Part shown: piece after piece, positions 1 through 64,000 of the stretch
Layout of the letters: each line of letters starts with the position of its first letter
How positions within the stretch are numbered: the first letter of the stretch is position 1
Origin: Eukaryota sp. GEM-RC1
Taxonomy: Eukaryota
Length of the DNA stretch: 64,000 bases
Reading direction: 5' to 3'
NCBI GenBank assembly: GCA_040285855.1
Contig: JAUFOQ010000002.1
Coordinates: 1,364,001-1,428,000 of the forward strand
Made by a program: the position numbers and the translations under genes
Notes under the pieces: model-generated
Told to the model about the DNA's origin: nothing
Database searches by the model: none
The model's input: only the letters and a program-made list of their open reading frames with translations

Positions 1-160
1 GGTGTATTTCGAATCAAAAAGTTAGTGTTTTTGAGCTGTTTGTGCCCCCGAAAGGAATCAATTTTGATTGGGCATCGTTTAGGGATTGGGCATCATTGCC
101 ACGTCAATCTGATGGCCTTCTTTCCTCTTTGCTGAGCTCTTTTTAGTAGGAGGACCTGGG

Positions 161-2362
161 TTGACTTCAATAATCTTAGATTTTGCTCAGTTCATTGACA
201 AGAATTTCTCTTTTTTAAGACCAGACTCACTTCTATTACATATTGCCAGTTTCTTTGTTAGGAATCTTTCAATGATTAAATTAAGCCAGTTTTATGGTAA
301 CTCTGTTTCTCTTTTCTGTCCACCAGAAAGACTAGCAAATATCTATTCAAGTACTGATTTAAATATTTGTGATTATGTAGATGTTTGTGAGTGTCTTCAG
401 GATTCTGATTTTTTAAATATTCTTCTAATTACTCGTCAATACGAGTTGTTTTATCGGTATTCATGTTGTTTTCCCTCTTCATTAGTTATTATTAATGTGG
501 TCAACAAGTTTTGTGCAAAAATTCCCAATTTTAAATTTGCAGACTTTTTCACTGGCCTAATCAAACACTTATCTTCCCTAAATCGCTTCACTTTTGCTGC
601 TGAATTGTTTGTCAGGATTTCCGTAGACAGGAATTATTGGAATTCTACAATAGACGAACTACTAGAAGTCCTGCTATCAAACCTCGTCAACTCTTATTTC
701 AATCTAGTTTCTGCCAATTGTTTTGATTTTTCTCATGACTTAACGAGACCAGCAAAGAATCTTCTTGAATTTACTGATGCTGAAAAGAAACAATATGAGA
801 TTTTCTATATTTCTGATCTCATTGGTGTATGTCTTTGTAAGTTCCAGTCCAAGTTATACCTAGAGTACATCGTCTCTGGTACTAATTCCAAGCTATCCTA
901 TTTGTCAATTGTTTTGATTAATTCGTGTACTCATAATATTTCTTATTTTTGTAACAAGTATATTACTAATTCAGTTTTCTCCCAGTTTAATTTAAATTCA
1001 CTAAATATTTCAGAATTTAAATCCGTAATTTACAGTTTCATCCGCCTCATCCCCTTCTACTCTTACTGCCCACAGCTCTTCCATGTCTTTGTTTCCCTTA
1101 TGAGCTACATACACGATGACAACTCATCATTTGCTTGTCCATTGTGCACTTGTTGTGCTCCCCAGAAGTTCAGCCATTTAATGAAGAAGATTCAATCTAG
1201 TAATGATGATGTTGACTTTAGTAGTTGTACTTTGGCTTCTAGTATTAAGACTAATTTCTCTGCATTGGAGAGTACTCATTGTAGATTGTTGTTTATGAAA
1301 CACACAAAGTCTTTACGAGATCGATATGCTCCTGCACATCCGTATTTAAAATTTTCCTCAATATTTGGGCGGAAAACTTCTCTTGAATCTCATGATAACG
1401 ATATTGAATTACTTGCCCAACGTTTTTTTACAGCGATACCTCAATTTAAGTCGTTGAGTGCCTGTCAATCAGAGGCAAAATACGATAGTGATTGCGAAAG
1501 CTGTCATAGTGAAAACCTCCGAAGTCAGCCGACATCTCAGACAAAATTGTATCTTAAAAACAGCTTACCTTCTATTAAAGAACTTGCCGCTGCTAAGTCA
1601 AGGAGCTCCCTTAGGGTTTCCTATGATCTCCCATCTCATGAAGAATTTCTTGGTAAACTTGCGTTTGATATCTACCTGAACACTATGCTTAAGTCCAACA
1701 GTGATCCAATGTCATCTACTAGGAAGCTATCAAGAGGGTCAATACTTCGACTAATGGACCAAAAGGGTATAGCAGTGTTGAATACAAGAAGTAGAAAAGA
1801 GCGGGGAGAAGGATTTACTGAGGATTTAACGGTGTTGAGAGAAATTGATCAGTTGGATCGCAATGAATTTGTACACGTTGTTGATTCTCCTAAGAGTGAC
1901 TCTTGTAAACGGACACGGTCTTCTCGAAAATCACAAATTCTTGATTCTAAAAATGAAGAATATTCCATTTCATTTGATTTGGAAACGCGGTCTTCGGAAA
2001 TTAAACAGACAAAAGAATACAACAATCTATCAAATCCAATCACGATCAGTCCTGTAAAGTCAAGACCAATCAAAAAGAAACGTGTACCTCGACCCTCTCC
2101 AAAACTTTCTCCAGAGCCATTGCCTATTCCTGTAAATCGAATATCTTTAAAGTACGTTCCAACTAATGATTCGTCACCAAGTGGATCATCAAGGACACCA
2201 ATCAATCACTCATCAATTTCTCTAAATTGGAAGGAGCCAAAATCAAAAATAATTATATCTCAATCAATTGAAAACGATGATGATGTTTCAGATTTATTAC
2301 AACAAGCAGATGATTGTATTAACTTAGCTACACTCAAGAAAAATCAACTGCAATCGCTCTAA
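161..2362 (+). CDS. Hypothetical protein (733-aa ORF; start uncertain)
   Basis: Long stop-free ORF in AT-rich DNA with a Ser/Pro/Lys-rich C-terminus. No motif recognised. The track start is TTG, so the true 5' end is unclear. Confidence 0.6.
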   Translation: MTSIILDFAQFIDKNFSFLRPDSLLLHIASFFVRNLSMIKLSQFYGNSVSLFCPPERLANIYSSTDLNICDYVDVCECLQDSDFLNILLITRQYELFYRYSCCFPSSLVIINVVNKFCAKIPNFKFADFFTGLIKHLSSLNRFTFAAELFVRISVDRNYWNSTIDELLEVLLSNLVNSYFNLVSANCFDFSHDLTRPAKNLLEFTDAEKKQYEIFYISDLIGVCLCKFQSKLYLEYIVSGTNSKLSYLSIVLINSCTHNISYFCNKYITNSVFSQFNLNSLNISEFKSVIYSFIRLIPFYSYCPQLFHVFVSLMSYIHDDNSSFACPLCTCCAPQKFSHLMKKIQSSNDDVDFSSCTLASSIKTNFSALESTHCRLLFMKHTKSLRDRYAPAHPYLKFSSIFGRKTSLESHDNDIELLAQRFFTAIPQFKSLSACQSEAKYDSDCESCHSENLRSQPTSQTKLYLKNSLPSIKELAAAKSRSSLRVSYDLPSHEEFLGKLAFDIYLNTMLKSNSDPMSSTRKLSRGSILRLMDQKGIAVLNTRSRKERGEGFTEDLTVLREIDQLDRNEFVHVVDSPKSDSCKRTRSSRKSQILDSKNEEYSISFDLETRSSEIKQTKEYNNLSNPITISPVKSRPIKKKRVPRPSPKLSPEPLPIPVNRISLKYVPTNDSSPSGSSRTPINHSSISLNWKEPKSKIIISQSIENDDDVSDLLQQADDCINLATLKKNQLQSL

Positions 2363-2484
2363 AAAGACCTTTCAAACAGAATAAAAAGAATTGTAACAAA
2401 CTAAACTAATTAATAATTGATTAATTAAACATTATAATACAACATGAATAAATTACAAGGGAAGTGCAGAAGATGAAGATTAAG

Positions 2485-2964
2485 TCAACTCTCAGTGTTA
2501 AATTTGGACGATATCTGGGGGAAAACCACTCGCTGACGGGCAGCCTGCGTTCTCAAGCGAACCCGTTCACGTTCTTCCTCTCTACGGGCTTTAGCTTCCT
2601 CCTTGCGTCTGCGGAACTCTTGATCTTTGCGAGCTTCCTCTGTAGCTTTCTCAGCTCGTTCAAGTTCACGATCAATGGAACGAAGAGCTGCTTCAACACG
2701 ACCTTGAGGTACTAGTCTGCCGTTGGCATCCATTATCCCGTTTTTCATGAGTTGGTGTTGAATTTTAGGATTGGAGAAGAACTGCATTGAATGGACATCT
2801 TTCAATGGTTGGTATTCGGGAAGATGATGTTTTGAGAAGGAAAGATCGAAGTTGCGTTCACGTTTTGGAAGAATAGACCGAGATTTTCGAGACTTTTTTT
2901 GTTTTTTCGGCCTGGGACCAGAGGCCAGAGTTTGAGACTGTGAAGTTGGAGTTGAATGAGACAT
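2485..2964 (-). CDS. Small protein with an ERICH3-N/FSIP2-like motif and coiled coil (possible ciliary protein)
   Basis: ATG at 2964 (MSHSTPT). LPEYQPLKDVHSMQFFSNPKIQHQLMKNGIMDANGRLV resembles the Y-x-x-L-x-D-x-H...F...L...G motif of ERICH3/FSIP2 N-termini. An E/R-rich coil follows. Confidence 0.5.
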   Translation of the reverse strand: MSHSTPTSQSQTLASGPRPKKQKKSRKSRSILPKRERNFDLSFSKHHLPEYQPLKDVHSMQFFSNPKIQHQLMKNGIMDANGRLVPQGRVEAALRSIDRELERAEKATEEARKDQEFRRRKEEAKARREEERERVRLRTQAARQRVVFPQISSKFNTES

Positions 2965-3564
2965 TGTCTGATTCTGTAAAAGACACGGAATTGAATCCAA
3001 AATTGGAAAGAAAAACTGCCAAGAAAACATCGTGATGTTCTGTTTCTTACAATGTATCTTGCACTCATCAAATAATGCACCGAATGACGTTGATGGTGCT
3101 TAAGTAAGTACAGTACGTATACTTAGCGGATTGTTTCCTTGAAATCACAAAGCACTAAATGACTTTCAACTTCTTCCCATGTATTTTCTTTGTTGTTTAC
3201 TGTCCAAATCAATTCCCTTTGAAAGATTGTGGTTGAAGCTTGCTCAAAGGTTCAACAGCATGAGGACTTACTGCAACAGCAAATTAGCAATATCTCTGTT
3301 TAACTCAATAAATTAGTTTTTTCGATACCATTTAAGCTAAGCTTTTTGGTAACTACTTATGGGAATTGGGTTCTGTAGTGTGTTTTGTAGTTCGTTTAAA
3401 TATAGGTTCATTCACAGCTGTTTCAAGTTGTAGAATTGACACTGATGTTGTTTGATAGACTATAATGGTAACAGTTGCAACGGTTACAATAGAATTTACA
3501 AGCTAATTCAATAATCGTATAGCCTTAATGGATTTAAGAAGAGTAATTGTTTCACCTCGAACCA

Positions 3565-4035
3565 ATGTTGCCAACATCCATCCAAAACTCAAACCTGTCT
3601 CTCTCTTCTAAAGTCCTTGGCTTTTTGGCTAATAATGGTACGATCTTCATTGAGTTCTGATCTTTAGCCACATTCTTCACAAAAACCCATGAATACGTAA
3701 ATGTTGATGGTGAACAATTCACAATGGGTCTCTCGGATCATGCAGCCAATCTTATGGGTGACATTGTGTACGTAGATCTGCCAGAGATAGGCTCCTCTCT
3801 TCAAGAACAAGACTCTGTTTGTGGAATTGAATCTGTCAAGTCTGCATCAGATGTTTATTGTCCGACTAATGCTACAGTCGTTGATGTAAATAACGCTATT
3901 GTAGATGATCCCTCTCTCATCAACAGTTCTCCTTACGGACAAGGTTGGATAGTAAAGTTAAAAGGAAAACTCAATAAGTCTGAATTGATGACCAAAGAAC
4001 AGTATGAATCTTTTAAGGCGAAATCGAGTCACTAG
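3565..4035 (+). CDS. GCSH: Glycine cleavage system H protein; exons 3565-3637 and 3668-4035
   Basis: Lipoyl-lysine motif IESVKSASDVY plus INSSPYGQGWI. Removing the 30-nt GT..AG intron 3638-3667 (which has an in-frame TGA) gives MLPTSIQNSNLSLSSKVLGFLANNATFFTKTHEYVNV. Confidence 0.93.
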
Positions 4036-4039
4036 TTAT

Positions 4040-4501
4040 CTATTGTTCATTGTCCAATGTTCGGATGATGTCTGTAAGTTTTTTGTTCAATACAATTAGT
4101 TCATCTATTTTGTGTCCGTTTTCCTGGATGTTGGTAGAAATACTATCATATCCTTGATCCAATTCCGTAACTTGCGGTTCTGCTTTGAGAGTGTGTTGGA
4201 TCCACTGATTTGAACCGAATTCATAGAGACTTTCTAATTGGGAAAGTGAACTAACATCCTGTGATAGGAGACTTATTTGATTAATTACATGCGAAACAGT
4301 GTCCCCATCAAAGTCTTTTGATTGTCGCAGATATCTTGAAACAGCAAGAACGACATTTGCAATTTCTGAATCGGTGATGTTGGATAGAGTTGAGTGAATT
4401 GACGAAATTTGAGTAGCCACGTCCTGTGTCACTCTGTGATCAGCAGAAAGTCCAAGAGACTGAATAACTGTGAGAAGTCGTGATACAATTGAAGATTCCA
4501 T
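4040..4501 (-). CDS. Hypothetical helical protein
   Basis: ATG-started 153-aa ORF, convergent with GCSH (4-nt gap). Confidence 0.6.
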   Translation of the reverse strand: MESSIVSRLLTVIQSLGLSADHRVTQDVATQISSIHSTLSNITDSEIANVVLAVSRYLRQSKDFDGDTVSHVINQISLLSQDVSSLSQLESLYEFGSNQWIQHTLKAEPQVTELDQGYDSISTNIQENGHKIDELIVLNKKLTDIIRTLDNEQ

Positions 4502-4921
4502 TTGTTACAAGTTTTCCTGTTTTGACCAATTTTGTGCTTTATTAATTCTCTCCTGTATTTTGAAGAAAAAAGATCACAAACAACCACTAAAACAGTTCAC
4601 CTTACACTGATTTTCAACACATAATATGTCACGTATATGAAAACTTATTACATCTGAAGGCTAATTGTATTGGAGTAAACAATGCAAAGTAAGGAGGTCC
4701 GATATTGACAAAGTATCGATACAAAAACCCTCCATGTAATCAAAAACGTGTTAAAGCAAACCAGAATTGTTTCAGTAATTAACTGTGGTTACATAATCTA
4801 GATCAGAAGATGTAACATTGTCTATTAAATACAGTTTGTTAACAGTCAGTGTTTAATAGTTCTACACTCAGACTTGAGGAAGAGGAAGAAAATTCTTTTC
4901 CCCTCTCATCAAAACAATATC

Positions 4922-5228
4922 ATGGCTGGTCCCGTTCGTAAAAAGGTATGCTTTTGCAGCACATTTCTCAACCTAGTGGTCTAAAGGTCGCGTTCGCGAT
5001 AAGGTGAACAACAACATCTTCCTCACCAACGAACTCCGTAGCAAGTTAATGAAGGAAATCCCTACCCGAAAGGTCATCACTCCTTTCACCGTTTCAGAAT
5101 CCCTTAAGGTCACCGCCACCGTTGCCAAGAACGTTCTGAAGCAGTTGGCTGCTGAAGGTTCTATCAAAGCCGTTTCCATCCACAGTACCCTCCCGATTTA
5201 CACTCGCTCAGTCGAAGAAACTGCATAA
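4922..5228 (+). CDS. RPS25: 40S ribosomal protein eS25; exons 4922-4945 and 4977-5228
   Basis: After removing the 31-nt intron 4946-4976 (GTATG...CCTAG): MAGPVRKK|WSKGRVRDKVNNNIFL...KVITPFTVSESLKV...IYTR, the typical eS25 signature. Confidence 0.95.
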
Positions 5229-5536
5229 ATCTCTAGTTTAGCCACTTTTTCCACCATTCACGATAAACAGTAATATAACTTGTTCCCGAAACGACACTAT
5301 ACAGACTGTCTTTGAATACTGATAAGTTCAGCTACACATGTGTCTATATTTGATTGAGTAACAGCTGTTCTTGATAGTCTCACAATCTTCGTAGAGGACC
5401 TGTAAAAACGACAATCGGAGATCATGACGCATATTGAGGTATTCTACATTGTATTTGACCTAATTCCAGCATAAAGAATACATTCTATTGTTTTTTTAAT
5501 CAAACCTCTGATCATTAACAATAGCTACTGTAGTAG

Positions 5537-5620
5537 TATTCTAATTTACCTAATACTAGACCCAAAAAAATCCCTTACTAGCCTATCTCTTCCTGGCTTG
5601 TGGTAAGGGCTAGTAATGGA
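5537..5620. mobile_element. Degenerate partial copy of the small TA-flanked MITE at 35345
   Basis: tattctaatttacctaatact...cccttactagcctat...cctgg aligns by eye with the reverse complement of 35400-35458. Confidence 0.5.
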
Positions 5621-6272
5621 AGTTAATTACTAAATACACCAATACAATTATCCGTAAATGATGTTGTCAAAACAATTTAAAAATACTTAATAAGACTAAC
5701 AAACCTGTTTTAGTTGGTGTAATTGATTTCGTCATCCCGTCCCAATAGTGCCACTGGTCCTTTTGGTTGCAGTTTTGATTATTTCAAAAATTTCCGTTAA
5801 TAACGTTCCTGGATTTTGTGAAGACCTTGCTGGTTTCTTTAATGAAGTATTATTTGGAACAAAGGAACTACCTCCTGCTCGTTGCTCTTCTAGATCCGTG
5901 GCTTTAAATACCAAATATTAATCCCTTTCTCGCCCTTTTTCAACATTGTATTTTAGGAGAATTAAAGATTCTTCTGTAGAATTTTTAGACCTTTTCAATT
6001 TGCATTATAACACTTGTGCTGCTTAATCATCTGATTTTCCGAATCTCAAGTAGGAGAATTAAATCAGATTACCTATTCAGTTTCTGTTCCATCCTTTTGT
6101 TGTTTCTCTTTTTGGATGGTTTTGTCCTGCAGGTGAACAATTGTTCAAGGAATTTGATGAACATTAAAAGGAAAAGAAGCTTAAGTGTAGAATGTCTGAA
6201 TGGAGAAACAGTAGCGTGTTTTCCTATAATCGGAATATACCTGTATTTGTGTCGAATACATGTAGTTGAGAG

Positions 6273-7262
6273 CAGTGATGCGAAAAAATTAATTTAATTA
6301 TAATTAATTGAATTAATTCCCTGAGAATTAATTAATTCTAGCCGCTTAGCATTAGAATTAATTAATTGTTACACCTTAGAATTATAATTAATTAACGGCA
6401 ATTACTAGAATTAATTTTATAGTTCCCGTTTCTTCACCTTATGTCGTCTTCTCCAACTCTCAAAGAGATAGCCTTGTTCTTTTTTACCTTTGTTGAACCA
6501 CAACCCGATTGAAGTGAAACAACATCTGTCTGACCGAATGGAAACAGAAATGATTGATGAAATGACTTCAAAATTTGACCAGCTGAACTCAATTACAAAG
6601 AAGTTACAAGTTTCAGAAGTTCCTCTACACAAGGCCAAGAGAATGTTTGACGTTCTACATGAGGAATATCCAGCTATGCGATCTTACACATGTTATAGCC
6701 CGGCATCACCAATCGTTGAGTCCCCCGACTTTGAAAATGGAGTAATCAAGATACTTGAAGGATATGAGAGAGAACTCACTGATGCAGAAAAAACACTGCT
6801 TTGGAATGCTTAGACTTATCATTTATTCCATCAACTTCTAACCAGGTGGAAAGACTATTCAGTCGTGCAAAATAAACTCTTGGTATCTCTTCTTATTTAT
6901 CTAATTATAGGGCAACTGAGAGGACGTTTACAATCAAAAACGTTAGAGAAACAATTGTTTCTTTTATACAACACTGATTCTTGGAACTTGGATTTAGTCA
7001 AATCAACTGTGAGTAAGAACCCTCATCAGACAACAGGATTAAATTCGGCCGAGCTTGTTATAGATGTCGATTCAGAATGATAGTACTGCATGTTGATTTT
7101 TGTCGTATGGTAATAAAGAATTAATTGTAATTAATTGCAATTAATTAATTGTTGGTCTGTAGAATTATAATTAATTAATTGTTGGCGTGTAGAATTAAAA
7201 TTAATTAATTGTTGGCCTGTAGAATTAATAATTTAATTTAAATTAATTTTTTCGCATCACTG
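6273..7262 (+). mobile_element. Non-autonomous hAT element (990 bp) with transposase remnants
   Basis: TIR CAGTGATGCGAAAAAATTAATTTA at both ends. Perfect 8-bp TSD GTTGAGAG (6265-6272, 7263-7270). TAATT-rich subterminal repeats. Broken internal ORFs 6490-7080. Confidence 0.92.
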
Positions 7263-7397
7263 GTTGAGAGACTTTTTAAATTTGTAAATGTGGAAAAACG
7301 TAATCTCTTACCGGATAGGGATGTAGTCGTTTGTTGGTTTGTACAAATTCACATCTTTGTAGAAAGGTTTCTGTGCCTTTTTGGGTACCGAATAAAG

Positions 7398-8025
7398 CAT
7401 AGTTGCGAATCACAAATTTTTGTGATGGGATTTTGTGATGTGATTGTTGTGACATGTAATTTTTTAGATTTTACACTACCGTGTGTTTAATACTATCATA
7501 AACAATGTTAAGTAGAAGAATTCGGTTCACCAACTTGTGAGACAGAAGTAACTTTGACATCGGAACTGAAGAAGCAATTAACGTCTGTTTTTCTTTTTTA
7601 AAAATAAACGTCTTATTATTCCCATCTATCTTAGACTCCACGGAAGAACATAACTAGCTTACATCCGCAAACTTCCTTGAGGAACTTCCTTTGGAATACG
7701 ATTATAGAGTTACGAAATCTAATAGCCCATTTGGAAAGTCATCAAAGTGAAGCACTCTGATTTTATTAGTCGAAGGTCGGATTTGAAATGTTGTCGGACC
7801 TTACTACAAAAAACCGCAAAGTTCTTCCACACTAAGCGTAAAAACAAGACACTTACTTCAGTTGTTACACTTTATTAACTGTCCAGAATAAATTTTGTTC
7901 CATCATTGTGATGTTGTGATGTTAAATCATAAATATCACAAAAATATTGCTTATGATGTGATGTTGTGATGTGATTGTTGTGACTCACAATATCACAAGG
8001 TCAAATTTTGTGATTCGCAACTATG
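7398..8025. mobile_element. hAT-type MITE family A, copy 1 (628 bp)
   Basis: TIR CATAGTTGCGAATCACAAA. Perfect 8-bp TSD GAATAAAG (7390-7397, 8026-8033). TGTGAT subterminal repeats. Second copy at 16557. Confidence 0.92.
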
Positions 8026-8211
8026 GAATAAAGTAGTATGTTTTAATAAGTGATAAGTAATCAAAATTACGAAAACTAAAAAACATCGAATAACAACAGC
8101 GTCTTGTTTCAATCTGGTACGTGTGTGAAAATATTTAGCACTACAGAATTGTTTTTTTCTTTGCACGAAGTGGAGGCTCAGTATTTGTGTTGTACGATTA
8201 TATTTGCTCAA

Positions 8212-9038
8212 ATGCTGAACATCCCTGAGTTTGCTGGCTTTGAATTTCAACGACTTTCTGGTGGATGTATAAATGATGTGTATAGAGTTTGGTCCTCCAC
8301 CAAAAGTTATGTATTAAAGGTCGGTAGTCGGTCTTCTACCATGTTTGAAACAGAAGCAGCAGGACTCAAGCTGTTATCTCCCCATCTGTCTGTTCCTAAT
8401 GTCATCAAGTACGGTGAATTCGAGAATCAATCGTTTATCATTCTTCAGGATTTGGGTAATGGCCACCGAAAAGGAAACAAAAATGCAATGTCTTCCTTAG
8501 GTACAGAACTAGCCAAATTACACTTGAATGCCAAAGCTCAAGACTTTGGGTTAGATCACGATAATTGGATCGGGAGTCTCCCTCAAAGGAATACTTGGTG
8601 TACCTCTTGGCCTGTCTTTTTTGAGAATTATCGCATTAGACCATTGGTTCAGTCCGCGTTTGAAGCAAATAAGTTGACTAGTAGCGATCTGGAACTTTTG
8701 ACAGTCTCTATGAGCTTCTTCCGGAATTGTTTCCCTATGAAACTCCATCACTGCTTCACGGTGATTTATGGGCTGGGAATGTTCATGACTCCTATTTTAT
8801 AGACCCAGCTGTGTATTTCGGATTTAGAGAAATGGATATTGCTATGACACAGCTCTTTGGTGGCTTTAATAGAAGTTTCTATGAAGCCTACTCAGATGTT
8901 TTTCCCTTAACTGAAGGTTGGGAAGACCGAGTTGATCTGTGTAACTTGTACCCCAACCTAGTTCATCTTGAATTGTTTGGTAAAAGTTATTTATCGTCCG
9001 TTAGGAATACAGTGAAGCATTACATAAACAAATTTTAA
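8212..9038 (+). CDS. Fructosamine/ketosamine-3-kinase family protein (one frameshift near 8696)
   Basis: Motifs SGGCIN, FETEAAGL, FGLDHDNWIGSLPQRN, PSLLHGDLWAGN, DPAVYFGFREMDIAM. Adding one T to the T4 run near 8696 joins the two ORFs (ELFDSLYELLPELFPYET). Confidence 0.9.
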
Positions 9039-9269
9039 CGTTGTGTTAAGGTAATTTAACCTTTAAGTTTTAAAGTCAAAAGGTAATGTTGAATGAATAT
9101 TCATTAGAATTGCACTATCTTCACATTCATGTTGACAAACAGAAGTTTATTGTAGACATTGTCTAGAACTACTATTTAAGTTCTTGTACCTGAATTCATG
9201 TACGTGTTCATGTATAAGAAAAACACAATAACAATATACTAATGTAGTAATATATATTATAAGAGTTTC

Positions 9270-9619
9270 CCCTACTTGTTTGCTTAAATGTTCAATTTGT
9301 GTGTGCGATAACCGTTCTACAGCACATTGGTAGCTGCAAGAAATTTTTGCAATGTCAATCGGTTTTACATAATGCTATTCGTGATGTCACTTATGACATG
9401 TTCAAATCCAACAATTACAGTTGTAAAATTGAACCTCTTTTGAAACATAGAAGTAGCAATGAAGATATTATTGCTCCTTTCCTGAATTCATCTCAAGTTG
9501 TTGATTTTACTACAATTGATCCGTTTACAAAAGTCTACATGGACTCAATTTTGAACGATTGTAGAGGACATTTTGAAAAGACTGAGTATCGTAATCTTTC
9601 TAATTATGCTGATACTTTG
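9270..9619 (+). pseudogene. Decayed 3' remnant of an RLE-type non-LTR retrotransposon
   Basis: Cys/His knuckle remnant, then HNAIRD...KIEPLL...VVDFTT. Paralogous to the remnants at 11, 27 and 54 kb. Confidence 0.65.
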
Positions 9620-10511
9620 GAAAAAACGGGGTTTATGATCAATCAGTGAAATCAATGCTTTTGCAGAAATTATTAACTAACAGCAGTGATCGCCAAATAT
9701 AAACCCGTAAATACTATTAGTAACAGAATACTGAAAAGTTACAGACTGTAACTTTTCAGACAACTCCGTAAATAATTTCCGCACTTTACGGAACGATATA
9801 CAATGTACTAGTATTTTTCGGCAACAATATTATTTACCGCAAATAATTGCAATACGAAACCGTATTTCCTTTTGGATTTCCACATATCTACAACAAGAAT
9901 TGTTATCAAACTGTTCGTTTGTTTGGAGTGAAAACCATAGTAAAAAATCATATTTATTTCTAACACCACAATCCTCTTATTTTTGTTTTGTCAAGAATTA
10001 GAACATCATATTCAACAATCATTTTCTGATGTTCTTCAGATTCAAAACTTTGATAGTCAACGAAATGATCAGTTTTGGCATGATAAAGAAGATCGGTGTA
10101 TTCCTTACCCTTCTTAATCCAAGCGAAAATAATGGGTTGACAGTACTTACACTTGTTGCAGTCAGAAGAGATTAGAGAATGGTACCTGGGAGAATGTAGT
10201 GGGTCTTCCAGCTTCGTGAAGAAGTTTTTGATACGCATCGTCCTGGCATTGTCTACGGAAAAATCACATTTTTTACGAAAGTGTTTTACCGTAAATAATT
10301 TCCGTATTTTACGAAAAACTCCGTTTTACGGAAAGCAATAGTTGGTACCGTGCCGTATTTATGACTATTCCATAAATACACTATTGTTATTTGACGGTTT
10401 GACGATCACTGACTAAAAGAAACTAACTAAAGTATTTAAACTATCATCCTTCTGTCCATCACCAAACAACTTACATAAGTTGAAACAATATATCTGGGCA
10501 TTGAACGAATC
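9620..10511 (-). repeat. 157-bp-family TIR-less repeat, split by the hAT insertion 9684-10411
   Basis: 9620-9683 plus 10420-10511 match the reverse complement of 17077-17233. Confidence 0.8.
9684..10411 (-). mobile_element. Non-autonomous hAT element family B, copy 1, with BED-finger remnant
   Basis: TIRs CAGTGATCGCCAAA / TTTGACGATCACTG. TSD ACTAACAG/ACTAAAAG (7/8 match). Minus-strand CKYC...H...H remnant. CCGTA subterminal repeats. Confidence 0.85.
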
Positions 10512-10899
10512 AACACAAACGTTAACCTTCTCAATGATACTCAAAGATAGTTTGAAGAAGCATCCCTAAGTATCTCAGTTCCATATATTCCAAGTTGTAC
10601 AGAGACAGTTCTCGTGCTGATGTGGAGAAAATTAATATTCTTACATTTCTGAATTAGTTTGTATTAGCCTATTGTTACAACTAAAGTATATTATGTTACG
10701 ATAGAATTACCGAGCGATGTCAACACACATTATATCTGTATTTGTATATTAATCCATATGTTCACTGGGTGAACTACAACCCTGGGTTTTACCTACTATT
10801 CTTTTTTAAATCACTGCTTAGTAAATCAATCATCTCCATGGCGAAATAAGAAATCTTTCTCCTGAGTTAGGATCATCTTGCTTTCCTACTGATATCAAA

Positions 10900-11841
10900 G
10901 AAATTCCATTTCGAAACATTTTGACATAAAAATTCGCTTTAAAGAAGCTCGAAACTCATATATTAGAATGTTTTAAAAGTTTAGTTTTTACAGTTCGTCT
11001 TAGCTCGGTTAAGGAAAACAATCCAGCTTTCGCTAATTTTTAAATTGATTTAAACGAGAGTTCTGCTGTGGCATTAATTAATCAAATTCCACAAGTCTAT
11101 GGTTTATTATTTAATAATCATCAATGGACCAGTACGATGCGACTTCGGTGCTATTTATGGCCATATAATTTGCCAAATGATCTTCAGTGTAGCTGTTGAA
11201 AGCAGTTTCTCATTTGTTAAGTTGTAACCGCTACATAACTTATCGAACGTGTATGCATGATGCTGTAATAAACCAAATACAAGCTATGTATAAGTCTTAC
11301 AAAATTGAATCATTTGTTGAACCACTTCTAAAATTTTTAGAACCAAAGAATAATTTTAATGACGAAAAATAGAAAACATATTTTGGTAAACGAAGAGCAG
11401 ATGTTGCTGTCCCTTCCTCTTTAGAGAAATTGTTTGTTGTCGATGTGGTTTCAGTGGATGTACATCTTTAAAGAATACTTACTCTGAAACTTCCCCTTTA
11501 GTTTCTGAACAAGCCAAGCAGGATAAGTACAAGAAACCATTGATGGCTCTAAAACATGTAAAACTTGTTGAACACGAATCATGCACTTTGCTGGCCCAAT
11601 CTATGATCGCTTAGGAAAATGTACTTTGAATTTTTTTAACGGTTTCGGAAAAACCGTAAAAAATAGTATGCACAAACATTTTGATCATATGGTATGGTTG
11701 AATCGGATCGTTTTTACTGTTTTTACAACCATTCCCCTAATCATCTCCAAAGCTTTATTAGTTGTAAATTCCTTTTATGAGGACAAAGCTGTGGTAAGAT
11801 TTATTAGTGATGGGTGTTGTTTGAATGATGTCAAATTTTAG
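10900..11841 (+). pseudogene. Decayed RLE-type non-LTR retrotransposon 3' portion
   Basis: Broken frames encode Cys/His knuckle, HDAV, FVEPLL, FGKRRADVAVP, VVDVVSVDV and EQAKQDKY, a restriction-like endonuclease arrangement. Closely similar to 54200-54860. Confidence 0.7.
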
Positions 11842-12158
11842 TTGTATAGTCTATTACATTTACAATAAATTTACATAAATAGAATTAAAAATGTTTAGTA
11901 ATAAGCAATTTCGTTCTTGCAATATTGCAGCTCTACAAGATTCATTTAATATGGGCATTCAAAGACAGCATATCTCAAACAATAAAGCGACAATTGACAA
12001 AGGAGGTATAATTTAGAGTATAAGAGTAAACTGTACAGCATAATTTCTATTTTACACAGCAAATACTTTGAGCTTATAACAACAGATCTAATCAAATCAC
12101 TTGGTTGAAATGGGGTACATCACCTAGTTCAATAATGCAAACCAAACAATCTTTCAAC

Positions 12159-13276
12159 TTACTGTTTCACAGCTTCAAAGTAAAAACAATCGTATTCATT
12201 CCTTCTAAGAGAGGACGGGTGTTGAGCATACTGGCATCGCCTCCACTCATGTTTTAAAATTTTAAATCCATATGAAGTGATAACCTCCATCAACTCTTCA
12301 TGTGATAGCTCGATACTTATAAAGCCAACACTGCCAGCCTCGCGTGACCAGTGGTAAGACAAGGGACCTATGTTCACCCAAATACCATCATCTTTGAGTA
12401 TTTTATGAATGATCTCAACATATTCAACTACATTCTGTGCAGTGTCCATAAAGAAACACGTGGCCAAAGCATCAAACTCCTTCTCATTCTCCCCAAAAAC
12501 ATCAACAAAATCCCCTGCACATACACACATTTGTCCCTGTCCATCCCCTCTAAAGTCAGCTGTATTAACATTAGGTATTGTAACAGGAGATAGAATATCT
12601 GAATTACTCTTAACATTGGACAATGAGTGAGAGAAGGGGTAGATGGTGTACTCGTCTTTTGTTGTGCTATTTAAAACAAACCCAGACATTAAAATCATAA
12701 AGAAACTAAATTCAATCCCGAGAGTGTCAAAACCGAGACTAGCGAATTCATATACCAGCCGTCCAAGACCTGATCCCGGAACTAACACCTTTCGTTGAGA
12801 TCTCTCTTCAAGTGCATCATTGGCAAAATGAGTGATAACAGCATCCAAAAGAGGTTGAAAAGACTGTCGTCTCTCTAAATCTCCTCCATCACTCCACTCC
12901 CGGAAAAGAGACTTCAAAGTAGAATTAACTTTGTCATGTTGATCACTGGAAAGGAATAATTCACCACGAAGAGCTGTTTGAAACTTGCTACGGATTTCTT
13001 CAGTTACTCCATCTTTTAAGGAGTGAGAAAGATTGAAGAAGGGGGACTTTTAGCAACAACAGTAAGAAATTCACCGTTGGTTCTTGCACATGATTCGATG
13101 ACTTCAAGCTTAGTTTTGTATTTGACTATGAGATCTTGATGTTTTTGAGGAATTGAACAAAGATCAGAAGTTAGTTGAGACAGAAATGAGCAGGACACAT
13201 CGAAGTACTGAATAAAGCTGCTAACAACCATCAGATAGTGGTCTAGGTCAGAGAGACCGGGTGGTTCATGAGACAT
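12159..13276 (-). CDS. CARNMT1: Carnosine N-methyltransferase (N2227 family; one frameshift near 13043)
   Basis: DKVNSTLKSLFREWS, VLVPGSGLGRL, TCFFMDTAQN, GIWVNIGPL. Adding one base to the G5 run at 13041-13045 joins the ORFs. Confidence 0.9.
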
Positions 13277-13687
13277 GTTTTGAGAGATGTAGAATTGTTT
13301 TGAAGCGGTTTTGTTGTTCCTTAAGATAAATCTCGCCTTGTACTTCTTAAAGTCATTGTACGCAGTGTAGTAGACTTACAGATACAATGTTTACTATTTC
13401 GACAAAACGAAAGTAAAATATCGTCACGTTGAAGATCAAGTTCCCACAATCATTCATTCATTAAGATAGGAACATATCAGTAACTTTCCACTTCTAAAGC
13501 TGTTTTAAGCGTACAAAAGAACAAAGATAATAAATTAGGAAGAGTAAAAAGCACGTGTTTTTGACAAGACTTCTGGAGAATTCCTGTTGACACTTTTTTT
13601 GACACAATGGCCCCGTTTTTCAATGCGACCAAGCAGTCATTCAGCAGTATGTTACTAGTCTAACGCTAATTGAAGTTCCTAGTGCAA

Positions 13688-16404
13688 ATGCACCCCCTAG
13701 ATACCCCGTGTCTGGAAGCTACCCCGACCAGAGCACTTATCCCACCATCCCTTCGCCATCACCTCCTAGCCATTCCATCCGAGTAGGAAGTTATGACGGC
13801 CAGAAGTCAAACGATTCTCCTCTCATTACCGGAACCCCACTTCTTCACCACTCTTTTAAACAAGCCAAGGATGATGACTGTGAGACTATCAAGGAAGATA
13901 TTGTTGAACAATTAAAGTACTTCTTAGGTAGAACTACATCTTCTATTGACAACTTCAGTGCTTTCATGTCAACTGCTTTCTCTGTTCGCAGTAGACTTGT
14001 TGATAGATGGAACTGTACTCAGAACGCCATCCTCAGTAAAAAGTTCAAGTGTGCCAACTACCTTTCCTTAGAATGGTTGCAGGGAAGAGCTTTAACCAAC
14101 GCCCTCATCAACCTCAACCTCAAGAACAAATACTCTGAAGTTCTTGAGTCCTTAGGTGTCTCCCTCGAACAAATTGCTACCAATGAACCTGATGCTGGAC
14201 TCGGTAACGGTGGTCTCGGTCGCCTCTCCTCTTGTTTCATTGACTCCCTTGCTACCACTAACTATCCCTGCTGGGGTTATGGTCTTCGTTATTCCTATGG
14301 AATGTTCAAGCAATTGATTGAAGACGGTGAGCAAGTTGAAGTTCCCGAATACTGGCTCAATTATGGAAGTGATCACGTTGAAAGAATCGACGTTCAGATC
14401 CCCGTTCGTTTCGGTGGTCACGTTGTTCAAAAGGAAGAGAACGGTAGAATCACTTTTGATTGGCAAGGGGGTTCCATTGTTAGAGCTATTGCTTACGATG
14501 CCTTCATCCCTGGTTTTAAAACTGACAATGTCTTAAACCTCCGTCTATGGGCGGCCAAAGCTCCAACTGCTTTTGATCTCACTGCCTTTAAACATGGTGA
14601 CTACTTCTCTTCCGTAAGAGAGCAAATGGAAGCGGAAACCCTCACTTCGGTTTTGTATCCTGATGATAGTACCATTCAAGGACGACAACTTCGTCTTAAA
14701 CAACAGTACTTCTTCACTTGTGCTACCATTACTGACATTCTCAATCGTTTTGATCAGTTAGGCCGTCCCCTCATTGAACTTCCCGAGTTCCATTGTGTAC
14801 AACTCAACGATACTCACCCAGTACTCGCTATCCCTGAGTTAATGAGGCAGTTAATGGATATCAAGGAGTTAGGGTGGGATGAAGCTTGGGATATCACTCA
14901 ACGTTTCTTCTTTTACACCAACCATACTCTCATGGCAGAGGCTCTTGAAAGATGGCCTGTTCCTTTCTTTGAGTTGCTCTTTCCTCGTCATTTGCAGATC
15001 ATTTATCACATCAATCATCTCCATCTCTCCAATGTACGTGAACACTACACTCAACAAGGTATGGCTAAGTTAGAGGTTGATGCTAAGTTGAAAGAGTTCT
15101 CTATTATTGAAGAAGGAACTCCAAAGAATGTTAGAATGGCTTTCCTTGCTGTTGTTTCATCAGTTAAGGTTAATGGTGTTGCCCAGATTCATGCAGAATT
15201 AGTAAAGAAAACTATCTTTAACCAATTTGTTGAACTTTATGGTGAACAAAAGTTCGTTGGAATCACCAATGGAGTTACCTTTAGACGTTGGTTAAAGGTC
15301 GCTAACCCACCTCTTTGTGATTTAATCCATACTGAACTCGGAACTGACAACTTTTTGTTAAATCCCGAGTTACTTCGTCAATTGGAACGTGTTGCTGATG
15401 ATGACGTGTTCCAATCAAAATGGAAACGTGCACATCTCACTGCTAAGAGAAAGTTGGTCCAATTGATCAAACGAACAGTTGGAATTTCTGTTAACGAGAA
15501 TGCTTTGTTTGACACCCAAATTAAGAGAATTCATGAATACAAGCGTCAATTCATGAACATCCTCCACGTCATTCATCGTTATCTTGAAATCAAGAAGAAT
15601 CCCACCGCTGCTCAGCATAACATGGTTCCTAGAGTACACATCTACTCTGGAAAGGCTGCTTCATCATACGTTCAAGCTAAACGTATTATTAAGTTAATCT
15701 GCGCAGTTGCTAACGTCATCAACAACGATCCTCAAGTTGGAGATCTCCTCAAGGTTGTTTTCCTTCCTTCTTATGGAGTTTCCCTTGCTGAGACAATCAT
15801 CCCTGGTTCTGATATCAGTGAACAAATCTCTACCGCTACTACCGAAGCTAGTGGTACTAGTAACTTTAAGTTTGCTCTTAATGGGTGTTTAACTATTGGT
15901 ACTGAAGATGGAGCAAATATTGAAATTGCTGAACATGTTGGAAAGGAACATATGTTTATCTTTGGATATGACTGTGATCAAGTTGCTGGTGCTCGTCAGA
16001 TGGTTGCTGAAGGCCGTGCTCCTCCCATGGACAAACGTCTTGTAAACGTCATTGAATCTATCAATTCTGGTACCTTTGGAGAAGGTTTCCAACCATTGGT
16101 TGATAGTCTTTATGGAACTAATGATTTCTACTTAGTTTCACAAGACTTTACAGCTTATTGTGACACTCATCTGAAGGTTGATGCTAAGTGGCGTGACAAG
16201 CCTGAGTGGATTAGATCATCAATCATTAACACCGCTAAGATCGGTCATTTCTCAAGTGATAGAAGTGTTCGAGAGTATGCTGATATGTGGAATTTAGCTC
16301 CTTGTCCAGTTAAGATGAATTTACCCAAAAGAGGTAGACCTTCTTCTTCTGGTGCTACAGTTGAGCAGAACGACCTCTGTGATGAGGAGGACCAGTTCAA
16401 TTAG
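13688..16404 (+). CDS. PYG: Glycogen/alpha-glucan phosphorylase (GT35)
   Basis: DAGLGNGGLGRL, QLNDTHP, IKRIHEYKRQ and the PLP site EASGTSNFKFALNG. ATG 13688 comes into frame if the C5 run at 13693 has one more C (MHPPRYPVSG). Confidence 0.97.
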
Positions 16405-16556
16405 GTTTTTTGTTTAATGTTTTTGGAAGTAAGTTGTAGTCACCCGTATTCTTGTCGAAGTTAATAAATTGTGGTTAAATCTAGATGTTTGTTGGAATGG
16501 AAATGGGTAAATGAACTGAAATTTAGTTGAATTTTGGAGAAGTTTTAATATAAAAC

Positions 16557-17370
16557 CATTGTTACGAATCACAAAATTTGACTTTGTGATTTTGTGAGTC
16601 ACAACAATCACATCACAAGCAATATTTTTGTGATAATTGTGATTTAACATCACAATGATTGAACAAAATCTATTCTGGAAAGTTAGTGAAATGTAACAGC
16701 TGAAGTAAGCGTCATTGGTCTTGTTCTTACGCTTAATTTGGAAGAACTTTCGTTTTTATATTAGTACGGTCCGATAATATTCCAAATCCGACCTTTGAGT
16801 AATAAAATCAAAATGCTTCACTTTTTTGACTTTCCAGATGGGCTATCAGATTTCGTAACTCTCCATTCGTATCCCAAAGGCAGTTCATCTAGGAAGTTTG
16901 CGGATGTGAGCTAGTTATGTTCTTCCATGGAGTCTAAGATTGATGGGGAATATTAAGACATATATTTGTGTAAAAAAACAGATATACATTAATTGCTTCT
17001 TCAGTTCCTATGTTAAATTTAATTCTATCTCATAAGTTGGTGACTTGAAGTCTTGTACTTAACATTGTTTATTATAGAGTCGTTCAATGCACAGATATTT
17101 TAAATCAATTTTAGGTAAATTGTTCGGTGATGGACAGAAGGATCATAGTGTAGATACTTTAGTTAGCGTCTGTTAGTTATTAACTTCTGCAAATGCATTT
17201 ATTTCACTGATTGATCATAAACCCCGTTTTTTCTAGTAATAAACACAAGGTAATGCAAAATCTAAAAAGTTATGCACAACAGAATCACAAATTTTTTCCT
17301 TTGTGATATTGGATATCACAACAATCAAATCACGAAATAACATCACGAAAATTTGTGATTCGCAACTGCG
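16557..17370. mobile_element. hAT-type MITE family A, copy 2 (inverted; carries a 157-bp insertion)
   Basis: Diverged TIRs cattgttacgaatcacaaa / tttgtgattcgcaactgcg. Perfect TSD TATAAAAC (16549-16556, 17371-17378). Collinear with the reverse complement of 7398-8025. Confidence 0.9.
17077..17233 (+). mobile_element. 157-bp TIR-less insertion element flanked by TA
   Basis: Absent from MITE copy 1 at the equivalent site. TA at 17075-76 and 17234-35. Other copies at 9620-10511 and partially at about 22368-22408. Confidence 0.8.
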
Positions 17371-17531
17371 TATAAAACACATTTTAAAAAAAAAAGTAGA
17401 GGCAATGCACATACAATTATGATTCTGCTTTGGTAACACTAATTCTCATGTTCAGATTTTTCTGAATAGTTTCATTTGAACCATTGAAACTGTAATGGAT
17501 TTCTCTGCAAAGAGCTCTACTCCACTTAGTA

Positions 17532-18078
17532 CACTGGTTTGTCTAATTAGTCCCACTGAGACTAATTTCCAAAGAAGTTTTCATCATCAATTTTAGAATT
17601 AGTCTCACTGAGACTATTTATCTGATGAGACTAATTCAAAAGGTGAGACTAATTTGAAGACTAATTTACCGGTGCTTAGCAGTTTCATTACGAAAAACTA
17701 TTGATCATTGGGAATATGATTCCCATAAACACAATCCGAATATTTTCCACTATATTCTTCAACAACAATGTGCATTAGACTGCTGCTTATCTAGTCCGTA
17801 ATACCATCAGAATCCCAATTATCTTCGTCGGAGGTACTAACAGCACGGACCTGAGGTCGAGCGATGCGTGCTGAAACGAAACCAAACGCTGTAACGATCG
17901 GTCAGGAAGAGACATGAGAGTAGTCCTTACAGATAGGACGTAGAATACCCAAAAAATAAAAAGAAATATGTACAGAGTTTATTTGGATTATAGTCTCACT
18001 GACAAAATTCAAAGGTCAATTTTAGAATTAGTCTCACTGAGACTAAATTGCTGATGAGACTAATTAGACAAACCAGTG
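17532..18078. mobile_element. MITE with CACTGG...CCAGTG termini
   Basis: TIR CACTGGTTTGTCTAATTAGTC. Flanked by TAGTA on both sides (read as a TA or a 5-bp TSD). Many GAGACTAATT subterminal repeats. Confidence 0.88.
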
Positions 18079-18114
18079 TAGTAGACCAATTTGGTCAAAT
18101 TTTAATCCTCTTCA

Positions 18115-19026
18115 ATGGAAAGTCTACTGTCATCCTCCCCACCGTTACCCACTCCATCAGGACCTGAGTCTGACATTGAAGTTCCAAACGATATTCTGCT
18201 ACTATTATCAGACCTTCTTCATGAGGACCGACGTGGTCATGCTCTTGAAATGCTCTCACGGAAACGTGAATCATTCTCTTCCTTTGCCGAAGCTTTATGG
18301 AGCTCAGTTGGTGTCGTTACTGTTCTCTTGCATGAAATTATCAGTACATATCATCTCCTTGTTCCCCCAACACTGAACTCTGCTCAATCTACCCGTGTCA
18401 ATCATGCTCTAGGCCTTCTTCAAGTAATTGCTTCACATTCCCATACAAAAATGCTTCTTCTAGAAGCCAATATTCATTTATATCTCTTCCCCTTTCTAGC
18501 CACACAGACACAAACCAAACCCTTTGAATACCTTCGCCTGTCCTCCCTTGCTGTCATTGGTGCTCTGTTAAAACAAGATCTCACTGTTGTTGTCCCAACA
18601 CTTTTGAAGACTGAAGTGGTGCCTCTGTGTCTTCGAATCATGGACACGTGTCAGATAACAGCTAGAACTGTCGCTACTTTTACTATTCATCGTATAATAT
18701 CAGACGATGTTGGCTTGAAGTATATAACGTCATCAAATGATAGGTTTGCATCACTACACAAGGTTCTTCGTCAGAATGCCAAGATTCTTATAACAAAACG
18801 AGACGTGCGAGGGTCAAAGTATGATGAGTCAGAGTTTCAGCTGATGAGACTTTTGCTTCGGTGTTGGTCAAAACTGGCTGAGAATGTTGAGGTTTGCTCC
18901 TTTTTGAGGGATAATCAGTTGCCGCCAGAATTAGTTTCTGGAGAAGTTGTGACCTTATTTAGGAATGACCGTTCTGTGTCCAAGTATCAACAGATATTAG
19001 TGGAACTGCTTGGTCCGACAAAGTAG
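18115..19026 (+). CDS. CNOT9: CCR4-NOT subunit 9 (Rcd1/Caf40)
   Basis: ALEMLSRKRE, LWSSVG, LQVIASH, PFEYLRLSSLAVIGALLK, TEVVPLCLRIM, TVATFT. Confidence 0.93.
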   Translation: MESLLSSSPPLPTPSGPESDIEVPNDILLLLSDLLHEDRRGHALEMLSRKRESFSSFAEALWSSVGVVTVLLHEIISTYHLLVPPTLNSAQSTRVNHALGLLQVIASHSHTKMLLLEANIHLYLFPFLATQTQTKPFEYLRLSSLAVIGALLKQDLTVVVPTLLKTEVVPLCLRIMDTCQITARTVATFTIHRIISDDVGLKYITSSNDRFASLHKVLRQNAKILITKRDVRGSKYDESEFQLMRLLLRCWSKLAENVEVCSFLRDNQLPPELVSGEVVTLFRNDRSVSKYQQILVELLGPTK

Positions 19027-19271
19027 GTCTTTTAGTATTGTTTTTGTGTATTTGTTGTTTATTTCTTGTATTTTGTTATTGAAACGTACGATAAAGTACT
19101 GCTAGAGATCTTCTGTTTGTACTTCTTAAACACATTAGCTGGGAACTGTTTTTTACAAGTATGGTTCAGATTTTGTTTAAGCGTTCCTTAAACATCGGAT
19201 TGAAGTTGAAACACACCTTATGGGAAGATTTTCCTAAATTAAGTTGCCCAGACAAAAAGTAAACAACCTAA

Positions 19272-20487
19272 ATGCCATCACAGTTTGCCCTTCTTTCAGA
19301 GCATCTACGTGCTCTTGGCTACTCAGATGCTGTACATTTAGACTCTTTTCGAACACCAAACTTCCCCCCTTATAGCCAAGCTCATTATTTTTCTTTCAAA
19401 ACGATTAGATCCAACTTCTTCTATACCTGATGACATTGACAATGAAACAGACCGTCTCTTCTTCATTAAATCATTTGTGCAACTTGCTTCATCAGTTGCT
19501 CGAATCAAACTCAACCCCAAGAAACTCTACACCGCCAATCTCGATTCCATAGCAGAACTCCTCAAACTGTCTACCGTCTGCTATGACGCCCTCCTCTCTT
19601 CTTACTCTCCTACTCTTTCAAATCCTTCAGAACTCATTAAGGACCTCAACTCTAAACTTGATGCATTAAAACTTCTTAGTCTCAAGTCTGTCTCTGTAGA
19701 TGGTCCTCCTAAGGCAGTGAAGCTCATGTCACTGTTGGATAATGAAGAAGTGAACCTGTCAAAAAGAGCTGTAGTATTGGAAAGAAACATTGACGTTACT
19801 GTTGCAGAACAAGTTGTTAAGAATATGACTACTAACGTGACCCATAACATCACTCAAACTCAAAAGTCGTTGGGGTCGGTGCAAAAGGATGTTGAACAGC
19901 TCGATACAAAGATCAAATCACGTCAGAATGAGCTATCACGGTCACTCAAGCGACTTGAGGGGTTAAAAACTGTTAGACCTTCCTTTATGGATGATTTTGA
20001 GAAAATTGAAGACGAAATACGTCACAACTATGACCAGTATGTTACGATGTTCAGGAATTTTCACTACTATGATGTCGTTTACGAATCTTTAATTGCTGAA
20101 GAAAATGAAAAACTTTCCAGTCAACTTAAAAAACTCAAAAAATTAAAAATCATGCATCGTCAGGAAAATCTACGTCATTTAAGAGAAAACAACGATTCTG
20201 ATGATTCTGACCCTATCACGTCATCATCTGAACAACAAGAGTTTGATGACGCCATTCCAGATGACGACGAGGAAGGAAGTGATGGAATGCAGGAGTTTGA
20301 GACAAAGGTACAAGATAATATGAATCTACTGAACAATGATGCTTTCTCTTCCTCTGATCCCGACTCTGATCTCTCCCCAGACTTGGGAGGAAGCTTTGAT
20401 CAATCAGACTCTGATGTGGAGTTTTTAGGTGATGATAACGATGATGATGCGTATCTTTTAGGAGATTCTTTGGATGAGGGGCTTTAG
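19272..20487 (+). CDS. CLUAP1: Clusterin-associated protein 1 / IFT38 (one frameshift near 19366)
   Basis: LRALGY...SFRTPNFPL, ARIKLNPKKLYTAN, KRLEGLKTVRPSFMDDFEKIE and an acidic tail. Removing one C from the C6 run 19364-19369 joins the frames. Confidence 0.9.
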
Positions 20488-20638
20488 AGTTTTTGTTTGT
20501 TGTTTTTGGTGATGTGTTCTTTTTTTTGAACGACTGTAATTTAACTTCTTTTGTGTATAATAGACTAAATAGTATAGGTCTGAAAGAATCTGTTATTTGA
20601 ATGGATTAATCTTAATAAAAAAGTCCAAAAAAAGTTCA

Positions 20639-21454
20639 ATGCATGACTTGAATGTCCAACGTCAAATACACTCTCTTCTGGACAAGTCTGCTAGGATACA
20701 TGCTCGTCTTAAAACAGCTATTTCAGAGGACCTTGCCCATTCATTCTGTGCTTCTGAGGTTCCCCAATCAACCTTCATAAAGAAGTCTTACTGTTCAACT
20801 GCACAATATCTACAACATTATAGAACTGCTGTGACTAAGCTCTGTCGTGACCCATCTTTTTACGATCTTGTTGTCCCCAACATCTATATGTTTGCTGTAC
20901 GATTCAAGAGTCTTGCTCTCCAAGATAGAGTCGCTTTTCATTATACTAAGCTCGTGAGACATCCAAAGTTGAATAATCCAAACCCTTTACTTCTTGTTAC
21001 AACTCTCTTTTGTATACAGAGTTTGACTTCAGAATCTCTTAAGAAAGTTGATCATCAACTGTTGAAGCTTGCTTGTTCGTATTGTAGGTGTAAACTTCAG
21101 GAAATCAAGACTTTTATCACCAAAGTCAGACCTCTTATTGAGTCTTGTAATGTCGAAGACCTTCCAAATCAACCTTCCAGGTCTACTCTTTTTGCACCAC
21201 CAATTCCATCACAAACGACCAAGAACAGTAGTAATTGTGATTCAATGGAGAATAATCGTATGCTCAAATCCATACAAAGTGAAAGCCGATCACCAAGTCC
21301 AACGTTACTTCCTGTTCATCGAGACCTCTTCAGAGACAAAGCCCATCGTGATGAAGTCGAAATCAATTTTCTTTTAATGAATCAATCTGAAATTGATCAA
21401 ATTATTGGAAAAACAATTGCCACCTATTTGTCTTCCGTAAACAACTATGAATAA
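20639..21454 (+). CDS. Hypothetical protein
   Basis: ORF of about 271 aa from ATG 20639. No motif recognised. Confidence 0.6.
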   Translation: MHDLNVQRQIHSLLDKSARIHARLKTAISEDLAHSFCASEVPQSTFIKKSYCSTAQYLQHYRTAVTKLCRDPSFYDLVVPNIYMFAVRFKSLALQDRVAFHYTKLVRHPKLNNPNPLLLVTTLFCIQSLTSESLKKVDHQLLKLACSYCRCKLQEIKTFITKVRPLIESCNVEDLPNQPSRSTLFAPPIPSQTTKNSSNCDSMENNRMLKSIQSESRSPSPTLLPVHRDLFRDKAHRDEVEINFLLMNQSEIDQIIGKTIATYLSSVNNYE

Positions 21455-22115
21455 CCAACAACGGCTCATCTGTTGTGCTCTGGATAAAGCCGATTCTAAT
21501 GACTTCCACTCTCTTCCTTCAGATGATGTCCGCTCTGCCCTTCTCTCATCTTCCCTCTCACTTCCTTCTCTTGGACTGACACATAACGGTCTTCAGGACT
21601 TCAACATCTTCACTCAGCTCCGGTCATTAAACCTTGATAACAACTCATTCTCTCACCTTGAACCTCTTTCTAACCTACCTATCCTCTCCACTCTTTCTGC
21701 TAAGAACTGTGATCTTAAGGACATCCGCCTTTCTGATGCACCCTCCCTTGAGAAACTCGATGTTCGCAACAACCAACTCACTACTATAACCACCACAGAC
21801 CTCCCGCTTTCCCTCAAAGTCCTTCTTATAAGAGGCAACACAATCACTGGGCTTAAAAGCTCGCGAGTCATTTCTTCGCTTCCTCTTCTACAACGCTGTG
21901 ATGTAGAATTCTCTCTCGCACCTAGAAAGGGAAATGCTGACTCTGTGATGGATACTGTTTGGTCTGATGATAGGACTGCAGAGATGATGGTGAGTGATGC
22001 TAAGGGACATGCGGATTCCCTTTCTGAAAAGCTTACAAGTATGCAGCAAAAGTATAAACAAGAGATTAATGCTTTGCAACAACGATTGTCTTTTATTGAT
22101 GATTTATCTGATTAG
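21447..22115 (+). CDS. Leucine-rich repeat protein with C-terminal coiled coil
   Basis: Repeated LxxLxLxxN units (LRSLNLDNN, LEKLDVRNN, LKVLLIRGN). Confidence 0.85.
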   Translation: MNNQQRLICCALDKADSNDFHSLPSDDVRSALLSSSLSLPSLGLTHNGLQDFNIFTQLRSLNLDNNSFSHLEPLSNLPILSTLSAKNCDLKDIRLSDAPSLEKLDVRNNQLTTITTTDLPLSLKVLLIRGNTITGLKSSRVISSLPLLQRCDVEFSLAPRKGNADSVMDTVWSDDRTAEMMVSDAKGHADSLSEKLTSMQQKYKQEINALQQRLSFIDDLSD

Positions 22116-22853
22116 TAATTTAGTTTGTACTTTCTTGTATTTGTTTATTTGTAAAATACTAATTCCATCTGTCTTCTATGCTGTTTTTTTGGAGACCAAT
22201 ATGATCAAGAACTTATCTCAGAGAACGATGCCGTGAAGAATCAACCACAATTGAGACATTAGATACACTCTACACGGTGACAAATTGATGTGAGAAATGT
22301 GAAGAGAGAGTTGTAAGCAGATTGGTTAGAGTATACATGTAGCAAAAATGAACTCATAATTAACTTCAAAAACGGGGTTTATGATCAATCAGTGAACTAA
22401 ATGCTTTACTTCTAGTTCCATCTACGAAATGCGTCCAACCAGTGACGTGTCTCTTACTTTACCACTGCTTCTTCCTGTTTTTGGTTATATTGCGTCGGTT
22501 GTGATGGCTGCAAACAACTCATTTGTTTGTGGCCCACAAATTCTTCAGTTGAATTCGATTCTCTCAGTGCTTACTCTCTCTATTCTCTTGTAACAGGGTA
22601 CCAGACTTTATCCCGCTTTTTTTCTGGGAAAACCATACTCCACTCTTCATAATGTTCCCAAATTTATCTACGTGTACCTCTGTTGTGCTTTGCTTCATTT
22701 GTGTTTCGTTTTCTGGCTTAAGCGTCACTTTTCTGACAGTCCACGTAATTTCTATCAAAATATAGCCTTGTTTGAACTTTGCTTTCTTTATTCAATAGGT
22801 CTTACAATCATAGCTGAAAAATACACTTTTGTGTATTTTTGTATTTTTGTAAA

Positions 22854-24909
22854 GGGTTTGGGTACAAAAATACCCCTATGACATCAACTTAGTACATTTC
22901 TACCCCTCTTCTAAATTTGGGGTTTTTTCCTACCCCTGTTCGTTTTTCACGTCTTTTCCTTTCGATACTCTTTTATATTTCTACATAAATACAATACTAA
23001 GGGAACATTGCTACTTCAACATATTCAGAATCACTTTCTCCAGATAACTCATCATCTTCTGTTGAGGTGTATTCACTGTCATTCCAGTCGTGGTCACCAT
23101 CACTAGTATCAACACCGTCATAGAAGGACACGTTTTGGAAGTCACCTGCTTTTAAAGCATTAGAAGTCAATCTAAGTGCGGGTTTGACCTGTTTCTTCCC
23201 TTGTTGTTCACCTGCTACAAACCTTTTGTTTTTGGTCTTCCTCTTCCAACCACTACTTTTGGTGGTGTAATGTCAGATTCTTCCAACTCCATTGTTCCAC
23301 ACACAGAAAGCATTCCTTCGTTGTACGTTCTTTTGTAGTTCTCTACTAGGTAGTAACTATCTACTGATGACACGATGTTTTGACCTAAGGCAAACGAAGC
23401 AGCAAATCCATGGCTGCATGGATATCCATTAGCTTGTCATAGATTACAATCACACGTTCTAGCACGAACGTTGACAATAAATGCCTTACAACCAGCAAGA
23501 ACTTGCACCAGTACATCTTTTCCCTTTTTGACAACAACAGTAGTCAGGCTTTTAGCCTGGTATAATTCTGGCTTAATTCGATTCCACACATTGTCACAGA
23601 TGATGTTATTCATATCATTTGCTTCAATCAATCGTTTCTCATACCACACAGACAATTTGTCAACAATAGCATTAATCATACGCACTACAGGTAACCCTCT
23701 GATACCGAGGAACCATGCATTCAAACTTTCAATCGCATTCGATGTTAAATGTCCGTATCTTAATCCAGGAAAGTGTACCGTGGTCCAATGTTCTAGCCCA
23801 GCCAATACAAGTTTATCATATGCTTTTGTTGAATTCATACGAATTTCAGCAAGTGCTGCATTTAAATCTTCAACATTTTGAGCTCTAGCAGCTTTCCAAA
23901 CAAGTGATGTAAAGCGAGCTCCCACGTTCTTAGTTAAATGTCGAAGACAGTAAGAATGATTTGATTCAGGATACACCTGACGCACAGCCTCCAATAACCC
24001 CTTTTCTCTGTCACTAATGAAAGTTGACACATTATTTCCAAAAGAATCTTTAAATTGATGTAAAAACCAGCGCCAATTATCCAAGTTTTCACCAGAAACA
24101 ACAGCAAATCCCAAAGGGAACAGTTGACCTTGAGCATCAACCGTGGTAGAAGTCAACATCACTTGCCTGTATTTGTTGTGCAAATGAGTACCATCGATTT
24201 GCACCAGAGGTCTGCAATATTCAAAGCCTCTGATACAACTGTGTAAAGCGACAAACAGTCGATGAAATTGCCCATCATTTAGCTCCAATTTTACATTAGT
24301 TCCAGGATTAAGGTCCAAAAGTTTGTTTAAGTAAGCAGGAAGTTTGCGGAAGTTGTCTTCATGAGTGCCGAATAGTTCGTCTTTGCAGAGTTGCCGTACT
24401 CTTTTTACAGTATGACTAGGGAGGTTGGTGTTGCACACCTGCTTTAAGTCAATCGTTAAAGAACTAGCACTGATGTTCGGGTTGTGAAGTATTTTTGTAC
24501 GTATCAATGTTAAGGAAGCAAGATATTCTGTAGAAGCAGGACGTTTGATCGTAGTTGTAATAGAGTGGTTCTGGCATGTATGGGCTATCAATTTTCTTAT
24601 GATATAAGGAGTTCCGTCACTACTTTTTTGGGGACGAGACGCATAACACATAAAGGCACATGTTTGATTTTTGCACCTGGCTTTGATCTGTTTATGTTCA
24701 GATTTCACCAACTTATAAGGAGCGTTTTCTTGTAAGCAATGAATACGTATAAGTTCTTTTATTTGTGCTGCATTTGCGGAAGTGTTTACTTCAAAAGGAG
24801 GTAACTGATAGGGATCCATTTGGTGAAGGGGTAGGTTTGTTTTAAGGGAAATTTGTGGGGGTAGAAATGTACTTATATTTTGTCAGAGGGGTATACATGT
24901 ACTTTTCCC
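22854..24909 (-). mobile_element. Mutator-like element (MULE), 2056 bp
   Basis: Imperfect TIRs of about 50 bp starting GGG (shared TACCCCT...TGACA...AGTACATTTCTACCCC). Perfect 9-bp TSD TTTTGTAAA (22845-22853, 24910-24918). Internal transposase. Confidence 0.93.
22997..24819 (-). pseudogene. MuDR/MULE DDE transposase with SWIM finger (premature TGA at 23437)
   Basis: CRPLVQIDGTHL, ISDREKGL, HSYCLRH, TSNAIESLN. The SWIM finger CDCNL*QANGYPCSH continues past the stop to a GRGRPK motif and an acidic tail. Confidence 0.88.
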
Positions 24910-25579
24910 TTTTGTAAAATACAACTGTGTCTCAAAAGTGTATTTTTTGTATTTTTGTCTTTTTGAACGAATTTCGCTAGATTTCAACATTTCTCTGATT
25001 GTACTATCTAAACCGTTGAAAGCCATGGTTAGTATGTGTAGATCAATCAACTAACGGCATTCAGTTGGTAAATTACTTCTCTCAACAATTATGATACAAC
25101 CCTCTCCTAGTAAAACCCCTCCTGTCAACTATTCTTTACGTCACGTCAAGGGTGGGAATCCTCTTTGGAGTATGGTTGCTGTCAGCAACCCCAAAGGGAC
25201 CTCCCAATATATAGCAGTGATCTAATGATGAATTGTTTCTCCCCTGAAGCTGGAAAGCCACGGCGTAAAAATAGATCACGTATTATGAAGATGAGAGAAG
25301 ACGAAAATCTGTTAGAAAGTGAAGAATCAGTTTTCTAACTCAAGAGTATTGTAGTCACAAACCTACTTAGCTTATTCCAATAATTTGAGCAAGAAACAAC
25401 AAATAGTTATTGTTTTTAATAAATCAATTTTTATTACTTGTATTTTTGTATTTTCGTGTGTAATTTTGTATTTTTGTATTTTTGTATTTTTGTATTTTTC
25501 AAACACGTGTTGGTTGTATTTGACAGCTATGCTTACAATTCCTTTTCTGAAATGTTGTCTTAATATTCCTGTTTCCTCC

Positions 25580-26612
25580 ATGTTGACTGTTTGTGGTTGT
25601 CTTCTGATTGCATTCTCTTTCTTTTCTTACGTCGATGATTTCACTCTTGCGTCCAATCATTTTCATCAATCTACTCTGTCTGATTTTCCACTTGTTGTTA
25701 CTTTACCTAGCTCCAATGTCATTGTGCCCTTAGAAATTGACGAAATTATACCGACGCTTAGTCCTCAACTTATTCAAGTCTTGGGAGGAGTTCCAGGATG
25801 TGGAAAGTCTCTATCATTATATAGATTTCTAAAAGATCAACACGTAATATGGCTCTCTGGGAAGTTGAGTGTTTGTCAAAATTTGACCGTTCTAGACTTT
25901 TTGTTTTCAGTCGATAATGACATCACTGTTTTACACTCTTGAATTTCATTCTCAGAACTAGAGACTATGTACTAGTTATTGACCATGTGGACAAAGTTAA
26001 CAAAGATTCTTTAATCTTACAACTAATTAGAGGGCTTTCTCGTCTTCCTTTTCTGGCTTCTCCTGTTTTCTTCATTACCTCTCATTACAATGATCATATC
26101 CAAAAGATACATTTGCTTGTCCCTCATGTTTTTTTTTCAAGAAGGTAGTCTTTACATGGTTTTCTTATCCAAAGAATACAACAATTCAACAACTTACCCA
26201 GAAATTGGGTCTTGATTTTGATAAAACAATGAAAGATGTAGGACCTTCTTTACAATTAATTCAATCATACCATTCTTCTTTAATTGTTTCTACACAGTGC
26301 TCAGCTTTATATGCTAGAATGGTTGATGTCATCATCTTAGGATCCAATGCTATTGAGTGTCTCAAAATCTTATGTGAAAAGACAACTAACGATTCAGATG
26401 AGGTGGCTTTATCCATTATCACTGCTGAGTTAACATCTATGTTCTTTGATTTGATAGAAGAAGGATTTATTATAACTGTTCCTAAAGGAGTTATGTTTCA
26501 CAATCCTTTAGTTAGACGTGCTGTGTGTACATATCTCGACAGTGGTGAAATTAGTTCATATAATAATATTTCCAAATGTCATGAAATTAGACCGATTAGA
26601 ATTTCTGAATGA
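25580..26612 (+). CDS. P-loop NTPase-like protein with N-terminal hydrophobic segment, fragmented
   Basis: Walker A GVPGCGKS, a Walker-B-like VLVIDHVD in the next frame, three consecutive same-strand ORF pieces. Confidence 0.5.
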
Positions 26613-26869
26613 TTGTCCATAAAAATCTCTTTATTATTTGTTATCGATTATATTTGACCTATTTTTATGTAAACAATTTCCAAAATCCTAGTGAGTGGAC
26701 GAATTTTTCCATACATCAATCCAATAGACTGTTCATCAATTAATATTCCAACATTAATATTGCATTATTCCTGTTTGCAAAATAGAAATCAATTATCAAT
26801 CTTCCCCTAGAAAAATCCCCAAAAATCGATCGTTGACGGGAATACAACAAACAATTGAATCAGACCACG

Positions 26870-26923
26870 ATATATAGAATCACGATATTGATATTCATAT
26901 ATAGAATCACGATATTGATATTC
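26870..26923. repeat. 27-bp tandem duplication
   Basis: atatatagaatcacgatattgatattc occurs twice in tandem. Confidence 0.75.
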
Positions 26924-27139
26924 TGGGCAAATTTTAACGGTATAATTTATGACGATGGTAACTGTTAAAAAATCTCACATTGGATCATCATGTTCAAAAT
27001 AGTAATAATAGTTTTTAGTCGGTCAAAAGTACAGTACGGTACGCCTAAAATTGTCACGGTACGGAACATTTGTGTTCCATGGTGGATGGGGAGGGAGAAT
27101 TTAACTTGTTGTACTTTTTGTAACTTTATGTACATCATT

Positions 27140-27686
27140 TGAAAAACTGTTCATGATTTATTACTCAACAGCCTAGACCTTATGGTCTTCATCTCAATAA
27201 TGAGGCTTGCAAACTTAACATGCGTCTTCGCTTAGGTCTGTTTCCGTCTGAATTGTTAGCCAATACTATGTGTTGTTGTGAAAAAAGACCAAAAGCTGAC
27301 TTCAAACACATTGTTAGTTACAAAAAATTTCTTCGGTTTAGATCGATTTTACACAATGCTGTTCGTGGTGTTACGTATGACATGTATAAATATCACGATT
27401 TTAATGGGAAAATCGAACCTCTTCTTAAGCATTATAGTGATGATAATATTATCAATTCTCGACGAAGTGATCTCATTGTTCCATATCTTGATTCTTGTCA
27501 ATCAGTGATAGATTTTACTACTGTGTATCCGTGTGAAAAGTATATTTGAATTCAGTTTCGAGTGACACTGAAAATCATTTATCCAAAGCTGAAAAAAGAA
27601 AGATTGATACTTCTTCAGACACAATGAAGAAACTGAATTCCAATTTCATGTTGTATTCTTCTTTTAAGTTCATTCCTTTTGCTTAA
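27140..27686 (+). pseudogene. Decayed RLE-type non-LTR retrotransposon 3' portion
   Basis: MRLRLGL...CCC...H...LHNAVR...KIEPLL...RRSDLIVP...VIDFTTV...AEKRK...FIPFA. Paralogous to 9270. Confidence 0.7.
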
Positions 27687-27692
27687 GTACTA

Positions 27693-28136
27693 CACTCTTC
27701 ACAACAATTAGTCTGAACAAGTATCTCAAACAAAAGGAATTCCTTGACCATAAATTGCTGTTATGTCTTCACAAATGTTACATTGAACACCACGATCGTT
27801 GTTTGTACCGTCAATGGTTGTTTTAGACCGAAGCAATCCAGAAACAGGACTGGTCTAATATCAAATTGTCTCTTAAAAATTGATTAGTGACCGAATTGTC
27901 TTTCAAGCAAGTGTGAACAGTGTGTGACAAGGTTTGTATACGTCAATTCAAACAGTGGCTAGAAAAAGATGAAATCTTTAAACGGACTGTTTAATACCAT
28001 TTTACTGAAGAATATTGGAGATTCCTAAAGTGATCAAACAATAATTACACTGTAGTCTGATTCAGACTAATAGGTGATGCAGACTAATTATGAATTCAGA
28101 CTAATTGTTATGAACTTCACTGGTTTGGTAAGAGTG
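27693..28136. mobile_element. Degenerate TA-flanked MITE (CACTCTT...AAGAGTG)
   Basis: 11-bp inverted repeat ACTACACTCTT/AAGAGTGTAGT. CAGACTAATT subterminal repeats resembling those of the 17532 element. Confidence 0.6.
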
Positions 28137-28171
28137 TAGTTGTTTGTAGTTCGTTAACACTTTTATGTACA

Positions 28172-29251
28172 TTATTTATTAAACATTGCAATTCGATCCT
28201 TCAAACTAATAGAAGCTGGGACACTATCACTACTTGAATTCGAACTTGGAACATGATTCGACTCGACATGGACATCAAAAACAGGGGGATCATTATCTAC
28301 CTGCTTAGTGACAGGTACAGCGGGAGGTTCTGGTTTAGAATACTTTCTAACAACTGGTTTAGGTTCCGGAGATCTTCTTACTTCAGGTTCTGGTTTGGAA
28401 TACTGCCTTGGTTGAGGAATAGGATCGGAATATTTTCTTACTTCTACTTTTGGTTCTGGAGTAGGTTCAGAATATGTCACTTCTGGCTTTGGCTCAGAAA
28501 ACTTCCTTTGAACAGGTTTGCTTTCATTGGTGACACGTGTTGAAGGTGCTCCACCGTGACCTAATACCTGAGAGGCAGTGCTAAAGAAGGATGATTTAAA
28601 CCCAACGACATTCTTCAATGTCTCGTCAACTGATGATTCATATGATGTGAAAAACTTGTCCAATTGCCTGAATGCTTCAGCTCTGGTTTCTGTCATTTTT
28701 GCTTCTTTCTCCTGTGTTTTAATATCCTTCAAATAAGTTTTATCAGCAACCTCGGAACCTTGACTTTGCAACTTGTTCAATTGGGCTGTGCTCTTATCAA
28801 ATGAAAACACTTGATCTTGATGACGTTCTATGGCAGCACCTACCACCAGCATTTGAGCAGTGAGTTTATCCAGTGGTTCAAGGATATAAGAATCTGACTC
28901 GGGATCGAGTTGGTCTGAAAAAATGCCAAATGACTTGTCAAACGAGGTTGAAAGCTTGTTGCTAAAGGCTACATATCGAGAGTTGTTGAGGGTTTCAGCA
29001 AATGTCTCAAACTCTTTGCCAAAAGCAATTGAAGATGATGAGAGAGCAGCATAATGAGAAACCATTTCAGTAAGTTTTTCCTCAAGAGCGGAAAGGGACG
29101 ACTTGACATTGAGGAATTTCGTCACAACATCGTCAAATTCTTCGTCAACGGTTGCTTCAACATCATAGATATGAGAAAGAGTTCTTTGTTTGGCAGATTT
29201 GAGTGATCGTTCGATTTTATCAGTAACGGCACGAAGCTTACTTGACCACAT
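28172..29251 (-). CDS. BAR-domain (amphiphysin-like) protein with Pro-rich repeat tail
   Basis: AKQRTLSHIYDVEATVDEEFD resembles BAR N-termini. A long helical region follows, then repeated RKYSxPxP units. Confidence 0.75.
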   Translation of the reverse strand: MWSSKLRAVTDKIERSLKSAKQRTLSHIYDVEATVDEEFDDVVTKFLNVKSSLSALEEKLTEMVSHYAALSSSSIAFGKEFETFAETLNNSRYVAFSNKLSTSFDKSFGIFSDQLDPESDSYILEPLDKLTAQMLVVGAAIERHQDQVFSFDKSTAQLNKLQSQGSEVADKTYLKDIKTQEKEAKMTETRAEAFRQLDKFFTSYESSVDETLKNVVGFKSSFFSTASQVLGHGGAPSTRVTNESKPVQRKFSEPKPEVTYSEPTPEPKVEVRKYSDPIPQPRQYSKPEPEVRRSPEPKPVVRKYSKPEPPAVPVTKQVDNDPPVFDVHVESNHVPSSNSSSDSVPASISLKDRIAMFNK

Positions 29252-29917
29252 TGGGGGAAGATTTACAAAACTACAAGAGTTGGAGGTGAAGTAAAAGAAT
29301 TTGAACGAGATAACACGTCATAAGACTGTTGCACTGTTGACCTATGTTGGGAGTCATCTCAACACGTGTTGAATGGGGTTTTCGAAGAGGTTCAACACGG
29401 GTTGGACATGTCATTCTTCTATGCCACTTCAATGAATTTGGGTAAATTTCTACTGTTCTTGATAAAACTATATTGAATAAAGGTAAAAATTTCAAGTTTA
29501 CTCCAAAGTTTACTTAAATGTATGGATTATTGATGAGCTCTTCATGTTATCAGTTCTGGAATCGGTGAAAATCAGTTCCAATTTATCAATTTGGTTCGGG
29601 TGTAGCATGAGTGAAAAAGAGATGTGTTTTTCCATTGGTTGAGCTTAAAATGAATTATTTAATATTTTCCAACAGTGTGTTGAATCGAACATAGCTGCTA
29701 TTAATATCAGTAGTGTAGTAGCTGTTTGGTAACTGAATTCGATTCCTAAACGCTGAGTTTATTGAACTAAGTGCTGCCTAATAGAGCGCCCCTAAAAGCA
29801 AAGGAAAAGGTTGTACTAAAACACAGTACAATTCTTAATTATGCAGGGTATATTAGTTCGAATAAAACTGAACATTATTATCTACAATCACCAGACTGGT
29901 AGTCTTGAACTACAAGC

Positions 29918-30594
29918 CAGTGATCTTCAAACCATAAAATGAAAATAGCGTATTTATTCAATTACCATAAATACGGTACGGTACCTACTAGTATTGTTGC
30001 TTTTCGTGAAATAGTGTTTCCCGTAAAATGGGGAAATTATTTATGGAAAATACTTCCGATAAAATACTAGTGTGTATTTTTCCTTAAACAATGCCAAGAC
30101 GATACGTATCAAAAAGTTCTTCACGAAGCTGGAAGACCCTATCATAATGTAATCTCATCTGACTGTTACAAGTGTAAGTACTGTCAGCCCAGTTTTTTCG
30201 CTTGGATTAAGAAGGGTAAGGGACACACCGATCTTCTTTATCGCGCCAAAACTGACTATTTGGACGACTATCAACGTTTTGAATCTGCAAAACCTCAAGA
30301 AAACGTAGTTCACTATACTATTGCAAATTCTTTCTAGATGATTGTGTTGCTAGAATTATGTATGATTGTGACTATGGTTCTCGCAAACAAGTGCGAACAT
30401 TATGATACCAATTCTAGTTCTATACACATGTAAAAACAAGAGTCATTTTGCGGTGAAATACGTTTCCGTATTGCAATATCTTACGGAAAATAATATTCTT
30501 GCCGTAAAATATAGCGTTTTGTAAAATACAGAAATTATACATGGAGTCGTCTGAAAAGTTGCCGTACTTATGTTTTATATTTTGACAAACACTG
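29918..30594 (+). mobile_element. Non-autonomous hAT element family B, copy 2
   Basis: Termini CAGTGATCTTCAAA / TTTGACAAACACTG. Internal sequence matches the reverse complement of 9684-10411, including the CKYC BED remnant. TSD degenerate. Confidence 0.78.
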
Positions 30595-30802
30595 CTAAAC
30601 ACACATTATAGCCTTGTTGTCTTGACATTCATGATTAGAATTTTCCGGTAAAAATATGAGTGCACATTCCGTACTAGAGTAATAGAACATGATGATAGTC
30701 AACATCTCACACTCACTGCAAAAAGCAGTAATCAATTCGAAATGTTTTTCTCTCTTCATCTTCTGGTCTTTTGACTCTTCCAATGCTATTATCACTATCA
30801 TA

Positions 30803-31685
30803 ATGTCTTCCACATTCTTTTGTGTGTACTTACTACAATCTTGTAATGATCGATATAAAAAACACAGTTATATAGGATATACTGTCGATCCCATTCATCG
30901 TCTTCGCCAGCACAATGGTGAAATTGAGGGTGGTGCTCGCAAAACATCAACTAAACGCCCGTGGAAGGTGTTACTCTTTTTATCTGGTTTTTCTGATAAG
31001 ATCTCGGCACTTCAATTTGAATACGCATGGCAGCATCCATCACAATCTCGTCATCTACGTCAACACGCTCAAACTATAAAAAAAGCAAGGACGTCGCCAC
31101 GAAGTCCGTTACAAACTAGCAGTATTACAGAAAATGCTAATGGCTTGCAAACCTTGGAATTCAATGCCTCTTGTACTGAATGTCTGCTGTCAAGATGGTG
31201 AAGTGGCTCTACCGGAATTCCCTAGTCATGTTACAATCAAACAAAAGACATTGACTGGTAAGCGTCTGCAGCATGAAAAACCAAAACTGCAGTTTAAGCC
31301 TTCTGCTAATCAATCGTGTCCAATTTGCTTTGAAGAATGTGGTCGTTACGCTACTGGTTGCGGATATTCTGATTGTGGAATGTCTGCTCATCTTTCTTGT
31401 CTTGCAAAATGGTTTCTCCAACATGATAAAAGCAATACGGCCAAGCTCATTCCTTCTAAACCTGCACAGTGTCCCTATTGCACTCGCCAACAAACTTGGG
31501 GTGATGTAGTTGCTCGATATCGAGAGTTGAATGAGTTTATTGATGAGGAAGATGATAGCAGTTCTAGTGAAGACGAACCTCCACCTCCATCAACATCTAC
31601 TACACAGTCAGCTTTATTACTTTTAGACAGAGTTAAGCGACGAACACAATCTAAAAGTGATGTCGATGTTATCGAGATTGATTAA
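30803..31685 (+). CDS. SLX1: Structure-specific endonuclease SLX1 (GIY-YIG plus RING/PHD-type finger; frameshift near 31080)
   Basis: CVYLL...YIGYTVDPIHRLRQHNG, RPW, ALQFEYAWQHP. C-terminal CPIC...HLSCLAKWF...CPYC...WGDVV. The break is at the A7 run 31078-31084. Confidence 0.93.
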
Positions 31686-31717
31686 CTTATTTCTATAATA
31701 AAACTACAAGTACATTG

Positions 31718-32104
31718 TTACTCTTGTGAGAATCCCAGGACTTCGCTCGCGGAAGACACTAAATTCTGCAGAGCTCCGGCAATATGCTCCTTTTCATCAT
31801 TTATATCCTTTAGAGTTGAGGAACAATGTTCTTCCATGGATTTCAGTTCTTCTATACATAGCGAGTATTCGGAATCAATTTCTCTAAAGTCAGGAGAAGA
31901 TGGTAAGAACGAACTGTAATTCTTGTATTGTTTCAGAGATGAGCACCCCAAGTTTGTTCCAGAAGGCTGAGATGAGTTTGTAAGTTCTGCGATACTATAA
32001 AGGCAAGAAGAAAATATTCCTGTTTCTTCAGTGTGAGAGACATCGTCATTGGTATGTTGGCTTTGTGATGGGCTTTGAGAGAAGTGTGTTTCAGAGTGTT
32101 CCAT
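31718..32104 (-). CDS. Hypothetical small coiled-coil protein
   Basis: ATG-started 128-aa ORF between SLX1 and PHAF1. Confidence 0.5.
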   Translation of the reverse strand: MEHSETHFSQSPSQSQHTNDDVSHTEETGIFSSCLYSIAELTNSSQPSGTNLGCSSLKQYKNYSSFLPSSPDFREIDSEYSLCIEELKSMEEHCSSTLKDINDEKEHIAGALQNLVSSASEVLGFSQE

Positions 32105-32262
32105 GATAGGATGAGCAATGCAGGCAAAAATGTCATTTCTTCTGATCTTTTTTTTGCTCCGCTGTACCCAGATCTCAAAGATCTGCTGTACCCGAAAGAT
32201 TAAAATACACTAGATACTGATGATGTGGAGATCCTTTCACAATATTAAGATCTGTATACAAT

Positions 32263-33487
32263 TTATTCGGTTCGTCCATCACGATGCAGTGTAATGGAAT
32301 TGATATGGTTGTTCCTAATAACTTCAAAAACAATACTATCATAAAGGTAGAAGTGACTTGGACCAAATGGATTACTAGCTGAAGCAGGATTATGCACCAA
32401 AGGCTCCGGTGGAGTACCCAACACTCTACAAACATCATCTAATGTTGAAAACGTGTGAATCTGGTCTGTAAGATCGTCATCCAAAGGAGGAGTCGGTGAT
32501 CTACTTCCAAAGGACACTTCTGATTGATTAAAGCTTTGTTCAGGTTTATCTGTCATTATCGCCCATTTAGCTCGTTGATACACATTGAATAGCGGATGAC
32601 CCGGAAAGTTGCAATAAAGTCTAATTTTATCCACTTCATGAAGATCTCCGTCAACCAAGACATCCAACCCCCGTTCAAAGTAATTAAAAGCATATCCCTC
32701 CTTCTTCCTACTTGTTCTTCGTATCTTTGTTATTGTCTGGCGGGGGAAAGAGGCATCTGGTTCCCCTAGTAACTGAAGAACCCTTTGGATCGGATCTCCT
32801 AAGGATATCGAGACATTGGCAGAACGTGCAAGCCAGTGGATAGAGCCCGTGAGTGACACTGTTATAGTTTCGAAATATACAGGTATCGAAGGTGTAAGAG
32901 ATGGAGAGACAGGGGGTAAAGGAGGTAGAGAGGGTTCTTCGTGAAGACGATTGGAGTAGAAGAAGTACATCTTTGAAGCAATGGGAGCTGCACCATCAGG
33001 ATAATCAACTCTAATATTAAGACATTTGCCTTTGGATGAGGTATCAAAGTACTTACGGTACTGAGGAGATATGGGAAAGTGGAATTCCATAGAAGGATAC
33101 CGCAGAATGAAAGTGTTGGTCTCACTGTCATATTGGCCAGGAGTGGTAGCTCCAAAAACATCGTATAAAAAAATTGAGCTTGGCTGGTAAAGATGGGCCA
33201 AGAAAGTCGATTTCACGACCATCTCGTTTGAAAAATATGTTTAAACTGTTAGGGCAGTTAACTTCTATCAGAGAAAGGCGTTGTGAAGAGGCTTCAAAAG
33301 AGAAAACAAGACCATTCTGCTCCAAATTAAGTCGAAGAGGGTGTGAAAGATGTTTGCGTTCATGGTAAGAAAACCGCACTGATGGAATGATATTATCATG
33401 TTCATTGATTTCTTTCATAACGTCACGGAAAGACATCCCCAAGCAAAATGGGTGCAGTCCGAGACCTGTCTCAAGTTCAAGTCGCAT
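32263..33487 (-). CDS. PHAF1: PHAF1/UPF0183 (C16orf70) family protein (frameshift near 33170)
   Basis: GLGLHPFCLGMS, FEASSQRLSLIEV, FGATTPGQYD, YAFNYFERGLDVL, NFPGHPLFNVYQRA, NPFGPSHFY. The break is at the A7 run 33167-33173. Confidence 0.88.
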
Positions 33488-33566
33488 ATTAGAAAGGATA
33501 TCTGACTGTTAATGGCAAGAAGTGTATGAAGATTTCACTTTTCGTTCCTTAAAACATTAACTAGAA

Positions 33567-35174
33567 ATGGCATCTGCTGTTGAAGCTCTTAATCCTTACT
33601 CTGAAGTTGTTAAACGTGGCAGCGCATTAGGTCTCAATATCACTGCTGCTCGCGGTCTAGCAGAAGTTCTCAGATCTAATCTCGGACCCAAAGGTACTTT
33701 GAAAATGCTTGTCTCTGGATCTGGCGACATCAAACTTACAAAGGATGGGGCTGTCTTACTTCATGAAATGCAGATCCAAATGCCGACCGCTCAGATGATT
33801 GCCCGAACGGCTACGGCTCAAGACTCCATGACTGGTGATGGAACAACCTCCACCATTCTCCTCATCGGAGAGGTCATGAAGATCGCCGAGCGTTCCATGG
33901 CTGAAAACGTTCATCCCCGCCTCCTCACCGAAGGTATCGAACAAGCTTCTAAGGAAGCCCTCAAATTCCTCGATGAGTTCAAGGTTTCCACTGACAACAA
34001 ACGTGAAATTCTTCTTTCTGTGGCCAAAACCTCACTTCGAACAAAGCTTCAAGGAAACATTGCTGACCAAATATCTGAAATCCTCACAGACGCCGTTCTC
34101 TCCATCAAAAAGGAAGGAGAATCAGTTGACCTTCATATGGTTGAAATCATGACCATGGAACATCGCTTAGACGTGGACTCTAAGTTAATCCGTGGTTTGG
34201 TTCTAGATCACGGGGCTAGACATCCTGATATGCCTAAACGCCTTGAGAATGCCTTTGTTCTCACCTGTAATTTGTCTCTTGAATACGAGAAGTCTGAGGT
34301 TAACTCTGGATTCGTCTATTCTTCAGGAGCTCAACGTGATGCCCTTGTTCATGCCGAACGTGCTTTCACTGATGAGAAAGTTCGTAAGATCATTGAACTC
34401 AAGCGTGCTGTTTGTAAGAACAATGAAGGGTTCATTGTCATTAATCAAAAGGGAGTTGATCCACTCTCTTTAGACATGTTTGCTAAGGATGGAATCGTTG
34501 CACTTCGAAGATGCAAGCGACGTAACATGGAACGTTTGACCAGAATGTGTGGTGGTGTTGCAGTTCATTCTATTGAAGGTCTCTCAGAATCATGTCTTGG
34601 AAAAGCTGGTCTCATTCATGAGGAAATATTAGGAGAAGAGAAGTATACCTTTATTGAGGAAGTTCCTTATCCTGACTCATGTTCTATTCTTGTCAAGGGT
34701 CCTAATAAGTTCACCATTGCTCAAATCAAGGATGGAATTAGAGATGGTCTACGTGCAGTTAAGAACGTGCTTGATGACGAGTGTCTTGTTCCTGGAGCTG
34801 GAGCTTTCCATTTGGCTTGTAACCAACGATTACACGAGTTCAAGAAGTCTCTTAGAGGACGTGTGAAGAGAGGTGTTGAGGTGTTTGCCGAGGCTCTTCT
34901 TGTTATTCCCAAGACTTTGGCTTTAAACTCTGGTTTAGATGCTGAGGAGACTTTGATTACTTTACAGGAAGAGGCTGAAGATGGTGGTGTTGTTGGATTG
35001 GATGTGTTTTCAGGTGAGCCTTGTGATCCTTGTGGGTTAGGTATTTGGGATAATTACTGTGTGTTGAAGAATATGTTGAGATCATCTGCTGTTATTGCTT
35101 CTCAGTTACTCCTTTGTGATGAAATTATTGCTGCTGGAAGGTCTCTTGGTGCTTCTAGGGAAGCCAGTCAATAA
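33567..35174 (+). CDS. CCT6: Chaperonin CCT zeta subunit
   Basis: [60 protein letters not shown]. Confidence 0.97.
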
Positions 35175-35344
35175 TGATGTTGTCTAGTGTAGCCTATATT
35201 TGCAATATAAATTTTAAAAATTAATGGTATTTGTTTTAAAGGAGTAGCGATTCTACATTAGTCATATTCAAAACAACAAACAAACTTCAGCTTTGTTTAC
35301 TAATTCTAGATACCGAATTAGAAAGAGTTGAATGTGAACACCTA

Positions 35345-35456
35345 CTCTAATTAACCTAATACAAGCCCTGCCCTGTTATTAGCCTACACCTAATACAGGC
35401 CCAGGCGGGGTAGGCTAGTAACGGTTTTGCGCAGGTGAGTATTAGGTAAGTTAGAG
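35345..35456. mobile_element. 112-bp TA-flanked MITE (Tc1/mariner-type)
   Basis: TIRs CTCTAATTAACCTAATAC / GTATTAGGTAAGTTAGAG with TA on both sides. Related copy near 5537. Confidence 0.75.
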
Positions 35457-35891
35457 TATTCTAAATTTTATCTTTATTGAATTTTTTGTTTTGGACACAC
35501 TTATTGTTGAGTCTTTTGCTACATTCAAACATCAGCGCAAGCTTTAGAGCCACAAAATGAAACACACTCTTGGTGTTTGCATCACCAAACGGATACAATA
35601 TTGTTTATTGTCCAACAGTCACAAACTAAAGCTACACTGTACAAATCTGTATACACTGCTGTTGCTGCTGTAGGGACTACTGTGATAACGCTTTTCTAGA
35701 AACACACTTTTGGAAAACACAATTGTCAACATCGTGTTTTGGACAACTGAAAAATATTGCACGGTAGATACAAATGAGTGTAATATATATCTGCAGTTTG
35801 AATGCAAATCTAAGTTGATGAACAAGAACTGAATCAGAATCGGGATTTCTCCAACCCCTTTACATTTTGGACTTTAACTTCAAGGCCACCT

Positions 35892-36575
35892 ATGGGGCTT
35901 TTTTCTCGCTCTAAGAGTAAGCTTTGCTTTCAGTGCACGTTTTGTGTTAATTCTTTCGAACACATTCCTTTGGCCGATGACTTTGTTTTCATGAAACTTA
36001 TCCCTCCGAGATCCATTGCAAAACCAATTACCTCAAATAAATGTGCTATCCAAAATCACAAAGCTACGTTTGATCTTTCAATGAATTGGGATGTTCCACT
36101 AACAATGGATTCTGATTCTTTTCTCCTCAAAGAATCTCTTCTTCGAATTCAAGTTTTTCAATCAAGTACTCGTGGTCGTTCTCACAAGTTAGGGTTTGTT
36201 GACATTGATCTAGCAGTTTTCGCTGGGGAGTCAAAGGTTACTACTCTTATTCCCTTAGAAGAATGCAGATTCCGTGGTGTTCTTCGATGTACAGTGTCAA
36301 TGGTGCAAACAAGTGGAGATTCTACTTTTAGGGTCCCCGAACTTCCCTATGAGAGAGTTTCAAGAAGTAGAACAAACTCTGCTTCAAAGAAAGACGATCT
36401 CCGAGTCCACGTCATATCTCAGAAGGACAATGCCTGGTTTGGTCGCTCTCCTCTCACTCCATCTTCTCTTCCTGTTGATTCTCCTCCTCAGGACTCAGCA
36501 GGATCTCCTTTAAACACTACTGACATCGTTGACGAGTTGTTTAGGGAACGTCATGATCTTCAGAGTATGTCTTAG
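35892..36575 (+). CDS. NT-type C2 domain protein (EEIG1/EHBP1/FAM102-like)
   Basis: Beta-rich N-terminus with KLGFVDIDLAVFAG, GDSTFRVP and a C-terminal TTDIVDELF. Confidence 0.75.
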   Translation: MGLFSRSKSKLCFQCTFCVNSFEHIPLADDFVFMKLIPPRSIAKPITSNKCAIQNHKATFDLSMNWDVPLTMDSDSFLLKESLLRIQVFQSSTRGRSHKLGFVDIDLAVFAGESKVTTLIPLEECRFRGVLRCTVSMVQTSGDSTFRVPELPYERVSRSRTNSASKKDDLRVHVISQKDNAWFGRSPLTPSSLPVDSPPQDSAGSPLNTTDIVDELFRERHDLQSMS

Positions 36576-37183
36576 ATGTTTCTTGTTATTGTTTGTTATT
36601 ATTGTTGTTGGGTATTATTAGTGTAAGTGAGTGACTTAGCACTGGCTGATTTTAATCAACTTTTTGAATTGTAAAGTAATAACCAATTGTACACCATTTT
36701 TTGGTGGTGTCTGTTCCGAACTCTTGTACATAATTCATAAATTTCTTATGCCGTTCATTACACCTTTCCAAATCAACCACAATAATCCACAGACTTTTGC
36801 AACTCCACTTGAGAATAGAAACCCCTCTCTGTAATGGGGCTTCTATTACATGGAGGGGTGATCCGTATAACCTCTTTCCTTATTGATTTAATGTCCTAAA
36901 TTTCACATGTATTTGAAGAATAAAACTATGTTAGATTCAATCTTCGATAGCTTAATGGTGGGAAAAGAGGGTGTGTAAGGCAATACATAATTTATGTACA
37001 GTAGCAATTTGGTAGACCAATTCAGTTGATATTTGACAAGATTATTTGATTTAACTCATTGAACAAAACGTCTTGGGGACCTACATTACGTGGGAGAGCT
37101 CATATTTCACAGTTTACTTTATGTTTGCAAATTTGTACATCGCAATTAAAACAATAAGACCTTTATTATTTATAACAATATAA

Positions 37184-37663
37184 TTAGCGCATTGTAGGAG
37201 GGGCAGTTCCTGATTCATGAGCAGCTCTAGAAGCCCATTCATTAGGATGTGCAGTAATTCCAAAGGGGTTCCAAGCTATCCTAACCAAGAGCTTCCAATG
37301 TTCAATACCAACGAAGAAGAAGATGATAGTGGCAAACATTGCGAGTCCGAGAGAGAAATGAAGCACAATGAGAGTGATTCCAGGGACCAATAACCACCAA
37401 ATAACCAAAAAGATATATAACGGTTTCGTGGGTACGTCTTCAGTCCGTCTGAATTCCATACCGGCAGGCCAAAGGACATATCGAGACATCTGCCAAACAC
37501 GGACAGCCCAAGGGGCACCTACAATTGTAATTGCAAGCCAAAGACCTCCAATGATATAGATCAGGAAGGCTACCCATCCTTGGCCAATTAGTAACCAGAA
37601 GATATTCCTTGCAACAATAACACTCGGCTTGTTAAACCAGATTCTAAGGTTATCTGAAACCAT
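37184..37663 (-). CDS. yccF: YccF (DUF307) membrane protein, two repeats
   Basis: NIFWLLIGQGW...ITIVGAPW...YVLWPAG and WWLLVPG...TIIFFFVGIEHWKL...NPFG. Confidence 0.8.
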   Translation of the reverse strand: MVSDNLRIWFNKPSVIVARNIFWLLIGQGWVAFLIYIIGGLWLAITIVGAPWAVRVWQMSRYVLWPAGMEFRRTEDVPTKPLYIFLVIWWLLVPGITLIVLHFSLGLAMFATIIFFFVGIEHWKLLVRIAWNPFGITAHPNEWASRAAHESGTAPPTMR

Positions 37664-37830
37664 TTTGGGAAGATAAAGATGGTGTCATCCACAGATTCGG
37701 AAAATACCAAAGGATAGTAGGTATCTTTAGCTGGGCAGTGATATACTGCACGTTTGGATACTACTCAAAGGGCATGTTTAAGTTGTGCAAGTGCAAGGAA
37801 TCAGATCAGACTCTGATGAATATCGAGTAG

Positions 37831-39003
37831 TAGGGCTGTCAATTTCTCCCATTTCTCCCAACTCCCACCCAACTCCCATCTCCCATGACCCTTGGGAGTG
37901 GGAGTGGGAGCTTCAGTAGCAATTTTTGGGAGTGGGAGTGGGAGTGGGAGCTCTCCGTTGGGAGGTGGGAACTCCCAAAATCTCACATCTCCCATTTACA
38001 GACACAACTCTAACTTCAATTTAAAACAGAAACAAGCTAGCTAGACAAATACAGTTATAATTTTTCTAGAATATTAATAGGACTAGGTGTATTACATTTT
38101 TACTGTCTTTGTTTTGTTTTTATTTATTTTCGTTTTATAAAGAGCGTGGTTGTTTATCTGTAAATTTCAACCAATGTCATCGCTTGATTTATCTGAAGAT
38201 CCTGAAAACTCTGGTCTGTTTAAACATCCTGATTTTATTGAATTTGTTTCCTCTCTTTCAGTTTCAAAATTCCAAAAAGAACCACGATAAGAAATGATAT
38301 GTTGAATGTTTATGAGTCATTTAAAGGATACTTGATAGATAAATTCAAAAATGTGTGTAATTCTTCTAAAGTATCTATTAGGATTGATAGATGGACATCG
38401 AATACAAACAAGCATTTTAATGGGGTAACAGTTCACTGTATTGAAGACTGGAATTTAAACATTTACAATGTACGTCCACGGTTTTAAGCACCTGAAAGAA
38501 AACCACACTGCCATCAACATTGCCGATGCTGTGGAAGAAATTATTACTGAATTTGGTTTAAAATACAAAATGTGTTGTGTTTCAACAGGTATTCACGACT
38601 ATCCGCATACATTGTATGCTAAGAACTTTATGACAACACAAGCCTCATCAGTTCCAAGTGAACAGTTATTTTCTCAGGCAGGGTGTGTTGTTACGAAGTT
38701 ACGAGCTTCCTTGAGTAGTGATTCTATTGAAGTAGTCCTTTGTTTGAAATCATGGTTCAAAGGTCGGGAGATGAGAGAGTTGTTCATGAATCAGAGATAG
38801 AGTTAGTGATTGTTATGTTTATAAAGTAAAGTGTCATTGTACTAGAAGATACAAAAATGGGAGTTGGGTGGGAGTTGGGAGAATTTGTTGGGAGTGGGAG
38901 TGGGAGTGGGAGTCTCACCTATGACAAGTGGGAGGTGGGAGTGGTAGTGGGAGAACACGTGTTGGGAGTGGGAGAAACTCCCATCTCCCATTAACAGCTC
39001 CTT
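37831..39003 (+). mobile_element. Internally deleted hAT element (1173 bp)
   Basis: TIR TAGGGCTGTCAAT (imperfect). Perfect TSD TCGAGTAG (37823-37830, 39004-39011). GGGAGT subterminal arrays. Transposase remnants IDRWTS, HTAINIA and the dimerisation motif ASSVPSEQLFSQAG...CLKSW. Confidence 0.92.
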
Positions 39004-39041
39004 TCGAGTAGTGATGTGATCACAAGATTTGCCCCCATCCC

Positions 39042-39902
39042 ATGTTAAAATCTCCTGCTGAAATCTTTGAGGCAATCTCTCATCTTGGCATCCAAAAAGG
39101 AACAGCGTCCCTTCGCAAGTTATGTGCTTTGGCATTCATTGCTGGACTCTTTCTTTCCCTTGGTGGATTAGTATCTGCAGTAGGTGCCAGCAGAGTTTCT
39201 GTTTCCATGGAAGGAGATGCAATCTCTGTCTCCCACTTCGCTAACTACTTCACCTATGCTGCTCTCTTCCCTATGGGCCTCATCCTCATCTTCTGTTGTG
39301 GAGCTGAACTCTTCACTGGAAACAACCTCTATCTTATCATTTCCTGCTTCAACAAGACCATTACTATCAAGCAAGTTCTCCGCAACTGGTCCATTGTCTG
39401 GGTCTTCAACTTTTTAGGATCCATCTTCGCTATTTTCGTGTTTGCTAGATTCTCTGGTGTTGTCGCTTCAGACTCTCTCCCCGCCGCCTTCATCCAAAAC
39501 CTTGCTGAAACCAAGATCTCTCTTTCTTTTGTAGAGATCTTCTTCAGAGGAATTGGTTCCAACTTCCTTATTTGTGCTGGATCCTGGATGGCAATTGGCA
39601 GTCAGGATATCTTCTCTAGAGGTTTCTCCATTTGGCTTGCTGCTTTCATCTTTGTTTTCAATGGATTTGAGCATAGTATTGCCAATATGTTCTCATTACC
39701 CCTAGGGTATATCGTTGGTGGAGATTTTCCTTTGTGGAAGGTTTTTTATCAAATTATTGTGACCACTGTTGGTAATATTGTTGGAGGTGCTTTTATTGTT
39801 GGTTTAGTTTATTGGTTAGCCTTTTCTGAAGCACCCAAACAATCTACGCAGACTGAAAATGACGAGGAAATGGTTGATAAAAAGAATGAACCAATCGTCT
39901 GA
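39042..39902 (+). CDS. Formate/nitrite transporter (FNT family)
   Basis: FPMGLILIFCCGAELFTGN, NWSIVWVFNFLG, GFEHSIANMF, GNIVGG. Confidence 0.95.
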   Translation: MLKSPAEIFEAISHLGIQKGTASLRKLCALAFIAGLFLSLGGLVSAVGASRVSVSMEGDAISVSHFANYFTYAALFPMGLILIFCCGAELFTGNNLYLIISCFNKTITIKQVLRNWSIVWVFNFLGSIFAIFVFARFSGVVASDSLPAAFIQNLAETKISLSFVEIFFRGIGSNFLICAGSWMAIGSQDIFSRGFSIWLAAFIFVFNGFEHSIANMFSLPLGYIVGGDFPLWKVFYQIIVTTVGNIVGGAFIVGLVYWLAFSEAPKQSTQTENDEEMVDKKNEPIV

Positions 39903-39973
39903 TCATAATTCTATTTTTCATGTTGAATTATTTAATAAATTATTTTACAATAAATTTTACATGTAACTGTTGG

Positions 39974-40327
39974 TCACTCGGGGGTTGATTTTTGGACAGA
40001 AATGATTTGATTAGTTGCTGTTTCAAGTTCATCTACAATAGAGTTCAAAACAAGTAGTTTGTCAGCAACAGCAGAAACTCTTCCCATTTCAGAGTTTATC
40101 TTGTTGACGTTGTCGATGAGTTGAGACATTGAAGCGAGGGAAGAAGATGTTTCTGTTTCAAAAGAGGTGCAGATATCATCTAGCAGTTGTAAGTGATTTC
40201 GAGTATTAAGAAGAAGAGAATCAGTATGGTCTTGCACAGAACCTTGGAGTTTATCAATACTTTCAGAAGTTTTAGCAGTAGCTTTCTCAAGAGCTGATAC
40301 AGACACTGAAACTGGTTGAGAAGTCAT
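39974..40327 (-). CDS. BORCS6/BLOC-1-related coiled-coil subunit (tentative)
   Basis: 117-aa all-helical ORF whose heptad pattern resembles the BORCS6/BLOC1S3 C-terminal domain. Confidence 0.5.
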   Translation of the reverse strand: MTSQPVSVSVSALEKATAKTSESIDKLQGSVQDHTDSLLLNTRNHLQLLDDICTSFETETSSSLASMSQLIDNVNKINSEMGRVSAVADKLLVLNSIVDELETATNQIISVQKSTPE

Positions 40328-40971
40328 TTATTATGATGCTAGTAGAGCAATTTGATGTTGGAAGAGAGATTTCAGAATTCAATCTGTTTAACCTTAATCT
40401 GTTAAATCAATTCTCACTAAGAAGATTAAAACCGTGGTTGATCATATAATAGACCTCATTTTGATATCCATTTTTGTCCAATCAGTTAAAAACTCTACCT
40501 TTTATTTACCATTACTAATGAACAACATCAATAATAATCCTAATCCCACTAAAATTAATAGACAAACCTTCAGTCCAGGTGTTGTTCTATTAATCAAAAA
40601 AATTCATTTGAAACAAGCAGTCACGAAACACAAGTTTGTCTGAAGGGTTATGAATGCTCATAAAAAACAATGATCGATTATTAATGTTAGCTCTTTATAT
40701 TACAGAATGCCCAACGCTTAGAAGAACACAGGGCACAATAATCACAGACAACAGAAACTTGAAGATGAATACGATTAATTTTCCGTTGGGAAAAAGAACC
40801 TGATTTAGATGTTTCAGTCTTTAAGAAATTTACAGTAAAAAAAAGCATTAAAATAATAAGAATAGAACATGAATTTTGTACAAAATCTTAAAGTATACAT
40901 ATCGCAAGAAATTAGAAGATATAAACGGCCAGTACAACCTGGAGCATAGTGAAAGGCTCCAAAAGAAAACC

Positions 40972-43125
40972 CTAATTAATCACAGGAAAAAGTGGTTTTT
41001 TTGTGAATAATTTTGCATACCTCGGATTATCAAACCTAGTTTCCGATATTTTCAAACAACTTAAATCATGAGACAAAGGTGAAGCCTTCTTCATTTTAAA
41101 CTCATCATTTCCCTTAAATCCCTTCAACTGCTTCTTTCTTCCAGGAAGTACTGAGAAGTAGAAACATTCGTCTTTGTGTATCTTAACCCCAGCCAAAGAG
41201 ATTCTTCCGTTAGCTGGAGGATGTTTCATTGGACATTTGATTGAAGATCCTTTAGGATTAATGTTATTTAAATTAACAAAACAATATTCAGTACCTGTCG
41301 AAGTGAAAGAATTCGAGGATTTTAGAAGACCTGATTTTAAAGTCGACATTTCAGTCTCCATCATTTTTGATTGACGGTGTTTCATCTTACTCTTACTAGA
41401 CTTCTTCCCCTTATTCTTTTCAATGATTTCGGAATCACTAGAAATTTGAAAACAATAAACAACAGTCGTAGTATAAACCAAGTAATTTTGAAAAAATGCT
41501 TCAAAATCTTCAGTTTAGTCAACACCCATAGTGTAATCAACAGAGTAATAACAAAAGAAGTATCAAAAAGTCCTAGAACCGGGCCTACGCACACATCAAA
41601 CTGCTCCATGATACACTTAAACTCAAGAAACTTACAAGTACAGTCTGATAGCAGCCAAGGATTGTCACCTTCATTGGACTCATTCCAGTCTTTAGTTTCA
41701 GTATGCCCTTCTTGTAATACCTTGAATTGTTTAAAATCCAAGACCTCGCCTGAATGACTCTGAATGAGCTCTAAATCACACGTGACCAAAACGTCATCAT
41801 CAGTTTGAGTAATAGAGATCTGAGTTGAAGCAAAAGCATGCCCATCTCCTGGAACGAACATATCACCAAAAGGGGGAAACTACAACGTCAGCAGTCACGT
41901 CATCTGACCAGCACTTTAAGGAAGGAGACACGATAGCACCACGTGAACCATCTGCATAAGCATAGAACTTAATATCCACTGGAATTTGACCACCCATTGG
42001 AGAGTCAGTTAGGACAGAAAGGTTTCTAATGAGAATAGGGGTGTTGCTATGGATTGTGCGGAGTAAGGAGTCAGCTGGAAACTCTAACTTGACTAAAACT
42101 CCAAAAAAGGAGTCAATTGAATAGATTAATAGCCGATCATTGGAGGTAATCACGTCACGAACGTTACCAAGAGAAGAGGCGAAATGCCAAGGAACTTTAC
42201 CATCTTGTTGAAGCTTTTGAGCTTTTTTTAACAGTGTTTTCAATGGAATTAATCAATGACGGATCAATTGGACCAGAGCAGTGTTTAACAGAATTACTTT
42301 GAAAGGATTGAAACACTTTGAGTGGAGAAAGACTATCAGTTTCTGATTGAGAAAGGATCAATCTATTTGATTGAACTGAAGTTCTGATGTATCGGCGACC
42401 AGTGATTGAGGGAAAGTGATCAGAAAACCCCCCAAGACCCCCCCTCAAGAGAAACTAGCAGACTCTTATCAGAAGTCGTTTGAATTCTTGAGCTTGGAGT
42501 TACACGAGCAGTAAACTCTTGATTATTATAAGTAACAGAACATTCAACATGAAAGTCAATCTCCCCCCTTCCCAATGGTATAAGTAGGAACAGAAGGTTC
42601 TAAAGGACGTTGGCAGTGAGCTGAGTGCCAAGAACCGGCGAATAAGGAGCAAGCTATTCGGTTTCTGGAAGACCAAATGTCAGATATGCGACAAGTACAG
42701 CAGAAACCAGAGGAGTATGGGATGGGATCGTCTTTACTGTCAAGGGACCAGCCACAGGTTGCAGATCTACCATCAGGGGAGATTGGTGCATGACATGAAT
42801 CAAGGGCAGAGACGCCAACGATCTTTTCTTGGTAGCTGAAAGGAAGATCTTCGACATAGTGAAGAGGAAAAAGAACTTCAGGAGTGGATCGGATACAATA
42901 GATGGATACAGGGGATGAAAGGTCCACTGAATCGATGGAAGAGACATCGAATTCCAGTTCAGGTGAATCGGACTGAGCGAGATTGAGTAGAATCACTGCT
43001 TTCTTTTCACATGAAATATCAACGCCATCAGAGGTCTCACATGACACAATTGTAGAGCTGGAAAGAACCGAACACGAAGAAAAAGAGAAGATGATGGATG
43101 TAAGAAAGAGTACATGGATGAGCAT
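40972..43125 (-). CDS. HAP2: HAP2/GCS1 gamete fusogen (several frameshifts)
   Basis: Signal peptide, C..CEKKAVI, TCGW...IPYSSGFCCTC...RNRIAC...SAHCQR, a pre-TM Cys cluster CTC...C...C, a TM helix and a basic tail. The pieces are collinear on the minus strand, with breaks at or near homopolymers. Confidence 0.88.
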
Positions 43126-43154
43126 TTTGCCTGCGTCACAGTTGTTCCTCATCA

Positions 43155-44063
43155 ATGGCAAACTATTTGGATGTTAACGCCTTCCTTCAAACAGTGTTAT
43201 CACCCGATACTATCACCAAACATGTACAACTTTTGGATTCTGCGAGCTCATTTCCTTCTCATGGTCAGTCATGTGCCGCACTATTAAAAAAGCTAGAATC
43301 CATTGTAACAACCAGTTATCGTGACCCATCAGTATTCCCTCTTTTGGTAAGTATCTCCAGAGCCCTCACACTACTTGCTGATCAGAAGACATTCGAGGCA
43401 TCCAAAACCATTGAGATTCTTACAATGCTCATTAAGAAGTCAAACCCCTCTCAACAGTTGTACTATCTAAAAACAACACTAGAGATCCTGTTATCAAAAG
43501 CCCAGTCATCACACCTGTTAGATAAGAGAATTCTGCAACCAATCATCAACTGCCTAATAGAATCACAGGAAGTAAACGATCACACTGCTAGAACTCTTTC
43601 CGTAATCATTGATCACTTTCTATCACCCACGTTTCTAACCACTCAATCACAATCAGTTCTGAACCTAATCAGTTTCCTCTTAAACAAGTTCCCGCGACCT
43701 TCACCAAATGAACCCAATCTAGACCAGTATACCTCTGTAGTACTGGGATCAGTCTCACTAAGTAAGTTGGCTAAGCTAATGTTTGAACTAAATGAAGAAG
43801 AGGAAGAGATATTAAGTGATCCTCGTGTTAGTTGTTCAGGAATTGCTCAAGAGTCGTTGATGTATTTGTTGAAGATTGTTCCATCACCATGTTTAGGGCT
43901 ATTTACTGATAGTTTAGTGCAACATTTGAAAAGTGTGTCTCAAAGTGTGGATGTAGTACAAAAAGGAAAGATTGTTGAGCAAATATTTGAAATATTGGAC
44001 AAAATTAAGACATTTATGAGCGTTTCAGTTTATCAAAAGGCTTGGGAAAATGCTTTTCTGTAA
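43155..44063 (+). CDS. Hypothetical alpha-helical protein
   Basis: ATG-started 302-aa Leu-rich ORF. Confidence 0.65.
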   Translation: MANYLDVNAFLQTVLSPDTITKHVQLLDSASSFPSHGQSCAALLKKLESIVTTSYRDPSVFPLLVSISRALTLLADQKTFEASKTIEILTMLIKKSNPSQQLYYLKTTLEILLSKAQSSHLLDKRILQPIINCLIESQEVNDHTARTLSVIIDHFLSPTFLTTQSQSVLNLISFLLNKFPRPSPNEPNLDQYTSVVLGSVSLSKLAKLMFELNEEEEEILSDPRVSCSGIAQESLMYLLKIVPSPCLGLFTDSLVQHLKSVSQSVDVVQKGKIVEQIFEILDKIKTFMSVSVYQKAWENAFL

Positions 44064-44075
44064 AAAAAGAGACGA

Positions 44076-45395
44076 TTATTGGTCAAGAAACTTTCCCAGA
44101 AGAGGTAGAAAAGCTTCCAAGTGAGTGCAATCAAGTCCAAGAGTGTTTAACTTTGATAGTGTTTCCTTATATGAACTCAAATCTCGTCGTTTAGAATTAG
44201 CAGAGAGAATTTTAAAAAATCTGCAAAAATAGAAATGAATGGCGGAATTAAATAAGTCAAAAAACAAATGTTGCGAATCTATGGAAAGATCCAACTCGTT
44301 TAGAACAAAATTGAGAAAAGATGGACGTATATAACAATGATTAACAAAGAATTCAATCAAATAATCGTGTATCATTTGATTAACTAATTCAGATCTCCTA
44401 GAATGCAATCCATAACGTTCCATATAAGTGTTGAAGATAAACGACACAAAAATCATGGAAAACACTTCAAAATGTGAAGATCTGCTAGTCTTTAAGAAAC
44501 TCTGAAACAAGACTAAGAAACGGTTAAAGATAAAGGTTAATAGTTTTGGTGGTGCATTGTCAATAACAGGAAGAAACGAAATGAAATTGGTCACAAAAGA
44601 AGTGGAAAAACGTGTGACAGCATTCAGACCAAATGTGGATTTTTCCAAAGATTTCAAATCCAGCAAATAAGTAACAAAGTTCAAATCCAGCGTAGGTTCG
44701 TTGATTACTCTTCTCCGACGATCAAATTTGATTGATCTAATACTAAAAGGATTTGGTAGAGACAGAATTCCCGAAACAAACTCTGATCTGGATTTTAAAG
44801 AAATACTGGAACAAGAAGAAACTCGAGAAGGAGAAGGGGGAAGGATCCATTGGTGTGTAACTAGAAGCTGATCCAGTTCCAATGCAAACTCTCCAAGAAA
44901 ATTGTTGTTTTCAATGGAGACAACAAAAGAATAGAAGAGTTGAAGAAATAAAGAACTAAGGGAGGATAAGAACTGTACAGGGACGGGTTTAGAGTACAGA
45001 GTAAGATAGACGGTGTGGCAGGTGGACAAAATGGAGGAACAATTGTTCAGGAAAGCTTGGAGAGAGTGAAAAACAGTAAGAAGGTCCTCTAACAGACAGT
45101 TCCTCTCTTCTACTTGATCAGCCAGCAGTAGCAGTTGTGAAGACTGAGATTTGAGAACATCAATAATGCAACCAACTAAGACTGGTTTTAACTCTGAAGA
45201 GAATTGTTCTACTACGTTACAACGATGACATGTTCCACATGGTTTGTGAAGTTTCCACTTAGAAGACTTTTGTTCCGAAATAAGATTTTGGATCGCCTGG
45301 GAACAGTCATCGGCTGCAACCACATCTAACCTATGGGAGAGTAGAGTAACTAGTGAATGAGGAGGCTCTTCGAGCCCATCAAGAACGACTTCCAT
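44076..45395 (-). CDS. Hypothetical protein
   Basis: ATG-started 439-aa ORF. No motif recognised. Confidence 0.65.
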   Translation of the reverse strand: MEVVLDGLEEPPHSLVTLLSHRLDVVAADDCSQAIQNLISEQKSSKWKLHKPCGTCHRCNVVEQFSSELKPVLVGCIIDVLKSQSSQLLLLADQVEERNCLLEDLLTVFHSLQAFLNNCSSILSTCHTVYLTLYSKPVPVQFLSSLSSLFLQLFYSFVVSIENNNFLGEFALELDQLLVTHQWILPPSPSRVSSCSSISLKSRSEFVSGILSLPNPFSIRSIKFDRRRRVINEPTLDLNFVTYLLDLKSLEKSTFGLNAVTRFSTSFVTNFISFLPVIDNAPPKLLTFIFNRFLVLFQSFLKTSRSSHFEVFSMIFVSFIFNTYMERYGLHSRRSELVNQMIHDYLIEFFVNHCYIRPSFLNFVLNELDLSIDSQHLFFDLFNSAIHFYFCRFFKILSANSKRRDLSSYKETLSKLNTLGLDCTHLEAFLPLLGKFLDQ

Positions 45396-45418
45396 TCATT
45401 GGAAATTTTGTACCAAAA

Positions 45419-46690
45419 ATGTCTCTCCCACCCACCGTCATCATAGATGCAGGGAGTTACTCTACTAAAGTTGGATACTGCGGCGATGAGTGTCCTCGTT
45501 ATGCTGCTCCGTCTGTTTATGGAGTCAAGTCTTCTGTAAAACAAGAAGATGGATCACCAATGGAAGACTCTTCATCTCCTTCGTCTTCTACCTTTATTAA
45601 CAGTGAACTTTCACTCTCTTCATTTCTCCCCAACACTGATATAGTCTCTCCTTTTGATACATCTGGTCTCATCAGTGATTGGGATGGCCTAGAACAACAC
45701 TGGAGATACATTTTTTCCTATCTAGGCATCATCCCTGAAGAATCCCCTATTCTGATCGCTGAAGCTCCTCACAACACCAAAGAACATCGAGAACGAATCT
45801 GTCGTCTCATGTTTGAGTCCTTCAACTGCCCTGCCGTCTACTTTGGTAAAACCCCTGTTCTATCAGCCTTTGCCAATGGTAAAACTTCTGGAATGGTTGT
45901 TGATATGGGTGCCCACTCGACAATGGTTTGCCCTGTTGTTGATGGCTACGTCTACAACAAAGGCCTAGTCCGATCTCCCCTTGGAGGCCATGGACTATCG
46001 CACGTTCTTGATGTCTACATCACTTCAAAGGGATACAACCTTAAACCAAGCTACCGTATTAAGAAGAAGAACATTGGGGGTTCTTTTGATGTTAGAGATT
46101 TAGGAGTAGACGGTGTCAGACCCTCGTTTGAAATGTTCCATCGAGCAGAACTCGTCAATGATATCAAACATACTTCTTGTTTCGTGAACGATGGCTTTAT
46201 TGATCCTGGTAATGTGGTGATCTCTCATCCTTTTGAGTCTTACACACTTCCTGATGGTCAAAGGCTTGATCTAGGTCCTGTTTCAGCAATCATACCAGAA
46301 TTGATGTTCAATAGTGGTATTGTTGACGTTCTACTACCAGAAGTCACGGGAAGTCTTGGATTTAACCTTAAATCAGTTATTCCCCTCAGTCAAATGACTA
46401 GGCATTCGCTTAACGCATGTGATCCTGAGTCTCGTAAAGATGCTGCTAGCGTGGCCATTCTAACTGGAGGAAGTTCTCTAATGAAGGGAATGAGAGATCG
46501 GTTTATAACTGATGTTGAGAACAGTACAGGGGTTAGAACTTTCGCAATGTTAGAACCGAGTGAGAGATCATTTGGACCATGGATTGGAGGGTCTATCCTA
46601 GCGAGTTTGCCTTCGTTTCATCAGTTGTGGATCTCGAAGCAAGAGTTTGAGGAACATGGTAGTACTTTGGTTGAAAGGAAGAGTAAGTAG
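45419..46690 (+). CDS. ARP4: Nuclear actin-related protein 4
   Basis: VIIDAGSYSTKVGYCGDECP, LMFESFNCPAVY, ERSFGPWIGGSILASLPSFHQLWISKQEFEEHG. Likely ATG at 45419. Confidence 0.85.
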   Translation: MSLPPTVIIDAGSYSTKVGYCGDECPRYAAPSVYGVKSSVKQEDGSPMEDSSSPSSSTFINSELSLSSFLPNTDIVSPFDTSGLISDWDGLEQHWRYIFSYLGIIPEESPILIAEAPHNTKEHRERICRLMFESFNCPAVYFGKTPVLSAFANGKTSGMVVDMGAHSTMVCPVVDGYVYNKGLVRSPLGGHGLSHVLDVYITSKGYNLKPSYRIKKKNIGGSFDVRDLGVDGVRPSFEMFHRAELVNDIKHTSCFVNDGFIDPGNVVISHPFESYTLPDGQRLDLGPVSAIIPELMFNSGIVDVLLPEVTGSLGFNLKSVIPLSQMTRHSLNACDPESRKDAASVAILTGGSSLMKGMRDRFITDVENSTGVRTFAMLEPSERSFGPWIGGSILASLPSFHQLWISKQEFEEHGSTLVERKSK

Positions 46691-46869
46691 TTTGTAGTGG
46701 TGTGATTGAAATTGATTTTTGATGTGTATTTTATTTGTGTTCTCATTATTCTTTTTGAAAAAATTAGAAGAAATTGATTTCAAATTTAAGATTATGACGG
46801 TTATAAACTTCAGACATCAATCTCGTTTTCCACTGGAATTTATTGTTACATTAGAATCATTACATTGCA

Positions 46870-48600
46870 TTACTTAGCCCAATCTGGAAACTCCATTGGT
46901 TTAAATCCAAAAACTGTTGGTAGAAACAAGACAGAATACACCGCTACCGCAAAGTTACCAAAAATAGAAAGGAAAAAGCCACGCTTAGCCATATCTGAAA
47001 CCTTAAGTCCCACAACCTCCTTAGAAGCAAACACAATACTATTAGGAGGGGTGGCAGAAATCAACATAAATGCGCATGAACAAGACAGAGTAGCAGGAAC
47101 CATCAACATCAAGGGATGGATCTCAATAGCTCTAGCTAGCCCAGCAATGATTGGGAGAAGAGTTAGAGCTGCAGATGTATTTGAAGTAACTTCAGAAATT
47201 AAAGAAGCAGTTTGACAAATAAAATAAACAATGAAAAACAATGGTAAATTCTCAAAGGCAACCAATTGATTACCTAAATAAGTACTCAATCCAGACTCAT
47301 TAAAGGCATAAGACATTGAAAACCCTGCTCCAAACAAGAACAGCAAGTTATACGGCACTTTAGCCATTGTTGCCCAGTTCAAAACACGATGATACTTCTC
47401 ACCTTCCTTTTCTGGAACTGCTTTAGAAGGAATGAAGAACAAAATCAAAGGAACAAGCATTGCTGGGATAGCATCACTCATGAAAGAAGGTTCTGGGAAG
47501 ATCCCTGCCCAGCCATCCCCGATTCCAAACCAAGAAGTTCTACAAGACCATAAGAGAGCTGTGATCAAGAAAGCCACTCCCACAACTTTTTCTTCAAAAG
47601 TCAAACTACCAAGATTCTTCAACTGAGTGGCAAACACGTTAACCATTGAATCTTTGGAAGAGTTGATACCTTCCTCAATGTCATCCTTCTGAACCTCTTT
47701 CATTGCCTTGGTGGCTTTCTTAGCAGCCCTTAAGAATGATATATTCAAGCAGATGAGAAACAAGAAGGCAAAGGGAGCAGAGAACACGAACCAAGAAGTA
47801 AAGTTAGGGACCATGTCGCTGGGAATATCAGGGAACTGAGACTGGAGGACTTGAGGTAGAGACATGTTGGGAGGAGATCCGACGATTGTAGCGATTCCAC
47901 CAATACTGCAACTCCAGGCAACGATCAAGAAGAGACATTTACCGTAGATGTTGGTAACTGCAGGGTTTTTACCATGAGGATCGAGCTGTTTTAGTACGGA
48001 AACAGCGTTTGGAAGAACTGCTAAAGCAGCAGCAGTGTTTGAGATGAAGGCACTCAAAAAGAAGCAGACAAAGGAAACTGCGATAAGAATGAGTACAGGG
48101 CTTCCCCTAGCAGCCTTAACAGCAAGTAGAGAGATACGCTTGTGAAGATTGGCTTTTTGGAGAGCCAGTGCAAGAGCAAAGCCTCCAAGGAAGAGGAAAC
48201 TGATATGAGTGAAGTACTGAGATGCTACATCCTGAACTGAGATTACCTGCAGTAATGGAAAAGCTACTACAGGGATCAGAGAAGATACACCAAGTTCAAC
48301 GATCTCGGAGACCCAGCCACCAGCAACAAGAACAACAACCGCAGCGGTCCTACTAATAGTTGCATCGTTTGCGAGATACAAGGGAGGAATAAATGCAAGA
48401 CATATAAATCCCACAACAGCTACTGTTGCAATAATCAGCTGTGATCGAGAACAATAAGCAGCTGGCTTAGGAGGGGGTGTTTTCGATGAAGAGGTGCATG
48501 ATATTTGAGAAAGGTCGTCGTTAGAAGATGCACTATTAATGTTCTCATCGTTATGTTGTACATCAACAACTACAGCGTCGTCTTTAGATGACTGGCTCAT
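46870..48600 (-). CDS. SLC13/DASS sodium-dicarboxylate/sulfate transporter
   Basis: FLFLGGF, LHKRISL, SAFISNTAA, IGGIATIVGSPPN, SEVTSNTS, AFMLISATPPNSIVF. Confidence 0.95.
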   Translation of the reverse strand: MSQSSKDDAVVVDVQHNDENINSASSNDDLSQISCTSSSKTPPPKPAAYCSRSQLIIATVAVVGFICLAFIPPLYLANDATISRTAAVVVLVAGGWVSEIVELGVSSLIPVVAFPLLQVISVQDVASQYFTHISFLFLGGFALALALQKANLHKRISLLAVKAARGSPVLILIAVSFVCFFLSAFISNTAAALAVLPNAVSVLKQLDPHGKNPAVTNIYGKCLFLIVAWSCSIGGIATIVGSPPNMSLPQVLQSQFPDIPSDMVPNFTSWFVFSAPFAFLFLICLNISFLRAAKKATKAMKEVQKDDIEEGINSSKDSMVNVFATQLKNLGSLTFEEKVVGVAFLITALLWSCRTSWFGIGDGWAGIFPEPSFMSDAIPAMLVPLILFFIPSKAVPEKEGEKYHRVLNWATMAKVPYNLLFLFGAGFSMSYAFNESGLSTYLGNQLVAFENLPLFFIVYFICQTASLISEVTSNTSAALTLLPIIAGLARAIEIHPLMLMVPATLSCSCAFMLISATPPNSIVFASKEVVGLKVSDMAKRGFFLSIFGNFAVAVYSVLFLPTVFGFKPMEFPDWAK

Positions 48601-48664
48601 TATGGAGTTGGTGATCAAAAAAATTCAAACGTCAACTTTCTCCTGCTCAAATGTCTTTGAATAA

Positions 48665-51600
48665 ATGGCATCTTCCCGAAAGCGCCGTAAAGATCCTACC
48701 ACATCAGCTAAACGACGCAACACGAGTCAGCGAACGTCCATTTCTTCCCCCGGTGCTCTATCTGACTGTGATACAGTAGGCAAAAAAATCACCTAAGTAC
48801 AAACAGATCCCCGACTTCTTTCCTGTTCGATCTCCTACTCGATCCATAACAGATGGTACTGGTGTAGTAAGTCCCGGTGCCCAACAAGTTCTTCGTGAGA
48901 TCTCCCTGTCTAGTTTTCGATCTCCTCCTGATGCTAATGCTCATTCTCTTGGTCTTCCTTCTTTAACTCATGTTTCACCATCTCTCCAACCTAAAATTAT
49001 ACTTTCCCTAGATGAAGCTGACGCTGAGTATCCTTCCTTTGACTCTTCAGTCTCCTCCATAATCAATACTCTTTTCCCGAGCCAGATTCATTCTCATCTT
49101 CACAAATACTTCTCCAATCGATCAATCCGTGATCTCTTTCAACCTCAATACGATTCAATTGCCGCTCATAGCCGATATGGCTCTGTAATCTCTGGATGTT
49201 CTTTGATTCTGGAAGCCCCAACTTCTGCCGGCAAAAGTCTAGTCGCTTATCTCTTAATTCTTCGTCATTTCTCCCTCCAACTCTATGACAACTCCCACTC
49301 CCCCCCTTGCTCAAGGCAACAAGGTTCTCTTCATGGTCCCATTCATTGCACTTGCTGACCAACACGTGCGCAACCTCAAACCCTTAATAGAACCTCTTGG
49401 AATCAAGGTGTTCTCTCTACACAGAGCAGCCAAGACTAGTCGTCATATCTCTAAGACCAGTCCCCAGATCATCATTTGTACCCAGGAACTCGGTAATACT
49501 CTGGTAAACAAGTGGTTGTTGGAGGAGGGGTTGGACTCTTTAGCCATGGTTGTTGTAGATGAAGTTCATGCTATCTATCAACGAAGAGGGCAGTTCATTG
49601 AGATGGTTTTGAGTAAGGTTGTTTATGTTAATAGAAGGAGGAGGGGACGTGGGATTCAAGTGATTGGATTGTCTGCTACATTGAATCAAGGGAATTTGTT
49701 GGCTTCTTGGACTAGAGCTGCTCTTGTTCAATCAGATTTTAGACCGATTCCAGTCACTTTTGATTGTGTTTCGAAGAGTGATTTGATGTCCGTTGTTCAA
49801 CGGCATTTTGATAGTGGGGAGAAGATCTTGTTCTTTGTTTCCGAAAAGAATTGATTGCGAAGGTGACGTTTCTTTGATTAGTAAGATGGCAAGTGATTAT
49901 GAAGGGAATTTAACAGTTTCTGAAGGGGACAAACTCTCTTCTCCAACTAAAATTTTGAAAATTTTAGAAGATACTTCTCTTTTAACTAGAAATTTAAAAA
50001 CCTACATTTCCAAAGGTCTAGGCTATCACCACGCCCTATTATCTGAAGATCTGAAACAAATAATGGAAAAAGCCTTCTCAGATGGAGGCCTACGTTTACT
50101 TGTATGTACTTCCACTCTAGCAACTGGAGTCAACCTCCCCGCTGACTGTGTCTTCATCACAATCTCGAAGAATCTCTCTGCAAATGATGTTAAACAAATG
50201 TCTGGTAGATGTGGGAGGTATGGCTTGTCTGAAAAGGGCTTTGTGTATGGTGTGTCAACCTCAAAACCTGACTCTAAAGGGTATAAGAAAGATGTTGGCT
50301 TTTTTTAACGAATGTATTAGTAATCGTGAAGTAAAGATCGAGAGTCAACTGAATTCTGTTGACAATGTCGGTCAGCTGATTCTTGATGGGATCTGTAGTG
50401 GGTTGACTGAATCGCCTAAGAACGTGTCTGATTTATTAGAGTCCACTTTATATAGACGATTGATTTCTGATGATGATTTTGCTGAGATATCTTCTAAAAG
50501 TGTTGATTATTTGGAACGGAATAGTTTCCTCTCCATCAAATCATCAAGTGATGACATGAGCTCTACTTCTAATCAATCAGCTGGATCGTTTTACCCTTCG
50601 AAAAAGGTGTTGCGACACACAAAGTCGGTGTGTCGGCGTCTGAAGCCCATGCTCTTCGATTCATCTTAGATGAACATATTTTAAAAGGCTTTTCACTTTT
50701 GTCAGACTTCCATGTATTAACACTAATAGTGCCAGATTACTGGGTTTTCAAGAGAATTCCGCTGAAAAGCGTTCTTAATGATCACATCATCTCCTTCCTC
50801 TTCTCTTCTAGAGATGTACAATTCACCTCTTCAGTCAAATGCAAAAGTCTTCATCGATTTGTTTCTTACATTGACCAATGGGAGTCCGGTGGTCCTCTTT
50901 TGTTTGAGACTGAGAAGTTCAATAGAGACAGTGAGTCACCAGAGGTTGTTAAGAGATTGGAGTCATTGAAATGTTTGAGGAATTTCTGTGTTTTGTTTAA
51001 TTCCTTAGTTGGGAGTTTGCTTATTGAGGGAAATTCAAATGAAGAAATAATTACATATTTAAATATTGATCTACAAGAGCAGATTAATACATTTGATCGT
51101 CTCAAAACTTTGGAATATTTGATTTTCACTGGTGACGTGGAAGACTTCCATAGAATACTTGTTAGGCGTGCTAAGATGATGATCCAATTCTCTCAGGGAA
51201 ATGACTATCTAGTGTCAGTTTTAAAAGTTTTATTTCCAAAAATTCAATATTCAGCTCCCGCTCATTTGCTACCCCTCGTACGTCTTGAGCACTGTAAACC
51301 CCGACACGCCAAGGTTTTGTTCAACGCGGGGATTACGACGCCGTCTATTTTGTCTCAGTGTAAGCCATCAGATTTGATTAGTCTGTTTAGGCAGGTTGAT
51401 TTCTTCTCAGAGATTGATTCGGAGGATGACGTTATGCGATTCTGTCGTGCTTTGATTGAGGATGCCACTCAGTTGATCTCTATTGGTTCATCCGATCAAA
51501 ATGATGTCGATAGATTGATTGAAGGTGAACAATCAAACCAATCATTACCAGGGGTCCATTACTACCACGTTTCTGAGTGGAGAAAGTTTCTAACTGTCTG

Positions 51601-53473
51601 GAATTCAACTAAGCTCTATTCTCTTGCTTTTGATTTTCTACGTAATGATTCGATTGATATTGGTATTTCTGTATTATATCCTGATAATTCTGGCGTTTTT
51701 GAATTTCACTGCATTACTTTTAATTTCAGAAATTCTAATTATTCATCGGTTGAGCTAGAGTTCAAACAACAATTTTTAAAAATGTTAGTCAGTGTTGAAC
51801 ATGAAGTGGCCACAGCAAACTTCTTTTCCAAGTTTAAATGTTTCTCAGATATTTCTAAAATTCGAGTACCTAAACCTCCGCTAGTTATTGACTGTTTGCT
51901 GTCAAAGTTGGAAAATGAGGATCTGCATTTGTTTAGGAAAGCGTTGTTGACCACTCACTTTTATGATCTTTCATTGATGGCCGCTTTTGTTCTCAATCAA
52001 GGTCAAAAACGACCAATCACCGATCTACACTCATTAATCCTCTCACGTCATATGCTACCTCTCGAGAAACATTTGTTTTCCTATTCCAACGTTCCTTCTG
52101 TAGCTAGAACTTCTAGTTTGATTTTAGCATTGTTTAATGATCTTTCACTTGAAATTTCTAAACTTGAAATGATGTCAGCATGTAAATTGGATGTGAAAAC
52201 AGCAGGTGTTCTGTCGTTGAGATCGTTTCTGACTGTTGACGTGACCAAGTTGCACGATCTCAATCTATCAACTCATCAGCTTTACGAGCTCCTTTCTAAA
52301 CGATTTTTTGAATTGTCAGGTGGATATTCATGTGAAAATAGTGGATTCAAGAAATTTCTGACCGAAGTCATGAATCAAGGATCAGAAACTCTGCCAAATA
52401 TTGAAAATATTCAGTTTTTGATTGATCGCGTGTCCTCTCAGTCTGATGCTTCTCAATCCAATGTTTTAAAGTCTTTATCTTGTATTCATTCTATTAGGAC
52501 AATCAATGCACTCAAGGAATATTTGTCAAATTTTTCAAATTTTATCACGAATGAAGCTCAGCAATCAAATCATCACAAAGTCTTCTTTTCTTTGATCTAT
52601 AATGAATCACTTACAGGACGAATTCATTCAACTGATCCAAATGTTCAATCAACCCCTAAGAAACGTGTTTTTGACCTTGAGGATCAAAACTACGTTATCA
52701 ATTGTAGGAGTTTTATTGTTGCAGACAACGGTTTTAAACTAGTTTCACTTGATTTCAAACAAATTGAACTGCGTATAATTGCTCATTTGGCCTTTGAAAA
52801 TGCCGTTGATCAGAAGAATTCGGATTTAATGAAGAATTCTCTGGATTTCTTGCGATTCTTTTCAGATCCTAACCAAGATGTGTTTGCTTTAATGTCAGAA
52901 CATTTTTCTAAACTTTCAAATTTTAAAATGTCCTCTAGAGATGATGTCAAACGACTTGTTTACGGTATTATTTATGGCATGGGTTCCAATCGATTGTCGG
53001 AAGTATTGGGCTGTGCAACGATTAAAGAAGCTGAAACTCAAAAATCCATGTTTTTGTCAACTTTCCCTGCTATTTCTGATCTTATTTCATCCACACTTGT
53101 CCTCCTAGAACCAGATTCACAAGGATTTGTTGCTTCGCTGCTCAATAGGCGAGGCTATTTTAGTTCTGTTGATGGTAAACGAAAGGGGTTCAACTTTAGG
53201 ATTCAATCTAGCGCTACTGAAGTTTTTAAGACAGCACTAGTGTTTGTTTCAGAAAAACTGAAGTCCTTAAATGAACGTTTTCATTCTAATGCTTCTGTTC
53301 TCCTACCAATTCATGACGAAATATTACTGCAAATTCCAAGACGTCATTTGGATGAGTTTGTTTCAGAGGTTTCTCTTGCAATGACCAACGTAAAGATGCA
53401 CTTCAATTTAAAAGTAGATTTAGAGGTATCCATTCTAGTAGGAGAATCTTGGGGGAGTTTAAAGGCAAAATAA
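48665..53473 (+). CDS. POLQ: DNA polymerase theta-like (Ski2/HELQ-type helicase plus family A polymerase; several frameshifts)
   Basis: Helicase motifs APTSAGKS, DEVH, GLSAT, TSTLATGVNLPA, QMSGRCGR. Polymerase motifs TGRIHSTDPNVQ, DFKQIELRIIAH, KRLVYGIIYGMG, IHDEIL. Confidence 0.9.
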
Positions 53474-54199
53474 AGATAAAGCTGTGACTATTAGTATTTT
53501 AAGGAGTATACAGTTCAAAAACTTGTCAAATGAAACTACACAAAAGTGATTTTATCGTACAAGTTGGGGTTTCAGTTTTGGCAGAATCAAAAGCAAAAAT
53601 GACTACGCCAATGTTATCGTAATGGTAGCAACGACTACATCATGCTGTTGTAATTTGTCATTGGCTTTGGTATTTGAAAGTTTAATACCTACGAACCTGT
53701 TGTCTCTGCTAACTTTCTTAATTGTAACTTTTTATGTCCAGTTTCGGTCGATATTTCGCTAGACGGCTAGCATTCTCTACTATAATGAGAACCTACCGTC
53801 GAGGAGTTCAACAAGCTAATCGACAAGCCCAACGAACACACACTCAAAGTGAAAAGGGCAAGTCAAAACCAACTTCGAAGCGAGAAATTGAAGGTGGGTA
53901 TTTAAAAGAGTCGAAGAAGTAAACATTAGACCTGTTGGTTTCCTTTAAACATTAATTTCAAAGACAAAACAGTAAATTTCGTTGCAATCTATATTATTAT
54001 TGATCAGTGTTACTAGTCACTCCGAATCAAACTACTTGTATGTACTTGTTTGCTTTGGGAGGGGTCCTTTGTAATTTTCAATCATAGTTCTTCAACTTTT
54101 CATTCTGGACATGTGTTTGTATCAACATAAACCCCCGTCAGACACTGGGAGTACAGTACTTGCTTAAAAAACAATTCGGTCATTGAACATTTTTGGAGA

Positions 54200-54860
54200 G
54201 GAAATTTGATCATTGATCTGGTTTTCTTCGATCTTGAGGATGCAAAAGATGTTCTTGAGGTACAATATTTCATGTATGAAAACAGATCAGGATTTGATGA
54301 TGAAGGGAAAATTGTTTAAGATATTTGGTCAGATTAAATATGAAGAATGGTTTTGTACATATATTGTTCTGAAAAATCAAGTGGAGAAACTGCATTTTTA
54401 GCATCCTTAAATGCTCTTTTTTCCAAACATCCACAGAAATCACATCAACAGCCGTCAGCTCATCATTGACTGATGGAACGATGATATAAGCTCTTCTTTT
54501 TCCAAAAGTCTTATGAGAATCAGTATTTCTTAAATTATTGATTTCAAGTGATCTCAACAGTGGCTCAACAAAAGATTCGATTTTGTAGGACTTACACATT
54601 GCATGAATTTGATCTGTGGCAGCATCATAAATAAATGCAAGTTCTATATGTAGTGAAACGATTACAACTCAAAAGGTGGGAAAAAGTAAGGAATTTACCA
54701 CACCTACATTCAAGATCAGTAGGTAAATTAGAGCCCCACAAGAAACACCGACATCTAAATGTTGTAATCCATTGATGATCATTTGACAACAATAGATTAA
54801 TCTGTGGAATTTGGTTGATCAAAGCAACTGAAGATGAACATGAAGATTTGCAGAATTTTA
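54200..54860 (-). pseudogene. Decayed RLE-type non-LTR retrotransposon 3' portion
   Basis: CRCGKFLTFSHLLSC knuckle, FVEPLL, FGKRRAYIIVP, AVDVISVDV. Similar to 10900-11841. Confidence 0.7.
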
Positions 54861-54981
54861 ATGTGATTCAGACTAGTTTTACCAGTCATTAATTAGTCTG
54901 AAACAGAGTAGGAATTAATGTTTGTTTGTGGTCTCTTTAATCATTGTGAAGATTGAAGTCTCATTCGTTTAATGTAAATTC

Positions 54982-55565
54982 TAGGAATGATAAATAATTC
55001 AGTTCAAGTGTGTGTGTGAACTGGATCTGAACTGATTGAACCGATCCTTTTGTGGATGATGTTTGAATTAATACAAAAAACAACAATTATCCTAGAACAT
55101 GATTTTATGATACGGTATTAGAGAGGTACAACAATCAAAAATCGTCTTGAGAAAGTATATGTATATCGTGTTCTTCCACACTGTACTTCTTTCTCAAAAT
55201 CTTCCTTAAGCGCAACCCAATAGTGTTGCTTCTTCTGAACGTTTACTTTCACTTGCTGGACTTATTGCCAATAAGAAGAGGGCCAAATTGAGGGAAGAGT
55301 CTGTTCACTTTCTTGCATGTTTGGACTCATGGCTTAAGTCAAACCTAGATTAGGAGAGAACTACATTTTCAAGGTGATACATTAATGTTTTCATTCAATT
55401 TAGTGAAAAAATTGAGTTGTCTTTATTTTAAAAAAAGGATTTATGTGCGGCGAAAAACACACAACAAGAAAACAGTCTTTATTTGATTATATTTATTAAA
55501 CTGAACCACGGTTCAGAGCCGGTTCATACTATTAGTGAACTGAACTGAACCATTTGACATCCCTA
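54982..55565 (+). mobile_element. Degenerate hAT derivative
   Basis: Right end TTTGACATCCCTA, diverged left end TAGGAATGATAAAT, TGAAC subterminal repeats. Dimerisation-domain remnant SSERLLSLAG...CLDSW near 55220-55335. TSD not conserved. Confidence 0.7.
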
Positions 55566-55584
55566 ACATGTACATAACATGTAG

Positions 55585-55741
55585 TAATTTGTTTTCATTT
55601 TGATGACTGTGGTTCTCAACTCAAATGGATACTAGTATTCCCAAAGTACACAACTTTGTTAATTTTCATTTTGATTAGAGTATCGAAACCACAGACACTC
55701 AGTGAGCTAAGCCCACTTCGCTGCGTACTGTTAAGAGTACA
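55585..55741 (-). ncRNA. Candidate Fanzor omegaRNA
   Basis: Directly 3' of the Fanzor stop. Hairpins at 55725-55740 and 55701-55717. A long-range stem 55687-55694/55607-55614 encloses a hairpin at 55642-55658. Confidence 0.55.
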
Positions 55742-58680
55742 CTAAAGTTCTTTACGAGAGACCTTCGTCTGCTGGACTGACTTTACGCTTCTTCTTTTAG
55801 GCGAACTCATTTCTTTTGGTGGATTCTTGCATGACCTTTTGTTATGACCTTCTTGGCCACAATTTCCACATGTATTCTTCTTTCCTGTTGAAGTTTTGTT
55901 CTTTCCGGTCACAGTCTTCTTCTTTCCTGTTGAAGTTTTGTTCTTTCCTGTTGAAGTTTTCTCCTTCTTGGTCGCAGTCTTCTTCTTCTTCTGGTCTCTC
56001 GCCAAAGTATCCTTACCACTCTCGAGATCTGTTGTTTGAGTTTTAGATCTCTCGAGAGCGGATGGCCTACCTTGACCATTGATCGTTGCTTCAATGATGG
56101 AATAGATATTAATGGCAGAATTTAGGTCTCTATTCCAATAAGTACCACACTCAGCATCTGAGCACCTTACCAGTCCCCAGGGTGTGGATTTAGCTTCTTC
56201 TTCCAATGACTTCTGCTTCACCTCCCACTCTGCTTCCAAAAATCCCGTTGGTTTACAGGATCTTGTTTGTTTTTGAGCAAAATTTCTCTTCTTAACTTTT
56301 TTCTTCTTCCTTCTTAGCTGTCTCTTACCTTTTGGACCAAGGACCTTTAGTTCTGAAACATTTTCACATTCTACGAAAGTTGATTTTTCCTTAGCACATT
56401 TGGAACAACACTTGCTTGTTCTGTATTCATCAACAAGAAATATTTGGTATCCATATCTTCTTAACATTTTACGGATTTCCACTCCTCTAACAGTTGAGGT
56501 TTTGCCCTTTCTTGTTTTACCTTTTGAGCTCCAATCCCCATAGCCAATGATGACGTCTTCTGGAGGTCCATATGTTAAATTGAAGCGTTCCAGCATGTTT
56601 TTCTCCGATTGTTGGTTATTTGAATAAATTTGGAATTTCCTCTTTCTAAACCAGTCATCTTCGTAAAAAGAACTCAAATATACGTTATATCGTTCAGCTT
56701 CTTTAATATATGTTCCAAATGTGTCACTGAAACACGACTTTCTTTCCCCATTTGATACAGCATTGGAAAATTGGTTAACGACATCTCTTCCTGTTACAAG
56801 AATATTATCAGGACGAAGAACCAAAAAATCTTTAAGTTGTCTTTCAGTGACAGTTTCATCTGGTGATTCGATAGAAAATTCTTTCAGTTTCTTATTTTCA
56901 GATTTACGATATTTTTTAGATTTTCTATCGTAAGCTCTTTCTCCAGCTGTGTAGTTAAACTTCTTCCATTTGTGCTTAGCCTTTTTCTTTGATTTTACAT
57001 CATTATTCGAATTTTTCCAATCTTGTAATTGTTTCTTTCTTTTCTTAATTCCTCCTCTCTTCTTACTTCTGATTTCTGAGGGTAATCGTTTTTGAGTGGA
57101 TTATTTTCTGAAATATCTTCTTCTTTAAGCTCATCGACTGTCTTTTCAGAAACACAATACATTAAATCATATTCATTAGGATCAATACCTACAATTCTTT
57201 TTTTCCTTCAATTGTAATTCTTGAATATTCTCATTTGATAAAGAGTGAATGTATCTTTCCGAAGTTCCGAGAGATTTAGCAGTAAAATCTTTGAAAGTAT
57301 TTCCATCTTCATCAACCAAATCTTTCCTCATTAAAACCAAACAACAAGAAATTCCATCTGTCAGAATTGAAGAATATCTAAAGACAAATGATTTTGTTGG
57401 TGCCACAGCTTTGTCAGTAAGGACCTGACCAAAAACCTTTTTCCTTATTTCATCTGCTTTTTGCCACGACGTATATGGACAAATCTTTGATTAATCCAAT
57501 CAGTTTCCAAACGAATATGCTGAGGAATCAATGTCTTCGTCATTGGAAAAGGATTGTTTACACTGATTGGTTTTCCATCAACCAAACACAAAGATTGTAT
57601 TGTTCGGTTGATGTATAGAGCATGAGAAATTAACTGCATCGGCTTTACTTTCTGTAAATAGTAAATGTTCTTTTTGAAAACATTGGAAACAAAGAAAATT
57701 TCAAATACGCAAAAACCTCAGTGTTAATTCTTCAAGTGGATAAGGGAAGATCTTGTGATTATTAATGGGAATGTCATCAAAATTTCCATTGATAATCGAA
57801 TCTCTGACTGAATTCAATTTCGAAATCAATTCTTTCTTATCAACTTGATCACTTATTTGTTCAAGTCTTACTTTCTTTCTTGTTACCAGATTAAAGAATC
57901 TGAATACATAATCATGAAAATTTTTGACCATATTGTTGGCATAATTTGTAGAAATTTGTTTGGCAGTGTAATGAAATATGGGAGACATCGACGTAGAATC
58001 AGGAAAAGAAATTTGATTTGTTCCAATTTCAGCAGACAACTGTTGTAGCAGTGGAGAAAAGTTGTTCAAGTAGTGAAATGCAATTTTTTCTTTTTCATTC
58101 ATTTCTAGTCTTGAAGATTTTTGGAAATCGTCAAGCACTGTTTGAGCCTCTGCTCTTGATATTTCTAAATCTGACTGACTTGAAGAACCAGTTGATTTCT
58201 TCACATACATCCGTCTCAATACTTGTTTGATTGAGGTTTGGCTAAGAAATTTTGTAAAATCTGGTAAGACCACTGAAAAATTTTTGAATGTAAATGAATC
58301 AAAATCATGTTCGGACATTAACTCCATTTCACGAAGTTCTTTCTCAAACAAATCATTAAGTCTCGTTCATTTGATTCCAAACGTTCACGTGTTTCAGACT
58401 CAGAAATTTGGAGATTTTCGTACATTAAGTCTTGTTCGTTTGATACTGACAAATCAGAAGGTTGTAGTGTAAACGAATCAAAATCGTGTTCGTACATTAA
58501 GTCTCGTTCATTTGATTCCAAACGTTGTCTTTCAAACTCACAAATAAGGAGATGTTTCAAAAATTAGAACCCCTTACTGTTGCTCTTTGATTGCGGATAA
58601 CACAGTCTTTAATTAAGACAATATTATTCTGATCTTTAATAACTTTCTCCAGTCCCTTTTTCACCACTTTAATTGGATGG
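55742..58680 (-). CDS. Fanzor1 (TnpB-derived RNA-guided RuvC nuclease) domain of the polyprotein
   Basis: Reconstructed motifs NIYYLQK, NPFP...IPQHIRLET, ILTDGISC, RuvC-I IVGIDP (about 57181), FNYT, FRKRKF, IGYGDWS, RuvC-II LVDEYRTSKCC, zinc ligands CSKC...CSDAEC, RuvC-III WNRDLNSAINI. Confidence 0.9.
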
Positions 58681-58769
58681 CGCTCTAGAACATGTTGAGT
58701 TTCTTCATCAAAGAAATATTCATGTAATTCAGTTAGACAGTTAATTCGTTGAAGTAAATCATCAACCAG

Positions 58770-59590
58770 AGTAATTACTTTTACGTTATCAGTCCACAAT
58801 TTGAAGGTTTGTTTGTTGTGTGCGAGTAGGTTAAACTCTTTCTCTATTTCCTTGTTAACGGTTATGCCTGGTACTTTTCGAAATTCTGTGAAGTATGTAG
58901 TTAATTCTAATGACGACAAAATTAAATTCGGTACGTGTTTCCGAAACAATTTTGAACAAACATTTTCCAAACTTCTACCACCTTTGAAGACATAAGTAGA
59001 CTTTGTAACATTTGCCAAGTCTAGAGAAACAAAAGGTCCAAAATTGCAAAGCTTACACCATCTATGAAACCAGTTGGGTACATAGGGTCTGTATGGATTA
59101 TCTAAATGAAAATTGGTCTGAATCTTGAACATTTCACACCGTTTAATCAAAAAAGGAAACAAAAGTTCATCAGTGTTATAACCAATCAACAATCTGGGTT
59201 TTGTTTGGCATAAAACTTGGATAAGTTCCCCAATCATGGCTTCTTCTGAAGCACAAACAATTATTTCGACATTTTCAAATGTATTGTTTATGTTCTTTTA
59301 CTAAAAATAACAGTTGAAGTGAAATTAGCATAGATAAATTTGAGACTGATAAAGATTATTTTGTCTTCTTTATCCAAAGGATTTGCAAACAGTTCTGCTC
59401 TCGATGCTTCAACTTCTTCTTTGATTTTAGGTATATCAGCATCCTCTGGTTCCTCAGAGTCATCTTCAATATCATCAGAGTCGACACTTTTTTTAGGCAA
59501 TACTGTTTTAGTTGATTTGAGAATTCTTGGATTGAGTCGTTTTGCATCAGTAATCATGGTTTTAAAATCAATTAAACAAAATGTTGGGAT
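58770..59590 (-). CDS. Degenerate family-B DNA polymerase 3'-5' exonuclease domain
   Basis: CLIDFKT, DKIIFIS, SEEAMIGELIQVLCQTKPRLLIGYNTDELLFPFLIKRC, VSLDL...RSLENVCSKLF follow PolB exonuclease motif order. Acidic catalytic residues are partly lost. Confidence 0.7.
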
Positions 59591-59854
59591 TTCTTCTGTT
59601 TCTGTTAATTCTGATAGATTCGATTTCTTAAATGGAGGAGTAATTCCACTTTTTTGAGGTTTATGAAGTTCTTTTGTAGATGATGAGACTAAGGTGTCTA
59701 CAGAAACAACTTCTTTTACAGGTTCGGTGTGTTGTAGACTTTCTTCCATGATAAGTATGTCTTTTTGCATTGACGGTGGATATAAGGAAATAGATGCTTG
59801 TAATTTTGGTGGTAGCTCTGTTAACCTAATAGACGATTCTTTGGACATTCGCTG

Positions 59855-59914
59855 TTCTTCTTCTTCTTCTTCTTCTTCTTCTTCTTCTTCTTCTTCTTCT
59901 TCTTCTTCTTCTTC
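59855..59914. repeat. (TTC)20 microsatellite encoding a poly-Glu linker
   Basis: Perfect trinucleotide run, read as E20 on the minus strand. Confidence 0.95.
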
Positions 59915-59929
59915 TGGTGGATTAAGTGA

Positions 59930-61190
59930 TTCAAGATACGAGTAGATTTCGTTTCGAACAGCAAGAGCATCAATTTCCATATTAAGCAACAACGATTCAG
60001 CATGAGACAGGCTTGGAAGTTCACCTAGCTTGTTTAAAAATTGATGAATATACTCTATAACATAGATTCCACAATCATTGGGCGTCTGCTTTCGCGTAAC
60101 AGGAAAAACAATTGGTTCGAATGCAAGAATGCTAAGAACTGATACTACTATAGAAAGGACATTTGTCAGCAGAGAAGTCTTGATAATATTTCCATCCTGT
60201 GCAAAATCACGAGTATCGTAATATGGGTCAATAAACATCCAGTTCCTGATTTGACAATCAATGATAATCAAACCCCAATGAATACCAGATTGTGCTGGTT
60301 CTGTAAATCCATCATTCAACGGAGCAATAAGAAATCTGTTGCCTCGATTTAAACATTCGAGAGTTTTATCAAGTAGAAAAGATGACAGATTGTGACTAGT
60401 GATGTAATACTTCATCACTGAAGGGGGGATAAAAGAAGTCCAATCGTAACCATAAATTTCAAATAATTTCTTACAATATAGTCGTATAACTTCATCATCG
60501 ACCCAGTTATTCGGTTCCACAGAGGTCAAAGTCTCATCAGAAACAACTTTTTTGGGTTTAGTCTCTGATCGACTCAAACGGTTCTGAATCTCTTGTCGAA
60601 CTTCTACAGTGTTTATGTTGGCTATTTCAAGCAATTTGGATTCCAAGTACAGCCCAGGGATTGTTCGTAATTGTGACAAAAGTTCAATAAATTTCTCTAT
60701 ATATTTTAGGACATAAATTCCACCGTTGTTTAAAGTTTGCTTGGTTGCAACAGGAATTGGTTTGAGATTATAAGTTCCAAAAGTTGTTTGAACTATATTG
60801 AATATCTGTTTCAAAGACGAAGATTCTATTGAACAATCTGAATCACACTTTGGATCAATAAATATACCTTCCAAACGCACACAATCGACAATAACTAGCC
60901 CCCAGTGAGTTCCATCATTGGCCGGTTCTGTCATGGAATCATTTAGTGGGATTATGAGATAGTTGTATCCTTTTGCCTTAGTGACATTGACTTTGTCATT
61001 GATAAAAACATCTAACAATAAATCAGGAAAAGATTGTGTCCCTTTAAAAGAGCAGGTTGAATAAAAAGATCATCGAAATCAACACTAGATGCTTGTAGTT
61101 CGAAATATGTTTGAAATATGGATCTAGAAAACTCAACAAAGACTTCATCATCTACCAAATGATCAGGTTGCAAACAATCTAAAGCTTCTT
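59930..61190 (-). CDS. Two tandem Ulp1/SENP8-like (C48) cysteine protease domains
   Basis: Each has VDDEV...FIxP...PLND...GxHWGL...FIDP...KQT.N..GIYV. Copy 2 has QTPNDCG; copy 1 has QTLNNGG. Confidence 0.85.
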
Positions 61191-61197
61191 GAGAAAC

Positions 61198-61239
61198 TGG
61201 CCCTGGATTGGATTCCACGTCACCATCAATGGTGAGATC
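61198..61239 (-). other. 2A (StopGo) ribosome-skipping peptide
   Basis: DLTIDGDVESNPG|P matches the D(V/I)ExNPGP consensus. Confidence 0.88.
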
Positions 61240-61420
61240 TTCTTTGAATGTGGGACGGGAGGAGAAAACTGTACGTAATATGAGACACAAAGCAGAAATA
61301 GATGAAGAAACAACACAAAGGATCATCTGAGGAATATTACGAGACGAAGTCGAGGGTATGATGGAAAGCACATGAACACAATTCACATGGGCTGTTTCAC
61401 TAGCGGAAACGAAAATAATT

Positions 61421-61710
61421 CTCCAACATCTCATTATACTACCTTGTTCTTGAGGAGCGTGTGAGAGTGAAGTAGTAAGGCGGCAGCATGCGGAAGAGTA
61501 ACTCCAACATCTCATTATACTACCTTGTTCTTGAGGAGCGTGTGAGAGTGAAGTAGTAAGGCGGCAGCATGCGGAAGAGTAACTCCAACATCTCATTATA
61601 CTACCTTGTTCTTGAGGAGCGTGTGAGAGTGAAGTAGTAAGGCGGCAGCATGCGGAAGAGTAACTCCAACATCTCATTATACTACCTTATTCTTGAGGAG
61701 CGTGTGAGAG
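61421..61710. repeat. 81-bp tandem array (3 full units plus a 47-bp partial)
   Basis: Units start at 61421, 61502, 61583 and 61664. They are essentially identical, with one substitution in the last. Confidence 0.97.
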
Positions 61711-61954
61711 AATTGATGTCAACATTGAAAGTAAATGATTGTTTGACAAAGATTTCTTCCATCTATAGTAGGATATCTTACAAGTCAGTCACATTTCATA
61801 TAATTCCAAACGTAAGAGCTACTAGCTATCTCCTACTTACTAGCTACTAGCTATCCACCCATCCCTCCTGACGACTAAGAACTTATGTCCACTTCAGATT
61901 TTCTGTTTCATACAAGTGTCTCATATAGATTCAGGGTTACTCTAGTGTTGACAA

Positions 61955-62556
61955 TAGTGTTGCACGAGACGTGTAATTTACTGGCCGAGACGCGTCTCGG
62001 AGACGTGCGTCTCCTGAGACGTTTCCGAGACGCGTTTTTTGGTGTTTACATCTTTTTACTTTTCACACAACGTCTCTCTCCTCTTTTCTTTCATTTTTAT
62101 GACTGAACCAGGCATCAACTTAAGAGATTTTGTTACAGTTATTTCAAGAATGTCTTATGAGAGAAGCTATCGACGATATAGTGGAAGAAATGGAAGAAGC
62201 AGAAGACATTGTTGTTATTGAAGAACAAGACATTGACCTAGCCGTTAGTGAAAACGGAAGTGGTGGTGAACAAATGGTATTTGACCCTCTTCTTGAAGGT
62301 CTTGAAATGTAATTCTAAATTTATTTCATCCAAAGGTGCTCATCCATCGATTTGTTAGTTTTTAATTCAGTTTTTGATGAGTTTCTGAATAAATCTATTT
62401 GTTTTGACTTATAATGATGACATTATTACGTTTGTTAAAGCAAGTATCAATGTTAGAAGACGGAGACGTGGAGACGTCTCTGAGACGTAATGTTGTAGAG
62501 ACGGGAGACGGAGACGCGGACGTCTCTTGAGACAAGAGACGTCTCGTGCAACACTA
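61955..62556. mobile_element. hAT-type MITE (602 bp)
   Basis: Perfect 18-bp TIR TAGTGTTGCACGAGACGT. Perfect TSD GTTGACAA (61947-61954, 62557-62564). GAGACG subterminal repeats. Confidence 0.93.
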
Positions 62557-62953
62557 GTTGACAATTAATCTACATAAATCTCTCTGCATAAAACTTCATC
62601 TCTCATAAGGTGTAAAAGTAATAACATGTATATTATCTTTTAAAAGCAAACTAGTATGCCTATGTAATTTGTTTGTTGATGTTTTCTATAGTATGTTTTA
62701 AAAGTATATGTGATAAGTTATTTTATATTGTAATTCAACGTATCTATATTCAGATTAAAGCAAACAGAAATTATAAATTGATGACAAATGATTTATTCCT
62801 ACTGCTGAACATTATTGTAGTGATGTCCTTGTGGAATTGTTTCATGTTTTGAAAGAGTATTTGAAAAATGATGAAAAGACTGGTATGTGTGTTTTATTTG
62901 AATTATATTTAATTTTGAAAAGATTGGAAAATATAGGTAATTTTGATAGTTTC

Positions 62954-63172
62954 ATCTTGTATCACACATCTTGTAAAACATATCTTGTAAAACATATCTT
63001 GTATTACAAATGTTGTATTACACATCTTGTAAAACACATCTTGTAAAACACATCTTGTATTACAAATGTTGTATTACACATCTTGTATTACACATCTTGT
63101 ATTACAAATGTTGTATTACAAATGTTGTATTACACATCTTGTATTACAAATGTTGTATTACACATCTTGTGA
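62954..63172. repeat. 14-bp minisatellite (about 15 units)
   Basis: Interleaved variants atcttgtattacac / atcttgtaaaacac / atgttgtattacaa. Confidence 0.9.
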
Positions 63173-63380
63173 CAACTAAAAGACAATAGATAGTGACAAA
63201 AGACTGGCATATATGGCTTAACTTTATGAACAAAAGAAAAACATAATGAATCAAGATTTCCAAGTCGACATATGCTTTCAGCTTGTGACGGTCAGACTGA
63301 GAAGATGAAAGATTATCATAAGAAGGAGAATATGCGCTGTTTATAGAGATCGTACTTTGCGAGACAATGAAGAAAAAAAG

Positions 63381-63800
63381 ATGTATCTTCCCCATCCAGA
63401 GATAGGACCAGAGATTTTGATGAGCCTACCCCAACAATTTTCTGACTTGAAGGCTAAACTGGAACGCAGCCGAAAAGATCTTCTTAACAATGTTCATTCA
63501 TCTTCAGTACCTTCAGAGAAACCCATCAGTTCTTCTTCAAACAATCTTCCCAAACAATCTTTTCTAAATCATATTCCATCTCTGCAGCAGGATTCCTCTA
63601 CGTCTAACTCTACAAGATACCTAATCAAAAAATCTCTTGTTCCCACTTCGGAAAGTGCCCAGGAAATCGGTGATTCGATAACAAAAAGGCGGAAGCAGAA
63701 ACAAGACCAACGTACTCACCAGTCTCAAAAGGATTCCATTCTTGAAGTATATTCTCTAGACCAATATCATCATGTTCACAGCAAAGATGATTCAAAATGA
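63381..63800 (+). CDS. Hypothetical low-complexity ORF
   Basis: Ser-rich ORF of about 140 aa. No motif; may be a fragment. Confidence 0.3.
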   Translation: MYLPHPEIGPEILMSLPQQFSDLKAKLERSRKDLLNNVHSSSVPSEKPISSSSNNLPKQSFLNHIPSLQQDSSTSNSTRYLIKKSLVPTSESAQEIGDSITKRRKQKQDQRTHQSQKDSILEVYSLDQYHHVHSKDDSK

Positions 63801-64000
63801 CAGATATTTGTTCTTCTTGTTCACTTGTTTATATTATCATATATGACTAGGACTATTACGGTACTACAACCAGGACTGGCTCTAACTAAAGTTAGCAGTC
63901 CACATCTGGTTGAAGATCTCCCGGATTCAGTTCCTGGTGTTTTGAAAGAGTTATGCATTGGTCAGATTTGCAATATTCGTAAACAAACCCTGAAGGTTCG

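What the first reader, a model, noticed from the sequence alone, without database searches (positions are those of the whole stretch)
55742..61710. Fanzor nuclease encoded as the C-terminal part of a 2A-Ulp1-Ulp1-exonuclease polyprotein
Seen: minus-strand ORF pieces join into one frame after about nine single-homopolymer fixes (near 61040, 59297, 58559, 58350, 57712, 57672, 57459, 57198, 57089). No nonsense codon had to be invoked. The product after the 2A is about 1,820 aa. The fusions do not depend on the fixes: 2A and the start of protease 1 share ORF 61012-61677; protease 2 and the exonuclease start share 59288-61018; the exonuclease end and the Fanzor N-terminus (HPIKVVKKGLEKVIKD...VIRNQR...F) share 58557-59237. 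Known: Fanzor1 proteins are eukaryotic TnpB-derived RNA-guided nucleases, usually stand-alone ORFs in transposons or large DNA viruses. Inference: this may be an intact, young RNA-guided system with an architecture I do not recognise, where processing by 2A or the protease, or host deSUMOylation/deNEDDylation, is coupled to the nuclease. No transposase or RT is visible, so how it moves is unexplained.
Basis: partly seen in the sequence, partly recalled or inferred. Interest (0 to 1): 0.93.

Follow-up and report, generated by a model that had tools for sequence, protein, structure and literature searches.

The report
Exonuclease-fused Fanzor behind a 2A leader
This is a frameshift-broken copy of a repeated gene family in soda-lake protists that joins a ribosome-skipping motif, up to two ubiquitin-like-protein proteases and a DNA-polymerase-type exonuclease to an RNA-guided Fanzor nuclease; intact relatives likely cut a DNA site vacated by their jumping element and would trim the cut end so that the element is copied back.

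Summary
Nine frame breaks and no in-frame stop separate a 2A motif, two C48 proteases, a PolB-type exonuclease and a Fanzor1 with an intact RuvC triad; three hairpins after the stop look like the guide-RNA scaffold. The architecture is not an artefact: NCBI gene models from Skoliomonas isolates carry 2A-exonuclease-Fanzor (10 of 31 in one isolate) or 2A-protease-exonuclease-Fanzor (2 of those 10) in one chain. A relative folds as Fanzor1 plus a Pol delta-like exonuclease with no linker between them. Corrections: the core is exonuclease-Fanzor; proteases number 0-2, resemble SENP8 and have no diglycine site to cut in their linkers; this copy's exonuclease and first protease lack catalytic residues, whereas exonuclease motifs are kept in relatives only 21-34% identical. 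New: leaders are swapped between bodies at the 2A. The breaks are probably mostly assembly errors (host genes here break alike), but no reads were available. No transposase and no significant terminal repeat was found, so mobility is inferred: a non-autonomous DNA element moved in trans, with restorative homing helped by 3' tail trimming. Not found in the papers searched.

The parts
61421..61710 (-). 81-bp tandem repeat, 3.6 copies, open in the leader frame
   Evidence: in-frame leader repeats of other periods in 6 of the other 20 2A-bearing proteins
61258..61326 (-). Hydrophobic leader from the ATG at 61326 (an upstream ATG at 61677 is also in frame)
   Evidence: sequence; 29 of 34 residues identical to the leader of P0040, whose body differs
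61198..61257 (-). Class A 2A/StopGo motif, predicted split between Gly and Pro at 61201/61200
   Evidence: sequence; motif in 21 of 196 proteins held, all of this family; activity untested
60580..61200 (-). C48 protease 1, SENP8-like, His at 60907 kept, catalytic Cys replaced by Gly at 60724 (predicted inactive); break near 61040
   Evidence: 38% identical to protease 2
59925..60560 (-). C48 protease 2, His 60280, Asp and Cys 60073 present
   Evidence: Pfam; best solved relative SENP8, E 1.8e-4
59580..59924 (-). Acidic/disordered linker: poly-Glu (59855-59915) and a Thr-Pro-Pro-x-Lys-Lys motif near 59641
   Evidence: a similar Ser/Thr-Pro-basic motif within 70 residues of the exonuclease in 11 of 17 proteins checked; reading it as kinase site plus nuclear signal is recalled, untested
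58680..59578 (-). PolB-type (DEDDy) 3'-5' exonuclease domain, catalytic motifs lost in this copy; break near 59297
56050..58673 (-). Fanzor1 (WED-REC-RuvC-TNB): Asp 57183, Glu 56428, Asp 56128, C4 zinc finger; acidic duplication 58354-58526; seven breaks
55745..56049 (-). Lys-rich tail with 21-bp repeats and a CCHC knuckle, absent from the relatives aligned
55676..55742 (-). Predicted guide-RNA scaffold: three hairpins, the first of 7 bp, ending in TA
   Evidence: z -2.57, 4 of 200 shuffles as stable; z -1.77 and -0.99 for two longer windows; 7-bp first stem is the Fanzor1 rule in PMC11423790
55661..55675 (-). Predicted guide (flanking DNA just past the scaffold)
   Evidence: inference from SpuFz1 layout (PMC10432273); right end not shown by a second copy

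Best explanation
The locus is one copy of a multi-family gene that joins a 2A motif, 0-2 SENP8-like proteases, a PolB-type exonuclease and a Fanzor1 nuclease, and it is likely a non-autonomous DNA transposon whose protein would cut the site the element has left and trim the cut end so that the element is copied back. Steps: (1) shown: one ORF with these domains, many dispersed copies and several deep families in Skoliomonas gene models. (2) Predicted: the 2A strips a variable, often repeat-containing leader, so the body always starts at the same Pro whatever is upstream; leaders are seen swapped between bodies at this point. (3) Predicted: the three hairpins after the stop plus the first flanking bases form the guide RNA. 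(4) Inferred from Fanzor1 work: the RNP cuts the empty site 16-21 nt into the right flank. (5) Inferred: this leaves on the left end a 3' tail of right-flank DNA that does not match the filled donor at the junction; the fused 3'-5' exonuclease would remove it so that repair synthesis can run into the element. (6) Inferred: the protease removes NEDD8 or another ubiquitin-like tag from host or element proteins and is optional. (7) Inferred: new sites are reached with a transposase supplied in trans (rolling-circle Helitron2 type or DDE type; not resolved). In the sub-family of this window the exonuclease has lost its catalytic residues and would at most bind ends or be structural, and the nine breaks are likely mostly long-read homopolymer errors.
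For: Fusion: 15 of 31 TZLM3-RCL models run from exonuclease to RuvC, 10 of them with the 2A, 2 of those with a protease; P0028 and P0029 align over 1,633 columns with 0 gaps, which argues against spurious introns; two-protease form P0047 and one-protease forms P0040, P0188, P0098. Exonuclease motifs kept in 23 of 24 (ExoI), 26 of 26 (ExoII), 21 of 22 (ExoIII) sequences that cover them among 36 proteins, across families 21-34% identical. Model of P0003: pLDDT 73.8, pTM 0.71, confident and linker-free across the exonuclease-WED junction; best folds SpuFz1 (target TM 0.70-0.72) then Pol delta. RuvC tree: window plus four fused rows form one starred branch, 98. Leader/body swaps in four pairs. Cut positions of SpuFz1 and restorative homing from papers. 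Nearest stand-alone relatives L009 and L013 sit in 32-34 bp inverted repeats with no transposase-sized ORF. Host genes in the window show 7 similar shifts in 10 genes.
Against: No activity, expression or excision is shown; ends and target duplication are undefined; no partner transposase is identified. The exonuclease is catalytically degenerate in a whole starred clade of five rows that includes this copy and partly so in P0037/P0039, so trimming cannot be essential in all families. No inverted repeat beyond chance within 2.3 kb upstream. All GEM-RC1-named models seen are fragments (longest 997 aa), which fits assembly errors but also decay. Breaks per kb are about four times the host rate (1.6 vs 0.42, Poisson p 7e-4); per run of 5 or more bases the excess is not significant (9/37 vs 7/58, p 0.16; runs of 4 or more p 0.052), and I chose the host genes by eye, four of them because they looked broken. 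Some family-3 models (P0014, P0015, P0018, P0023, P0035) begin without a 2A, and four proteins have His for the 2A Glu. The need to trim a short 3' tail, and the ability of host Pol delta to do it, are recalled, not read here.
Confidence: 0.5

Rival explanations
1. The exonuclease and proteases are passengers or structural add-ons; the Fanzor works as an ordinary Fanzor1 and the exonuclease has another job (for example destroying re-ligatable ends or degrading excised DNA).
For: Catalytic loss in the five-row clade with domain retention; protease number varies and one of each pair is dead in both two-protease forms; Ulp1/OTU domains are common transposon cargo (PMC2836005).
Against: Catalytic motifs are kept across at least four deep families; the domain is predicted to sit directly on WED; no family member without it was seen.
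Confidence: 0.2
2. The element spreads without any transposase: the RNP makes a break, the exonuclease exposes or trims the end, and host repair copies the element into new sites from its right end, which gives variable 5' ends.
For: No transposase in the locus or in any model fetched; no terminal repeat; variable leaders; unexplained Fanzor1 families with constant 3' and variable 5' parts and variable duplications are in print (CRe-1/2/3, MCi-2).
Against: The guide targets only the element's own flank, so new sites need another activity; I could not search a genome for partners; the window itself holds a MULE transposase and MITEs, so transposases are present.
Confidence: 0.12
3. The element is an RNA-copied, LINE-dependent passenger: its 2A leader and 5' tandem repeats come from a non-LTR retrotransposon whose RT moves it.
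For: N-terminal 2A motifs are typical of APE-type non-LTR elements (PMC3708506); 5' modules are exchanged; DnaQ-like exonucleases are known retroelement cargo (PMC6338049).
Against: No RT, APE or poly(A) tail in the locus; a 2026 review finds no retrotransposon that encodes a Fanzor and no benefit for one.
Confidence: 0.1
4. This particular copy is a dead relic and its breaks are real mutations (independent of how the family works).
For: Nine breaks in 5.5 kb, above the host rate per kb; dead exonuclease and first protease; singleton pieces; a MITE inserted just upstream.
Against: 0 in-frame stops in 1,806 codons, eight of nine breaks are one-base shortfalls in runs, host genes such as Pol theta break the same way, RuvC triad and scaffold intact, and the catalytic losses are shared with sister families, so they predate this copy.
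Confidence: 0.25

Closest known systems
Fanzor1 of Spizellomyces punctatus (SpuFz1, Spu-1; PDB 8GKH, 9CEU-9CEZ; PMC10432273), PpFz1, GtFz1 (PMC11423790)
   Same: Fold (target TM about 0.7), rearranged RuvC-II Glu just before the zinc finger, short hairpin scaffold after the stop with a 7-bp first stem, no transposase in the element.
   Different: Those are stand-alone ORFs (Spu-1 about 2.1 kb with 30-nt inverted repeats); here 1,200-1,800 aa with exonuclease, optional proteases and 2A, and no such repeat found.
Stand-alone Fanzor1 of giant viruses and metagenomes (L001, L009, L013; BFVD hits from Yasminevirus, Klosneuvirus and others; PGv-1 type in PMC3627910)
   Same: Nearest sequence and fold relatives of the nuclease part.
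   Different: About 600-900 aa; 0 of 25 loci has an exonuclease hit or a 2A motif.
Fanzor1 families with variable 5' ends: CRe-1/2/3 (Helitron2), MCi-2, DFa-1/2/3 (PMC3627910)
   Same: Non-autonomous, 5' and 3' parts exchanged between families.
   Different: No exonuclease, protease or 2A described; their ends are defined, these are not.
2A-bearing APE-type non-LTR retrotransposons (L1Tc, Ingi, CR1, Crack; PMC3708506)
   Same: Class A motif near the N-terminus of one long ORF.
   Different: Downstream is a nuclease fusion, not APE-RT.
Ulp1-carrying DNA transposons (Ginger1, Mutator; PMC2836005) and SENP8/NEDP1 (PDB 1XT9)
   Same: C48 protease fused to an element protein.
   Different: Fused to Fanzor, not a transposase; N-terminal; sometimes doubled with one dead copy.
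Exonuclease domain of DNA polymerase delta and viral PolB (PDB 3IAY, 6S1M)
   Same: ExoI/II/III motifs and fold.
   Different: No polymerase domain; donor lineage not resolved.

Membership tests
Fanzor1 | RuvC Asp-Glu-Asp with the Glu six residues before a C4 zinc finger | tested here: met
   sequence; rule from PMC13565253
Fanzor1 | WED-REC-RuvC-TNB fold like SpuFz1 | tested here: met
   on relative P0003; the window protein itself was not folded
Fanzor1 | Structured guide RNA at the right end with flank-derived guide | tested here: inconclusive
   three hairpins, z -2.57 for the best window only; no second copy for covariation, no RNA data, no Rfam match
Fanzor1 | RNA-guided, TAM-dependent DNA cleavage | not testable with these tools
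   needs biochemistry
PolB DEDDy 3'-5' exonuclease (relatives) | ExoI DxE, ExoII D, ExoIII YxxxD | tested here: met
   23/24, 26/26, 21/22 among 36 proteins
PolB DEDDy 3'-5' exonuclease (this copy) | ExoI DxE, ExoII D, ExoIII YxxxD | tested here: not met
   only the first Asp remains
C48 protease, SENP8-like (protease 2) | His-Asp-Cys triad | tested here: met
   the loop before the Cys is one residue shorter than in SENP8, so the oxyanion Gln is displaced
C48 protease, SENP8-like (protease 1) | His-Asp-Cys triad | tested here: not met
   Gly at the Cys position
C48 protease, SENP8-like | NEDD8 (or SUMO) specificity | not testable with these tools
   only sequence similarity, E 1.8e-4 to SENP8 against 0.3-0.6 to SENP1/5
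Class A 2A peptide | GD(V/I)ExNPGP near the N-terminus | tested here: met
   motif
Class A 2A peptide | Ribosome skipping (needs upstream context) | not testable with these tools
   motif alone is not sufficient (PMC3708506)
TIR (DDE) transposon of Spu-1/Mariner type | Terminal inverted repeat of 12-34 bp | tested here: not met
   none within 61710-64000; best match at chance level; the left end could lie beyond the window
TIR (DDE) transposon of Spu-1/Mariner type | Target-site duplication | tested here: inconclusive
   TA at 61944 and 55676 with a 7-bp inverted match, expected in 4% of shuffles of 243 nt and 21% of 2.3 kb
Helitron2/HLE2 non-autonomous element | Short asymmetric inverted repeats, terminal hairpins, T-T target | tested here: inconclusive
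   7-9 bp matches at chance level; ends unknown
Non-LTR retrotransposon | RT and endonuclease ORF, A-rich tail | tested here: not met
   no such Pfam hit in 9 ORF pieces; no poly(A) after the hairpins
Endogenous DNA virus / Polinton | Capsid, packaging or polymerase genes beside the ORF | tested here: not met
   flanks are a Pol theta gene, MITEs and unassigned ORFs; only 2.3 kb upstream is visible

The most novel reading that the evidence does not exclude
A eukaryotic homing machine in one chain that needs no transposase: RNA-guided cut, built-in proofreading exonuclease to prepare the end, a deneddylase to steer host repair, and a 2A junction that lets the gene be translated from any upstream frame it lands in or captures.
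Probability: 0.12. Interest if true: 0.93.

Novelty: new variant of a known kind. Interest (0 to 1): 0.72.

Why it matters
It is a natural fusion of an RNA-guided nuclease with an end-processing exonuclease, kept with catalytic residues across deep families, which engineers otherwise build by hand. It makes an open question testable: what Fanzor does after it cuts, since the cut lies 16-21 nt away from the insertion point and active and dead exonuclease families offer a natural comparison. It also puts a virus-style 2A at a junction where 5' modules are exchanged, and uninterrupted relatives are ready to express.

Tried and rejected
No whole genome is held, so copies, ends, empty sites and partners could not be searched. 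Sequencing runs: none was listed; no evidence either way. Search with the two-protease region for longer proteins: 0 of 2,686 candidates, although P0028/P0029 exist, so the search is weak. Exonuclease-WED profile for longer proteins: 1 of 7,984. Metagenome scan with that profile: 0 of 239 stretches. Viral scan with it: 3 loci, exonuclease hits in 825-1,210 aa ORFs without a Fanzor hit. Single-sequence fold of P0003 failed (pLDDT 32). ESM Atlas: no usable hit. Rfam: 3 chance matches. Candidate terminal repeat at 61944/55676: rejected as chance. A possible pairing between the loop of hairpin 3 and the spacer after hairpin 1 was seen by eye and not tested; Fanzor1 RNAs are said to lack the pseudoknot. 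Protease self-processing: 0 of 7 linkers with Gly-Gly. The RuvC tree had one window piece in the wrong frame; one search replaces it. Alignment A1 had a misplaced row and was replaced by A3. Exonuclease tree does not name a donor: 11 element rows need 2 label changes because one long PolB row falls among them. Earlier-finding look-ups by sequence, place and full wording were empty.
Full report
Observation. Read with X at nine breaks, the stretch from the last Pro of the 2A to the stop gives 1,806 residues plus 9 X and no stop. Pfam places a C48 protease, a PolB exonuclease and a TnpB-type zinc finger in three separate pieces, each above cut-off. The host is a gene-dense eukaryote; the nearest relatives of the element are gene models from Skoliomonas isolates, anaerobic soda-lake metamonads (PMC11316075, passages and section 6 read).

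The fusion is real. A search with the last piece for longer proteins gave 4 of 6,981 candidates; their 90% clusters hold 31 models, all named TZLM3-RCL, on several contigs. I scanned 22 of the 31 with Pfam and all 31 for motifs: 15 run from exonuclease to RuvC, 10 of these carry the 2A, and P0028 and P0029 also carry one C48 protease. The three families are 21-34% identical to each other and 90-98% within. A profile of the exonuclease-WED-REC part against 1.84 billion representatives gave 776 hits; of the 150 listed I read 21, Pfam-scanned 32 and looked up sources for 16. Fifteen of those 16 are models from TZLM3-RCL, GEM-RC1 or TZLM1-RC, one is the window's own; the long-span hits scanned outside this set are PolB polymerases. 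These add a two-protease form (P0047), one-protease forms (P0040, P0188, and P0098, whose source was not looked up), a distant protease-free family (P0074, P0193) and a 96% sister across one break (P0042). These are predicted gene models whose DNA I could not see; 0 gaps in 1,633 columns between P0028 and P0029 argues against spurious introns.

Structure and descent. P0021 matches SpuFz1 and GtFz1 in its C-terminal part and Pol delta in its exonuclease. With a 77-row alignment P0003 folds at pLDDT 73.8, pTM 0.71, with the last exonuclease helix running straight into the first WED strand; best solved folds are SpuFz1, PpFz1 and GtFz1, then Pol delta. In a quick RuvC tree of 32 rows the window and four fused rows form a starred branch; the partial, long row P0193 is unplaced. 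None of 25 Fanzor loci from viral and metagenome contigs has an exonuclease hit or a 2A.

What is active. The RuvC triad and zinc finger are intact here and in the relatives that cover them (P0031 has Asn for the Tyr after the Glu). Exonuclease motifs are kept in 23 of 24, 26 of 26 and 21 of 22 sequences that cover them among 36 proteins of the TZLM3-RCL type. They are lost in this copy and in four GEM-RC1 rows that form a starred clade with it, so the loss is old and shared. Protease 2 has its triad and is nearest to SENP8; protease 1 has Gly for Cys. In P0047 the order is reversed: first intact, second dead. No Gly-Gly lies in 7 of 7 protease-exonuclease linkers, so self-cleavage is unsupported.

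The 2A as a junction. The motif occurs in 21 of 196 proteins held, all of this family, 28-239 residues from the predicted start. Leaders and bodies are mosaics: the window shares its leader with P0040 (29/34) but not its body; P0040 and P0188 share a body (135/148) but not a leader (14/30); P0188 and P0047 share a leader (67/78) but not a body; P0009 and P0028 share a leader (79/100) across families; P0028 and P0029 share a body with different leaders. Seven of 21 leaders contain in-frame repeats. Inference: the 2A makes the body independent of what precedes it. Against generality: five family-3 models start without a 2A, four have His for the key Glu, one has Leu for the first Pro, and the motif alone does not guarantee skipping (PMC3708506, passages).

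Guide RNA and ends. Three hairpins follow the stop (55742-55678), the first of 7 bp as in three solved Fanzor1 RNAs; significance is modest and falls with longer windows. No terminal repeat beyond chance exists in the 2.3 kb upstream. A hAT-like MITE with 18-bp repeats and an 8-bp duplication lies at 61955-62556. The ends therefore stay undefined.

Are the breaks real? Eight are one-base shortfalls, one a surplus. Ten recognisable host genes (16.7 kb, chosen by me, shifts judged from reading frames) show seven shifts at base runs, four in Pol theta. The element has more per kb (p 7e-4) but not clearly more per long run (p 0.16). The published Skoliomonas assemblies are nanopore-based with short-read correction, the kind of data in which such errors occur (own knowledge). 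I put about 75% on mostly errors; no reads were listed.

Mechanism. TnpB/Fanzor systems are proposed to restore an element after excision (PMC13565253, sections 5.5, 5.7 and most of 6 read). SpuFz1 cuts the non-target strand after base 16-17 and the target strand after 20-21. Inference: the left broken end then ends in a 3' tail of right-flank DNA that must go before synthesis can enter the element, and a tethered 3'-5' exonuclease fits that job. That PolB proofreading domains trim such tails in phage T4 intron homing and yeast recombination is recalled; two searches gave only listings. The partner transposase is unknown. Variable 5' modules recall Helitron2-linked CRe-1/2/3, MCi-2 and DFa families (PMC3627910, sections 8 and 12 and passages); the nearest stand-alone relatives lie in inverted-repeat elements.

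Novelty. Ten searches listed no paper on a Fanzor fused to an exonuclease, C48 protease or 2A. Word searches in PMC10711439, PMC10530073, PMC10432273 and PMC3627910 found no natural fusion of this kind; three 2A surveys (PMC12338488, PMC12846837, bioRxiv 10.64898/2026.09.24.754024; passages) do not mention Fanzor or TnpB. Supplement searches for up to six NPGP words found two non-2A rows each in PMC10530073 and PMC10432273 and none in PMC3627910; three files were not searched, stored files may be cut, not all variants were tried, and bioRxiv supplements and Repbase were not seen. Also read as passages: PMC10288648, PMC11417382, PMC11423790, PMC6338049, PMC2836005. Unchecked notes of this scan describe fungal FEN1-type Fanzor fusions and 2A motifs in Helitrons; they are leads, not support.

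Verdict. A real, apparently undescribed variant of Fanzor1: exonuclease-fused, 2A-led, with optional SENP8-like proteases. This copy is not the best specimen; uninterrupted relatives with active-looking exonucleases are. Interest 0.72.

Noticed in passing
window 61955-62556: hAT-like MITE with 18-bp terminal inverted repeats and an exact 8-bp target duplication (62564-62557, 61954-61947), just upstream of the element; family label recalled.
   Followed up: partly
window about 55020-55556: Second MITE-like stretch with short internal repeats downstream of the element; no matching target duplication seen.
   Followed up: partly
window 23437-24882: MULE transposase ORF (Pfam E 1e-22) between 62-nt imperfect inverted repeats; shows DDE transposases are present in this genome.
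   Followed up: partly
window 8750, 13060, 31085, 49300, 49845, 50305, 50595 (approximate): One-base frame shifts at base runs in host genes resembling fructosamine kinase, a methyltransferase, SLX1 and Pol theta; only the Pol theta polymerase domain was checked by Pfam, other names recalled.
   Followed up: yes
window 7400-10500, 16550-17370, 22370, 29470-30580: Dispersed MITE-like repeat families; one of them also forms the C-terminus of model P0038, so it has inserted into a sister element.
   Followed up: partly
window 62953-63170 and 63309-63800: 14-bp tandem array (15.6 copies) and a plus-strand ORF with no Pfam match; may or may not belong to the element's left part.
   Followed up: partly
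L009 4483-8837, L010, L013 1643-5203: Stand-alone Fanzor1 in 34-bp and 32-bp inverted repeats without a transposase-sized ORF; L009 also has a GIY-YIG-like ORF (label recalled), like PGv-1.
   Followed up: partly
P0074, P0192, P0193, P0098: 2A variant with His in place of the conserved Glu, in two families that share a repeat-bearing leader but differ in having a protease.
   Followed up: partly
window 42556-43173: Cys-rich minus-strand ORF that looks like the gamete fusogen HAP2/GCS1 (recalled, not tested); would bear on sex in this host.
   Followed up: no
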